Assembly: GCA_963575745.1 (NCBI GenBank)
Contig: CAUYUJ010000292.1
Location: 62,001 to 126,000 of the forward strand
Length of the DNA stretch: 64,000 nt
Source: Prorocentrum cordatum
Lineage: Eukaryota
Reading direction: 5' to 3'
Part shown: positions 1-64,000 of the stretch, one piece after another
Position numbering within the stretch: the first letter of the stretch is position 1
Layout of the letters: each line of letters begins with the position of its first letter
Notes under the pieces: model-generated
What the model was told of the DNA's origin: nothing
Databases searched by the model: none
What the model saw: only the letters and a program-made list of their open reading frames with translations
Made by a program: the position numbers and the translations under genes

Positions 1-450
1 CCAAGGCGGGCCTCACAGTCTGCCAACTGATTTCCTTGAAAATCGAGGAAGCTCTCGTGCGAGTCATCCTTTGGCCCGCTAGCATGGGTTTTTACCTTGA
101 CGGCCTGGAAATCACCTTCCTGACTGAAGCTGTCCTGGATCTGGGCCCAGATTCTGCCCCAGAGGTCGGCGCGTGGCCTCCTAGGGCTGCAGCACCAGCT
201 GGGACCTCTACGGAGGCCTCGAATGACTGAACTGTTGTCTATCCCTACCCTCAGAGGCGGGTGAGCGCTATTCAGCAGCTTGAGCAGTCCATACAGCTCA
301 GCACGCAGGACGGAGGCTAGGCTACGCAGCCCTGGGAGGGCCCCCCGCATGGCCTTAACAGCCCCCCCGTCCTGGTCCAGGAATACGTAGCCCCAACCGA
401 AACTCTTGAGCCCTGGTGGGCCTCTGGCCGATCCGTCGGAGTAGGCCCAC
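1..450 (-). other. RNase H domain of ORF2 (absent from the ORF track because the frame runs off the window)
   Basis: Hand translation: WAYSDGSARG...FGWGYVF...VLRAELYGLLKLL...RVGIDNSSVIRGL...ADLWGRIW...VKVKTHA...GNQLADCEARL. The D-E-D-H-D residues are all present. Confidence 0.9.
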
Positions 451-1599
451 CCTGAGACCAGCGGGGGATTGACAAAATCGGGGTTCTCCTCCTCCAGGGC
501 AGAAATCCAATCAGACTGCGGGTCCTCCAGGGGGCGCTCGTGAAGCCCACGAAAGAAAAGGAGGGAGTCCGAGGTGGAGGATTCAGCACGATGCACGATC
601 CCTTGGAGGCCCTCATCCTCGGCTACGGTGGCTCTCGCTGCTCCTCTATCGGGGCAACAAAGGAAACGATGGTGCTGGCATCCGACTTCAGCGCCGCAGG
701 CTTGACAGGACCTGTCGTCCCCGAAACCCGCACGCCAGACCTTGTCCTGGGTCCAGAAGTCGCGGCCCATGTAGGCCAGGATAGCCGATCGCCTCTGCGG
801 CGATCGGTTAGCCTTCCGTCGAAGGAGAGCCCTAATAGGCTCAAGGAAGGGACGGGTGATCCCGAGGTCCCTGGAAGCCGCCCAGGAGGTCATCACCGCA
901 AATTCCAAACGGGACCAGATCAGCTTCTTAAGACACTGCGGTGCTGTCCTGCGCAACGCCCACTGCTGCCCGAGATGGTCGGAGAAAACATGATAGGCAG
1001 GCCACGTCCACGAGAGGAGTCTGAGTGTGGCCCAGACGGCTGAAGCGGGCCCTTTTATCTGCCTCCAGGGGTTGCTCCCAGGCTTGGCGGCAGCGGCCGC
1101 CGCGACAGCTCTGCGCCACCCCGCAGCCATGATCTCCTCATGGCTGCCAGCAAAGATAGCCTCCGCCCATTTGAGCAGTGGCTTCGTGCAGGCATCGACC
1201 AGGGGGTCGCAGCGCAGCGTCCACAGGCGGAGCAGTCGGTCCTTACCGATTGCGTTCCCGCCCAGCGCCGAGGCCATGAGCGCCCTTGCTCGGGTGAGCC
1301 GAGTCGGGTCCATTCCGAGGCAGACCGCCCCATACAGCACAGAAGGGGGAAATCCCATGCGCGCGACTTGAAAGGTGCGCGCGCCCTGCTTGCCTAGACT
1401 CGATAACTTACTTCTACGCCGCCTAGCGCTCCCCATTCTGGCATCGCCTCTGGCGCGCAGCGACACAACTCCTCCTCCCGCCGAGTCGGCTCCGAGCTGC
1501 GTGCTGCTGGTCTGGACCTCCAGTCCAAGGCTGCGGGCCCACCCTTTGATGCGGGCTCTCAAGGAGCGCTGCGCTGTCAGGATGAACCCCTTGCCCGTT

Positions 1600-2420
1600 G
1601 GCTTGTCTGGTCGGACCTGGAGACTGGGATCCCACGGGCCCCCATCACTTCTATATACTGAGTTGTGGCCGCATGCATCGAGGCCGAGACATCCGCCTCC
1701 GCACCTCGGGCCTGAATGCTTAAATCATCGACAAAAAGCTTCATCGGCAAGGCGGGGTACTCCTGCGCCAGCCCGTCTACGACTGACAAGATGGCTAGCT
1801 TGAGGCATCTCGTGCCCCCGCTGCTACCCGCAATGACTGCTGAGAATGTGGTGACCGAATGCACCGACACCACGCCGCGGAAAGAAACAAAGCGCCTGGC
1901 CGTGTATATCGAGATTAGAAGCTTCAAAAGTTACAACCGAAACTGGTGCTTGGGCGCCTCGGCCCAAAGCAAGTACATTGTGACATGCTCGAACGCCTTC
2001 TCTAGGTCTAGGACCGCCGTAGCCGTTACCTCACCAGGCTGGGCCCCTTCGTCGAACAACATTTGCTGCCAAATCGCTTCCTCTGAGCCCCCTCCTGGCG
2101 CCGCGAAGTCGTAGTCTCGTCGAATCTCCCGCTCCCAGTCATGGAGCTGATGCGAATGCGCGCGCTCCACCAGCCGCGCGGCCGTGGTGAGGAGGCCGAT
2201 GGGCCGAGTCCCCCCACCCTGCTTGGCCAGCAGGAAGTACATCACGTAGCGCAGCTGGGGGGCCACCTGGCCGTGCGCGACACGCATGCGACGAAGGCTG
2301 CCAGGAAGGCAAGCCCTTCGCCCCCCAAGCTGACGAACCACCTGGGGTGCCAGCTGTCTACCCCGACCCCCGTGTGCTCTGGGAAGGCCTTGCATATGGA
2401 CCTGATGTCGTCCGCCGTCG
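1600..2420 (-). other. Reverse transcriptase domain of ORF2
   Basis: TGVGVDSWHP, FLLAKQGGGTRPIGLL, VLDLEKAFEHV, AVIAGSSGG, and catalytic LFVDDL at about 1721-1738. Confidence 0.92.
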
Positions 2421-3329
2421 GCTCGACCATGCTATGCTCGAAAGTGGCCGATTCCCAGGGGCGTGGGAGCTCGCCTCGGCTCTGGGCGCCGTGAGAGGTC
2501 CAGAGGTCGATCCACTTCAGCGCCTCCAGGTCGACCGCGGCCTGAGGGCACGTCATGTCCAGGTTGGTGTGCCCTCGGGCCCCAAGCGCAGGGTCGACCC
2601 CCTGGCGCCACTTCGACATGCGGTGGACGAAGCCTGCACCTCCTTGTGAGCCGCCCTTAGCCCCTGGCGCCACGCCTTGGCCCTCTGGTCTCGGAGTCCC
2701 TGATCGATGACGTGGGCCTGCTGCGTGGCCCGACGCTGCAGCTCCATCGCCCTGGGGGCATCCTCCCAGAGCGCGTCGCCGTCCCAGGTGAGGTCGCCCA
2801 GCGCGAGGAGCTCGGCGTGCACCGCCTTGGCGTCGTCACCCAGCGCGTCGCACCAGCGGGCTGCCCCGTGGTGAAGGCGCCTGCGCAGGCGCCGCCACTG
2901 GTCGGCGTACGGCTGCCAGTCGCGCCTCTGACGGGCCGCCTGCGCCAGCCAGACGATGTCCCCGACACGGCTGGCCACCCAGCGCCATGCCCTGGAGCGC
3001 GTGGTGCCCCTGGGCCTCGCATGCGCCTCTGGGCCTGCGATCGGGGCTCTGGCCCATCGGGGGTGGCCCTGCAGGTCGTGGATGCCTCGCCGACGAGGTA
3101 GTCTGCCTCGCCGACGAGGTCGTGGATGCCCTGCAGGTCGTGCTCGGCCGCCGCCGAGAACCCCGCCCACAGCTCCTCCAGCTCGGCGTCGCTGTAGTTT
3201 GCTCCACTGTCGAGGATCGGCCATGCTGGAGGCTCCCGCCGACAGCCCACGGGGAGGCGAGTCGGGAAAGCCCGAGGCTTGACCAGCCTCCAGCCTAGCC
3301 GCTCCCGCAGTGACCTCTCCGTCGCGATG

Positions 3330-3997
3330 GCGACGGGGCTGTGCGGGGCGGTGGACGCGTCGAGCACCTCCGCTGCACCGAAGGCTGACGCGATACGCGT
3401 GTCTACCACGAAGTAGTCGATGACTCTTCCGCCCCCCGTGCCTTGGCAGGTGGGGGCGGCCGAGGAGAAGATGGTGCCCCCAACGTCGGCCACCCACCCC
3501 GTGGCCGTGAGCGTGTCGGGGGTGTTGTTGAAGTCAGCCTGGAGGACCCATGGGATGTCGTAGGCCCTCACGAGCTCGCCAATGGCGTCCAAGATGGACA
3601 GGTTGCGGACGGTCCAGCCCTCGGAGGCCCAGAAGTAGGCGCTGAGGACCATGAGGCCTCCTCGAAGAAACCCAGGGGCCCAGGCCGCCGCCAGCCTTCC
3701 TGGCGATCCTGGCGGCGGGAAGTCGAAGGTGTCCACGCCTTCGAGGTAGGTGAGGCCCACGCAGCGTGGGGCGACGATCCCCACCCCAGCCACTCTGCCG
3801 CCCCCTGGCCCCACCGCTGCGGGTGCGAGGGCGACGGTGAGGTGCCTCTGGAAACAGCTGGCACTAATCTCGCCGACGTAGTCGCTGGTGAGGCGGTGCC
3901 CCTGCACCAGCATGATGGCGTTTCTGCCCAGCGGCATCTCGTCCAAGTGGTCGACGAGGGTGCCCCAGGCGCTGCCGTTGAGGCCTCTGAGCACCAT
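3330..3997 (-). other. APE/EEP endonuclease domain of ORF2
   Basis: MVLRGLNG...IMLVQGHR...MVLSAYF...WVLQADFNN...RVIDYFVV...APHSPV. The metal-binding QE motif reads QG (GGG at 3900-3902, one transition from GAG). Confidence 0.85.
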
Positions 3998-4975
3998 GCC
4001 AGGCTTGGCGCGGCGCCCCTTGCCTCGAGATCTGGGCCTCCAGTGCCCCTCTCCCCAGCTGGGCTGCTTCGGCCACCCCCCCGTCGGGGGAGCCGAGCTG
4101 GGGGCGCTCGTGTCGAGAGGCGTCGACCACCCGCACGTCTGCGGCTCTCGGTCCCACGAGCACATCGCTGGTGGCATCGGCCACCCGCCTGTCGGCGGCA
4201 CCAGCGAGAGGGGCGCATGGGGAGAGGCTTCGGCCACCCGCGCATCCGCGGCTCTCCACTCATGCGCCACTGGGGCCTCTTCCGAGGCGTTTGTGGCCGT
4301 GTTCGAGGCTGTGCTGAGGTCCATGTCGGGCTTTGCCTTGCGCCCCTTGCCTCGCGGTCGGGATTCCCAATATTCCTCTCCCCAGCTGGGCTGCGTCGGC
4401 CACCCCCCCGTCGGGGGAGCCGTGCTGGGGGCGCTCGTGTCGAGAGGCTTCGACCACCCGCACGTCTGCGGCTCCCCGTCCCACGAGCTCATCGCTGAAG
4501 GCTTCGACCACCCGCCTGTCGGCGGCACCAGCGAGAGGGGCGCATGGGGAGAGGCTTCGGCCACCCGCGCATCCGCGGCTCTCCTATCATGCGTCACTGG
4601 GTCCTCCTCCGAGGCATCAGTAGCCGTAGTCGAGGCTGAGCTGACACCCATGCCAGGCTTGGCGCGCCACCCTCTGCCCCGTGACCGAGGCCTCCAGTAA
4701 TCCTCTCCCCAGCTGGGCTGCATCGGCCACCCCCTCGTCAGGGGAGCCGAGCTGGGGGCGCTCGTGCAGAGAGGCGTCGACCACCCGCACGTCTGCGGCT
4801 CTCCGTCCCACGAGCTCATCGCTGAAGGCTTCGACCACCCGCCTGTCGGCGGCATCAGCGAGAGGGGCGCATGGGGAGAGGCTTCGGCCACCCGCACATC
4901 TGCGGCTCTCCACACCTGCGCCTCTGGGGCCTCTTCCGTGGCATCCGTGGCTGTGCTCGAGGCTGAGCTGCCGCC
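3995..4975 (-). repeat. Three in-frame tandem copies of a 327-bp (109-aa) unit immediately N-terminal to the APE domain
   Basis: Anchor cagcgagaggggcgcatggggagaggcttcggccacccg at about 4202, 4529 and 4856 (period 327). Peptide RAADxRVAEASPHAPLSL.PPTGGW...QPSWGE..W...R.KP.M occurs three times. Confidence 0.95.
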
Positions 4976-5375
4976 CAGCCGTCGGAGCCACGGCGCGAGC
5001 TGCTGGCGGCGGAGCGTGTCCGCGCCCCTGAGCGCCCTCCGTGCCCAGGTACTCGAGGAGGAGCTGTCGCCGTCCCCGTCCAGGATGTCGAGGCCCTCCT
5101 CTATGGCTGGGACGTGGACGCACGTCCCCACGATGAAGGCGACCCGCTTTGGCCCAGGCTGCCAGCGCCTGCCCGCCCTTCGGGGCAGCTCCTTCTGGTC
5201 GGGCGGAGGAGGCGCCCCCCTTGTAGTGGTAGTGCTCGTAGAGGTGGTGGGGGTCTCCACGACCCCGTCGATGTCGTGAGGAACGGCTGGCGCTCCTCGC
5301 CCTCGCGCGGCAGCCTTGCCCCGACCGCGGCGTGGGCGCTGGCGCCACCGTCGCCAGCCTTGCGGGGCTGGCCCC

Positions 5376-6503
5376 TCAGTCGCTGGAGTCTGTGTCCGCC
5401 CCTGGGGGTTTGACGGCAGCCCGCTCCAGGATCCTGGCTCGGACGTCCTGTGCCAGCTCGCGCTTGGGAGTCCTGCCCGTGGCCCCCGCAGGAGCAGCGG
5501 TGCCTGCCGCGCCGCCTCCGCTGGCTGCAGCAGCGCCGCGAGCACCGTCAGCGCCAGCAGGGGGAGGGGTTTTTGGCCCCGCTGTGGGGGCTGCCTTGGA
5601 CGCGGCCGCCCCTGGCTGCTTGTAGTCTGCGCCACCTTTGCCTGCCGCCTTGCCTGCTGGCGCCGCTGCGGCGGGAGCTGCGGCGGCCTCTGGCGGGGGG
5701 GGCTCCGACCGAGCCCTCTTGCTCTTGAGCCTGTCGCTGAAGGCCTGGAGGTCCGCTCGCATCGCGGCGAGCCCCTCCGCCGTTGGGCCGAAGTGCCTCT
5801 TGACCTCCGTCTGGACCTGCTTGGCGAATTGGCCCATCTGCCCCTCGAACTGGCGGTGCTCCTCAGGCGGGATGTCGAGCCCCTCGAGGTCGAAGGCCTT
5901 GCCCGGCCGCACGCTGAGGATGTCCAGGTCGCCCTCGAGCAGCTGCGAGAGGTCCAGGGCTGGCGTGGGCTCCTCCACAGGCGCGACGGCCTTGGGCGCC
6001 GCTCTAGCGTAGGCCTCCTGGACCACCGCCTCCGCGTCGGCGACCTCGTGGATCCAGTTATCCCGCAGTTCCTTCTGGTCCTGCAGCCACCGCTCGCCCT
6101 CGGAGATGCTGTCGATGGTCCTCTTGAGCCCTGCCTCGGCCCTGCGGAGCCGCGCCTGGGCCTGGTTGAGGGCGACGTCTGGGTGCACCTCTGTAGTGTG
6201 CACTCGGGCAAGCGCCTCGAGGTGCTGGGCGGTCTCTGCGTCGCCGTCGGAGATGGTGGCCCGCAGCTGCTTGAGAAGCTCCTCGCGGTTCTGATTGACC
6301 GATGGGCGACTGCGGCCCCGCGAAGAGGCACCGCTGGGGCCCCAGGTGCCCTGCGAGGCTCGCTCTTGTGAGGTGGCTGGCTGCAGTCCCCTCTGGCACT
6401 TGTAGCACTCAGACCTGGCGACCCAGTTCCACTTATACCCACATCCCCTGCACTTCTCGTACTGGCTTCCAGTCCGCTGATCATCCTTCTCATTGCGCCC
6501 CAT
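5376..6503 (-). CDS. LINE ORF1-like nucleic-acid-binding protein, 375 aa (RanBP2-like C4 zinc finger, coiled coil, Ala/Gly/Pro-rich tail)
   Basis: First ATG after the SL (MGRNEKDD...). Motif CRGCGYKWNWVARSECYKC, helical heptad-like stretch ALNQAQARLRRAEAGLKRTIDSISEGERWLQDQKELRD, intact to the TGA at 5376-5378, and located upstream of the APE/RT ORF. Confidence 0.85.
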   Translation of the reverse strand: MGRNEKDDQRTGSQYEKCRGCGYKWNWVARSECYKCQRGLQPATSQERASQGTWGPSGASSRGRSRPSVNQNREELLKQLRATISDGDAETAQHLEALARVHTTEVHPDVALNQAQARLRRAEAGLKRTIDSISEGERWLQDQKELRDNWIHEVADAEAVVQEAYARAAPKAVAPVEEPTPALDLSQLLEGDLDILSVRPGKAFDLEGLDIPPEEHRQFEGQMGQFAKQVQTEVKRHFGPTAEGLAAMRADLQAFSDRLKSKRARSEPPPPEAAAAPAAAAPAGKAAGKGGADYKQPGAAASKAAPTAGPKTPPPAGADGARGAAAASGGGAAGTAAPAGATGRTPKRELAQDVRARILERAAVKPPGADTDSSD

Positions 6504-6671
6504 GCGCGGCCGTGAAGAACTGATATCCTGCCCAACCAGTACGGTACAGGAGCTCCTCGGAGCGTATACAAAATGTGAGGGCGCCTGCCTTGCCCAGCAG
6601 ACCCCTGATGCGCGGGCCGAGCCTGCTGGGCAGCCCCTTGGTCTCTGCAAACCACCTCGAGAAATGGTTTA

Positions 6672-6692
6672 CTTGAGCCAAAATGGCTACGG
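6672..6692 (-). other. Genomic copy of the dinoflagellate spliced leader (CCGTAGCCATTTTGGCTCAAG)
   Basis: Plus strand cttgagccaaaatggctacgg is the exact reverse complement of the invariant 21 nt of DinoSL (DCCGTAGCCATTTTGGCTCAAG). It is followed by TAAAC rather than a GT donor, so it is not an SL RNA gene. Confidence 0.95.
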
Positions 6693-6699
6693 GGCGGGG

Positions 6700-7335
6700 G
6701 AGAGGGAGGAGGAGGAGGAGGAGGAGGAGGAGGAGGAGGAGGAGGAGGAAGAGAGGAGGAGGAAGAGGAGGATGAGGACGACAAGACGGAGGCGGCTTAA
6801 CACTGCGAGCTTCGTCGCTCAGAGCCTGGCCACCGCAAAGACAGGGGGGGGACAGGATGAGGAGGGAAGGGAAGGAGGGGGAAGGAGGGGGAAGGAGGAG
6901 GAGGAGGACGGAGGGGGCGGAGGAAGGGAAGTAGGGAGATGAGAGAGAGGAAGGTATAGACGGAAGAAGGAGAGGGATGATAAGGAAGAGGAGGGGGGCG
7001 AGGGAGAGGCGCAGGAGGGTGTAGGGAGGAGAACGAGGAGGAGGAGGAGGAGGAGGAGGAAGAGAAGAGAAGAGGGAGGAGGCGGGAAGAACGGATGCGG
7101 AGGAGGTAGAGGGAGAAGGAGTGGAGGAGGAGCAAGCAGCAGCAGCAGCAGGAGGATAGGGGGAGGAGGACGCGGAGCAGGAGGAGAAGGGAGACGGAGG
7201 AGGGACAACGCGGGAGGGGGATGAGGAAGGAAAGAAGAAGCGGGTGCGGGAGGGGAACGAGAGCATTCAAACGAGCGGGGATGGGGAGGAGAAAGCAGAG
7301 GGGGAGGAGGAAGAGGAGGGAAACGAGGAGAAGGA
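6700..7335. repeat. Degenerate (GGA)n purine-rich microsatellite
   Basis: Visible gga/gag runs with a short unique island at about 6780-6845. Confidence 0.9.
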
Positions 7336-7549
7336 AGCTGGTGCGACGCCAACCTGCGTACAAAAAAACACCACAGCCTGCAGACGGAGAGGGCTGGCGA
7401 CGGGGCGGTGGCTGGGCAATGGAACAAGAAGAAGCTGCTGCGGGAGGACAACGAGAACAGGCGAGGAAGAGGTGCCGCAGGCAGCATCAACCCCGCAATC
7501 GACCAACCATTACCCCCATACCTCTCCTCCTCGTCCTCCTCCCCCTTAC

Positions 7550-7710
7550 CACCACATCACCACCTCAACAATCGCCACCACCATCATCACAACAACCATC
7601 AGCATCGTCAGCCTCGGCATCATCAGCATCAGCATCAACATCAGCATCATCCTCATCACCACAACCACCACCATCATCGTCAGCATCATCCACATCATCA
7701 GTAGCATCAG

Positions 7711-7742
<32 letters not shown>

Positions 7743-9170
7743 ACATCATCATCACCATCAGCAGCATCATCAGCATCATCAGCATCATCAGCGTCGCCAT
7801 CAGCATCATCATCATCATCATCACCACCACCATCATCATCATCATCATCATCATCAGCATCATCAGCACCGTCGTCGTAGTCAGACTCGTCGCCGTCGGC
7901 GTCGTCGTTGTCATCCTCATCGTCGTCCGCATCAGCATCCTCAACATCAGCATCAGCAGCATCAGCATCCCTGTCAACATCCCACCACCAGCATCATCAT
8001 CAGCATCAGCATCAGCATCCTCACCATAAGCATCATAACCATCATCAGCATCATCGTCAGCATCGTCGCCATCGTCGTCATCAACCTCATGATCGTCATA
8101 ATCATCGCAAGCAATAGCATGCTCATCATCATCAACACCATCAGCAGCATCAGCAGCACCAAAATCAAAATCAGCATCATCATCATTATTATCATCAGCG
8201 TCATCATCATCATGATCAGCATCGGCATTATCATCATCGTCGCCGTCATCAATGTCAACGCCATCATCATCAGTCGCAGCATCGTCAGCATCATCCTCCG
8301 CAGCGTCACCATCGTCATCCTCTATCTGCGTATCATCATTACCACCGCCACCACAAGCATCGTCATCATGATCACTCTCATCGCCACTGCCATCAGCATC
8401 AGCATCAGCATCAGCCGCCTCCTCATCATCAGCATCAGCACCATCATCACCATCATCATCAGCATCATCCTCATCATCGTCGTCAGCATCATCATCATCA
8501 CCACCAGTCCCATCACAATCAATTGTCCACCTCCTCCCCCTGTCCGACCCCTCCACGCGCCCGTCCCATTATTCCTCCTGAGCATCAGCATCCTCGCAGC
8601 AGCAGTGTCATCATTAGCATCATCAGCATCAGCAGCATAGAATGCATCATCGTCGTCCTCATCGTCGTCATCACCACCATCATCAGCACCATCATCAGCA
8701 CCATCAACCTCACCAGCATTAGCAGCGACAGCACTCTCAGCAACAGTAACGTGCGTCGTCGTCGTCGACGTCATCAGCATCAGCATCGTCATCATCAGAA
8801 CCGTCATCCCCATCATCATTCAAACCGTCGTCGTCAACATAACCGACAGCAGCATGATCAGCAGCATCGTCAGCATCATCATCAATATTATCAGCAGCAG
8901 CAGCATCGTCACCAACAGCGTCAACAGCGGCAGCATAGTTGACATCCCCATCGTCATCACAATCATGAGCAGCGTCGTCAGCATCATCATCAGCATCATA
9001 ACCACCATCGTCATCAGTAGCATCATCAGCATCAGCAGCATAACCATCATCATCAGCATCATCGCCATAATCAGCATCGACATCGCCATCGCCAGCATCA
9101 TCATCATCATCATCAGCATCATCATCATCAGCATCATCAGCATCATCATCATCATCATCATCATCATCAG

Positions 9171-9246
<76 letters not shown>

Positions 9247-9259
9247 GTCATCGTCATCG

Positions 9260-9295
<36 letters not shown>

Positions 9296-9680
9296 GCATC
9301 ATCATCATCCGCAGCATCCTCGTCAGCGTCGACAGCATCATCGTCATCAGCATCATCATAACCATCGTGGTCGCTCTCGTCCTCATCGAAGACACCATCA
9401 ACAGCATCACCACCATAATCAGCATTGGCATTAGTATCGTCATACTCATCGTCAGCATCAACAGCGCCAATATCCTACCCCTCTTCCTCCTAATCCCCAT
9501 CATCCTCACCATCATCATCATCATCATCATCAGCAGCATCGTCATCATCAGCATGAGCATCACCAGCATCATCAGCATCAGTATCAACAACCTCATCCTC
9601 ATGCTCATCCTCATCATCACCGTCATCAGAATCATCGTCGTCGTCGCCGGCAGCATGATCACCATCAGAATCGTCATCAG

Positions 9681-9723
<43 letters not shown>

Positions 9724-9930
9724 GCCATGTTGTCGCGATCGTCATCAACATTATCGGTGCCAGCATCATCATCGTCATCATCGCAGACATCTCCATGATC
9801 AGTATCATCGTCATCCGCATCACCACCATCACCAGCACCATCACCATCACCATCACCATCATCATAATCATCATCTCCACCACCACCATCAACATCGTCA
9901 TCACCATCACCATCAACAACGTCGTCGTCG
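7550..9930. repeat. Degenerate (CAT/CAG/CAC)n trinucleotide tract
   Basis: About 2.4 kb of catcatcagcat; source of the spurious poly-I/M/D/H ORFs. Confidence 0.95.
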
Positions 9931-10054
9931 TCATTCCCTCCTTCCCTCCTCCGCTTCTTTCTCCAACTCCTAACTCCTTCCTCCTCCTCCTCCTCCTCCT
10001 CAATTAAACCTCCCTCTCCCAATGCCCCCTTCCCATCTGACTGGGAGAGGGGAC

Positions 10055-10181
10055 CTCTTCGTGATGATCTGGTCCTCTGTGATGACGTGAACGACGCCGC
10101 CCCAGCCAGCCAGGCAGTCGCGGTCCACCGCGGACAGGAGGCACCTGGCAGCCCAAAAATGGCCTCCACCACCGCCTTCAC
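10055..10181 (-). CDS. Two candidate exons (10145-10181 and 10055-10076) joined by a 68-nt GT-AG intron: VKAVVEAIFGLP/EDQIITK; product unknown
   Basis: Unique island between microsatellites: ctcag|GTG...CCAG|gtgcc...cacag|AG GAC CAG ATC ATC ACG AAG AG|gt. Phases are compatible and third positions are GC-rich. Confidence 0.5.
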
Positions 10182-10204
10182 CTGAGCCTCCCCCGCAGCC
10201 GCAT

Positions 10205-10360
10205 GCCTCCTCTCCCTCCTGCTCCTCGTCCTCCCCCTCCTCTCCTCCTCCTCCTCCTCCCCCGCCTCAGCCCCCCTCATTCCCTTCTTCCTCCTCCTCC
10301 TCCTCCTCCCTCCTCCTCTTCTCCTCCTCATTATCCTCCTCCTCCTCCCCCTCCTCCTAC

Positions 10361-10395
<35 letters not shown>

Positions 10396-10485
10396 ATCCT
10401 CTTCCTCCTCTTCCTCCTCCTCCTCCTGCTCCTCCTCCTCCTTCCTCTCCTCCACCTCCTCCACCTCTTCCTCCTCCTCCTCCTC
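10205..10485. repeat. (CCT)n microsatellite
   Basis: Visible cct runs. Confidence 0.9.
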
Positions 10486-10689
10486 TCAAGCCATTTCAAT
10501 TCGAGCTATTGTGGCCCGGGGCGGGGGGCCTCACCTCCACGTGGCTCTTGAAAGACACCCGCGCCACGATCACTGCTTGATAACTTTCCCAAGTCACGAG
10601 CGGGAGCGTGCCTTGGAGCCTTCACGGGCTGAGGGGCACGTGGCTGTGGCTGCGGGTTGAGTAAGGGGGCAAACATGTCTTCATACATG

Positions 10690-11290
10690 TTCGCAGCCCC
10701 CGGCGGAGCAGGGAGGTCTCAAATGCTCCGCGTTGCCCTGCGCGCCGACGTGCCTCCCAGGAGCCCACGAAAGTGGCGACGGTTGCGCAATTTGCAATAA
10801 GAAGCCGCGAGGTCTCAATCTGCGTTGCCCTCGACTCCGCCGTGCCTCGCAGGAGCATCCGAAAAACGCGACGGTTGCGCAGTCGGCAGCCCCCGACGGA
10901 GCCGCGAGGTCTCAAATGATCGGCGCTGCCCTCACCTCAGCCGTGCCTCCCAGGAGCCCACGAAAGTGGCGACGGTTGCACAGTTGGCAGCCCCCGACGG
11001 AGCCGCGAGGTCTCAAATGATCGGCGCTGCCCTCACCTCCGCCGTGCCTCCCAGGAGCGCACGGAAGTGGCGACGGTTGCGCAGTTGGCAGCCCCCGACG
11101 GAGCCGCGAGGTCTCAAATGATCAGCGCTGCCCTCACCTCCGCCGTGCCTCCCAGGAGGCCACGAAAGTGGCGACGGGTGCGCAGTTCGCAGCCCCCGAC
11201 AGAGCCGCCAGTTCTCAAATGATATGCAGTGCCCTCACCTCCGCCGTGCCTCCTAGGAGCCCACGAAACTGGCAACAGCTGCGCAGCTTA
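10690..11290. repeat. Tandem repeat, about 101-bp unit, about 6 copies
   Basis: gagccgc(gaggtctcaaatgat) anchor at 10899, 11000, 11101 and 11202, with diverged copies near 10705 and 10802. Confidence 0.9.
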
Positions 11291-11540
11291 CATGCAGGAG
11301 ACCGCACAAGATGCAGCAAGAGGTAGGCGGAGGAGGGGGTGGGGAAGGAGATACGCGAGCAGCACTCTATTCGAAACGAAAGCCCAACACAGGGGGGTTC
11401 GGGAAATATGTCTCCATGCCGACCGAACGCAACCGACGGCGACGCAGCCGAAGCGACAACGCCGCGGGCACCCTTGGCAGCCCACCTTTAGCCCTGACTT
11501 CTGGCCCCTCCCGCGGCGTCGGATGCGGCTCCGCTGCCCT

Positions 11541-11740
11541 CCAGGGGAACGAAGAATGACATCAACACACAAACTCGGAGGTCCGCGCGGATTTCTCGGA
11601 TCCGCGCTGGAACCCCTGGCGCCGCCTCCGGCGAACCCCCCCCCTGGCGCAGCCCGCGCGCCAGGGAGGGGGGTCCAGCGCGGATCCGAGAAGTCCGCGC
11701 GGACCTCCGAGCTTGAATGCTTATGTCATTCATTTCGCTC
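11541..11740. mobile_element. MITE family A copy (long TIR CYAGGGGAAC...CTCGGAGGTCCGCGCGGATTTCTCGGATC)
   Basis: Self-complementary arms; homologous to 17463-17664. Confidence 0.7.
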
Positions 11741-12786
11741 CTCCGTCCTCGCGGCAAAATCCCGCTCCTCCGCCACCCCCCCGCCGCAGGCGCGCGCGGC
11801 CGGCCGGCGCACTGCGAGATCGTCTCGAAGAGCTCGTCCTGCGCTCGAGCATCGGGCAGCACGGGAGGAGGGGAGGGCGCGAGGGGCCCCCCATGCTCAT
11901 GCAGCCGAGGCATGGCGACGAGGGCATGGGCCAAGAGAACGGCCCCCCTTCGCAGCATGCTCGAGGCATCGAAGTGCAGCACACACGAAGAGCACAACGA
12001 ACGAGCATTACAAAAACGATGCCCAAAACGAGGACGACCCACACGCGACGAGCACCAAAAAATACCCCTCCAGAGCAGGGGCTGCTCTCGACCCTCGCGC
12101 CTGCTGGACGCGCGGCTGCCTCTGCGCAACCGCTGGGAACACGGTGGCGCGCGCCAGCGGTCCCCAGGAGAACGAGGATTTTGGAGGCCTGGAGATGGGC
12201 ACCAACACCAACACAGGGGGTTGCCTCCACACGGGGAAAATGATCCCAGATTTCGGTGTTGGTGGTAATATTTCGGTCGTCGCCTTGGAAGCCAGAATAT
12301 TGTCGCCATCACCGAGATCGGAATCTTCTTCCCCTGGTGGATGCAACACCGCCGACATTAGTGTTGGTGTCAATCTCTGTCAATCTCTAGGGCTGGGTAT
12401 GCATCGCGGATGCATCGCCGCATCGCGAATGCATCGCCGATGCATCGGCGATGCAGCTCGATGTGGAGCCCGACCTTCTCCACGCCAGCGGCGCCGACGC
12501 ATCGCCAACGTCGCCCTTGCGTCGCCGATGCATCGGCGGCGAGCGAGGGGGGAAGTGAGAAGGAGAAGGCCTGCTCAAAAGGCGGCGGGCCTTCAGAAGC
12601 CCTCCGGCCTTCTGAGAGGCATTTTCATATGCCGTCGGGAAAGGATTAGAACACTTATCAGAGAAGGCCGAGTGGGCCTTCCGAGCCTTCTGAGAAGAAA
12701 GCGCGCCCCTTCTCGCTTCCCCCCCTGGCTCGCCGCCCAGAGACGAGGGTGTTTTCGTTTGCCCCGAACGGCGACGGCACCTAAAT

Positions 12787-12852
12787 TTTGGTCGGGCATG
12801 TCCCTCTACTATTTTTGAAATGTTACTCCTGTAGCGGGACAAGCCTGACTTG
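12787..12852. mobile_element. MITE family B copy (66 bp) with 8-bp TSD ACCTAAAT
   Basis: TIR ggtcgggcatgtccctctac / gtagcgggacaagcctgac; acctaaat at 12779-12786 and 12853-12860. Confidence 0.75.
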
Positions 12853-12943
12853 ACCTAAATCCAGCAGTCTGCACCCGCGGGAAACTACAGGCATCAGCGG
12901 CACGGGAAGCTCCCTCTGAGAAGCAGCCGCGCGGCCACGACAC

Positions 12944-13151
12944 TTGTGTCGGGCACGTCCCCCTGCAGGCGGAATTCTTTCAACGAGAACTTAAAAGATA
13001 CTCGAAAGATACCCAGAACGATTGCCGAGAAATACTCTGAAAATCCTCTCCAACTATTATATCTATATATGTATATATATATATATAGATATATCTATAT
13101 ATATATATATAAATATAGATATACTCCTGTAGAGGGACAGGCCCGACTTCA
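12944..13151. mobile_element. MITE family B copy with internal (TA)n and 8-bp TSD CACGACAC/CACAACAC
   Basis: TIR gtcgggcacgtccccctgcag / ctgtagagggacaggcccgac; 7/8 direct repeat on the flanks. Confidence 0.75.
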
Positions 13152-14974
13152 CACAACACCAGGTCCACCCCGCGGGAGCGAGGGCAGCCCGCGCGTCACA
13201 CCTCGGCATCTCGGGCGCCGGAGGGGGGCTCCTGCTCCCGCGGCGGGAGGTCGACCGCCCCCGCGTGCACGGGTCCCGGAGACCGGGTGTCCGGATGGCC
13301 CTCGTGTCCCGAAGGTGTCCCGATGGCCCTCGCGTCGCGACGGGCGACCAGAAGGCGTTCCCATGGTTTGCTGGCGGTGCTTCGACGGTGTCCCAATGCC
13401 TTGAAGTCCTGTGCGGTGCCCCGAGGACTTACTGGTGGTGTCACGACCGCCCCCCGACGGGTCGTCGAAGACGCCGGTGATCTCACGACGGTGTGGTGCT
13501 GGCACCTCGATGCGGTCTCGTCTGTTCGCGAGCATACCCCAACAATGTCAAAGCGGTTCGCTCTTCGTGTCCCTGCAGTGCTCCTCCGGCTTGCTAATAA
13601 TGCCCCAATAGTGTCTCCATGGTATTCCTGTAATTTGCTGATAATGTCTTCATGATGCTCCGGTAGGTTCTTCATGCTGTCCTGATTGTGGTCCGATGGT
13701 GACGACACACAAGGGAACTGGCTTGTTGATTGTGGCCCGATAGTTTCTCGATGGTGCGCTCATGGTGTGCCGATGGCGCTCCGATGGTGTGCCGACCGTC
13801 CGCATATATCCCGCCAGCCCTCTGGGCGACAGGCGGTATAACGATGTCTTTCTTTCCTCTTCCACAACCCCTTCTTCCCCTTCGGGGACGGGCTTACCAC
13901 TGTTCCATACTAATATACATCCCCTCCTCCACCCGGCCTGCAGCCAATCCGGAACCATGCCGACCCCATGCGGGCCACTCCCCCCCACCGTCTCTGCCAG
14001 AAAGATATATAGATATACAGAAAAAATCTGCATCCAAACTTGGAGCATGCGCGGCCAACCAGTTGCGGCCCCCCCACCATCCTTGTCAAAAACAATACAA
14101 AGTACACCTTCGGCCAAAGTTTTGAGTCATGTTCGTGAGGCCCGCGGGCACTTTGTTGTGTTTTTGACCGGGACGGTGGGGGTGTCAGCATATTCCCTGC
14201 TGTGCGCAGTGCTACCCTCCCTGACAACAAACAATACAAAATGCACCTCGCGGCTAAATCTGAATCATGCGCGGCCACCCCGCGATCACTGTCAAGTGGT
14301 TTTTGACAAGGACGGCGGGGGTGGTGGCGCGTGGCCTGCTGTGCGCAGGCCCAACAGGCCCAATGATGGGCATTGGTTTTCGACAAGGATGGTTTGGGGC
14401 CGACATGTTTACCGATGTGTGCTGTCACGTGCGCGCACGCACCTGACGCACTCTGCACGTGCCCCGAACGTGGAGCACCTGGCGCGGCTGGAGTGTGTGG
14501 CACACCGAGCGCACTCGGAGCACGTGGCGCATCTGGCGCACCAGGCGGGCCTGGCACGCACGGGCCCCAGGGGTGCCTGGCGCGCGTGGCGCCCCTGGCA
14601 CGCGTGGCGCACCTCGCCAAGCGTCGCGCACCTGTGATCGTCTTTGGTTCCCCATAGCTTCCCATCTAAAGACGACCGCTGATAATGCTCAGGCTCGGGT
14701 GTTGCTTATGTGTTGGGAGGGCGGGTGGGGGTGAGTTAGACGGCTTGCGGGCGGGTGGATAGCTTGATCACTGTTCCCTATCAATATACACCCCGGCCCC
14801 CAGGCGACCGGGAGCCAACCCGAGCCAATGAGGGCCCCCCCACCATCCCTTCTGAAAAAAACTATACAAAACACACTCTGCCTCCAAATTCAGAGCATGC
14901 GCACCGAACCCGATGCGGCCTCCCCCTACCATCCCTGTCAAAAAACAATGCAAAAAACAATGCAGAACACACTT

Positions 14975-15064
14975 CGCGGCGGCGGCGGCGGCTGCGGCGG
15001 CTGCGGCGGGGGCAGCGGCTGCGGCGGCTGCGGCGGTGGCGGCGGCGGTGGCGGCGGCGGCGGG

Positions 15065-15096
<32 letters not shown>

Positions 15097-15295
15097 GGCG
15101 CGGCGGCGGGGGGCGGCGGCGGCAGCGCAGCGGCGGCAGCGGCTGCGGCGGCGCGCTGATTCGGGCAGCGGGGGCGGCGGCGGCGGCGGCGGCGCGGCGG
15201 CGGCGGGGCGGCGCGGTGGCGGCGGCTGCGACGGACAGCGGCGGCGCCGGCAGCGGCGGCGCGGCGGCGGCGGCGGGCGGCGGCAGCGGCGGCGA
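14975..15295. repeat. (GGC)n microsatellite
   Basis: Visible ggcggc runs. Confidence 0.95.
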
Positions 15296-15499
15296 ATTCG
15301 CCCCCAGTACCTGCCCATCCAAAGACGACTGCTGAGTATGCTGCGGCTCGGGCCTGACTCGGGTGCTACGTATGTGTTGGGAGGGCGGGTGGGAGTGAGC
15401 GAGACGGTTTGCGGGCGGGGAGGGCGTCTTGACCCCTCCCCCTACCCCCCCCCTCCCCTGGACCTAGACAGGGGGAGGTGGCGAGCGGTCAGAGGCTCC

Positions 15500-16090
15500 T
15501 TTTTGGTCCAAGATGGCTCCAAGACAGCCTCAAAGAGCCCACGATGGCCTCCAAGATCGCTCAGGATAGCCCAACATGGCTTAAGATAGCTAACAACATA
15601 CCTCCAAGAGGCCCCAAGAAGGCCACAAGACGGATCTAAGCGCTTTGGGGGGCCCCTCAAGACCTGCCCGAGAAGCCAGCATCCTTCAAAAGCGCAAAGA
15701 AAATCAATGATGCGTGCCTTTTCACCTTCTCGCTTCCGATGCGTTTTTGAGGCGCCAAGATGGCGCCGAAATAGCCCAAGAGAGCTCCGAGAGGGGCCCG
15801 AGATGACCCCCAAACGGCCCCAAGGCCGCCCAAGAGCGCCCCAAGAGAGGCCCAAGAGCGTCCCAAGAGGTTATGTTGATGGCTCCAGAAGGGGGGCCAA
15901 ACATTAGGACCCCCCTCTTTTCACCGACACCCTCCGCGACAGCCCCAAGAGGCCCCCAAGAGAGCCCCAAGAAATCTCCAAGAAGGCCCTATGAAGGCCC
16001 CAACAGAGCCCCAAGAGGACCCGAAGACGCCCCAAAAAATCCTTATAGCTCCAAGAAGGCCTCCGATGCTCCAAAATAGCCTCCAGCCAG
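15500..16090. repeat. CCCCAAGAGG-type minisatellite family member
   Basis: Many ccaagag submotifs plus a conserved block (aaaatcaatg...ttttcaccttctcgcttccga) shared with 61240-63395. Confidence 0.8.
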
Positions 16091-17462
16091 GCCCAACACG
16101 TTCCTCCCACTCCTCTCTTTGACCGCTCTGTTTCACTACATGCGTCTCTGCTTTCCATTTCCCGTCAGCTCTCGTGGGCAGGGCTTCTGAATGGGATGGC
16201 GGGGATTCGCGAAGCGTAAACAATTGTCCATATGAGATCATCTGAATGCGTTGGTTGTGTAAAAAAAACCGATCGGGTGCAAGTGGCACGGTGGCTGTGC
16301 CGGGACGGTGTCACGATGCTATCCACTGAATTTCGAAGTCTTACTGAACTGTTCACAGGGTTTGCGCACCAACTGCTTGCAAAGTGCGAACCCACTTGAA
16401 GCCAGGTGTGAAGCAATTGCCAACAACGGGGGCTCGTCAAAAACGAATCGAGAGAGAGCCACCAGTGCGTGTGTGTGTGTGTGTGATTCAGATGCGGATC
16501 AAACGTACTCCTCATGTAACATCATGTGCGAATTGGACGTCATGCAATAAGAACAACTTGAACCAACTAGGAAAGAAACACCGTACACTGATTGCGGCCT
16601 GAGCACCAAAAGCAGCATGAACAAACTGTACAATTAAGTGCCGCCACGTGGCTTAAACAATTGCCAGCTGCACAGCAATTGCAACCCCCACGACGATCGC
16701 TTACAATACAAACGTGAGGCAATTGCGAATCAAACAGCAGATGTATGATAGCACTGTGAACCACATTGGAACGACATATATTGTAGCACATGGGAGATGT
16801 ACATTGGAGCCGCATGTGCTCCAAACCTGATGAGATGTTGCATAAGTGTCACTGAAACTAGGATGAAACGCGTTCCGAATACTGAGAACTTGAGGACCAG
16901 ACGAGTATAGGCAAGTCAGCTGCGAACCAAATGCGAATCGGATTCAAGGCACATGTGAATTAAATGCAGATCGAATGTGAGTCAAATGTGCTACAAATAC
17001 AAACAAGTTTGAATCGAACATGAGTAAAGTATAAATTATACACATAATATCCCATACCGAAAACTCCTTATCGGCGCAGGCTGGTCGCCTGGATGCAAGA
17101 AAACAAAATGATTGCCCTCGCTGTCCCTATTTCTCACGCGTCTTTTCTCGGAAATCCCACTGGATTCTGCCCTTGAACACACCCACCAAGACACCAATCG
17201 ACATGTCTTCTGAGGCGAATCCTATTGGCGACGAGGGCCTCCCCAATGAAGTTGTCTACGTTCTGTGAGCGCGCGACTTGTCGGTCAAACAACACTCTTG
17301 CCAACCCCGTAGGGCATACGATGTGAGCGCCGCGTGCGGGCTGAAACAGCCGCGGGCATCCTTGTCCATGTTCGGCCGCCAGAAGGACTCGCAGACGCCG
17401 AACAACTGCTCCGACGAGGTCCCAGACACCACAAAATCCTGCCGTGCCGCAAGGCTGCGTGA

Positions 17463-17664
17463 CTAGGGGAACCAAAAAGTGGCATAAACATAAAAACTCG
17501 GAGGTCCGCGCGGATTTCTCGGATCGGCGCTGGACCCCTCTCCCTAGCACGCGGAGCGCGCCAGGGGCGGCGCCGGAGGCGCCGCCAGGGGGGTCCAGCG
17601 CGGATCCGAGAAATCCGAGCGGACCTCTGAGTTGTTATGTTTATGTCATTCTTCGTTCCCCTAG
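17463..17664. mobile_element. MITE family A, complete 202-bp copy with about 75-bp TIRs and probable 3-bp TSD TGA
   Basis: Left end ctaggggaaccaaaaagtggcataaacataaaaactcggaggtccgcgcggatttctcggatc matches the reverse complement of the right end ...gatccgagaaatccgagcggacctctgagttgttatgtttatgtcattcttcgttcccctag; flanked gcgTGA|...|TGAcgc. Confidence 0.85.
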
Positions 17665-18264
17665 TGACGCGAGATCAGGCGCGGACGAATGCCCGAGCCG
17701 AAAACCCCAGGCGAGGCCCACTGCCAAGCATGCGACGCGACGCGCCTCGGGCCTCCCTGCGTTTCATCGGCCTCGGCCCCTCTCTGGGGGGAAGGGTGTC
17801 CACCTGAGGATTTTCGGGTCAGGGAGTCGAGGCTAGCACTGGCCCGGAAGGAGCACCTTGCCCTCCCTGCCGGCAACCGCCGCCCACCGCTCCTCGTCCC
17901 CCAAATCTAGGACGGCGGCGCGGAGCACAGCCTTGGCCCCCAACCGAAGAGGGGGGCGGCAGCGCGAACCGAGCGGGGAGGCGGCGGCCCGCGTGTGCCC
18001 TCGTCCGAGGGAGGGGAGGGGGGGGGGGGGGGAGGGGGGGGGGGAGGGGAGGGAGGGGAGGGAGGGGAGGGGAGGGGAGGGGGGGGGAGGGAGGGGAGGG
18101 GAGAGGAGGGGGGGGGAGGGGAGGGGAGGGGGGGGAGGGACGGGGGGAGGGGAGGGGAGGGCCGTCCCCGGGAGGCCAGGGCAGAGCGCTGGAGGTGCGC
18201 GCCGGCACCCCTCCGAAGAGCGCAGGAGCTGCGTCCCCCCGCCGCCGCCGGGGGCTGGGGGGAG

Positions 18265-21200
18265 GCCAGCGCTTCAGCGAGAGCAACAATGTTGAGAGAA
18301 AAAACAAAACGAAAACCATTTGTCCTGGGAATCCTGTGTAAAAAAGACAGTGCGCAAAAGGGGGGCTAATATCTTCCGGACGTCATCAGGGGAGAGGGGA
18401 GAGTAGTATTCATATTGTGTAAGTGTGGAGGAAGGAGAGGCGGGGAGGGAGGGCAGGGAGGCAAGCTAGGTGCGCTCGCGTCGTATCTGACGTCCTACCC
18501 CTCCCTCCCATCCCTTACCATGGCGTAGATATCCTCTCTGTTCGCGCAGTCGGATGTCGAGCAGGGCAATGATCCCCAGAGGGTGCGTGATGCATCGCAG
18601 AGCACGGCATAGCAGGGCCTAGAAGAGCACGGCAGAGCGTAGTATGTCATAGCATGGCGTGGCGTTGCGTAGTGAAGAATTGCATAACAAAGCATTGCAA
18701 CGTACATCATGGCATCGCACAGCGGCACAGAACAGACCATGGCATAGCATGGCGTTGAAGATCAAGGCGTAGCATGGCTTAGCACGGCGGGGCATTGCGT
18801 AGTCAAGCACTGCATATACTAGCATTGCAGCTGAAGGCATGGCGTCGCACAGCGGAACACCACATAGCATTGCATTGCATGCCGTGGCATGGGACTGGAA
18901 ATAATGACGTTACCGCTACAGCGGGAGCACGACTCGGAACGAGCGGAAGCGCGGAAATGAGGCCAGCGGGGCACGATTCGGAACGAGCGGAAGCCCGAAA
19001 CTGAAGCCAGCGCTTCAGCGAGAGAAACAAGTTTGAGAGAAAAAACAAAACGAAAACCATTTGTCCTGGGAATCCTTTGTAAAAAAGACAGTGCGCAAAA
19101 GGGGGGCTAATAGCTTCCGGACGTCATCAGGGGAGATGGAGAGTAGTATTCATATTGTGTAATTGTGGAGGGAGGAGAGGCGGGGAGGGAGGGCAGGGAG
19201 GCAAGCTAGGTGCGCTCGCGTCGTATCTGACGTCCTACCCCTCCCTCCCATCCCTTACCATGGCGTAGATATCCGCTCTATTCGCACAGTCGGATGTCGT
19301 AGCAGGGCATGGCACTACATGGCATAGCATGGTGTTGCAAATTCACGCGTAGCATGACATAGCATGGCGTGGCGACGCCCCAAAGTGGGGGGGGGGCTTC
19401 TGCGGCCAAAAAATCAACGAATCGACATCGAATGCGGAATCACTTCCGATGGTTGTTCGGGGGGCAGTTTCTAGATGGTGGGCCTAGTTGGAAGGTCCGA
19501 AAAACACGCCGTGGCATGGCGTTGGAAATCATGACTCCAGCGCTGCAGCGGGAGCACGATTCGGAACGAGCGGAAGCGCGGAAATGACGCCAGCGCTGCA
19601 GCGGGGGCGCGATTCAGAAGACGCGTAGCCTGACATAGCATGGCGTGGCGACGCCCCAAAGTGGGGGGGGGCCTCTGCGACCCCAAAAATCAACGAATCG
19701 GCACTGAAGGTGTGATCACTTCCGATGATTTGTTCTGGGGACATGTTTTAGATTTGAGGCCTACCTGGCAAGAACCGAAAACCATGCAGTGGCATGGCGC
19801 TGGAAATAATGACGCCACCGCTGCAGCGGGAGCACGGTTCGGAACGAGCGGAAGCGCGGAAATGAGGCCAACGCTGCAGCGGGGGCACGATTCGGAATGA
19901 GCGGTAGCCCGAAAATGAGGACAGCGCTTCAGCGAGAGCAGCATTGTGGAAAAAACAGCGAAAACAAGTTTCCTAGGAATCGTGGAAAAAAAACAGTACG
20001 CGGAGGGGGGGGGCGGCGAATATTTCCAGGACGTCACCACGGGAGAGAGGATAGTTTTGATATTGTTTGATTGTCGAGGGAGGGGAGTGAGGGGAGGGGA
20101 GGGAGGGCATGGGAGGGGAGGGAGGCAAGCTAGGTGCGCTCGCGTCACATCTGACGTCCTACCCCTCCCTCCTACCCCCTACCCTGGCGTAGAAGTCCTC
20201 TCTACTCGCACAATCGGATGTCGCAGCATGGCATGGCACTACATGGCATAGCATCATGGTGAAGACTGACGAGCAGCATGACGGCGCACGGCGTGGCGAG
20301 GCCCCAGAGTGGGGGGGGGGCGCATCTGCGGCCCCAAAAGATCAACGGACGGACACCGAACGTGGAATCACTTCCGATGGTTTCTTCGGGGGCAGGCTTG
20401 GAAGGACCGACAACCATGCCGTGGCATGGCACTGGAAATAACGACGCCACCGATGCAGCGGGAGCACGATTCGGAGCGGGCGGGAGCGCGGAAACGAGGC
20501 CAGCGCTGCAACGGGAGCACGATTCGGAACGAGCGGTAGCCCGAAAATAAGGCCAGCGCTTCAGCGAGAGCAGCATTGTGGGAAAACCCAAGCGCGGAAA
20601 CGCGGAAATGAGGACGGGTAGCCTGACATAGAATGGCATGGCGAAGCCCCGAAGTGGGGGGGGGCTTCTACGGCCAAAAAATCAACGAATCGACACCGAA
20701 TGTGGAATCACTTCCGATGGGTTCTTCGGGAAGCATGCCTGAGATGCTGGGGCCTGTTTGGAAAGACGAAAACCATGCCGTGGCATGGCACTGGAAATAA
20801 CGACGCCACCGATGCAGCGGGAGCACAAGTCGGAGCGAGCGGAAGCGCGGAAATGAGGCCAGCGCTGCAGCGGGAGCACGATTCGGAACGAGCGGTAGCC
20901 CGAAAATAAGGCCAGCGCTTCAGCGAAAGCAACATTTTGAACAGAAGCCCAAGCACGAAAGCGCGGAAATGAGGACGGGTAGCCTGACATAGCATGGCGT
21001 GGCGACGCCCCAAGTGTGGGGGGCTTCTGCGGCCAAAAAAATGAAAGAACGGGTACTGAATGTGGAATCACTTCCGATGATTGTTTCGGTGGGCATATTC
21101 TAGATTGTGGGGCCTACTTGGAAGGACCGAAAAACATGCCGTGGCATGGCGCTGGAAATAACGTCGCTACCGCTGCAGCGGGAGCACGATACGGAACGAG

Positions 21201-21460
21201 CGGAAGCGCGGAAATGAGGCCAGCGCTGCAACGGGAGCACGATTCGGAACGAGCGGTAGCCCGAAAATGGGGACAGCGCTTCAGCGAGAGCAGCATTGTG
21301 AAAAAAAACAGCGAAAACCCGTCTCCCGGGAACCCTGCGCAAAAACAAATACGCGGAGGGGGGCCGAACAATCCCCGGACGCCACCAGGGGAGAGAGGAG
21401 AGTACTCTCCATATTGTTTAATTGTGGAGGGAGGGGAGGGGAAGGGAGGGGAGGGGAGGG
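18265..21460. repeat. Composite higher-order tandem repeat (about 60-bp gggagcacgattcggaacgagcgg subunits inside units of about 360 bp and longer)
   Basis: 18266-18560 recurs near-identically at 19006-19300 (period 740). The ggaatcacttccgat module recurs near 19436, 19715, 20364, 20704 and 21064. Confidence 0.85.
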
Positions 21461-21818
21461 AGGGGAGGGCACTCAAAAGCCCTGAGAGGAACACGGAGGT
21501 CGCCGAGGGGGCGAAGCCAGGGCTTCGGCCCTCCGGAATCGTGAAAGCACCCTGCACCTGATAGCCTGGGCGCATCCGAGTGGAATCCCAAGATGCTCCG
21601 ACCTGGATTCCCAGCGGTGGGCCTGGGGGCCGCGGGAGACTCTCGATCCTCAGGGATGTTCACACAGGTCTAAATCAAACTCAATCGCTTCGAGCCCCGC
21701 AAACGATGAGGGCCATCGGCCGAGGCTTGCAAACGACTGGACACGGTCGACCCGCGACAGCGCCAGTGGGAGCCCTCGGTCCAGAGGGCCCCAACCCTGA
21801 GCACACCTGCGCGTAGCC

Positions 21819-21934
21819 TTAGGTCGAGCCTGTCCCCCTACAGTGGGGTTTTAGGCGAAAAAAATCAATAAATACAGTGATTAATTTTCAATATTTTTGA
21901 ATATTCCTCCTGTGGAGGGACAGGCCCGACTTAC
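21819..21934. mobile_element. MITE family B copy with 8-9-bp TSD (C)GCGTAGCC
   Basis: TIR ttaggtcgagcctgtccccctacag / ctgtggagggacaggcccgactta; cgcgtagcc at 21810-21818 and 21934-21942. Confidence 0.85.
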
Positions 21935-22029
21935 GCGTAGCCCCCAACCCTCTTCTCTCACTCCGTCCCTCGGTCGTTCCCTCTCCCTCCTTCCCTGCAA
22001 CCGTCCCCTGTCCCTCCCGGGCGTGCATT

Positions 22030-22640
22030 ACATCTACCCATCGCAGGCTGCGGCTGGCGATCTCGCAGCTTTCCATGCGAACTCCTGTGAACTCGCATGC
22101 CGTGTCATTGAATGCCATGCGAACTCGGGTATGTCCACGGGTGAGGCCGTGGAGCATGGCATCAGAAGCATAACGGCTTTGCGTCAGTGCTGCTGCTGAT
22201 CGAATTGCTGGCGTGGCTGCTGACGCCCATCGGGTGCCAAGCAGGGGCCGAACCGACGTGGGTCTTGCCTAATGGAAGGCAGACCTCGTCTGGCACCAGC
22301 TGCCAAGGGCTACTCATGGAGCCAATCCCTGGTGCAGCGCGAAGATCACAGGCCTCCCACTTCCGCTTCATCGCCTCCGCTATGGCTGCTTTGCTGACAT
22401 GTGTTGCGTCACGGTGGCAAGAGCTGCGGCCGTTGCCGAGACAGCGCCGCGGCGAAAACACTCAGGGAGTAGTTGAGGACTCCATGCTTACCCTTGCTGT
22501 GTACGGCTGACGACTGTATTGTACCACGTCCAGGTGACATGCTGCGCGTTGTCCGAGGGCGCGTGCATTCCACACATGCAAGAACTCAGATGTCGTCCTG
22601 CTATTGCTGGCTTCGGCTAGGTCAATGGCCACAGGTCCTC
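22030..22640 (+). pseudogene. Highly decayed 3' fragment of an RNase H-bearing LINE
   Basis: Hand translation AAADRIAGVAADAHRVPSRGRTDVGLA*WKADLVWHQL aligns by eye with AAADSIAKSWADPKRAPEKDRANRSFAQANAHQVRSHL of the 56.6-kb relic. Upstream CRVIECHA resembles the K-V-x-x-H motif. Confidence 0.45.
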
Positions 22641-23682
22641 AGCAGTGAATGAAGAGTTCCGCTGGGAACGTCATGCAAAGATGCGTTCCCTTAGGGGATG
22701 TCCCCTTCCTCCTCACCTCCTTCTCCGCTGCCTTCCGGGATTTAAGCTATCCCGTTCTCCTTCTCCTTTTACCTCCCTTTCTTTCCCTTCCCTCTCTAGT
22801 CTTCCCTTCACGAAGTGAACGGAGGAGGGAAGAAGAAGAGGAGAAGAAATGAGCCGGTCCGTGACTCCCGTGATCTAGCATTCGCGACGGCACGAAAGCA
22901 GATTGGGCTCCGCACCCCAACCGTCCTTGGCCTGAGACATGGCCCCGATGAAGTCGAAGGCGCACATGAACCTGGCAGGAGGCGGACCGCTCCAGAGAAA
23001 GACCGATCGAAAGTCCCACAGCCCGGGTCAAAAAACGCAGCGGCACAAAAGCAGGAATCGTACAATAAGATTTGGACGTCGAAACATAAAAACTCGAACA
23101 ACAAGCAAACAACGTCAGCCGAGCCCTCCAGATGACAAGCCGCAAAACCTAACTATCCTCACCCTTGCGAGGATCAGCGATCGCCACGAACTGGCCATCT
23201 GCCAAGCTGGAGCTACCTGCCAAGCTATTGGAAGGACCTGAGGCCAGAGCTGTCTGCCGCCGACTGGTGCAAGACGACGCGGCTAACGAGCGAAAGCCGT
23301 GACGAGCGGACAGCTTACTCGAGCAGCTGAAGGCGAGGGAAAGCAGCACGAGGCTTACAGTAGGAGCCCGACCACAGGAAACTTCCCACAAGAAACCCAA
23401 CCCTGAGACCCCAGGACGCCCATTCATTTGGTGGGAACGTCACGCTTTCCATATCGAAACCATCGAAACCCAAGAAACCCAGGGAACCCTGGAGGCAAGC
23501 AGGGTGTTTCTTGGCATGGGCCCCCACTGCACGAGCCGTTGACGACCACAGGCCTTCAGGGCTGGGGCTCCAAGCTTACGAAGAGCGCCGCCGCCAGCAG
23601 GGCGCGGTGCAGCAGCGGCCCAGCATCAGACGACCGAGTTTCGGCTCCGGCGGCCGATCCCACGTAGGCCAGAGGCCACCCT

Positions 23683-25020
23683 TAGGGCGACGAAATCTAT
23701 ACATATCCGAGAGAGCGTGATCCACCGCCGCTTTACTGTGGAAAATTGCCGCCCTTTTCCTCCGGAACCCGGGGGTCCCCCCCCCCCCTCCCGAAAATCC
23801 TCCCCCCCCTGCTGGAACCCCTCCCCCCCCCCCTTCCCCCGGCAAAACCCCCCCCCTCCCCTATGCCCCCCCCCTCGAACTCGAAAACCGAGGGGGGTCA
23901 CTACCGGTTCGAACCCCCCCCCCTCGAAAACCGGAAGGGGGGGGGTACCGGTTCGAACCCCTCCCCACCTCCCCTCTCACCTCCAGCAAACCCTCTCACC
24001 TCCAGCAAACGACTCCCGGTCCCTACCACCGTCCTCACCACATCCCCCACTGTTGTTCCCAGCACCACTGTCCTCACCACCACTGTCCCCACTGGTTCCA
24101 CCACCGCCCCTACTGTCCCCACCAGTGCCACCACCACTGTCGCACTGTCCCCCACTGTCCCCACCACTGTTCCCACCACGGTTTCACTCTCCCAACTTTC
24201 TCCACTACTATCCCCACTGTCCCCACTGTCCCACTGACTCCTCCGCTGTCCCACTGAGCTGTCCCACTGTTCCCACCACTGTCCCCACTGTCCCCACTAC
24301 TGTCCCCACTGTACCTCTGTCCCATTTTCCCACCGCCGTGCTCGCCACCGCCTTCACCACTGTCCCCACCACCACTGTACCCTCCACTGTCCCACTGTTT
24401 CCACCTCATTCCCACTGTCCCCACACCACTGTCCCCACCACCACCGTCCCCACCACTGTCCACTGTCCCCACTGTTCCCACCATTGTCCTCACCACTTTC
24501 CCCACCACTACCGTCCCCACCACTGTCCCACTGTCCCCACCACTGTCCCGCTGTCCCCTCACCACTGTCCCCACCACCACCGTCCCACCACTGTCCGCAC
24601 CCTCCCTCGGTTTTCGAGGGGGGGGTTGTTCGCACCGATCTGAAAAAAAATAAGTAATCAAATGTACTGACCTCCTCCGGTTTTCGAGTTCGCTTGTGAG
24701 TGGGTTCGAAAAAAAAAAAGATACCCGCCCCCCCCAATACAATGATGAACTGGGTGGGGTACAACAGGAACGTTTTTCCAGATTGGTTGGGGGTAGGGGT
24801 ACGAACCGGTAGTGACCCCCCCCTGTTTTACTTTTCCGCCAGCAGCGGTAGAACACGCTCTTTCACATATCCGCTGCTCTCTGGCCAGGCCCACCCTGAA
24901 CCCAGCAGCTGTGTATACGCCCTTCTGGCCAAGCCAGGAGGCCGTCGCGTATACACCGCTGCCAGGTTGAGGATAAACGTAACCAGAGAGCAATGGATAT
25001 GTATAGATCTCGTCACCCTA
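23683..25020. mobile_element. MITE family C copy (TIR TAGGGCGACGAAATCTATACATATCC, 5-bp TSD ACCCT) interrupted by a nested element
   Basis: Left end 23683-23708, remainder 24865-25020; accct at 23678-23682 and 25021-25025; uninterrupted relative at 30954-31137. Confidence 0.85.
23709..24864. mobile_element. Nested non-autonomous foldback/TIR element with internal ccactgtccc minisatellite; 8-9-bp TSD ACATATCC(G)
   Basis: Termini GAGAGAGCGTG / rc GAAAGAGCGTG; subterminal inverted motifs ggggggtcactaccggttcg and ctcgaaaaccg; acatatccg at 23701-23709 and 24865-24873. Confidence 0.8.
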
Positions 25021-25259
25021 ACCCTGGCGAGCCCACGACCGGAAAGAGCGGACCAAAGAGATCCGCGAGGCTCCCCGAAGGCCCCCGTTTGTGCAGCTCT
25101 GTGGCTCTTCGACGTGAGGCCAGCAACCCTGGCACACTGAGAGGCAGCGTTGCGGGGGGACCAGGGGACCAGCTCGGGAGGGGCAGCGGGTGGGTGGGTG
25201 GGTGGGGGAACATCGACCTGGAATCGGCGATACATATATATATATATATATATACATAC

Positions 25260-26095
25260 GTAGGAGAACCATCGCGCGCGCTTCGCGCGCGCTCAAGTTC
25301 TAGCGAGCTTCCTGGGGCCTCCTCGGAGCATCCTGGACTGCTTCTTGAAGTCGTCATGGGACCTTCTTGGCATGTCTTCGGGGGCCTCTTAGAAAGAATT
25401 TCGAAGCCTTTTGGGTGCCGTCTTGGGGCCTCTTGGAGCCTCTTTGGGGCTTCTTGGGGGCCTCTTGGGGCCTCTTGGGGGCCTCTTGGGGCCTCTTGGG
25501 GGCTTCCCGGGGGCATCTTGAGGCCTCTTGGGGGCATCTTGGGGCGGAGAGCTTGATTTTCCGGTTCGCGTTCCCTCTCTTGGGCCCCTTTTTGGGGTCT
25601 TCTTGGGACCCTCTTGCGCCGTCTTGGGATGCTCTGGGGCCGTCTCGGGGCTCTCTCGGGCCGTCTTGGGGCTCTCTTGGGGGCCTCTTGGGCGGTCTTG
25701 GAGCGGTTTGGGGAGCCTCTTGGGCGGTGCTTTAGCGCCGGAAACACGACACAGCGAGAATGCAAACAACAGTAAAACAAAAAAAAAAAAAATCAAAATC
25801 AACGATTTTGCCCTCTCGGGGCGCTCTTGGGCGGCATCTTAAAGGCCTCTTGGGGCGTCTTGGGGGCCTCCGGGGCAGTTTAAAACGCATCGTGCGTCGC
25901 CAGAGACCCCTGGACGGCGTCTTCGGGGTGTCTCGAGACCGTCTTGGGCCGCCGGGATTGCTGTTTGAGGGCTCCCTGGGGCGATTTTAAGCCTCCCAGA
26001 GGCGGGCCCGGGCCCCGGGCCCCACATTTGCGGTCGAGGCTCTGGCCCTCGGCCCCCGGAACCGTTCCCCCGTAATATGTGTTGTTAAAAGAAGA
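25260..26095 (-). mobile_element. Candidate non-autonomous Helitron-like element carrying the CCCCAAGAGG minisatellite
   Basis: Minus strand starts A|TC at 26095 and has an 8-bp GC hairpin (25273-25291) about 12 nt before a CTAC end; both flanks are (TA)n-rich. The terminus is not the canonical CTRR. Confidence 0.4.
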
Positions 26096-27224
26096 TTATA
26101 ATATATATATATATTTTTATAATATATATAAATATATATAAATTCATGTATTAACAGAACCGCCGATAGATCGGCGACTGGCTCTCGATAGCGAATCCGA
26201 ACGTTCCTGGGCGGGGTGGGCACTCGGGCCCCCATCGGCGATCCATGGGCGAATGGGGGTCCATGCACCCTCCCCTGATGAAGGGGCCCAGGTACACACA
26301 AGTGAATACCCACAAATCCCAGGATTCCCCATAGTTCCCCATATGTTATGGGCTTTCGTCTTCCCCCCACTTCCCATAGTTTCCCATTGTATTTTCCGCG
26401 GGATCGACGATGAATTCTGTCTGTGTTTGTGAACGATTTTCTATTGGGCGTTTCGGCATTGGGCCGAAAGGGAGGGAGGGGGGGGGCGTCTGGCTCTGGA
26501 CCTCTGCTCAGTGCGACTGTTTGCAGCAGTGCGGCCGATGGGGAAGGGACCCCACCTGCTCGAAACAGGCACCAAAGACAGCCAAGAAGAACTCCACGGG
26601 GGGAGGGGGGGGTGCGAGGGCCAGCGCCGATCGGCAAAACAATGAATAAAAAAACGCCCGCTTTTCCCTCAAGTCCTGAGCCTGCACCGCCCCTGACCTT
26701 CCCCTGGGCACTGCGCACCGCCGAGGAAGGCCCCACGAGCGCGACAGGGACGACAGGAGAGGCGCACCAGATGCGACGCCCGGCGCGCCTGGAGCCTCTG
26801 CACCGCGCGCGGTGCATAGTGCACGGGAGAGGCGACGGACCGAAGGCCGAAGGAGGAGGAGGATGAGGAGGAGGACCAGTGTAAAACCAAGAGTCATCAA
26901 CGATGTTGAAATGAACCCTCCCTCCAAGCTCCCTCTTCATGGGCCCCCACATCGGTTCATTTCCACTGTGGGAACTGCCTCGTTGGAAGACAACCGTTCG
27001 AAGATCCTGAAACATGCCAAAGCATTGTTCTCGGATTTCAACGCCACGTATCAACCTGACTGCTGCGTCTTGACGATCCGAAATCGTGCCAGAGCGCCAT
27101 TTTGGGGGACTTCAACACAGCAAATCAACATAACTAACTGCTGGACCCACATAATCCTGAATCCGTCCAAAACACGATTTCTGGTGCGTTGATCATGGAA
27201 ACCCGTTCAAGCCTTGCAAATGTT

Positions 27225-27545
27225 TAAAACGAATGTGCGCGGCGCTAAGGCTAGAGCCACATGTTGAATCCGACCCGCCCTCAATCCGTGAAACTCTTGT
27301 AAGTGTGTAAAACGAGTGTGCGCGGCGCTAAGGCGAGAGCCACATGTTGAAAACAAGCCGCCCCCAATCCGTGAAGCTCGTGCAAATGTTAAAGCGAATG
27401 TGCGCGGCGCTAAGGCGAGAGCCACATGTTGAAAACAAGCCGACCCCAATACGTGGAACTGCTGCACATGTTTAAAGCGAATGCGCGCGGCGCTAAGGCG
27501 AGAGCCACATGTTGAAAACGGGCCGCCCTCCATCTGTGAAACTGT
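27225..27545. repeat. Tandem repeat, about 83-bp unit x4
   Basis: gaatgtgcgcggcgctaaggcgagagccacatgttgaa (with variants) at 27231, 27314, 27396 and 27479; decayed relatives at about 41380-41620. Confidence 0.9.
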
Positions 27546-28069
27546 TATCATTGTTTTAGCTTCGGAGTCACTAGTGGTAAGGAAGTCTCACGCGAGACGC
27601 CTGGCCCGCCCTAAAAACTGGCCTCGGGGGTGCGACAGGCAGGAGTTATCTATAAGGAGGAGGAATGGAGGGAGCGACCTCTGGCAACGCCCCAGCTAAA
27701 GTAGGGACAATCGAACGGGTTCGCGCCGTCCGCTGGAAAACGCGGAGGCAGCAAGGGAGCGTCCACCGCGAGAGAAACAGGGGTCCACAGGACAGCTCTC
27801 CTGTCAGCGCCTGCGATTTGAACCAAGACTTCCCCCTCATCCTACTCCTCCTCGCTCCCTGGACTGCGATGGCGTTCGATCCAGAACCTGGCATGGCCGT
27901 CGCCCAAAGAAGCCCACGTGCCAAATCCTCAATGGGATCTGGGCATCCTGGGCCCATCTGCGGGGATCCCAGTAATTCGCAAGACCGCCTCCCAAAATGG
28001 GAGAGTCTTCCCCCAAAAAGAATGACAAATGGAACCGTCCGTGCCGTCCTTCAACGGATATCCTGCTCC

Positions 28070-28740
28070 CCTCCTCCTCTCCTCCTCATCTTCCTCCTCC
28101 TCCTCCTCCTCCTCCCTCCTCCTCATCTTCATCCTCATCCTCCTCGTCCTACTCGTCCCCGTCGTCCTCCTCCTCGTCCTCCTCCTCCTCCTCCTCCACC
28201 TCCTCCTCCTCCTCCTCCACCTCCTCCTCCTCCTCCTCCTCCACCTCCCACCCCTTGTCCACCTTCCTCCTCCTCCTCTCCTCCTCCCTTCCTCCTCCTC
28301 TCCTCCTCCTCCTCCTCATCTTCCGTCCTCCTCCTCCTCCTCCTCCTCCTCCTCCTCCTCCTCCTCCTACCTCCTTCCTCCCTCCCCATCGTCCAAACCA
28401 CGATCCACATCCCGTTATCCTCCACCTCCCACCTAAACCCCTGCTCTCAATCCTCCTCCTCCACCCACACCACCACTCACCTCTCTCTCCCCCCTTAACC
28501 ACCTCCCTCTCTCCTCCACCTCCCCTCCTCCTCCTCCTTCTCTCCACCACCTCCTCCACCTCCTCAACCTCGTTGATCCTCCCCTCCTCCTCCTCCTCCC
28601 TCCACCTCCTCCTCCTCCTCCCTCCTCCTCCTACCTCCTCCTCCTCCACCCCGTCCTCCTCCTCCTGCTCCTCCTCCTCCTCCTCCTCCTCCGCCTCCTC
28701 CTGCCTACGTCTACTCCTCCCCCTTCCTCAACCTCACACG
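28070..28740. repeat. Degenerate (CCT)n tract
   Basis: Visible. Confidence 0.9.
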
Positions 28741-29379
28741 CTTGCGTCTACAACGCCGACGTCGCTTCCGCACCCGTGCTCCTCCGATTTTTCCCCTCCC
28801 TCTTGGCAGGAGGGAGGCAGGCCCTGGACCCCAGGGCTCTCTCCTGGGCCACCTCTTCGTCCCGACTCGCTTGCTGCCAGTCCCCCGACGCTGGCAAAGG
28901 GCACCGGGAGGCCGAGGACGGCGTGAGCAAGTCTGGCCCTCGCCTCGCCCTGCTTAGTGCTAGCCTCGGCCGCTGTCGGGCAGCGTGGTGCCCTGCGGCC
29001 GCTCCTCGGGCCAGGTCGGCTCCACTAGAGAGCACAAGATCCGACTCGAGAGCCATCACCCCGACGCGCGAATCCCTTTCGCGAACGCACCCAAGGAAGG
29101 AATGCGAGCGTTCTTTTTTATTCGCGTTTCGACATTGGGCGGAAAGGGGGGGAGGGGGGGTCTGGCTCCAAACCTCTGCTTAGTGCGACTGTTTGCAACA
29201 GTGCGGCCGATGGGGGAGGGACCCCACCTGCTCGAAACAGGCGCCAAAAAACAATGAATAAAAAAACGCCACCGAATCGAACAGGGCAGAGCTGTTTAGT
29301 AAACAGCCCGGGGCCGTTTAGTAAACGCCAAGTCTCGGGTCTTGGTGGTTTTTCCTCCCTTGAACCAAGAGCCCCCGGC

Positions 29380-29692
29380 TTCGGCGGCGAGCCCTGGGGG
29401 GAAGTGAGAAGGGGCGGGCCTTCTCAGAAAGCTCGGAAGTCCCCTGGCCTTCTTAGAAGTTTCCGAAGCCTTCCACGAATGACCAGAAAACTTCTCAGAA
29501 GGCGCGAGGGCTTCTGAGAAGTCCCGCCGCCTTCTGAGAAGGCCTTCTCCTTCTCAGTTCCCCCCTCGCTCGCCGCCGATGCATCGGCGACGCAAGGGCG
29601 ACGTTGACGATGCGTCGGCGCCGCCGGCGTGGCGAAGGTCGGGCTCCACATCAAGCTGCATCGCCGATGCATCGGCGATGCATCCGCGATGA
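29380..29692. repeat. Dispersed repeat, inverted copy of about 12400-12737; includes a palindromic GGGGGAAGTGAGAAGG...CCTTCTCAGTTCCCCC module
   Basis: catcgccgatgcatcggcggcgagcgaggggggaagtgagaagg-type sequence at 12.5 kb matches the reverse complement at 29.55-29.6 kb. Confidence 0.8.
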
Positions 29693-30070
29693 CCCCATCT
29701 GGGAGGCCCAGATGTGCTTGGTTCGCCTTGAAAACGCCCTGCGCATTTTTTGCGTTTTCAACTTTGGGCTCTTGACAGGCTGAAAACGCTAACAACAAAA
29801 AATGTTACGTGTTTGTTAGCGTTTTAGGGCCGCCGTTTTGACGTTTTGTTTGTTGCGCTTGTGTTGGCGCGTTCAGGCTGAAAACGCTGAACCAATGTCT
29901 GAAAACGCTGAAACACCGCAGCACTGTTTTAGCATTGTTTTTTTTGTCAAGACCTGAAAACGCTTACAAAAAATGATGTCCAAGACGCCGAGCTGAAAAC
30001 GCTAGAAGAACGCCCTGGGCAGATTTGAGGCGAACCAAGCAGATGTGCACACGTACCGATCCTTTTGTGT

Positions 30071-30315
30071 GACCCAAAAGGGGGTCCAACTGAATGGGGT
30101 TGGTACAATAGATTTGGGGCCGTTGTCTTGCAAATGTACTGCCCTGAAGAATTGTGTTGCGTTGGTATTGCAAGTAGTGTACTGCACGCGAAAATGCAGC
30201 AACACATCCGGGCCCCGAAGTGTATTGCACGCTCCAAATGTATTGCAACCCCATAGATCTGTTGCACCACATCTATTGCACCACCCCCTTGTCGCTGGAC
30301 CCCCTTCGGGGATCT
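30071..30315. mobile_element. MITE-like element (gacccaaaagggggtcca...tggacccccttcgggg) with internal ttgca repeats; second, interrupted copy at about 36428-36850
   Basis: Short inverted termini and a shared interior with 36640-36845. Confidence 0.6.
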
Positions 30316-30953
30316 TCTGACCCGGGTCAATCCAGACCCGGGTCAATCAGGCCTTGCAGAATCCTGCAAGATCCTGCACCCAAACCCGGGTCAACGCGAA
30401 GGATCCTGCAAGATCCTGCGGGATCCTGCGCCAAGATCCGGGTCAGTGCGGCCCTGGCCCTGCAGGATCCTGCGAGATCGGGCGCTCTGGCTGACCCCCG
30501 TTTGCACTGACCCCCGTCTCAAGGCTCCCGCCCCCTTTTGGGTCAACCCGAGCCCTGGGCAAGCTCGCCACGGGCCCGGGAACGGTGCGCGCGCGCCCTC
30601 CGGGCAGAGGCTCGGGCACCGGCCCCGGAGCCACGCGAGCCCTGCCAGGGTCGGGACACGCGCGCGCGCTCTCTTCAGCCGACCCCGGCGGCCTCCGCCG
30701 CCCCCGAGGGATCCTGGTTGGGCGTCGCGTACTGGGGTGGGGTCCTCCTCCTCCTCCTCCTCCTCCCTCCTCCTCCTCCTCCTCCTCCTCCTCCTCCTCC
30801 TCCTCCTCCTCCTACTCCTCCTCCTCCTGGGCGATGCAGGGGGGGGGGGAGCGCAGCGAGGGCTGCAGACGAGGGGCCCTGCAAGGCCTCTGAAAGGGGC
30901 CCCGGGAGGCCCACAAGGAAGCCCTCCGGGCCCAGAGGGTGCGCCTCTCTTCC

Positions 30954-31137
30954 TCGGGCGGCGATATCCATACATATCCACTGCTCCCTGGCCAGGCCTA
31001 TCCTGAACCCAGCAGCGGTGTATGCGCCACGCCCTCCTGGCTGGCCCAGGAGGACGTATACACAGCTCCTGGGTTCAGGATGGGCCTGCCCAGGGGGGGA
31101 AATAAGTCAGCGGATATGTATAGATTTCGCCGCCCGA
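30954..31137. mobile_element. MITE family C, uninterrupted 184-bp copy with 5-bp TSD CTTCC
   Basis: tcgggcggcgatatccatacatatcc ... ggatatgtatagatttcgccgcccga; cttcc at 30949-30953 and 31138-31142. Confidence 0.85.
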
Positions 31138-31289
31138 CTTCCCCCCGCCCACCCCCCATTTGCCGCAGGCGACGCCCAACCTGGAGTCTCTCCGAGGCCT
31201 CCAGGGACCCCCTCGAGCTCGCCAGGGGCCCCCAGAGTCCCCCAGAAGAAGACAGAAGCACCCAATAACCTGGACCCTCGAAACTCGAC

Positions 31290-31456
31290 TTCGGTCGGGG
31301 CCTGTCCCCCTACAGGTGGATGTTGGGCTTTTGGGCGAAAAATGAAAATATCTAAAAATATTCAAGAATATTCCAAAATAGTCCAAAAATCGCCCATTGA
31401 CTATTTATCAAAGTATTTTTAAACATTCCTGCCGTAGAGGGACAGGCCCGACTCAA
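31290..31456. mobile_element. MITE family B copy, TSD AACTCGAC/ACCTCGAC
   Basis: TIR ggtcggggcctgtccccctacag / cgtagagggacaggcccgac; AT-rich interior. Confidence 0.8.
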
Positions 31457-33114
31457 ACCTCGACCCTCGATGCCTGCGACAGGGGCCGCTTCTGGACCGG
31501 GCTGCTGGAACCTCGTCCCCCCCGGCCTCGCCAGGCACGAGCCCCTCCGGCTCCCTCGCGCGACCCCGAGCATTACGACTTCGCCGTGTCTCGCACGGTC
31601 ACAGCCCGCGGCGACGCCCAGGGCGAGCCCCGCGCAGAGTGAGGCAGGAGCTGCGGCAGGCCTTCGCCCAAGAGGCTGTCCGTAGCCCACGTCGGTCACA
31701 CCGACCGGCCCCGTCGGCCCACTCCCCCCGCCCGGCCTGCCGCGCGGCAGCGCGACGGCGCGGGCGCCTCGCGGCGCCGAGCTTGCAGCGGCCGCGGGCG
31801 CGCCGACGATCTTGGCTCGCCATCGGCGGAGGCCGGGAGGGGCACGCGGGCGACGAGAGGGAGCGAGCGAACGCACGGCCGACTCCGCCTGCCGCGCAGG
31901 CCATCCGTGGCCCTTCGTATCCACAAGGGGGCCCCAGGCTCTGGGCCTGCAGATGCCCCGCGGCGAGAGGGCAAGACAACGAGGAACGGGAGGAGGAGGA
32001 GGAGGAGGAGGAGGAGGAGGAGGAGGAAAGGAGGAGAGGAGGAGGAGGATGAGTGATGGGGGGGGAGGGGGGGGAGGAGGAGCTCATGGGCAACGACGGG
32101 TGGGGGGGGGGTGGGGGTGGTGGTCAATCGGCGCCGGGCGCCGCGCCCGGGCCGCAACGCGCGCCGGGAGCACGGGTCCCCCGCGCTGTCGAGGCCCGCG
32201 ACCACGGGCTCGGTGAGCCAGGGCCCGAAGCGGGACTGGTACCTGGGCCCGCGGGAGGCGCCCGGCCCCCGCCCGCCCGCTCCCCCGGGGGAGGGCCCGC
32301 GCACGGCGGGGGCCCCGCACGGCGGGGCACGAGGGACGGCGTAAAGGAAGGGCCCCCGATATTTTCCCATCTTTTCTGGGTTTCGGTCGTCCCCCCCCCC
32401 ACTGCCCATGTTTTCCCATATCTTCTGGGGGATCGACGATGACTTGTGTCTGCGTGTTTTTCCTCCTCCTGAGTAAACATAAAAACTCGGAGGTCCGCGC
32501 GGATTCCTCGGATCCGCACTGGACCCCACTCCCTGGCGCGCGGAGCGCGCCAGGGTGAAGGACCGCTCGGTGGCCTCGGCAGTCGGCGGCGGACAAACCT
32601 CCCTTTACCAAACCACCCTTTAGTGAGAACGGCCTGGGACCGAAACCGACGGACCTGGACCCGCAAAAATGGCCGCCGCGACGCCCTCTCGCGAACCGAA
32701 AACGGCCAATTCGCTAATCGACGTGTCAGGGCAGGAGGTCTATCAACCTCCGAATTCGACACCGTCCTTCGCCCCCTGAGAAATCTGGCCAGGGTCTCTC
32801 GGGGCGGATCTGGCCGCGGTGCCTTGCCTCGGGGGGGGCCTGCGATCGAGGGGGCCCCAGATGGCAGAGTCAGAAGTCTTCGGCCGGGCGTGTCCCCCTG
32901 CAAAGCGGACTTGGGCGAACAATAGTAGAAAACAAAACAAAACAACACACAAAATTTAAAAAAAAACGCCCAAAAAAATATTGATGAAAATATGAATGTA
33001 ATTATACACACAAGAAACAAGCAAATCAAAACTACGAGGCGTCACAAGGGGCCCCGCTGCGCGTAGCGTCTCCCGGCATGGCCCCTGGGGGGGAGGCCTC
33101 GGCGGGCCCCCCCC

Positions 33115-34015
33115 CCTCCTCCTCCTCCCCCGTCCTCCCCCGCCCCCTCCTCCTCCTCCTCCTTCCTCCTCTCGCCTCCTCCTCCTCCTCCTCCTCCTCC
33201 ACCACGCTCCTCCTCCTCCTCCGTCCTCCTCCTCCTCCCTCCTCCTCCTCCTGCTCCTGCTCCTGCTCTTGCTCCTGCTCCTCCTCCTCCTCCTCCTCCT
33301 CCTCCTCCTCCTCCTCCTCCTCCTCCTCCTCCTCCTCCTTCTCTCCTCTCTCCTGCTCCTGCTCCTGCTCCAACTCCTTCTCCTGCTCCTGCTCCTTGCC
33401 CATGCTCCTGCTCCTGCTCCTCCTCCTCCCCCTCCTCGCTCCTCCTCCTCCTCCTCCTCCTCCACCTTCCTCCTCCTCGTCCTCGTCCTCGTCCTCGTCT
33501 CCTCCTCCTCCTCCTCCTCCTCCTCCTCCCCTCCTCCTCCTCATCCTCCTCCTCCTCCTCCGCCTCCTCCTCCTCCGCCTATCATCCTCCTCCTCCTCCG
33601 TCCTCCTCCTCCTCCTCCTCCTCCTCTCCTCCTCCTCCTCCTCCTCCTCCTCCTCCACCTCCTCCCTCCTCCTCCTCCTCCTCCTCCTCCTCCTCCTCCT
33701 CCTCCTCCCCTCGCGTGCCTCGCTGCTTCCTCCTCCTCCCTCCTCCTCCTCCTCCTCCTCCTCCTCCTCCTCCTCCTCCCCTCCTCCTCCGCCTCCTCCT
33801 CCTCCCTCCTCCTCCTCCTCCTCCTCCTCCTCCTCCTCCTCCTCCTCCTCCTCCTCCTCCTCCTCCTCCTCTCCGCCTCCGTCCTCCTCCTCCTCCTCCC
33901 TCCTCCTCCCCTCCTCCTCCTCCTTCCTCCTCCTCCTCCTCCTCCTCTCCTCCTCCTCCTCCTCCTCCTCCTCCTCCTCCTCCTCCTCCTCCTCCTCCTC
34001 CTCCTCCTCCTCCTC
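33115..34015. repeat. Long (CCT)n tract
   Basis: Visible. Confidence 0.95.
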
Positions 34016-36252
34016 CCCGGTCGCCCGCGGCGCCCGTTCCCCGAGGGGGGACGGCCCGAGTCCCAGGGCAGGGCCGAGCGGCGGCCCCCCGCCAACCCCG
34101 CCGACTCGCCGCGCGGTGCGGCCCCACCGCACGGCAGGGGCTCGACCGCTGGAGGAGCCTCTCACGAGGAGTCCCAGGGGCAGAGCCGAGCAGTGGCCCC
34201 CGAGCCCCGCCGACTCGCCGCGCGGTGCGGCCTCACCGCACGGCAGGGGCTCGACCGCCGGAGGAGCCTCCCACGAGAAGCCCCCAACCCTGAGGGACCT
34301 CCAGGACCTCCGTGGGCCTCTGGCGTGGGAGCGCCACGCCCTCTGGAGAAACCCAGGTGAGCGGTTTTTGTATTCGGCGTTTCGACGTTGGGCGGAAAGG
34401 GGCTCGACCACAAAAAGGGGCTCGACCACAAGAAGCCTTCCACGAGAAGCCCAACCCTGAGACCCCCAGGACGTCCGTGGGTTCTTGGCGTGTCGGGGGC
34501 GGCCAAGAGGGGGGCGTCCAAGAGGGGGGGGGGGGGGGGCGCAAATCGTGGCCGGGGGGAGGGGGGGGGCGCAAATCGTGGCCAGCGGCACGTGCGCGGT
34601 CCGGGGGGGGGGGCAGGGACGCATCGAAAGAAAAAAAGGCGCCCTAATATGGTGAAATATCATGGCCCCGCCGTGATATTCAACCCCCCCCCCCAGTCGT
34701 CACACCCCCCTCACTGCCGCCCCCGAGCGTGGAAGCGCGCCACGCCTTCCGCAGGAAAACCACTGGAACCCCCAGGAGACCCAGGGCACCCTGGAGGCGA
34801 GCAGGGTGCTGCTAGGCGCGGGCCTCCACTGCAGCTCTCGGACGGGCGCCCCGGAGCGAACTGAAGGGGCCCCAGGACAGGATTTCCCATAGTTCTCCAT
34901 ATTGGGGGGGTTTTCGTCTTTCCCCTCCACTTCCCATATTTTTGCACATCTTCCTGGGAATCGACGATAATTTTTTTCTCTGCGTGTTTTTTCCCTCCTG
35001 ACGATCTGTGGACGGCTGCCGACGCCCGGGAGCACAGGCTTGAGAGAGGGCGGGCGAGGAGGAGGAGGAGGAGGAGGAGGAGGAGGAGGAAGAGGAGAAG
35101 GAGGAGGAGGAGGAGAAGGAGGAGGAGCAGGAGGAGGCAGAGGAGGAATACTAGGAGGAGGTGGAGGAGGAGGAGGAGAAGGACGAGGCTGCCAACGCCC
35201 GGGAGAACAGGCTCGAGGGTGGGCGACGGGCCCTCTCAGCACGCCGGCCCCGCTAGCGAGGGGCGGGCGAGAATGCTGCGAGGGGCCCCGCGCGCGAAGC
35301 GGGCCGCGCGACGTGCGGCCCCAAGGCGCGCCCGCGCGCGCCGGGAGGCGCCACGACGTCGGAGGAGGAGGAGGAGGAGGAGGAGGAGGAGGAGGAGAAG
35401 GAGAAGGAGGAGGAGAGGGAAGAGGAGGAGGAGGAGGAGGAGGAGGAGGAAGAGGCGGAAGAGGAGGAGGAAGAGGAAAAAAGACCACACATAAAATCCA
35501 CCATGCCCCGAGCAGACGGGGTCGCAGGATTGCACCGCATCGCCGATGCCTCGGCGATGCACCGGCGATGCGTCGGCGATGCGTCGGCGTGGCGACGCAC
35601 GAGCTCCGCATCGAGCCGCATCGCCCATGCACCGGCGAGGCGGCGCGAGCCTCCGACCCCGCTGCGCCGACCCCGTCCAGGAAGCCCAAGCCACACCCGC
35701 GCCAGACAGCCAACGGCCTGGAAGACTTGCTCGTCGCGGCGCGGCGCGGGCGCTCGGCGCGGCACGCCCTGAATTGGAGGAGGAGGAGGAGGAGGAGGAG
35801 GAGGAGGAGGAGGAGGAGGGGGAGGGGGAGAAGCAGGAGCAGGAGCGGCCACGCCCGGAGCCAAAGGCTCGCAACGGCAGACGTCCTCGCCGCGGCCTGC
35901 GGAGGCCCCTCCGCCGGAGGCGCAGGGGCCGTCCACGGACTGCTATGGGGCGGAAAGCCGTCTCCTCCTCCGCCTCCGCCTCCTCCTCCTCCTCCTCCTC
36001 CTCCTCCTCCTCCTCCTCCGCCCTGGGGCAGGGGTCGGGACTTCCAGGAAGGAAGGTCGAGGCACCAGACGTCTGGACCCCACGGCGAGAAGAACCCCCC
36101 AGCAGCCCCAAGCGGCTGACGACGACGACCACCATAACGACAACGACGACGACGAGGAGGAAGAAGAGAAGAATGAGGAGGATGAGGAGGACGACGAGGG
36201 CGACAACGACGACGACGACGACGAAGACGACGACGACGACGACGACGACGAA

Positions 36253-36289
<37 letters not shown>

Positions 36290-39200
36290 TAGTCGACCTC
36301 GGCCTCCGTGGGCAGCTCTCGGGGCCCAGGGGCGGAGCGCTGCCCCCAGTGCAGTGGAAGGGGTCGACCCTGAGATCCGACGCTGCGAAAAAGTGCAGCA
36401 CCGTGAGAAAACACGACTGTCTGGGAGACCCAAAAGGTGGTCCAGCTGAGAGATCTGGGGTCCAGCTCCAGGAAAGTCTAACCTAATGTCCCCCTCTTTT
36501 TAAGCCATGGGGCCCAATATTACCCCAAAAGGACTCCAAGACTCCACCCAAGAGCTCCAACAGGGCCCCTCGATCCCCCAAAGGAGGCCGAAAAGTGTCC
36601 CAAGAATGCCCTAAAAGGCCCCGCGAGGACCCCAAGGTGGTGCAGTAGGTTTGGGGCAATCGTCTTGCACATGTACTGCGCCGGAGAAGGGTATTGCGTT
36701 GGCATTGCAAGTAATGCGTTGCACGCGAAAATCCAGCAACACACTCGCGCCCCGGAACGCATTGCACGCCCCAAATGCATTGCAGCCCCACAGGTCTACT
36801 GCACCAAATCTGTTGCACCACCCCCTTGTCGCTGGACCCCCTGCTGAGTCAACCCGAGACTGGAGCCCTGGACCCCAAAATCGCGAAAAAGCGCAGCCGG
36901 AGCCCAGGACCCCATCTGTCTGCGCCGGATCCATCTGTGCCCAAATAAGAGGGAGCCAGGACGAGGATAGAATCGGGTGGGGATGCATCAATAGTCTCGA
37001 AGATCCGGCGGCTCTGGAGGATGTCTCAGGCGCCGCGGCCTTCTCAGAGCGTTCCAGGGCGCCCTGAGAGCGTTCCGGAACGCTCTGGAGCGGAATTATC
37101 CTCGTCCGAGTTCGAGTCCGAGGAGGAGGAGGAGGAGGAGGAGGAGGAGGAGGAGGATGAGGAGGAGGCCGCGGGCACAGAGTCGACAGGAACACAGGAA
37201 CACAGGAGGAGGAGGAGGAGGAGGAGGAGGAGGGGGAGGAGGAGGAGGAGGAGGAGGAGGAGGAGGAGAGGAGGAGGAGGAGGAGGAGGAGGAGGAGGAG
37301 GAGGAGGAGGAGGAGGAGGAGGAGGAGGAGGAGGAGGAGGAGGAGGAGGAGGAGGAGGAGGAGGAGGAGGAGTCTCGAGGTGGGCGAGGAGAACCGAGGA
37401 GGAAGAGGGCGATGAGGGAGGTGAAGGAGGAGGGCCGAGAATGAGGGGCGGGCGAGAATGCTGCGAGGGGCCCCGCGCGCGAAGCGGGCCGCGCGACGTG
37501 CGGCCCCAAGGCGCGCCCGCGCGCGCCGGGAGGCGCCACGACGTCGGAGGAGGAGGAGGAGGAGGAGGAGGAGGAGGAGGAGGAGGAGAAGGAGAAGGAG
37601 GAGGAGAGGGAAGAGGAGGAGGAGGAGGAGGAGGAGGAGGAGGAGGAGGAGGAGGAGGAGAAGGGAGGAGGGGGAGGAGGGGGAGGAAGGGAGGGCCTCC
37701 TGGGGGGGAGGGCTTCTCGGAGCAGGGCGACTTGAAACCGCGGCAGCTCCAAAGTAGGTCCGGGGGCCCCCGCTCGTGCTCCAAGCCCACAAGTGCTCCA
37801 AGCTGCGTCCAGCCGTGGCGACGACGGGGCCCCCCGGAGGCCCACTGCCGTTGCCTCAGCTCGCCGTCCCCTGACCTTCGTGGCTACGGCTATGATGTTC
37901 CAACCTACTTTAGCCCTGATCACCAGAAAGAATTCCGAGCACCAAGAAAGTACCGAGACTGGCGGGTTTTCACGTGTCGGGCCCTGGGAGGCGATACTCG
38001 TCCGATACTGTTTCGATACGTCTTTGCGTGCTCGAAACTATTTCTGGGATTTGGTCCTTTTGTACGATGGGAGCAGCAGAAGGCTACGGCTGGTCGCGGC
38101 TCTCGGGAGAAGCCTGGCATCTCTGGAGCGGGCTCTGGCCGACGACCCACGAGGCGCAGCCACGCACATGGCCTTCGGGCGGTCGCGGCCATGGGCTTTT
38201 CGCCGACGGCCTGAGAAGAAGAGAAAAGACAGCACGAACAGAAGATGTTGGCGCTCCGCGCGGAATTTTTTGATCCGCGCCGGACCCCCCTCCCTGGCGC
38301 GCTCCGCGCGCCAGGGGCGGCGCCAGAGGCGCCGCCAGGCGGCCCCAGCGCGGATCCAGGAAATCCGCACGGAGCGCCAAAGTTTGCCGTTTTTTCTGAC
38401 TCGAAGCCCGTACGGATGTCTTGCATCAGCGCTGCACCCCCGTCCCCTCCGGCGCCACGGGGGGACGGGCGTCGATCCAAAAAGATCAGAAGGGAGCCTT
38501 CCAAGATGGCGCCAGCTCGTGGTAGCAACGCAGGTACACCGTTTTCTGCGCGGGCCGTCTTGCGATATCAGGGCCTGCTCGGGCGGGTGGTGATGGGGGC
38601 TGACCCGAATTGGCGGGTGAAAAGAAAGGACCCGAAATGGTCACTTTGGGGCCTCTTTTGGGGCCAACCGGGGGCCCCAAAGGGGCCCCAAAGTGCCCCT
38701 GTAGGGCCCCCTGTCTTCACCCCCCCTTGAGGCCACCCCCCGCTGCCACTCGCCCGACCTGCCTGGGCTCGCCTTGTACAGTGGAGGCCCGACCACAAGA
38801 AACCTCCCACAAGAAGCACAACCCTGGAACCCCAGGACGCCCATTGACTCTGGATGTGGGCACGTCACGCTCTCCGTGGCAAAACCATCGAGACCCAAGA
38901 GAAACCCGGGGCACCCTGGAGGCAAGCAGGGTGTCTCTTGGCGCGGGCCCCCACTGGCAGCCCAGAGAGCACATCGTGCCGCCGCTGGGCCCCCGGGGCC
39001 CCCTGCCTCTCCCGCACGACGGCGCGGCGCCCTTGTGCGGCGGCGTGCGCGGGCCGATGCCTCGGCACACCGCGCGGGGACGCGGGCGGGCACGCTGAAC
39101 CTCACGAGGGCGGCTCACGCGGGCGACGCTTGATTGTGTCTGTGTGTTTGTTTCCCTCCTGAGTCCATCCCGTCCTCCTTCGCGGGTCGACGCGGCTTCC

Positions 39201-39446
39201 GGCCCACTGGAACAGAGTGGCCGTACACCCGCCGGCGGGCTGGCGGGCGCTGACGACCAGCAAGGTCACTCGTCTTGAGCGAGACCACCCAACGCCATCC
39301 GCCCCACGCGCGGCTGCACGTTTTCGTGGCCGCCCCTCGCAGGCGAAACCCGATACACACTTTGGCTCGGTCTGACCCTCTGGGAGATCGCCTTCGGTGA
39401 AGCGTTGGTCATTGCCTGCCAGCAGAGGGGGGGGTCCGACCTACCT

Positions 39447-39641
39447 TTAGGTGGGGCATGTCCTCCTACGTGCGGTTGTTTGAAGAAGAACGAAAAACAG
39501 CCGAACAAGTATTCAAAGCCAACAACATAAACATGCTGAAGAAACAAAAAACATTTAAAGACAAACAAAAAAACATCCCCAGGCGATTGTCTCACTATTT
39601 TGGGGATATGTTCCTCCTGTAGAGGGACATGCCCGACCTAA
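39447..39641. mobile_element. MITE family B copy (TTAGGTGGGGCATGTCC...GGACATGCCCGACCTAA)
   Basis: Symmetric termini; degenerate 8-bp flanks acctacct/agctatct. Confidence 0.7.
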
Positions 39642-40091
39642 AGCTATCTGCAGCGGGCTCCCTCCTTCAACACCTGCGAGTCTCCTCCTCCTTCTCCTCC
39701 TCCTCCGCCTCCTCCTCCTCCTCCTCCTCCTCCTCCTCCTCCTCCTCCTCCTCCTCCTCCTCCTCCTCCTCCCTCCTCCCCCTCCTCCTCCTCCTCCTCC
39801 GCCTTCCCGCCCGCGGCTCGCCTCCCTCCCACCCCTCCCCAGACGCCCTCGCCGCGGACTCCCTTGCGCCAAACAGGAGCGAGGCATCCCGCCTGGCCCT
39901 TTCGGGCGCGAGTGGTCCAGCGAGCTCATTCCGCAGCCCTCTGCTTCCCCTTACCCCCTCCCCCATGGGTCTGGAAGGGGGGGGTCGCGATCGATGAGCG
40001 AGCGTCCAAGATGGCGCCAGGACGTCCCGCCCTCCCTCCCGCCCGCTTCCCCCCCCCCGTCGCTCCTCCCCCTTCCCCCCATGCGGCGCAC

Positions 40092-40141
40092 AGCGTGTGG
40101 GAGATCATGTTCCCGATCGTCTTCGGCTGCATGACGCGCTC
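40092..40141 (-). CDS. Candidate exon ERVMQPKTIGNMISHT(L) of an unidentified host gene
   Basis: tctcaag|GAG ... ACG CT|gtgcgc; all 16 complete codons end in G or C; not repetitive. Confidence 0.55.
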
Positions 40142-40239
40142 CTTGAGACAGACAGGCGCCGGGCGCGCAGACGGGGGGAGATGGGCGCCCTGGGCGGCGC
40201 CTCAAGGAGGGCTCCTCGGGGCCAATCAAGGAGAAGGGT

Positions 40240-41045
40240 CGAGGAAGAGGGATGAGGATGAAAAAGAGGAGGTGGAGGAGGAGGACGGAGGAGGAGGGAG
40301 GAGGAGGAGGAGGAGAATGGAGGAGAATGGAGGAGAATGGAGGAGGACCAAGGAGGAGGACGGAGGAAGACCGAGGACGGAGGAGGATGGAGGAGGATGG
40401 AGGAGGATGGAGGAGGAGGAGGAGAAGACGAGGAGGAAGAAGAAAGAGGAGGAGGACGGAGGACGGAGGACGGAGGACGAGGAGGAGGAGGAGGAGGAGG
40501 AGGAGGAGGAGGAGGAGGAGGAGGAGGAGGAGGAGGAGGAGGAGGAGGAGGAGGAGGAGGAGGGGGGGGAGGACGAGGAGGACGAGGAGGAGGAAGAGGA
40601 GGAGAATGGAGGAGGAGGAGGAGGAGGAGGAGGAGGAGGAGGAGGGGAGGAGGAGGGGGAGAAGGAGGAGGAGGAGGAGGAGGAGGAGGAGGAGGAGTCT
40701 CGAGGTGGGCGAGGAGAACCGAGGAGGAAGAGGGCGATGAGGGAGGTGAAGGAGGAGGGCCGAGAACGAGGAAGAGAAGGGAAGGGTAGGAGGAGGAGGA
40801 GGAGGAGGAGGAGGAGGAGGAGGAGGGGAGGAGGACGGAGGAGGACCGAGGAGGACGGAGGAGGACGGAGGACGGAGGAGGAGGAGGAGGAGGAGAACCG
40901 AGGAAGAGGGCGATGAGGGAGGTGACGGAGGAGGGTCAAGGAGGAACAGAAGGGAAGAGGATGAGGACGATGAGAAGGAGAGGGAGAAGAAGGAGAGGGG
41001 AGGAAGAACAGGAGATCCGAGGAGGTGGAGACGGTGAAGGATGAG
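40240..41045. repeat. Degenerate (GGA)n tract
   Basis: Visible. Confidence 0.9.
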
Positions 41046-42249
41046 GATCGGCCATAACATTCGCAAAATGCATCAACGACACTGTAACAGACGAATGCTA
41101 AAGTATGCGAAAACGAATAGTTACGATCGTACAAATTAACGGAATGTCGAGCGAGATCCCCGTTGTGTTAGGAATCGTCCCCGCCCCATATGTGTAACTG
41201 CTGCACGAAATTACAGGTATCGCCGTGCGCTTCGAGGAAGCCTCAAGAGACAAGGTGAGCTTCAAACGAAGCCACTCTTCATCAGTGCAGCTGTTACATG
41301 TAAAATTGTCTGACACGCAAAGCAAATCTCCAACGAGAACCCACTTTAAAACATGATCCGAGCATGTTGCAAACTGTTTGGACGAACCTGGGCGCGCCCT
41401 GGTGAGAACCCCGTGTTGGAATCCAAACGCTCAACTTTGCAAAACTCCCCACAAACCGACCCACTACCTGCTGCAAGCTTTTCAAACGAATGTGCGGGAC
41501 GCTCAGGCGGGAGCCCGATGTTGAACCCCTCTTCGTTCTGTAACTGCTGCGAAGTTTAAGCTGCGCGGCGCGATGGTGGGAGCTCCAACCTCAAACAGGG
41601 CCGCCCTCAATGTGTGTAACAGTTGGACGTCTCAGGTTACGGGGAAAGCCGAGGCAGAATGCCCAGCCCGCCCTACCAACGCGTCTGTTGGTCAGACGAG
41701 CCGGAGTGGTACTCGAGCGTGTAACTATGTGTATATCGATGTGAAGGGGGAAACGAGGAGGGGGAGGAGGAGGAGGAGGAGGAGGAGGAGGAGGAGGAGG
41801 AGGAGGAGGAGGAGGAGGAGGAGGAGGAGGAGGAGGGGGAGGGGGGAGGGGGAGGGGGAGGAGGAGGAGGAGGAGGATCGAGGAAACGACGGATCGGGAT
41901 GATTGCGCGTGCATGGCCAGTCTTGGGCACCCGAATGCTCCAGAGGGGGACCACTGAGGACCGTCAGAGATCTCTGAGCCTCCCGAGGCCACGCGTGCAA
42001 AGAGAGCTTATGAGCGCTTACGGAGGGCTTCCTGGGACTTCGCGGGCCTTCCCTCCCCCTCCTCGTCGCCATCCTCACCCTCCTCTCCTCCTCCTCCACC
42101 TCCTGAACCACCTCCTCCTCCTCCTCCTCCTCCTCCTCCGCCTCCTCCTCCTCCTCCTCTACCGCCCATCGTGTCCTCCTCCTCATCCTCTTCCTTCTCC
42201 TCCCACTCCTCCCCATCAGCAGCACGGTCATCAGCATAAGAACCCTGGC

Positions 42250-42311
42250 ACCATCACAATCAGCATCAGCATCAGCATCAACATAATCATCAGCATCATC
42301 ATAATCATCAG

Positions 42312-42358
<47 letters not shown>

Positions 42359-43359
42359 GCATCATCATCATCATCATCATCATAATCCTCATCATCAGCA
42401 GCATCATCATCAACATCATCACCATCATCATCGCTATTATGAAATATCATAATCATCATCAGCTTCATCAGCATCATCGTCATCATCGTCATCAGCATCA
42501 TCACCAGCATCATCGATATCATCATCGTCATCACCCTCGTCAGCTCATCATCATCAGCATCATCATCATCATCAGCATCAGCATCAGCATCAGCATCATC
42601 ATCCTCATCATCATCAGCAGCAGCCGCGTCATTAACGTCAGCATCATCAGCATCAACAGCACCACCATCATCATCAGAACAGCAGCGACAGCATCACCAT
42701 CATCAGCATCAGTATCATCGTCATCAGCATCATCATGATCAGCAGCATCATCATGGTCGTCATCGGCATCATCAGCATCAGCATCAACATCATTATCACC
42801 AGAATCACCAGCATCACCAATATCATCAGAAGCAGCATCATCAACATCAGCATCAGCAACAGCATCAACATCAGCATCAGCCTCACCATAATCAGCATCG
42901 TCAGCTTCATCATCGCCATTACCCTCGTCATCATCATCGTCATAATCAGCATCAGCATCACCAGCATCATCATCACTATACTCAGCATCATCAGCATCAG
43001 CATCATCAGCATCAGCATCACCATCATCATCATCAGCATCACCAGCATCACCGGCATCACCATCATCATCAGCATCATCATCAGCATCACCATCATTCTC
43101 ATCAGCAACATCAGCATCATCATCACACCACCATCATCATCAGCAACAGCAGCAGCAGCATCACGATCATCAGCATCATTACAATCATCAGCATAATCAG
43201 CATCGTCATCAGCATCATGATCAGCATCATTATGGTCGTCAGCAGCATCATCAACATGAGCATCAGTGTCAGCATCAGCATCAGCATCAGCATCAGCCTG
43301 ATCATAATCAGCATCGCCAGCATCAGCATCGTCATCACCCTAGCCATCATCAGCCGTAC

Positions 43360-43416
<57 letters not shown>

Positions 43417-43873
43417 CATCATCCTCATCATCATCGCCCACATCATCATCAGTATACTCGGCATCATCAGCATCACCATCACTATCACCATCATCGTCAT
43501 CATCAGCATCATCAGCATCAGCATCAGCATCAGCATCAGCATCATCATCAGTCTTAGCATCATCATCACCATCAGCATCAGCAGCATCATCATCGCCATC
43601 ACCACCAGCATCATCAGCAACAGCATCACCATCATCAGCATCAGCAGCATCAGCAGCAGCATCGTCATCAGCATTATCATCAACAGCATCAGCATCAGCA
43701 GCACCGTCATCATCCGCATCAGCATCAACATCATCGTCACCACCATCACCATCGTTATCCTCATCATCAGAAGCAGCATCAGTATCAACATCAGTATCAG
43801 CATCAGTTTCAGGATAATCAGAATCAGCATGTTCAGCTTCATCATCGTCATCACCCTCGTCATCATCATCACT

Positions 43874-43928
<55 letters not shown>

Positions 43929-44268
43929 CCAGCATCACCATGGTCATCATCATCCTCATGAACATCATCCTCGTCATCACCCTCGTCATCATCAGCAGCA
44001 GCAGCATCACCATCAGCATCATCATCATCATCATCATCACCAGCATCACCATGGTCATCATCATCCTCATGAACATCATCCTCGTCATCACCCTCGTCAT
44101 CATCGGCAGCAGCATCACCATCATCATCATCATCATCATCATCAGCATCATCATCATCGTCATCACCATGCCCATCATCATCATCATCGTCATCACCCTC
44201 GTCAGCTCATCAGCATTATCATGATCATCATCATCAACATCTGGATCAGCATCTTTATCAGTAACAGT

Positions 44269-44320
<52 letters not shown>

Positions 44321-44735
44321 GCATCATCATCATCATCATCATCATCATCATGACCAGCACCACCATGAGCAACACCACCACCATCCTCCTCCTCATCCGC
44401 ATCAATGTTCTCATCCACTTAATGATCTTCAACCGCATGATCCTCATCATCATCATCAGCAGCATCATCATCATCATCATCAACATCATCATCATCATCA
44501 TCATTCCCCTCAGCCTTATCGTCCTTATAATCATCATTATCATCACCAGCATCATCACCATCAGCAGCAGCATCAGCATCTTCATCATCATCATCATCAT
44601 CATCACCGGCATCTTCGTAACCACCATGACCATCATGTGCAGTGGCATCATCATCGTCGTCATAATCCTCATCATCAGCAGCATCAGTATCAGCGGCATC
44701 AGCATTATCATCGGCGTCATCATCATCAACATCGA

Positions 44736-44792
<57 letters not shown>

Positions 44793-44965
44793 GAGTATCA
44801 TCATGAGCATTATCAGCAGTATCCTCATCCTCATCCTCATCATCCTCAACCTCATCCTCATCCTCCTTCTCATCCTGATCCTCCTCATCATCATCCTCCT
44901 CATCATCATTGTCATCGTCATCGTCATAATCATGATCACCGCCTTGATCATCATTATCACCACCG
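42250..44965. repeat. Degenerate (CAT/CAG)n tract, about 2.7 kb
   Basis: Visible; includes an internal duplication with period 111 (near 43920-43990 and 44031-44101). Confidence 0.95.
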
Positions 44966-45068
44966 TCAACTCTCCTCATCCCCCATCTCCTCCTCATCCT
45001 CCTCCTCGCCCTCCCCCCTCCCCCCTCCTCCTTCTGCCGCCCCCGCGCCAGCAGGGGGCCCGCGCGAC

Positions 45069-45151
45069 CGCGGCGTACTCCTCCCGCAGCTCGAAGAGCT
45101 TGAGCGAGAACTCGAGCTTCGAGGCCATCGTCTGCACGTCGGTAGCCAGGC
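45069..45151 (-). CDS. Candidate exon LATDVQTMASKLEFSLKLFELREEYAA of an unidentified host gene
   Basis: gggaag|GC CTG GCT ACC ... GCC GCG|gtcgcg; 26 of 27 codons end in G or C; unique island between microsatellites. Confidence 0.6.
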
Positions 45152-45257
45152 CTTCCCCACCGCCCAGCCCACCGAGAGGGTGAGATTTAAGACTGTGTAG
45201 CGCGAGACGGTTCTCATCCTCATCCTCCTCTACTCCTTCTCCTCCTCCTCCTCCCCC

Positions 45258-45343
<86 letters not shown>

Positions 45344-45544
45344 GTCATCCTCGTCTCTTCCATCAGCATCACCATCAGCATCCTTTTCCTTCTCCTCCGC
45401 ATCTTCAATCTCGACTTCATCCTACTCCTCCTCATCTCCCTTCTCCCCCGCGCAATCAAAATTACTCACTGCGTGGGGCTCCCCATATGTGTATAACATG
45501 TTTTATGTCATGCCATAGTGAGCGTTTGTTCATGAGCGCTACTG

Positions 45545-46240
45545 ACGAGCAAACCGCCTGAGACATCCCCGCAAAATGGCCGCGAACGGGCACGTGCCCT
45601 ACCCCGTGGCGGCTCTCCTTAGGGACGCTTGTTGGGCATGAAACCGAGCAAGCCGCCTGAGACATCCCCACAAACTGGCCGCGAACGGGCCCGTGTCCTA
45701 CCCCCTGGCGGCTCCTTTTAGGGGGGCTGAAACCAGCGCCCCGCCTGAGACATCCTCACAATCTGCTCTGAAAGCCAAGGATGTTGGGCATGAAAACAAA
45801 CAACCCGCCCGACACATCCCCACGCGGCTCCCCTTAGGGGTGATGAAACCAACGCCCCGCCTGCGACATCGTCAAAATCTGCTCTGAAAGCCAAAGATGT
45901 TGACCATGAAAACGAGCAAACCGCCTGAGACATCCCCACAAACTGGCCGCGAACGGGCCCGTGAAAACACCCCCTGGCGGTTCCCCTTAGGGGTGATGAA
46001 ACGAGCGCCCCGCTTGAGACATCCTCAAGATCTACCCTGAAAGCCAAGGATGTTGGACACCGAAACAAGCAAACCGCCCGAGGCATCCCCACAAACTGGC
46101 CGCGAACGGGCCCGTGAAAACACCCCTGTGATCTGAAAGCCAAGGACGTTGGGCATGACAACAAGCAAACCGCCTGAGACATCCCCACAAACTGGCCGCG
46201 AACGGGCCCGTGAAAACACCCCTGGCGGCTCCCCTTGCGA
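45545..46240. repeat. About 150-bp tandem family (aaaccgcctgagacatccccacaaactggccgcgaacgggcccgtg), older array
   Basis: Motif recurs near 45551, 45651, 45918, 46071 and 46167 with deletions. Confidence 0.85.
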
Positions 46241-46794
46241 GTCTGAGTATGACTAGGTCTGAGTATCAGTAGGTTTCAGTCCGTGCGTTGAGTAACTCAG
46301 ACTATGAGAAGGTCTGACTATGAGTAGGTATGAAAATAAGTAAGTTTGTGTATGAACAGGTCTGGGAACGAGTCTGGGTATGAGTAAGTCGGGGCACGAA
46401 GGAGTCCCAGCATGAGTAAGTCTGAGTATGAGTAGGCCTGCATGTTGTGTGTTGAGTAAGTCAGACCATGAGAAGGTATGAGTACGAGTAGGTATGATAA
46501 TGAGTATGTCTGTGTATGAGTAGGTGTGTTCTCTCTGGTTATCTGGAATCGGCGGCGTCCGAAACATAAACAAGAACCCCATCTTAGGATATGGTGAAAA
46601 AACAAGCGAAGCCAACGCCCCCCCCTAAAAAAAAGACTGAATGAAGAGGAGGGGAAAAACACACACACACACACACACAAAAAAAACGCTACCGAGGAAC
46701 CCCACATACTTAATTTAAATCGTATGTGTTTGCTTATGTATATATATATATATATATGTGTATGCACAATCCTGCGTTCTGAGCACTCTGAGCG

Positions 46795-48897
46795 ACCGAG
46801 CTGAGAGACCACCCCCTGCGCACCCCCTGTGGTGTCGAGAAAGTGCCACGCTTGCTAGGTTTGCGCCAGTGTCGTGGATAGCGGCCGAGCTGAGAGACCA
46901 CCCCCTGCGCACCCCGTGTGGTGTCGAGAAAGTGCCACGCCTGCTAGGCTTTGCGCCAGTGTCGTGGATAGCGGCCGAGCTGAGAGACCACCCCCTGCGC
47001 ACCCCCTGTGGTGTCGAGAAAGTGCCACGCCTGCTAGGCTTTGCGCCAGTGTCGTGGATAGCGGCCGAGCTGAGAGACCACCCCCTGCGCACCCCCTGTG
47101 GTGTCGAGAAAGTGCCACGCCTGCTAGGCTTTGCGCCAGTGTCGTGGATAGCGGCCGAGCTGAGAGACCACCCCTGCGCACCCCCTGTGGTGTCGAGAAA
47201 GTGCCACGCCTGCTAGGCTTTGCGCCAGTGTCGTGGATAGCGGCCGAGCTGAGAGACCACCCCCTGCGCACCCCCTGTGGTGTCGAGAAAGTGCCACGCC
47301 TGCTAGGCTTTGCGCCAGTGTCGTGGATAGCGGCCGAGCTGAGAGACCACCCCCTGCGCACCCCCTGTGGTGTCGAGAAAGTGCCACGCCTGCTAGGCTT
47401 TGCGCCAGTGTCGTGGATAGCGGCCGAGCTGAGAGACCACCCCCTGCGCACCCCCTGTGGTGTCGAGAAAGTGCCACGCCTGCTAGGCTTTGCGCCAGTG
47501 TCGTGGATAGCGGCCGAACTGAGAGACCACCCCCTGCGCACCCCCTGTGGTGTCGAGAAAGTGCCACGCCTGCTAGGCTTTGCGCCAGTGTCGTGGATAG
47601 CGGCCGAACTGAGAGACCACCCCTGCGCACCCCCTGTGGTGTCGAGAAAGTGCCACGCCTGCTAGGCTTTGCGCCAGTGTCGTGGATAGCGGCCGAACTG
47701 AGAGACCACCCCCTGCGCACCCCCTGTGGTGTCGAGAAAGTGCCACGCCTGCTAGGCTTTGCGCCAGTGTCGTGGATAGCGGCCGAACTGAGAGACCACC
47801 CCCTGCGCACCCCCTGTGGTGTCGAGAAAGTGCCACGCCTGCTAGGCTTTGCGCCAGTGTCGTGGATAGCGGCCGAACTGAGAGACCACCCCCTGCGCAC
47901 CCCCTGTGGTGTCGAGAAAGTGCCACGCCTGCTAGGCTTGCGCACCCCCTGTGGTGTCGAGAAAAAGCCACGCCTGCTAGGCTTTGCGCCAGTGTCGTGG
48001 ATAGCGGCCGAGCTGAGAGACCACCCCCTGCGCACCCCGTGTGGTGTCGAGAAAGTGCCACGCCTGCTAGGCTTTGCGCCAGTGTCGTGGATAGCGGCCG
48101 AACTGAGAGACCACCCCCTGCGCACCCCCTGTGGTGTCGAGAAAGTGCCACGCCTGCTAGGCTTTGCGCCAGTGTCGTGGATAGCGGCCGAACTGAGAGA
48201 CCACCCCCTGCGCACCCCCTGTGGTGTCGAGAAAGTGCCACGCCTGCTAGGCTTTGCGCCAGTGTCGTGGATAGCGGCCGAACTGAGAGACCACCCCCTG
48301 CGCACCCCCTGTGGTGTCGAGAGAGTGCCACGCCTGCTAGGCTTTGCGCCAGTGTCGTGGATAGGGACCGCGGTGAGAGACCACCCCCTGCGCACCCCCT
48401 GTGGTGTCGAGAAAGTGCCACGCCTGCTAGGCTTTGCGCCAGTGTCGTGGATAGCGGCCGAGCTGAGAGACCACCCCCTGCGCACCCCCTGTGGTGTCGA
48501 GAAAGTGCACGCCTGCTAGCCTTTGCGCCAGTGTCGTGGATAGCGGCCGAGCTGAGAGACCACCCCCTGCGCACCCCCTGTGGTGTCGAGAAAGTGCCAC
48601 GCCTGCTAGGCTTTGCGCCAGTGTCGTGGATAGCGGCCGAGCTGAGAGACCACCCCCTGCGCACCCCCTTTGGTGTCGAGAAAGTGCCACGCCTGCTAGG
48701 CTTTGCGCCAGTGTCGTGGATAGCGGCCGAGCTGAGAGACCACCCCCTGCGCACCCCGTGTGGTGTCGAGAAAGTGCCACGCCTGCTAGGTTTTGCGCCA
48801 GTGTCGTGGATAGCGGCCGAGCTGAGAGACCACCCCCTGCGCACCCCCCTGTGGTGTCGGGAAAGTGCCACGCCTGCTAGGCTTTGCGCCAGTGCCA
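46795..48897. repeat. Highly homogeneous 90-bp satellite, about 23 copies
   Basis: Unit containing gccgagctgagagaccacccc...gtggtgtcgagaaagtgccacgcctgctaggctttgcgccagtgtcgtggatagcg repeats head-to-tail with period 89-90; one truncated unit near 47940. Confidence 0.98.
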
Positions 48898-48899
48898 CG

Positions 48900-49055
48900 A
48901 GCTGTGCTGTGCTGTGCTGAGCTGAGCCGTGCTGGGCTGTGCTGAGCTGTGCTGCGCTGTGCTGTGTGCTGAGCTGAGCTGAGCTGTGTGCTGTGCTGAG
49001 CTGAGCTGTGCTGTACTGTGCTGTGCTGTGATGTGCTGTGCTGAGCTGTGCTGTA
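48900..49055. repeat. (GCTGT/GCTGA)n pentanucleotide tract
   Basis: Visible. Confidence 0.9.
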
Positions 49056-49289
49056 CGAAGAGTGAGGTGTGTCGCGGGTGCGGCGCGGCAGGGAAGAAAA
49101 CCAGAACCCCACGAAGCATGTGGGGAAAAACACGGTCGCGCCTCACAACATCTCCATTTGCGCGCGAACGGCAGGAGCTCCCGGGGCCCAAATACCCCGG
49201 GAAACCAAAATCTTATAAAAACGACCGCATTTCCCTTGCTTTCGACTCCAATGGACGCAAACTGTGCTCCAGGTCCTCTAATACCTGCA

Positions 49290-49685
49290 GTCTCTTCCGT
49301 GCGTCCCAGAGGGTACGTGCCGGAGCACGACCCAAGGGAGCAGCACGCCTCATTTCCTTCCTCCGTGCGTCCCAGAAGGTACGTGCCGGAGCACGCCCTA
49401 AGAGAGCAACGCGCCTCGACTCTTCTTCCGTGCGTTCCAGAGGGTACGTGCCGGAGCACGACCCAAGGGAGCAACACGCCTCATTTCCCTCCTCCGTGCG
49501 TCCCAAAGGTACGTGCCGGAGCACGACCCAACGGACCAGCACGCCTCGACTCCATCCTCCGTGCGTCCCAGAGGGTACGTGCCAGAGCACGACCGAAGAG
49601 AGCAGCACGCCTCGATTCCTGCCTCGACTCCATCCCCCGTGCGTCCCAGAGGGTACGTGCTGGAGCACGACCCAAGGGAACAGCA
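49290..49685. repeat. Tandem repeat, about 65-bp unit x6
   Basis: ccgtgcgtcccagagggtacgtgccggagcacgaccc near 49297, 49362, 49428, 49493, 49559 and 49637. Confidence 0.9.
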
Positions 49686-49699
49686 ACTTGCTGGTCCCC

Positions 49700-50660
49700 T
49701 CTTGGGAGTGCTGAAACCAGCGCAGCGCCTGAGACATCCTCCAAATCTGCTGTAGTCGCAGACGATGTTAGGCACCGAAACAGGCAAACCGCCTGAGACG
49801 TCCCTACAAACTGGCCGCGAACGGGCCCGTGATATACACCCTGGCGGCTCCCCTTAGGAGTGCTGAAACCAGCGCCCCGACGGAGACATCCTTTAAATCT
49901 GTTGTAGACGCAGACGATGTTGGGCACCGAAACAAGCAAACCGCCTGAGACATCCCCACAAACTTGCCGAGAACGGGCCCGTGATACACCCCCTGGCGGC
50001 TCCCCTTAGGAGTGCTGGAACCAGCGCCCCGCCTGAGACATCCTTAAAATCTGCTGCAAACGCAGACGATGTTGGGCACCGAAACAGGCAAACCGCCTGA
50101 GTTCCCACAAACTTGCCGAGAACGGGCCCGTGATACACCCCCTGGCGGCTCCCCTTAGGAGTGCTGAAACCAGCGCCCCGACGGAGACATCCTTAAAATC
50201 TGCTGCAAACGCAGACGATGTTGGGCACCGAAACAGGCAAACCGCCTGAGACATCCCCACAAACTTGCCGAGAACGGGCCCGTGATACACCCCCTGGCGG
50301 CTCCCCTTAGGAGTGCTGAAACCAGCGCCCCGCCTGAGACATCCTTAAAATCTGCTGCAAACGCAGACGATGTTGGTCACCGAAACAGGCAAACCGCCTG
50401 AGACATTCCCACAAACGTGCCGCGAACGGGCCCGTGATATACACCCTGGCGGCTCCCCTTAGGAGTGCTGAAACCAGGGCCCCGACGGAGACATCCTTTA
50501 AATCTGCTGTAGACGCAGACGATGTTGGGCACCGAAACAAGCAAACCGCCTGAGACATCCCCACAAACTGGCCGCGAACGGGCCCGTGATATACCCCCTG
50601 GCGGCTCCCCTTAGGGGTGCTGAAGCTAGCGCCCCGAATGAGACATCGTCAAAATCTGCC
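49700..50660. repeat. About 151-bp tandem repeat x6 (same family as 45545-46240)
   Basis: acaaac...gaacgggcccgtgata...ctggcggctccccttaggagtgctg recurs every 150-152 bp. Confidence 0.92.
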
Positions 50661-50664
50661 GTTC

Positions 50665-50995
50665 GTTGAGTAGCTCAGACTTTGAGAGGGTCTGAGTATG
50701 TGTAGGTCTGAGTATGAATAAGTCTGTGTATGAGTACGTCTGGGTAGGAGTAAGTCTGAGTATGAGAAGTCTGTGTACGAGTAAGTCTGAATGTGTGTAC
50801 GTCTGGGTATGAGTGAGTCTGAGTATGAGTAGGTCTGAGTAAGAGTAAATCTGAGTATGACTAAGTCTGTGTATGAGTAAGTCTGTTGATGAGTAAGTCT
50901 GGGTATGAGGAAGTCTGTGTATGAGTACGTCTGGGTATGAGTAAGTCTGAGTATGAATAAGTCTGTGCATGAGTAAGTCTGTGTTCTGGGTATGT
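50665..50995. repeat. TGAGTAAGTC/TGAGTA minisatellite (also 46240-46525)
   Basis: Visible 16-bp-scale tgagtaagtctgagta periodicity. Confidence 0.85.
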
Positions 50996-51069
50996 TCTTG
51001 ATCTCTGGAGTCGGCGGCGTCCAAGAAATAACAAGAACCCCATCTTAGGATATGGGGAACAAGAAGACA

Positions 51070-52165
51070 TCCGCACAATCAACAGCAATAAGAAGAACAT
51101 ACAATCGAACAAATGATAGCACTCAACTCTCAAAAGCAATGAGAAACCAACTCAATCAAAAACAGTGAAAAATCAATACAAGCAAGAAAAGCAGGCAACC
51201 ACGCACTAAGAAAACGAAACAAAAACACGTATTGGGTCCACGAAACCTGTGAGGGCACAAAAAACAACAAGACAGACAAAAACTTATGATGGTTCTCAAC
51301 AAAAGCAAAATCACTGGTTTTCATGTTTTCGGACTTTCTCTGGGCTCCCCCAGCCCAGATCCACAGACGAAAACAATAAGAAATCCTTACAGCTCAAACA
51401 ATAGGAATCCATACATTCAGAAGCAATAAGAAGCCCATGCAATCAAAAACAAAAGAGTCCACGAACCCTGTGAGGATATATATATATATATATAAGAACA
51501 AACTGTGATGGCACACAACAAATTGTAGGTTTTCGTGTGTTCGGACTCCCTCCGGGCCCTTCCAGCCCAGATCCGTCCAGGCAGCCTGAATGCACGAAAA
51601 CCACTGATTGTGGGTTTTCTGGGTACCATCAAAGGTGTTTGTATTTTTGTTTGGTGTTTTGGGTGCCCCCACAGGGTTCGTCGACCCAAGACGTTTTTTG
51701 TTATTGTTATTGATTGTGTTGGTGTCTTCTTGTTTTTGATTGAATGCGTTTCTTATTGCTTCTGAGTGCATGGATTACCCATTGTTGTCGTTTGTACGGT
51801 TACTTGTTGTTTTCGAGTGTATGGATTTCTTATTGCTCTTGATTGCGTGGATCTGGGCTGGAGGAGCCCAACGGAAGTCCGAAAACACGAAAACCATAGA
51901 TCATTGTTGTTTTGGGCACCCTCACAAGTTTGTTGGATATGTTTGTGGTTTTTGTTTGGTTGTTGTTGGGTGCCCCGAAAGGGTTCGTGGACCCAAGACG
52001 TTTCCTATTGCTCTTGAATGTATGGATGTCTTTTTGTTCTTGACTGTACGGATGTCGTTGCGCTTGATTATATGGGTCTCTGATTGTTTTTGAGTGTAAG
52101 TCATTATTGTTATGTTTGATTGTATGTTCTTCTGATTAATGTTGATGGTGCTGATGTCTTATCTT
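51070..52165. mobile_element. About 1.1-kb imperfect foldback (A-rich left arm, T-rich right arm)
   Basis: ggttttcatgttttcggactttctctgggctccccagcccagatccac (about 51316) is inverted at about 51848-51896; aaacacgtattgggtccacgaaacc (about 51223) is inverted at about 51980-52003. Confidence 0.65.
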
Positions 52166-52244
52166 GATTGCGCGGCGGAGAAGGGAGGAAATAAGGAGGA
52201 GAAGAAGGATGAAAGGCAATCATAATCATGAGGAGCGAAGGAAA

Positions 52245-52353
52245 TGATGATGATAGTGATAGCGAAAAGGAGGAGGAGGGATGATGATGCTGATGATGAC
52301 AGCGATAATAAGAATAACGATAATAATAGTAATGATGATGATGACGACGATGG

Positions 52354-52385
<32 letters not shown>

Positions 52386-53115
52386 GTGATGACGAGGATG
52401 GGGACGAAGAGAGATGATGACGATTATGGTGATGATGAGGAGGACGAGGAAGAGCGACAATGATGATGGCGATTATGATGATGAGGAGGAGGAGGAGGTA
52501 TGATGATGGCGATGATGGCGATGAGGAGAAGGAGGGGGCCGAGGCGGTGTTATGATGCTGATGATGTTGACGATGGAGTTCGTGCGCAATAGGAGGATGC
52601 GACCAGCAAGAGTGCGGCGGTGAACAGGCAGAAGCGAGATGTTCAAGACGATCTCTGCTAGAGCATGACCAGCAGAAGAGCACTGTAGAGTTCGCGTCGT
52701 GTCGTTAACGCTGCGAACGACGATAGGTGCATTAGCGGGCACGGCAGAAAACGCACTGTAGAGTTTGCGTCGTGACAGTAACGCTGCGTTCGTGTGCAAT
52801 GAGAGGATATGATCAGCAAGACAGCGGCGGTGAACAGGAGATATTATGGTGATGCTGATGACGATGATGATGATGGCAATGTTGGCGATGATGGCCATGA
52901 GGACAATGATGATGGTGATGGTGATGGTGATGGTGACGATTGTGATGGTGATGGTGATGGTGATGCCGATAATGTTGACGTTCTTACTGATGACAATGAA
53001 ATGGTGATGATGGTGACAATGATGCTGATGATGATGATAATGATGATGATGCTGATGATGATGACGATGATGATGCTGACGATGATGCTGATGATGGCGA
53101 TGATGATGACGATGA
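52245..53115. repeat. Degenerate (GAT)n tracts with a unique insert at about 52580-52840
   Basis: Visible. Confidence 0.9.
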
Positions 53116-53987
53116 TACAACCGTGCGCGCGGGCAAAACCACATCATGAGATGCCGCGCGAAAGAAAAGGCTCCCGCGAGAGAAAGCAGCGCACGCCACA
53201 TGACCTGAAATCGCACCCCCACCCACCCACCCCACAGGCCCCCCGAGAGAGATTGGAAGACAGCGTTCATGATCGGCACACGGGGGTGCGGTTTGGGCCC
53301 TGGGGCCGTCGGACACCGGTTTGAGGAACTGGCCAGGGTGGATCCTGGGAAAGTCTGTTACCGAGATACCGGCTTGCGAGGACGTTCTGAAAGTTGTCCC
53401 CTCGAGAGCGGACTCTCGAAGATGGCTGTCCCAGCCTGTTCGCCTCCTGAGGCCGCCCAGCAAACAGTTGTTTCCCATGTTCCTATAGATCCATACAGTC
53501 GGCCCGTACCATAAGGATGCACGATAAGGATGCAAGGGCCTTAGAAGGCCATCTCTCAAAGCTTTTCGGGCGGGGCGCGGCCAGCGAAAGCTGCCAGGGA
53601 TGGGCCGAGGAGGCAGGGCTGCAGGGGGTACCCTTTGGGAAGGTTGCCCATCCTTACCATGCGGGTTGACTGTGTATCTCGTTCAGAAATATCCCCACAC
53701 GCCAGCTCTCCGGCTCTTCTGACGAGTGGAACCCTCAGAGCAGTGCTCCAAAACATGTTGTTCCCGGTCCTCCTGTGTGTTGGCTCATCGTTATCTCTCC
53801 GCCGCGCCGCCTGAAAAGAAGCGCCAACCCTAAAAATCCAGGAAGCACCCAGAAACGGTACGGTCAGAACTGCTGCCTTTATGGCCAACCAGAACCGATG
53901 AGGTCAACCTGGAGACATTCGGAGCAAGCGCCTTCACAGTGCTAAGGCAATTTCCCTTCCGGGGAACCATTATGCTTGTGAGTGACG

Positions 53988-54024
<37 letters not shown>

Positions 54025-54789
54025 CATAGACAGAGTGAAAGAGAGTGGCACGGAATTCCGCTGCCTGCAAGCCCCACGAAGGTCTTGTTGGTAAGCTGGA
54101 AGATCTTCTGCCGCTGACAACTCACAGTTTGCAGCTCGCGTATCTGTGCAGGGAGGGTCAGTCTCGCAAAGACTTGACTATGTAAAGCTGTTCGGACAAG
54201 AAAGAGGTGCGCCGATTTACTCCAGTGGGTTCGTACGGATAATGGCGACGACAAGGCGGCGAATGAGGAGCATTACAGAGTGGATGACAGGGAGAGCAGC
54301 GATGGGAGCAGGAGGACAACGAGTAGGTAGACAAGCGCGGGGACAAAGAAGAAGAGATGAAGAGACAAAGAAGGACGAGTACGAGGAGGAACGAAGCGGA
54401 AGGGGAGGAGAAAAAGGACGAAGACGACGAAGGAGGAAGGTGAGGAGCCCGAAGAAAGGACTACGAAGAACGGGGGGGGTCCCCGAGATCTATCGAGGCT
54501 ACCGTGGGGGGTGGGGGCGCCATCTGGGGCTACATTTGGGTTTCCTGGGAGCCTCTTGAGGGCCTGTCAGGGGCCCTTCTGGGGGGGCCACTGGGGCTAC
54601 TGGGGCCCCAGTGGGACCTCATTCTTGAAGAGGCTCCTGAACCAGATGTCCCGCCTCGTTGCCTGGCGCTCGAGCTGCAGGTGCGCATGGCTGTCCGTTC
54701 CCTGAAAGACGGCGGTGAGCACTCGCCGCCAGTGGACCCAGAGCCGTCTCTCGTCCCAGGCAGCAGCGGCGCGGTCGATCCGGTAGAGG

Positions 54790-57260
54790 AAAAAGAACTA
54801 TGCACATACACCGATGTCTGGCCAGGCCAAGATCGGTGCATGTGCATAGTTCTCTTCGCCCGATCCAGGTAGAGCTGCCTGGCATCGTGTCTGCGCCCAG
54901 TTGGTCACAGGAGCGCCAGGGGGGACCCAGCCTGCACACGTGGGTCCACGACACTGCCCAGTGCAGGTACGGCACGCAAGCGTATGTTCCAGGCAGTTGT
55001 CGCAAGCAGGCCTCAAGCTAGTGAGATGTCTTGAGGAAGCACATCGTTCGATGGCCAACAAATCTGGCATCGTCTGCTCCAGCACAGCTGCAGCAAGGCA
55101 ACTGCAGCAGATTTCAAGGGCCACGGGACAGAGATCCAGGTTAAGCTAGTGGCAGCCGATCTAGGTATCGACAGAGGCAGAGTGAGCGCTGCACGTCCCA
55201 AGCAGTCATCCCGCCGTGTTGCGGCTGCCCGCAGGCTCACTAGAGTGCAGAAGCTTTCCAAAGACAACGTGTTGTGCAAAAGATGGGCCAAGAAGATGGC
55301 CCTGACTGCCGTCTTTGCCAAGTCGCGTTGCTCTGACAAAAGTTCATGGCACTGCTCCCCACGTCGTCCTGAGGTAGAGGAGGGCGTTGGGTCGTATGTC
55401 TGGTGGTGTCGCTAAGGGGGGAAGGTGCCTCACTACGTTGCTAGCGCTAGAGTACGGTCGGAGGGACCCAGCTTTCCTTGCCCTATTCGATACCATTGAA
55501 GCCTGGTTCTTGATTCTCATTGACAGGACCTTCCACGCCGATAGAATCCGCAGGGCCTGGAGGAAAGTGCTAGCCAACCTTAGGGACAAGCCTGCCAGAC
55601 ACCGTTGGCGAGGAGTCGCCACCGCAGTCGCTGCCACCATCGCTACTCTGCTCGACCTCGGATGGGAACCTTGGGGGCCGTGGGCGTGGGAGAGCGACCT
55701 GGGGGAACGGCATGCCATTAACGAATCTCTCCTTGGCAGAGGGAAGGTTGCCCTCGCCGAAATCCGAGAGGCGATTGCTGAGAGTTTAGAAAAGAAGTTG
55801 TGGATGGGCGCCGCCGAGAACTCTTGGAATGGCCACGGACTCGAGATGGTCCCTGACCTGTTTGATGTTCGCAGGGATCTGAAACGTTGTGCCAAGAAGG
55901 GCAAATACGCTTGGGCGAGAATATTTAAAGCGGTTGCCACGGGCAATAGCTGGACCGGGAGTAGGATACAGGAAGGTAACACTTCTGAGGGTAGCACCTG
56001 CCGCAGATGTGGCGACGTTTTCGAGTCTGACGTGCACAGGGCTTGGGGCTGCACTGAAAATGCCAAGTTCAGTTAATTGTTGATTTCGTGGTGCGCAGAG
56101 ACCTCGCAGATGCCGAGAGCACTCCCAATGTTTGGATCCGAGGGCTCACGCCCAAGTCCTGGACTGCAGTGCCCCCACCACCTGATGCTCCCGACTTGCG
56201 TAGGCTTGGAGGTGAGTTTGTGGAGGCGGTGGTTGGAGGCGTTGTTTTTGGAGGTGGCGATGCGAGTGGCGGTCGCGGGTGGCTGTGCGAGGCCTAGACA
56301 ACGACGGACGCTATACGGCCGAAGGCCTCAGCATGCACGCCGTTGCTTTTGGCAGCGTGCGAGGATCACGCCAGTCAGTCAATAGAGAAACCCTGTGCCG
56401 ACGTGAGTTCGCACGCGCGATCGTTCCCATTGCTAGCGCCTACTTTGTCACGGACTCGTCATATGTTGTCAACCACCTTGCCAAGATCAGGGCTGGGTTG
56501 GAACCCGAGTCTCACCTTGATGTTTGGCACCAGTTGCGTAACCCTCTGCAGCAATACACGAACGGGGTCTTGTTCTGGCGAATGTAGAGAGCCACAAAGA
56601 AACCCAGCATGTTTCGTCGAGTGGCTCAGACCAGTTGCATTTGTTATTAAAGCCGCTGCCGACAGTATAGCCAAATCGTGGGCCGACCCCAAACGGGCCC
56701 CTGAGAAGGATAGGGCCAACCGCTCCTTCGCCCAAGCAAATGCGCATCAGGTCAGGAGCCACCTGGGGATAGGGTGCCCCGAGAGAAAGCTGCGCGGCGG
56801 AAACTTCACGAGCACAAGATCCAGTTTGATCTCACTGCTCATACGCCTAACTATGGTCTGCGGTCGAGGATCCAAGGTAAAGTCTGTGGAGGCTCTGCAC
56901 CGCGAGCTTTGGCTCGCAAATTGTTGCGCACCCCTTGCCACGTTTGGCTCTTGCATGGGGTTGTCATGATTCCGTGAGCGCCCACTGCCAACGGGCAACA
57001 GCTCCAAAACTCCCACCAAGATCGATTTTACAAGAAGTGGTGGAATACTGTATGTTGTAAATGCGGTTTCATCTCGGTTCTCGCCGTGAGAAATTTGAAG
57101 CGCCAACGCCGTGTTTTTTTGAGCGATTACGGCAAGCGCATGCTGAAGAAGGTTGCCAAATGGCAACCACCTGGCCGCAGAAATTGGGCCAGAGAACAGG
57201 TGGCCAAGAGGCTACTCAAGTGATTGTACAGATATGGTACGTATTGCCTGGAGCGAATTA
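54790..57260 (+). pseudogene. Decayed 5'-truncated LINE: RT C-terminus, zinc knuckle, RNase H
   Basis: LHTWVHD (degenerate xxDD), ADLGID, RWRGVATAVAATIATLLDLGW (cf. PWRQIKGPASAVWATLRLLSW in the first LINE), CRRCGDVFESDVHRAWGC, GGDASGG, RQSVNR, VTDSSYVV, DVWHQL, AADSIAK; many stops and frameshifts. Confidence 0.8.
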
Positions 57261-57582
57261 AAGTCTCGTTGGGTTGTCGGGACGCGTCGCAAGGTTTAGC
57301 GGGGGGGATCTCAAGCTGTCCTAGCGCCGTCGTGCGATGTCTTGGGCAGTCTGGGAGCCTCCTGGAGCTCTACGGGGGCCTCTTGGGGCCCTCTTCGGGT
57401 CTTCAGAAGGGCTTTGGGGGGTTCTTTTGGGCCACTGCGGGCCTCTCCAGAAGCAATTCCAAGACGATGTTGTTTCAAAGCCCCCGCTGAAACAATTTAA
57501 GTGAGGATGTCCCGATTTCAGCGACGATTTATCAGACACCTGACCGGACAAGAACGGGAATCACCGCTTTTGCCCACGAGCA

Positions 57583-57969
57583 TTACCAAAGAGCGTCTGT
57601 TGAAAACGTCGAAGAAATCCAGGAACGAAACACAAACGACCGACATAACTGCTGACGGTTCATTACGTGGACGAGCCGCGTTCCTGTACTCTGCCGTTTT
57701 CCTGTGGTCCACCGTGGTGGGCGCCGACGTCGCGGCGCGAGCGCGCCTGCCCGTCGGGCCCCTGCCCCCCGGATGCGCTGCAGCATCGCCGGAACCATCG
57801 CGGCAAGGCGCACCGCAAGCTCCTCGCCGCCATCGCCTCCGGCTCGCGCACGTTGCGCCGAAGCCACGACGCACCTGCAGGCCGCAGCGACCGCCGCTGC
57901 AACCGCCTGGCGACCGCCTCCGCCCTTGGCGGCGCCCATGGCCGCCGCCTCGACGAGAGCAGCCCCCAT
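57583..57969 (-). pseudogene. SL-headed retrocopy ORF (128 aa, MGAALVEAAAMGAAKGGGGRQAVAAAVAAACRC...), product unknown; probably only the first about 80 codons belong to the retrocopy
   Basis: First ATG lies 46 nt downstream of the SL copy; Ala-rich helical N-terminus; base composition changes at about 57710. Confidence 0.45.
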
Positions 57970-58015
57970 GCCACACCACTGCCGCGGGGCCCGCGGGAGA
58001 CCGTGCCACAATCGG

Positions 58016-58037
58016 CTGGAGCCAAAATGGTTACGGA
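58016..58037 (-). other. Second genomic spliced-leader copy (TCCGTAACCATTTTGGCTCCAG, 20/22)
   Basis: Plus strand ctggagccaaaatggttacgga; two substitutions relative to TCCGTAGCCATTTTGGCTCAAG. Confidence 0.85.
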
Positions 58038-58879
58038 GGTCTGCCAAACTGGTATGCCGTTTTGCTGTGGTCTGCGGAGCTGGTCCGTCGTCCTCGCATT
58101 AGTGGCACTTGACCCTGTTGGTCGCGATGATGCTGCCGCCCCAGAACCTGGCCGTGACGTCGGCCTTTGTGAGCACAACTGCCATTTTTGCCTCGGACGT
58201 GGTCTCTGCAGCCACGTGCCCATCGCGGTCCTCCCGTTGGCCCTAGTCGCCTGGCTCCGAACTCGGCGAGAAGCGGGCCCTGTTCGCCTGACGGCCTGGT
58301 TCCCGTCCCAGAGGGTCGCACTGAGCGCTGCCATTCGCTGTCGCCCTTCTTCTGCGGTCCTCCACCTCGGCCCCAACTGTTTTCTTCCTGCGCGCTGGCA
58401 CGGCAAACGCAAGATATTATCAACGTGTCCGACGCGGCGCAACGTCGAAGGCGCGGGTCAACGGGCCTTCCGCGCCCAACCGTTGTTCTGAAACGGCCAA
58501 CGCTTAAGCCCAAATGGCCACAGACTTCGGGTAAGGAAAAGGGCACAACTTCGCGTTGGCACACAGGGAAACCGATTCCGCGAAAAATGCTGGCACCTAC
58601 GGGTGCTTACTTGTAGGAAGAAGGACAGTCCGCTGGTCTGGCGGCTATATTGTCACCGCCACCGAACAGTCGCCGCCCCATCGCCGCACGTCGTTTGGGC
58701 CGGACCACCGATATGGCGAGCATGTTGTCGCCGTCGCCGCACCGTCGCCCGCCACGTATTTTCCAATTTTACATGTTATAATTTAAAACAAAAATTACCC
58801 TTTGTTTCGAAATACAATTTACATGTGGTTTTGCCCCTTATCGTCCATCCTAAATACGAATTCAAACCATCCCAAGCGA

Positions 58880-61040
58880 ACCAGTATCGCCCCCCCGTCA
58901 TCCTCTGCAACAAATACTATGCGCGCGCAATCGTTTTTTCACGAATCAACAGGATTAAACAACCCCTGCCAAAAATGGGACGATGTGCGCAAGCGCGCAT
59001 CGTCGCGCGCGCACGCACGAATCCTTCAAAAACCCTAGGTTTCGGGAGGGTGTCAAATTCGACTGTCATATATATATATATATACACACACATACATACA
59101 TACATACTTATACACTTATAACCTGGTTTCGCACCACTGTTCAAAAAGTATGCGTGCGCGCGCTCTTGCAAATTCTGAGGAATACCATCGGTGCTTCGAT
59201 TTCTTTTTCACTAAATGCTACCAGGCGGGCTTCGCGCGCGCGCATGTCGAAATCGTTCGAACGCTCGCGCTCTTGCAAATTATATAACCCCCCCCAAAAA
59301 AAAACTGTTCAACGTGTTCTTCGAATTCCGCCAAAAGGGCTTCTCGCGCCGCATGCCGAAATCAATCGAACGCCCTTGCGCGCGTGCTGAGGGGGCGCGA
59401 TACGCGTCGAATAGCACTATGCAGGCCATTCTCGCGCGTCGGCCGCGCGCGCATGCCGAACTCTTTTCGAAAACTCCATCACCGACGCGAGGACGCCGCC
59501 ATCGTCGCCGGCGTGATCAGCATCGGCGCCGTCACTGGCCATCGCGTCTACCGTTGCCGACGCTGCCATGATACAGCGCCCGCCCAAATCGCCGATTCGC
59601 ACTGACGTGCCCGCCGGGATGTGCCCAGCGGCGGTCAGCGCTACCGCGGCCGCGTCGGTCGCGCCAAACTAGCTGGCCGTTGCGAGCGCGCATGCGCGGG
59701 CTGGCGCGGCCGCGGATATGCACAAGTCAACACCAAGCACTCATCGCCATCGCCGCCGCATGGGTTTTGCAAATCAAGTTGCGGGTGGGTCGGTGGGATG
59801 ATTACCCGAGCAGTGCAGTCGACAACTGCGAGTTTCACAAGTGTGATCTCCTGTCTAAGAAAAAAGGGTCCACCACCACCACCCAAGCTTTATCGGTACA
59901 CCTTTTCTGTGTTACGATTTACATATGACTCTGCCCCATCGCCCATCCGAGCCATGAACTCATGTCAACCCGACCCCCCCCCGCCATCCTCTGCACAAAA
60001 ACTACGCGCGCATACTCGTTTATGAAAAATCAGAACGTTTCAAAAATCATTTGCAACAGATAAACGGGAAGATGTGCACACGCGCGCGTCGTCGCGCGCA
60101 TGCCGAAATCATTTGAAAACCTTCGGAATCAAACATATAAAAACACATGTTTTCGTTTGCGAATTCCACGGAAAACCATGGGTTCCAATATTTTCAGAAA
60201 GTGCTACCAAACGGGCTTCGCGCGCGCGCATGTCGAAACCGTTCGAACGCCATTGCGCGCGTGCCGTCGCGAGACACAGTTGCAAAACAATTAACGAAAT
60301 GCCCACGCGCGCGTCGTCGCGCGCGCATGCCGGAATCCTTCAAAAACCTTCGGCTCCGTAGCGATATCCAAACTAAATGTTCAAAACACATTCACGAACA
60401 CATGGTTTCGCAACATCAGTTTTCAAAAAAGCCTGCGCTCGCGCCCTTGCGAATTTCTCGGGAAACCCCTAAGTTGTTCAACATGTTTACGGGATTCTGC
60501 CAAACTGGCCTCCGGCGCCGCATGCCGACATCATTCGCACGCCCTTGCGGGCGTGCTGAGGCGGCCCGGTCCGTGTCGCATAAAACCATTCGGGCTACGC
60601 TCGCGAGCCGGCCGCACGCATGTCGATTTGTTTTTCGAAACCTTCATCACCGACGCGAGGACGCCGTCATCGTCGTCGGCGTGATCAGCATCGGCGCCCA
60701 CACTGGCCGCGCCTCAGTCAATACGAACATCGTCACCAACATCGCCACTATCGTCATCGTGTCTACCGTAGTCGGCATTGCCATGATACCGCGCCCACCC
60801 AAGTCGCCGACTCGTAGTGAAGTGCCCGCTGGGATGCGCCCAGCGGTTAACGCCACTGCGGCCGCGTCGGTGGCGCCAAACGAGCTGGCCGCTGCGCGCG
60901 CGTGTTAGTGTTGGCGCGGCCGCAAATATGCACCAGCCAACGCCAGGCATGCATCGCAATCGCCACTGCATGGGTTTCGCAAGCCAAATTACTTGTGGGT
61001 GGGTGGGTGCTTGCAACAGCATGGGATGTGACAACTCGTT
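58880..61040. repeat. Diverged tandem duplication, unit about 1.1-1.2 kb
   Basis: catcaccgacgcgaggacgccg.catcgtcg.cggcgtgatcagcatcggcgcc at about 59477 and 60645; other blocks collinear. Confidence 0.8.
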
Positions 61041-61239
61041 TGTGTAAATTCGCCGGCCCAACGGGCCAGAGGCGTGCTAAGATCTCCGGTAACTGGTTAA
61101 CAATAATTCTAGTTCGCGCTCGCGGGGCGGCCCCTGGGGGTCCCCCGGCGAAGAGTACCCCGACCGCAGCCCGGGAACTATTGCTCAGAGATGGTTTCCC
61201 TCCTGGGTGCGGCCTTCCACGCCCCCGGAGCGCGCAAAA

Positions 61240-63395
61240 AGAGCCAAAAGAGGCCCCCAAGACGGTCCAAGAGGGCTCCGAATCACCGAACAATCGGCCC
61301 AAGACGCCCAACACGGCGTCAAGACGGCCCAAGAGGCCTCCAAGACGTCCCAAGAGAGCCCCGACCCTTCCCAAGGGAGCCCCAAGAGGCAAAAATCAAT
61401 GACTTTCCTTAGGTTTTTGAAGGTGTTGGCTTCCTCGCCTTTTCGCCTTTCCGACGCTCCAAGACGGCCCAAGAGGGCCCCAAGACCACCCCAAGACGGC
61501 CCAAGAGGCCCCCAAGAGAGCCCCAAGACCGCCCAAGAGGGCCCCAAGACAGCCTAAACGGCGCCCAAGAGGGCCCGATGAGGGCCCCAAGAGAGGCCCG
61601 AGATGGAGACCACGAACCGAAAATCCGAGCCTTCCGCTCCAAGAGGCCTCCAGGACGCCCCAAGAGGCCCCTAAGAGGCCCCAAGAGGCGCCAAGAGGCC
61701 CAAAAGAAACCCCAAAAGGCTCCAAAACGGAGCCCCGAGATACAAAAATCAGTGATCCTCTTAGGTTTTTGAAGGTTTTTGGCTTCCTCGCCTTTTCGCC
61801 TTTCCGACGCTCCAAGACGGCCCAAGAGGCCCCCAAGACCACCCCAAGACGGCCCAAGAGGCCCCCAAGAGAGCCCCAAGACCGCCCAAGAGGGCCCCAA
61901 GAGGGGCCCAAGATGGAGACCACGAACCGAAAATCCGAGCCTTCCGCTCCAAGAGGCCTCCAGGACGCCCCAAGAGGCCCCCAAGAGGCCCCAAGAGGCG
62001 CCAAGAGGCCCGAAAGAGACCCCAAAAGGCTCCAAAACGGAGCCCCGAGATACAAAAATCAGTGATCCTCTTAGGTTTTTGAAGGTTTTTGGCTTCCTCG
62101 CCTTTTCGCCTTTCCGACGCTCCAAGACGGCCCAAGAGGGCCCCAAGACCACCCCAAGACGGCCCAAGAGGCCCCCAAGAGAGCCCCAAGACCGCCCAAG
62201 AGGGCCCCAAGACAGCCTAAAAGGCGCCCAAGCGGGCCCCAAGAGGCGCCCAAGATGGAGACCACGAACCGAAAATCCAAGCCCTTCCGCTCCAAGAGGC
62301 CTCCAGGACGCCCCAAGAGGCCCCCAAGAGGCCCCAAGAGGCGCCAAGAGGCCCGAAAGAGACGCCCAAAGGCTCAAAAACGGAGCCCCAAGAGGCAAAA
62401 CTCAGTGATTTCCATTAGGTGTCTGAAGGTTTTTGGCTTCCTCGCCTTTTCGCGTTTCCGACACTCCAAGACGGCCCAAGAGGCCCCCCCAAGACCCACC
62501 CCCAAGACCACGCCCAAGAGGCCCCCAAGAGAGCCCCAAGACCGCCCAAAGAGCTTTTCAAGACAGCCCAAAAGGCGCCCAAGACTGCCCAAGAGGGCCC
62601 CAAGAGGAGCCCAAGAGATGGAGACCACGAACCGAAAATCCGAGCCTTCCGCTCCAAGAGGCCTCCAGGACGCCCCAAGAGGCCCCTAGAGAGGCCCCAA
62701 GAGGCGCCAAGAGGCCCGAAAGAGACCCAAAACGCTCCCAAAACGGGCCCCGAGATGCAAAAATCTGTGATCTCTTAGTTTTGAAGGTTTTGGCTTCCTC
62801 GCCTTTTCGCGTTTCCGACACTCCAAGACGGCCCAAGAGGCCCCCAAGACCACCCCAAGGCAGCCCACGAGGCCCCCAAGAGAGCCCCAAGACCGCCCAA
62901 GAGGGCCCCAAGACAGCCTAAAAGGCGCCCAAGAAGGCCCCAAGAGGGCCCCAAGAGGGGCCCAAGATGGAGACCACGAGCCGAAAATCCGAGCCTTCCG
63001 CTCCAAGATGCCTCCAGGACGCCCCAAGAAGCCCCCAAGAGGCCCCAAGAGGCGCCAAGAGGCCCGAAAGAGATCCCAAAAGGCTCCAAAACGGAGCCCC
63101 AAGAGGCAAAATTCAGTGAATTCCCTTAGGTTTCTGAAGGTTTTTGGCTTCCTCGCCTTTTCGCGTTTCCGATACTCCAAGACGGCCCAAGAGGCCCCCA
63201 AGAAGCCCCCAAGACCACCCCAAGACGGCCTAAGAGGCCCCCCAAAGAGCTTCAAGACAGCCCAAAAGGCGCCCAAGACGGCCCAAGAGGGCCCCAAGTG
63301 GAGCCCAAGATGGAGACCAGGAGCCGAAAATCCGAGCCTTCCGCTCCAAGAGGCATCCAGGACGCCCCAAGAAGCCCCCAAGAGGCCCCAAGAGC
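61240..63395. repeat. CCCCAAGAGG-based satellite with a 310-365-bp higher-order unit x about 6
   Basis: The tgaaggt...ggcttcctcgccttttcgc block recurs six times (units starting near 61391, 61745, 62055, 62398, 62761, 63108). Confidence 0.92.
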
Positions 63396-63824
63396 CGCCA
63401 CTCTCTTTCTCTCTTTTTCTCTTTTCCCTCTCACGTCGAGTGGCATACCTGTCGCAACAGTTACACTGTGTTCATGGCCCCCGCATGAGCGTCCACGAGC
63501 AACGAGCCCCCACAAAGGCGCCAGGGACACCCCAGAGCGGCACAACCCAGGAAGCCCCGTGGAAACAACGATTCCCCCGACACCTCCTCAGAAGGTCGAC
63601 GCGAGCTGTTTTCGCGGGGGCAGCTTCAACACCACCATCCCGAACGCAACGCCTCAAAAAAATTATCCCCCCGGCAAAGCAACCTAACATCGATGTGTAG
63701 GATCATATCTGGAAGCATTCCCCTTAAGATTCGGATGAGAATCCAGTTGTAGAATTCGTGCTGTTCTCGCAGTCGTAGTCGCATTCGCGATGACAGTCGC
63801 AGTGGCAACGGCAGTCACAGACAC

Positions 63825-64000
63825 AGCCTCAGCCTCAGCCTGCCTCAGCCTCAGCCTCAGCCTGCCTCAGCCTCAGCCTGCCTCAGCCTCAGCCTCAGCC
63901 TGCCTCAGCATCAGCCTCCTCAGCCTCAGCCTCAGCCTGCTTCAGCCTCAGCCTCAGTCTGCCTTCAGCTCGGCCTCAGCCTCAGCCTGCCTCAGCCTCA
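63825..64000. repeat. (CAGCCT)n hexanucleotide tract
   Basis: Visible; runs off the window. Confidence 0.92.

What the first reader, a model, noticed from the sequence alone, without database searches (positions are those of the whole stretch)
5376..6780. A LINE whose 5' end is a perfect spliced leader: a retrotransposon that may replace a promoter with host trans-splicing
Seen: the 21 invariant nt of DinoSL (6672-6692, minus strand) sit exactly at the junction between a flanking (CCT)n tract and the 168-nt AUG-free leader of LINE ORF1. Established: DinoSL is added to mRNAs by trans-splicing and appears in DNA at retroposed genes. Most APE-type LINEs rely on internal promoters, while the known SL-associated elements (trypanosomatid SLACS/CZAR/CRE, nematode NeSL-1) are restriction-like-endonuclease elements that insert into SL RNA genes. 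Inference: this APE+RT+RNase H element was copied in full from a trans-spliced RNA. The integrated SL also supplies AG acceptors (TAG at nt 4-6 and the terminal AAG) behind a pyrimidine tract, so read-through transcription plus trans-splicing could regenerate a capped full-length element RNA each cycle without any promoter.
Basis: partly seen in the sequence, partly recalled or inferred. Interest (0 to 1): 0.88.

Follow-up and report, generated by a model that had tools for sequence, protein, structure and literature searches.

The report
Retrotransposon copy headed by host spliced leader
A decayed copy of a dinoflagellate jumping gene (a LINE) begins exactly with the short leader that the host splices onto its messenger RNAs, which shows it was copied from a processed RNA and suggests such elements may spread without a promoter of their own.

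Summary
An exact 21-nt DinoSL lies at 6672-6692 (minus strand). It sits between a (CCT)n-rich flank and a 168-nt AUG-free leader that runs to the ORF1 start at 6503.

Downstream lies ORF2, which runs off the window's left edge. Its relatives carry endonuclease (Exo_endo_phos), reverse transcriptase and RNase H domains. This copy is decayed: at least 4 frame changes, 3 in-frame stops and a QEH-to-QGH change in the endonuclease.

It is not an SL RNA gene, because TA rather than a GT/GC donor follows the leader. It is not a SLACS/NeSL-type insertion either.

The best reading is reverse transcription of a mature, trans-spliced element mRNA. This is the known route by which dinoflagellate retrogenes gain SL relics, here applied to an autonomous LINE.

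Contigs of four public runs show a multi-copy family. One run holds a second SL junction about 118 nt further in, so SL capture probably recurred.

The promoter-free cycle is plausible but untested:
- The pyrimidine tract belongs to the flank, not the element.
- No SL relics lie in the leader.
- No RNA data were available.
- The 3' end is outside the window.

I found no paper describing an SL-headed LINE. Verdict: new variant of a known kind, moderate interest.

The parts
6693..7100 (-). 5' flank: (CCT)n-like pyrimidine-rich low-complexity DNA. It is not part of the element.
   Evidence: Read directly. Similar tracts recur at many places between about 10 and 42 kb of the window.
6672..6692 (-). 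DNA copy of the dinoflagellate spliced leader (21 of 22 nt; the variable first base is not matched).
   Evidence: Exact match with 0 expected by chance. It is followed by TA, not by a GT/GC splice donor.
6647..6672 (-). 11-bp hairpin with a 4-nt loop that starts at the last G of the SL.
   Evidence: Found by RNA folding: z = -2.65 for 6640-6693, with 4 of 200 shuffles folding as well. Also present in the fold of the whole leader. In other runs, contigs share the SL plus 17-27 nt of this stretch and then diverge.
6504..6671 (-). 168-nt AUG-free leader (5' UTR) of ORF1.
   Evidence: AG dinucleotides lie at 6656, 6645, 6553 and elsewhere.
5376..6503 (-). ORF1, 375 aa plus stop. It has an N-terminal C-x2-C-x11-C-x2-C motif, a helical middle part by eye, and an Ala/Pro-rich tail. 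No known family.
   Evidence: GC by codon position supports the frame. No Pfam family at E<0.01. No relatives found.
3986..4978 (-). Three tandem copies of a unit of about 327 bp (86-89% alike), open in the frame of the endonuclease. They form an N-terminal extension of ORF2.
   Evidence: Self-BLAST and translation.
3104..4015 (-). APE-type (Exo_endo_phos) endonuclease domain of ORF2. This copy reads QGH where relatives read QEH.
   Evidence: tblastn of relatives. 42% identity, E=1e-44, to P0034, which passes Pfam Exo_endo_phos. Alignment.
1613..2649 (-). Reverse transcriptase region of ORF2, read in two frames, with in-frame stops at 2434-2432 and 1933-1931. Motifs RPIGLL at 2206-2189 and FVDD at 1735-1724.
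   Evidence: Pfam RVT_1 E=1.7e-6, 28.3 bits against a cut-off of 29.6. tblastn..
6..1613 (-). C-terminal part of ORF2: linker, Cys/His knuckle (707-693) and RNase H (DGS 443-429, RAEL 305-288, D 245-228, H 92-78, N..AD 35-18). It runs off the window's left end.
   Evidence: phmmer found 1250 relatives. It aligns to the RNase_H Pfam regions of P0013, P0034 and P0062. Motif coordinates.

Best explanation
This is a dead, 5'-complete copy of a multi-copy dinoflagellate non-LTR retrotransposon. It has ORF1 of unknown family and an ORF2 with an APE-type endonuclease, reverse transcriptase, a Cys/His knuckle and RNase H.

Shown: the element's RNA, like other nuclear mRNAs of the host, received the 22-nt DinoSL by trans-splicing. 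The element's own machinery then reverse-transcribed that mature RNA to its 5' end. The leader is therefore fixed in DNA as the first 21 nt of the copy, abutting unrelated flank DNA.

Inferred: SL capture is a recurrent feature of the family, not one accident. A second junction, at or near another AG of the leader, exists in other copies.

Inferred, not shown: an element whose first base is the SL cannot rebuild its 5' end from an internal start site. New full-length RNAs must then come from transcription that starts upstream, for example host read-through in the long unidirectional gene arrays. Trans-splicing must follow at an AG at or before the old junction. The SL's own terminal AG lies exactly where the original acceptor AG lay, so re-splicing there would give back the same RNA.
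For: - Exact SL at the boundary between flank and leader, with 0 expected by chance.
- No GT/GC donor follows it, so it is the spliced product, not an SL RNA gene (criterion from PMC6616646 passages and PMC12584245 passages).
- LINE anatomy shown by homology. ORF2 aligns over endonuclease, RT and RNase H to relatives, of which P0034 and P0062 pass the Pfam cut-offs for all three domains.
- Multi-copy family. 134, 20, 41 and 20 contigs of runs X1, X2, X5 and X6 lie on 5200-6760 at 88% identity or more, and all four runs have depth in the bin 6631-6683. X6 record 32 runs 6571-6688 with 4 differences and no gap. It joins the leader to 17 nt of the SL, which is fewer than the 31 letters per side the tool asks for a formal bridge.
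- Second junction. In X1, 2 contigs match the window up to 6542 and then continue with 11 other letters followed by 19 nt of SL. The window has an AG at 6554-6553 at about that place.
- The host retroposes SL-bearing RNAs: two more decayed SL copies lie in the window.
- Song et al. 2017 (PMC5585692; passages read) reported the GO class 'RNA-dependent DNA replication' enriched among genes with upstream DinoSL relics.
Against: - No RNA evidence could be obtained.
- The 3' end, tail and target-site duplication lie outside the window.
- This copy is non-functional: at least 4 frame changes, 3 in-frame stops and QEH to QGH. It says nothing direct about active copies.
- If copies were regularly re-expressed and re-spliced at the SL's internal TAG, tandem relics (SL followed by CCATTTTGGCTCAAG) would be expected. 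The leader's two best SL-like stretches are not above chance: 1050 of 2000 shuffles reach the best score and 248 of 2000 reach the second.
- The pyrimidine tract upstream belongs to the flank.
- Contigs that share the SL plus 17-27 nt and then diverge (8 in X1, 1 in X2) are not explained. They could mean that this 5' module has another origin.
- The second junction rests on only 2 short contigs of one run.
- 13 loose ends and 183 contig pieces were not shown, and the tool masks 6689-6760. Copies that run upstream without an SL cannot be excluded.
- A bioRxiv preprint (10.1101/783902; passages) found no overlap between functions enriched in SL-relic genes and in RT-genes in two Symbiodinium genomes.
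Confidence: 0.6

Rival explanations
1. Dead-end by-product. Active master copies carry extra upstream sequence (an outron with a promoter). Their RNA is trans-spliced at a fixed acceptor, so every daughter copy starts with the SL, lacks the promoter and cannot propagate. The SL would then be a tombstone, not a replacement for a promoter.
For: This copy is thoroughly decayed. There are no SL relics in the leader, so nothing indicates a second cycle. Variant positions in ORF1 show no third-position excess: 12/9/12 over codon positions for the 33 listed sites, my count from table 3. Most listed differences therefore look neutral.
Against: No contig among those shown continues from the leader into a shared non-SL upstream sequence, though 13 loose ends were not shown. 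Two different SL junctions would need two acceptors in the masters. A family that loses its promoter at every jump would depend on a few masters. That is possible but cannot be tested here.
Confidence: 0.22
2. The first 39-49 nt (SL plus TAAACC...GAG or ...GCAG) are not SL plus element. They are one module from elsewhere. It could be a long leader donated by a variant SL-like gene whose normal donor is lost (a GAG|GT lies 17 nt further on). It could instead be an SL-type small RNA joined to the element RNA by template switching of the reverse transcriptase. The element proper would then begin at about 6654 or 6644.
For: In X1, 5 contigs share the window up to 6655 and 3 up to 6645, then run on into other sequence; 1 contig of X2 does the same. 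Depth in X1 about doubles over 6631-6683 (218, against 100-106 in the two bins before). Both break points abut AG dinucleotides. The stretch forms a tight hairpin. PMC6616646 (passages) describes SL-like genes without donors and proposes that tandem-SL genes donate longer leaders in one splicing event.
Against: Only 30-letter consensus ends were visible. The ends at 6655 resemble the window's own leader with indels (my reading by eye), so they may simply be diverged subfamilies. No such long leader is described in the papers I read. Depth from contigs is not a copy number (tool's own caveat). Under this rival the copy still derives from an SL-bearing RNA.
Confidence: 0.1
3. Site-specific insertion into an SL RNA gene or array, as with SLACS/CZAR/CRE or NeSL-1.
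For: The element abuts an SL sequence.
Against: The SL is whole on one side of the element instead of being split by it. No donor or intron follows it. The flank is microsatellite-like DNA, not an SL or 5S array. No RNA family was found around it. The endonuclease is APE-type.
Confidence: 0.02
4. Artefact: a chimeric assembly that joined cDNA-like or unrelated reads at a low-complexity tract, or a chance match.
For: The junction lies next to a simple repeat, where assemblies often break. The laying tool masked 6689-6760, so the flank/SL join is not independently confirmed.
Against: A chance match is excluded. The SL-leader join is seen in contigs of other runs. Some depth is reported in the bin 6684-6736 in all four runs (15.8, 0.2, 0.95 and 4.28).
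Confidence: 0.04

Closest known systems
DinoSL-tagged retrogenes of dinoflagellates (recycled processed cDNAs). Slamovits & Keeling 2008 is recalled and was seen only as a citation. Song et al. 2017, PMC5585692: passages read. Polarella genomes, PMC7245778: passages read.
   Same: A DNA-encoded copy of the spliced leader lies directly upstream of a transcribed unit. It is explained by reverse transcription of a mature trans-spliced mRNA. The AG inside or at the end of the integrated SL is proposed as the acceptor for the next round. Song et al. also propose that the SL's TTT(T/G) acts as a promoter motif that keeps retrocopies alive.
   Different: Here the tagged unit is not a host gene copied in trans. 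It is the autonomous element that supplies the copying machinery, so the SL becomes the element's own 5' terminus. No tandem relics are present at this locus.
SLACS / CZAR / CRE (trypanosomatids) and NeSL-1 (C. elegans): non-LTR elements specific for SL RNA genes (recalled; not read here).
   Same: Non-LTR retrotransposons physically associated with spliced-leader sequence in a trans-splicing host.
   Different: As recalled, those elements use a restriction-like endonuclease and insert inside the SL exon of SL RNA genes. This element has an APE-type endonuclease, carries the whole SL on its 5' side only, has no donor or intron after it, and sits in microsatellite-like DNA.
L1Tc / ingi with the Pr77 5' module (PMC1874656 and PMC8190864; abstracts in the search listing).
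   Same: APE-type LINEs living in a host that makes mRNA 5' ends by SL trans-splicing. A short 5' module is shared by several kinds of elements. This is a possible parallel to the SL plus 17-27-nt module shared by diverging contigs.
   Different: Pr77 is an internal promoter that gives abundant unspliced transcripts, which is the opposite solution. Here the 5' module is the host's SL itself, and no promoter activity has been tested.
SymbioLINE elements of Symbiodinium (de Mendoza et al. 2018, PMC5890265; passages read).
   Same: Two-ORF LINEs of dinoflagellates with a reverse-transcriptase ORF2.
   Different: Their ORF1 encodes a cytosine methyltransferase, whereas ORF1 here has no known domain. 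The passages I read do not mention a spliced leader at the 5' end: 'spliced leader' and 'dinoSL' each occur 0 times in that text. Relatedness of the ORF2s was not tested.
U6/L1-type chimeric retrocopies made by template switching (recalled).
   Same: A small nuclear RNA sequence is fused to the 5' side of a retrocopy made by a LINE reverse transcriptase.
   Different: Template switching onto an SL RNA would bring its intron as well. Here the SL ends at the exon boundary and is followed by sequence that does not start with GT or GC.

Membership tests
APE-type non-LTR retrotransposon (LINE) | Endonuclease of the Exo_endo_phos (APE) fold N-terminal to the RT | tested here: met
   Window 4015-3104 aligns to relatives. 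It shows 42% identity, E=1e-44, to P0034, whose aligned part passes Pfam Exo_endo_phos; P0062 passes as well. The window's own piece gives no Pfam hit, and its QEH motif reads QGH.
APE-type non-LTR retrotransposon (LINE) | Reverse transcriptase with the Y/FxDD motif | tested here: met
   RVT_1 E=1.7e-6, but 28.3 bits, just under the cut-off of 29.6. FVDD at 1735-1724. Relatives P0034 and P0062 pass the cut-off.
APE-type non-LTR retrotransposon (LINE) | No LTRs; 3' tail and target-site duplication from target-primed reverse transcription | not testable with these tools
   The 3' end lies left of the window and no genome is held. No long direct repeat of the element was seen inside the window.
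APE-type non-LTR retrotransposon (LINE) | Assignment to a named clade (L1, I, Tad, RTE ...) | not tested
   No RT tree with reference clades was built. RNase H lies after the RT, which narrows the choice only loosely.
DinoSL-tagged retrocopy | Near-complete DinoSL directly upstream of the transcribed unit, in the same orientation | tested here: met
   21 of 21 nt match at 6672-6692, 168 nt before the ORF1 ATG.
DinoSL-tagged retrocopy | Truncated relic SLs behind the first SL (sign of repeated cycles) | tested here: not met
   The two best SL-like stretches in the leader are matched or beaten by 1050 and 248 of 2000 shuffles. This feature is optional for the class.
SL RNA gene | SL exon followed by a GT or GC donor and a short intron; often in tandem arrays or linked to 5S rRNA | tested here: not met
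   TA follows the SL. There is no array in the window: the only other matches are decayed single sites 51 kb away. Rfam found nothing in 6300-7000, but Rfam returned no SL family match of any kind there. Criteria come from PMC6616646 and PMC12584245.
SLACS/CZAR/CRE/NeSL-1 (SL-gene-specific elements) | Restriction-like endonuclease and no APE domain; insertion that splits the SL exon | tested here: not met
   An APE-type domain is present and the SL is unsplit. The family's features are recalled, not read.

The most novel reading that the evidence does not exclude
A LINE family that has given up its own promoter. Its 5' terminus is the host's spliced leader, whose terminal AG recreates, in every new DNA copy, the very acceptor at which the RNA was first spliced. 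Any copy that lands in one of the host's long transcribed arrays could then be cut out of the read-through RNA, capped with a fresh SL and copied again with an unchanged 5' end. Alternatively, the integrated SL itself could direct initiation, as the SL does for its own gene in Ascaris (recalled). The SL-plus-hairpin head shared by diverging contigs would be a portable 5' module, a counterpart of trypanosomatid Pr77.
Probability: 0.3. Interest if true: 0.8.

Novelty: new variant of a known kind. Interest (0 to 1): 0.55.

Why it matters
How LINEs keep a complete 5' end is a central problem of their biology. The usual answer is an internal promoter. Trypanosomatid LINEs, which live in another trans-splicing host, use the Pr77 internal promoter and make unspliced RNA.

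A dinoflagellate LINE headed by the host's spliced leader points to a different answer. The host's transcription and trans-splicing would make the element's 5' end. That fits what is thought about dinoflagellates: little promoter-level control, long unidirectional gene arrays and very frequent retroposition.

It would also identify a concrete candidate for the reverse-transcribing machinery behind the thousands of SL-tagged retrogenes. The question is directly testable with existing assemblies and SL-primed long-read cDNA.

If the SL-headed copies are only dead ends, the finding is an ordinary instance of a known process.

Tried and rejected
- **Whole genome of the window:** none is held, so the copies could not be collected.
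- **Earlier findings of this scan:** nothing by place, sequence or words.
- **RNA:** no RNA holder was listed for 5376-6692.
- **Public DNA collections**
  - ORF1 was not found in metagenome contigs or genome contigs.
  - A relative listed as JGI/IMG (P0151) was not found in metagenome contigs.
  - An alignment of 32 ORF2 relatives was too diverse to search with.
  - The window's ORF2 C-terminus and a 6-sequence alignment found nothing in viral contigs.
  - The SL plus 17-nt pattern found nothing in genome contigs or viral contigs.
- **LINE relatives beside environmental SLs:** the 21-nt SL gave 119 loci in viral contigs. tblastn of 103 ORF2 relatives of 500 aa or more against them gave 0 hits.
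- **Protein routes to other 5' junctions**
  - Translations through the SL and leader (160 aa, then 80 aa) had no hits.
  - ORF1 had no hits at 206-657 aa. Shorter and longer forms were not searched.
  - None of the 158 fetched proteins holds a translated SL or anything like ORF1 or the 109-aa repeats.
  - The ESM Atlas gave no usable hit for ORF1.
- **Relic SLs in the leader:** rejected as not above chance. One of the two stretches (6575-6560) lies just upstream of where the second SL junction maps, which I note but cannot weigh.
- **Depth drop beyond 6684 as a sign of the element's boundary:** rejected, because the tool masks 6689-6760 as repeat.
- **Close ORF2 fragments from EukProt as evidence of expression:** rejected, because I do not know whether that data set is RNA.
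- **Call errors that were corrected:** (stops in a frame; search term syntax; paper not held).
Full report
**What is there.** On the minus strand the window reads pyrimidine-rich (CCT)n-like DNA, then CCGTAGCCATTTTGGCTCAAG at 6692-6672, then a 168-nt stretch without ATG, then an ATG at 6503.

The 21-mer is the invariant part of the dinoflagellate spliced leader. It matches exactly, and none of 100 dinucleotide shuffles of the window gave a match with up to 3 mismatches. The base at the variable first SL position (6693) is C, so 21 of the 22 nt are present.

Two further decayed copies lie on the same strand at 58016-58036 and 58503-58517. That is 3 matches to the last 15 nt, against 0.13 expected. 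The DNA therefore comes from an organism in which SL-bearing RNAs are copied back into the genome.

No whole genome is held for the window.

**The element.**
- ORF1 (6503-5376, 375 aa) has the GC pattern over codon positions of a real coding frame. It has no Pfam family and no detectable relatives.
- Behind ORF1 lie three tandem units of about 327 bp, open in the frame of the next domain.
- ORF2 follows. Its C-terminal 520 residues have 1250 relatives at E up to 0.001 among 1.84 billion representatives.
- Long relatives align to the window over 4015-3104, 3062-2931, 2649-2260, 2254-1613 and 1613-6, in frames -1, -3, -2, -1 and -3.
- Two of the five relatives scanned (P0034 and P0062) pass Pfam's cut-offs for Exo_endo_phos, RVT_1 and RNase_H.
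- The window's endonuclease part is 42% identical to P0034 (E=1e-44).

This copy, however, is dead. It has at least four frame changes. It has in-frame stops at 2659-2657, 2434-2432 and 1933-1931. It reads Gly where five of six aligned relatives have the Glu of the QEH motif. ORF2 runs off the window's left edge, so the 3' end cannot be seen.

**Not an SL gene and not a chance match.** SL RNA genes carry a GT or GC donor right after ...CAAG, and they often stand in arrays or beside 5S rRNA (PMC6616646, passages; PMC12584245, passages). Here TA follows the leader. The flank is low-complexity DNA of a kind that fills much of the window, and there is no array.

An element that targets SL genes would split the SL, whereas here it is whole. 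The endonuclease is APE-type, not the restriction-like type that I recall for SLACS, CZAR, CRE and NeSL-1. The simplest origin is reverse transcription of a mature, trans-spliced element RNA up to its 5' end.

As a partial substitute I laid contigs of four public runs from four studies on 5200-6760 at 88% identity or more.
- 134, 20, 41 and 20 contigs lay on the stretch, spread over identity classes from 99% or more to under 90%. The family is therefore multi-copy and of mixed age.
- All four runs have depth in the bin 6631-6683. One X6 contig runs 6571-6688 with 4 differences.
- In X1, two contigs follow the window up to 6542 and then read 11 other letters followed by 19 nt of the SL. The window has an AG at 6554-6553. 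I read this as a second place where an SL was spliced onto this family's RNA and then copied into DNA.
- In X1, 5 contigs share the window down to 6655 and 3 down to 6645; one X2 contig also shares it down to 6645. All then continue with other sequence, and the X1 depth doubles over that stretch. Both break points abut AG dinucleotides. The shared piece is the SL plus an 11-bp hairpin (z = -2.65).

I cannot explain this last observation. The partners may be diverged subfamilies. They may be products of a donor-like GAG|GT in the leader. They may be a longer leader from an SL-like gene, an idea with some precedent in PMC6616646. Only 14 of 27 loose ends and 32 of 215 contig pieces were shown, and the tool masks 6689-6760. 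The fall in depth beyond 6684 is therefore not evidence of a boundary, and copies without an SL cannot be excluded.

**The proposed cycle.** The logic is sound. An RNA whose first base is the SL cannot be remade from a start site inside the element. The SL's terminal AG lies exactly where the acceptor AG lay before splicing. Several points count against it or leave it open:
- The pyrimidine tract belongs to the insertion site, not to the element.
- The leader holds no SL relic above chance: 1050 and 248 of 2000 shuffles reach the two best scores. Relics would build up if the internal TAG were re-used.
- No RNA run was listed.
- The perfect SL is not a sign of selection. By my count from table 3, at least about 11 listed sites in some 1,500 nt differ from every laid contig. 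At about 1% private divergence a 21-mer stays intact about four times in five.

**What is known.** DNA-encoded SLs at retroposed genes, re-splicing at AGs of the integrated SL, and the SL as a possible promoter motif are all established or already proposed for host genes (PMC7245778; PMC5585692; PMC6050394 and PMC12014239, abstracts and passages).

Song et al. found 'RNA-dependent DNA replication' enriched among SL-relic genes. RT-bearing units with an upstream SL have thus been counted, but not described as such. A preprint on two Symbiodinium genomes treats retroposition and retrotransposition as independent (10.1101/783902).

Four full-text searches found no description of a LINE whose 5' end is the spliced leader. 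Nor did passages of the LINE paper of de Mendoza et al. or of a 2024 review (PMC11453091). Supplements were not read. In trypanosomatids the known solution is the opposite one: the Pr77 internal promoter, which gives unspliced RNA (abstracts).

**Verdict.** The origin from a trans-spliced RNA is well supported. Recurrence in the family is moderately supported. Promoter-free propagation is plausible but untested. This is a new variant of a known kind, of moderate interest.

Noticed in passing
L001-L119 (IMG/VR contigs, mostly giant-virus bins such as GVMAG-M-3300023179-82, GVMAG-M-3300023174-52 and -43, GVMAG-S-3300013131-116): The exact 21-nt DinoSL occurs at 119 stretches, which reduce to 134 distinct sites. 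Nearly all lie in AT-rich DNA. 127 of the 134 sites have A just before the match, giving a full 22-nt SL. Many are preceded by recurring AT-rich motifs. In 99 of the 120 sites with at least 600 nt downstream, the first ATG (median 47 nt after the SL) opens an ORF of 100 aa or more, against 156 of 1767 random positions. Downstream ORFs include DUF4116 repeats, an ABC ATPase and CCCH fingers. This looks like genes, possibly of giant viruses of dinoflagellates, that encode the host's spliced leader at their 5' ends. One search listed no title or abstract on this; the 15 listed papers were not opened..
   Followed up: partly
L067 (5319-nt IMG/VR contig): The contig begins exactly with the DinoSL. 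It carries a 779-aa ORF with a viral RNA-dependent RNA polymerase domain (RdRP_1, E=4.8e-7). This would be an SL-capped transcript of a dinoflagellate RNA virus or of its endogenous copy.
   Followed up: partly
L024 6001-6121 and L064 4200-4269: Tandem SL copies about 50 nt apart in giant-virus-bin contigs.
   Followed up: no
window 58016-58036 and 58503-58517 (-): Two decayed SL copies lie about 490 nt apart on the minus strand, upstream of an ATG near 57960. This is probably another retrocopy with two SL generations. The ORF behind them was not identified.
   Followed up: partly
window 55342-56165 (+): A fragment of a second, distantly related LINE ORF2 (linker and Cys/His knuckle; best E=6e-10 to P0128) lies on the plus strand.
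   Followed up: no
window 3986-4978 (-): Three tandem units of 109 aa lie in frame before the endonuclease of ORF2. None of the 158 fetched relatives has anything like them.
   Followed up: partly
window about 7000-42000: Tens of kilobases of low-complexity, purine/pyrimidine-skewed triplet-like repeats surround the element.
   Followed up: no
proteins P0014, P0076, P0084, P0088, P0102, P0045, P0104: 7 of the 20 ORF2 relatives whose sources I looked up are labelled Pyramimonas sp. CCMP1952 in EukProt; they are 49-90% identical to the window. A green-alga label is at odds with the dinoflagellate leader in the window. Mixed material or a label problem is possible, and I did not pursue it.
   Followed up: no
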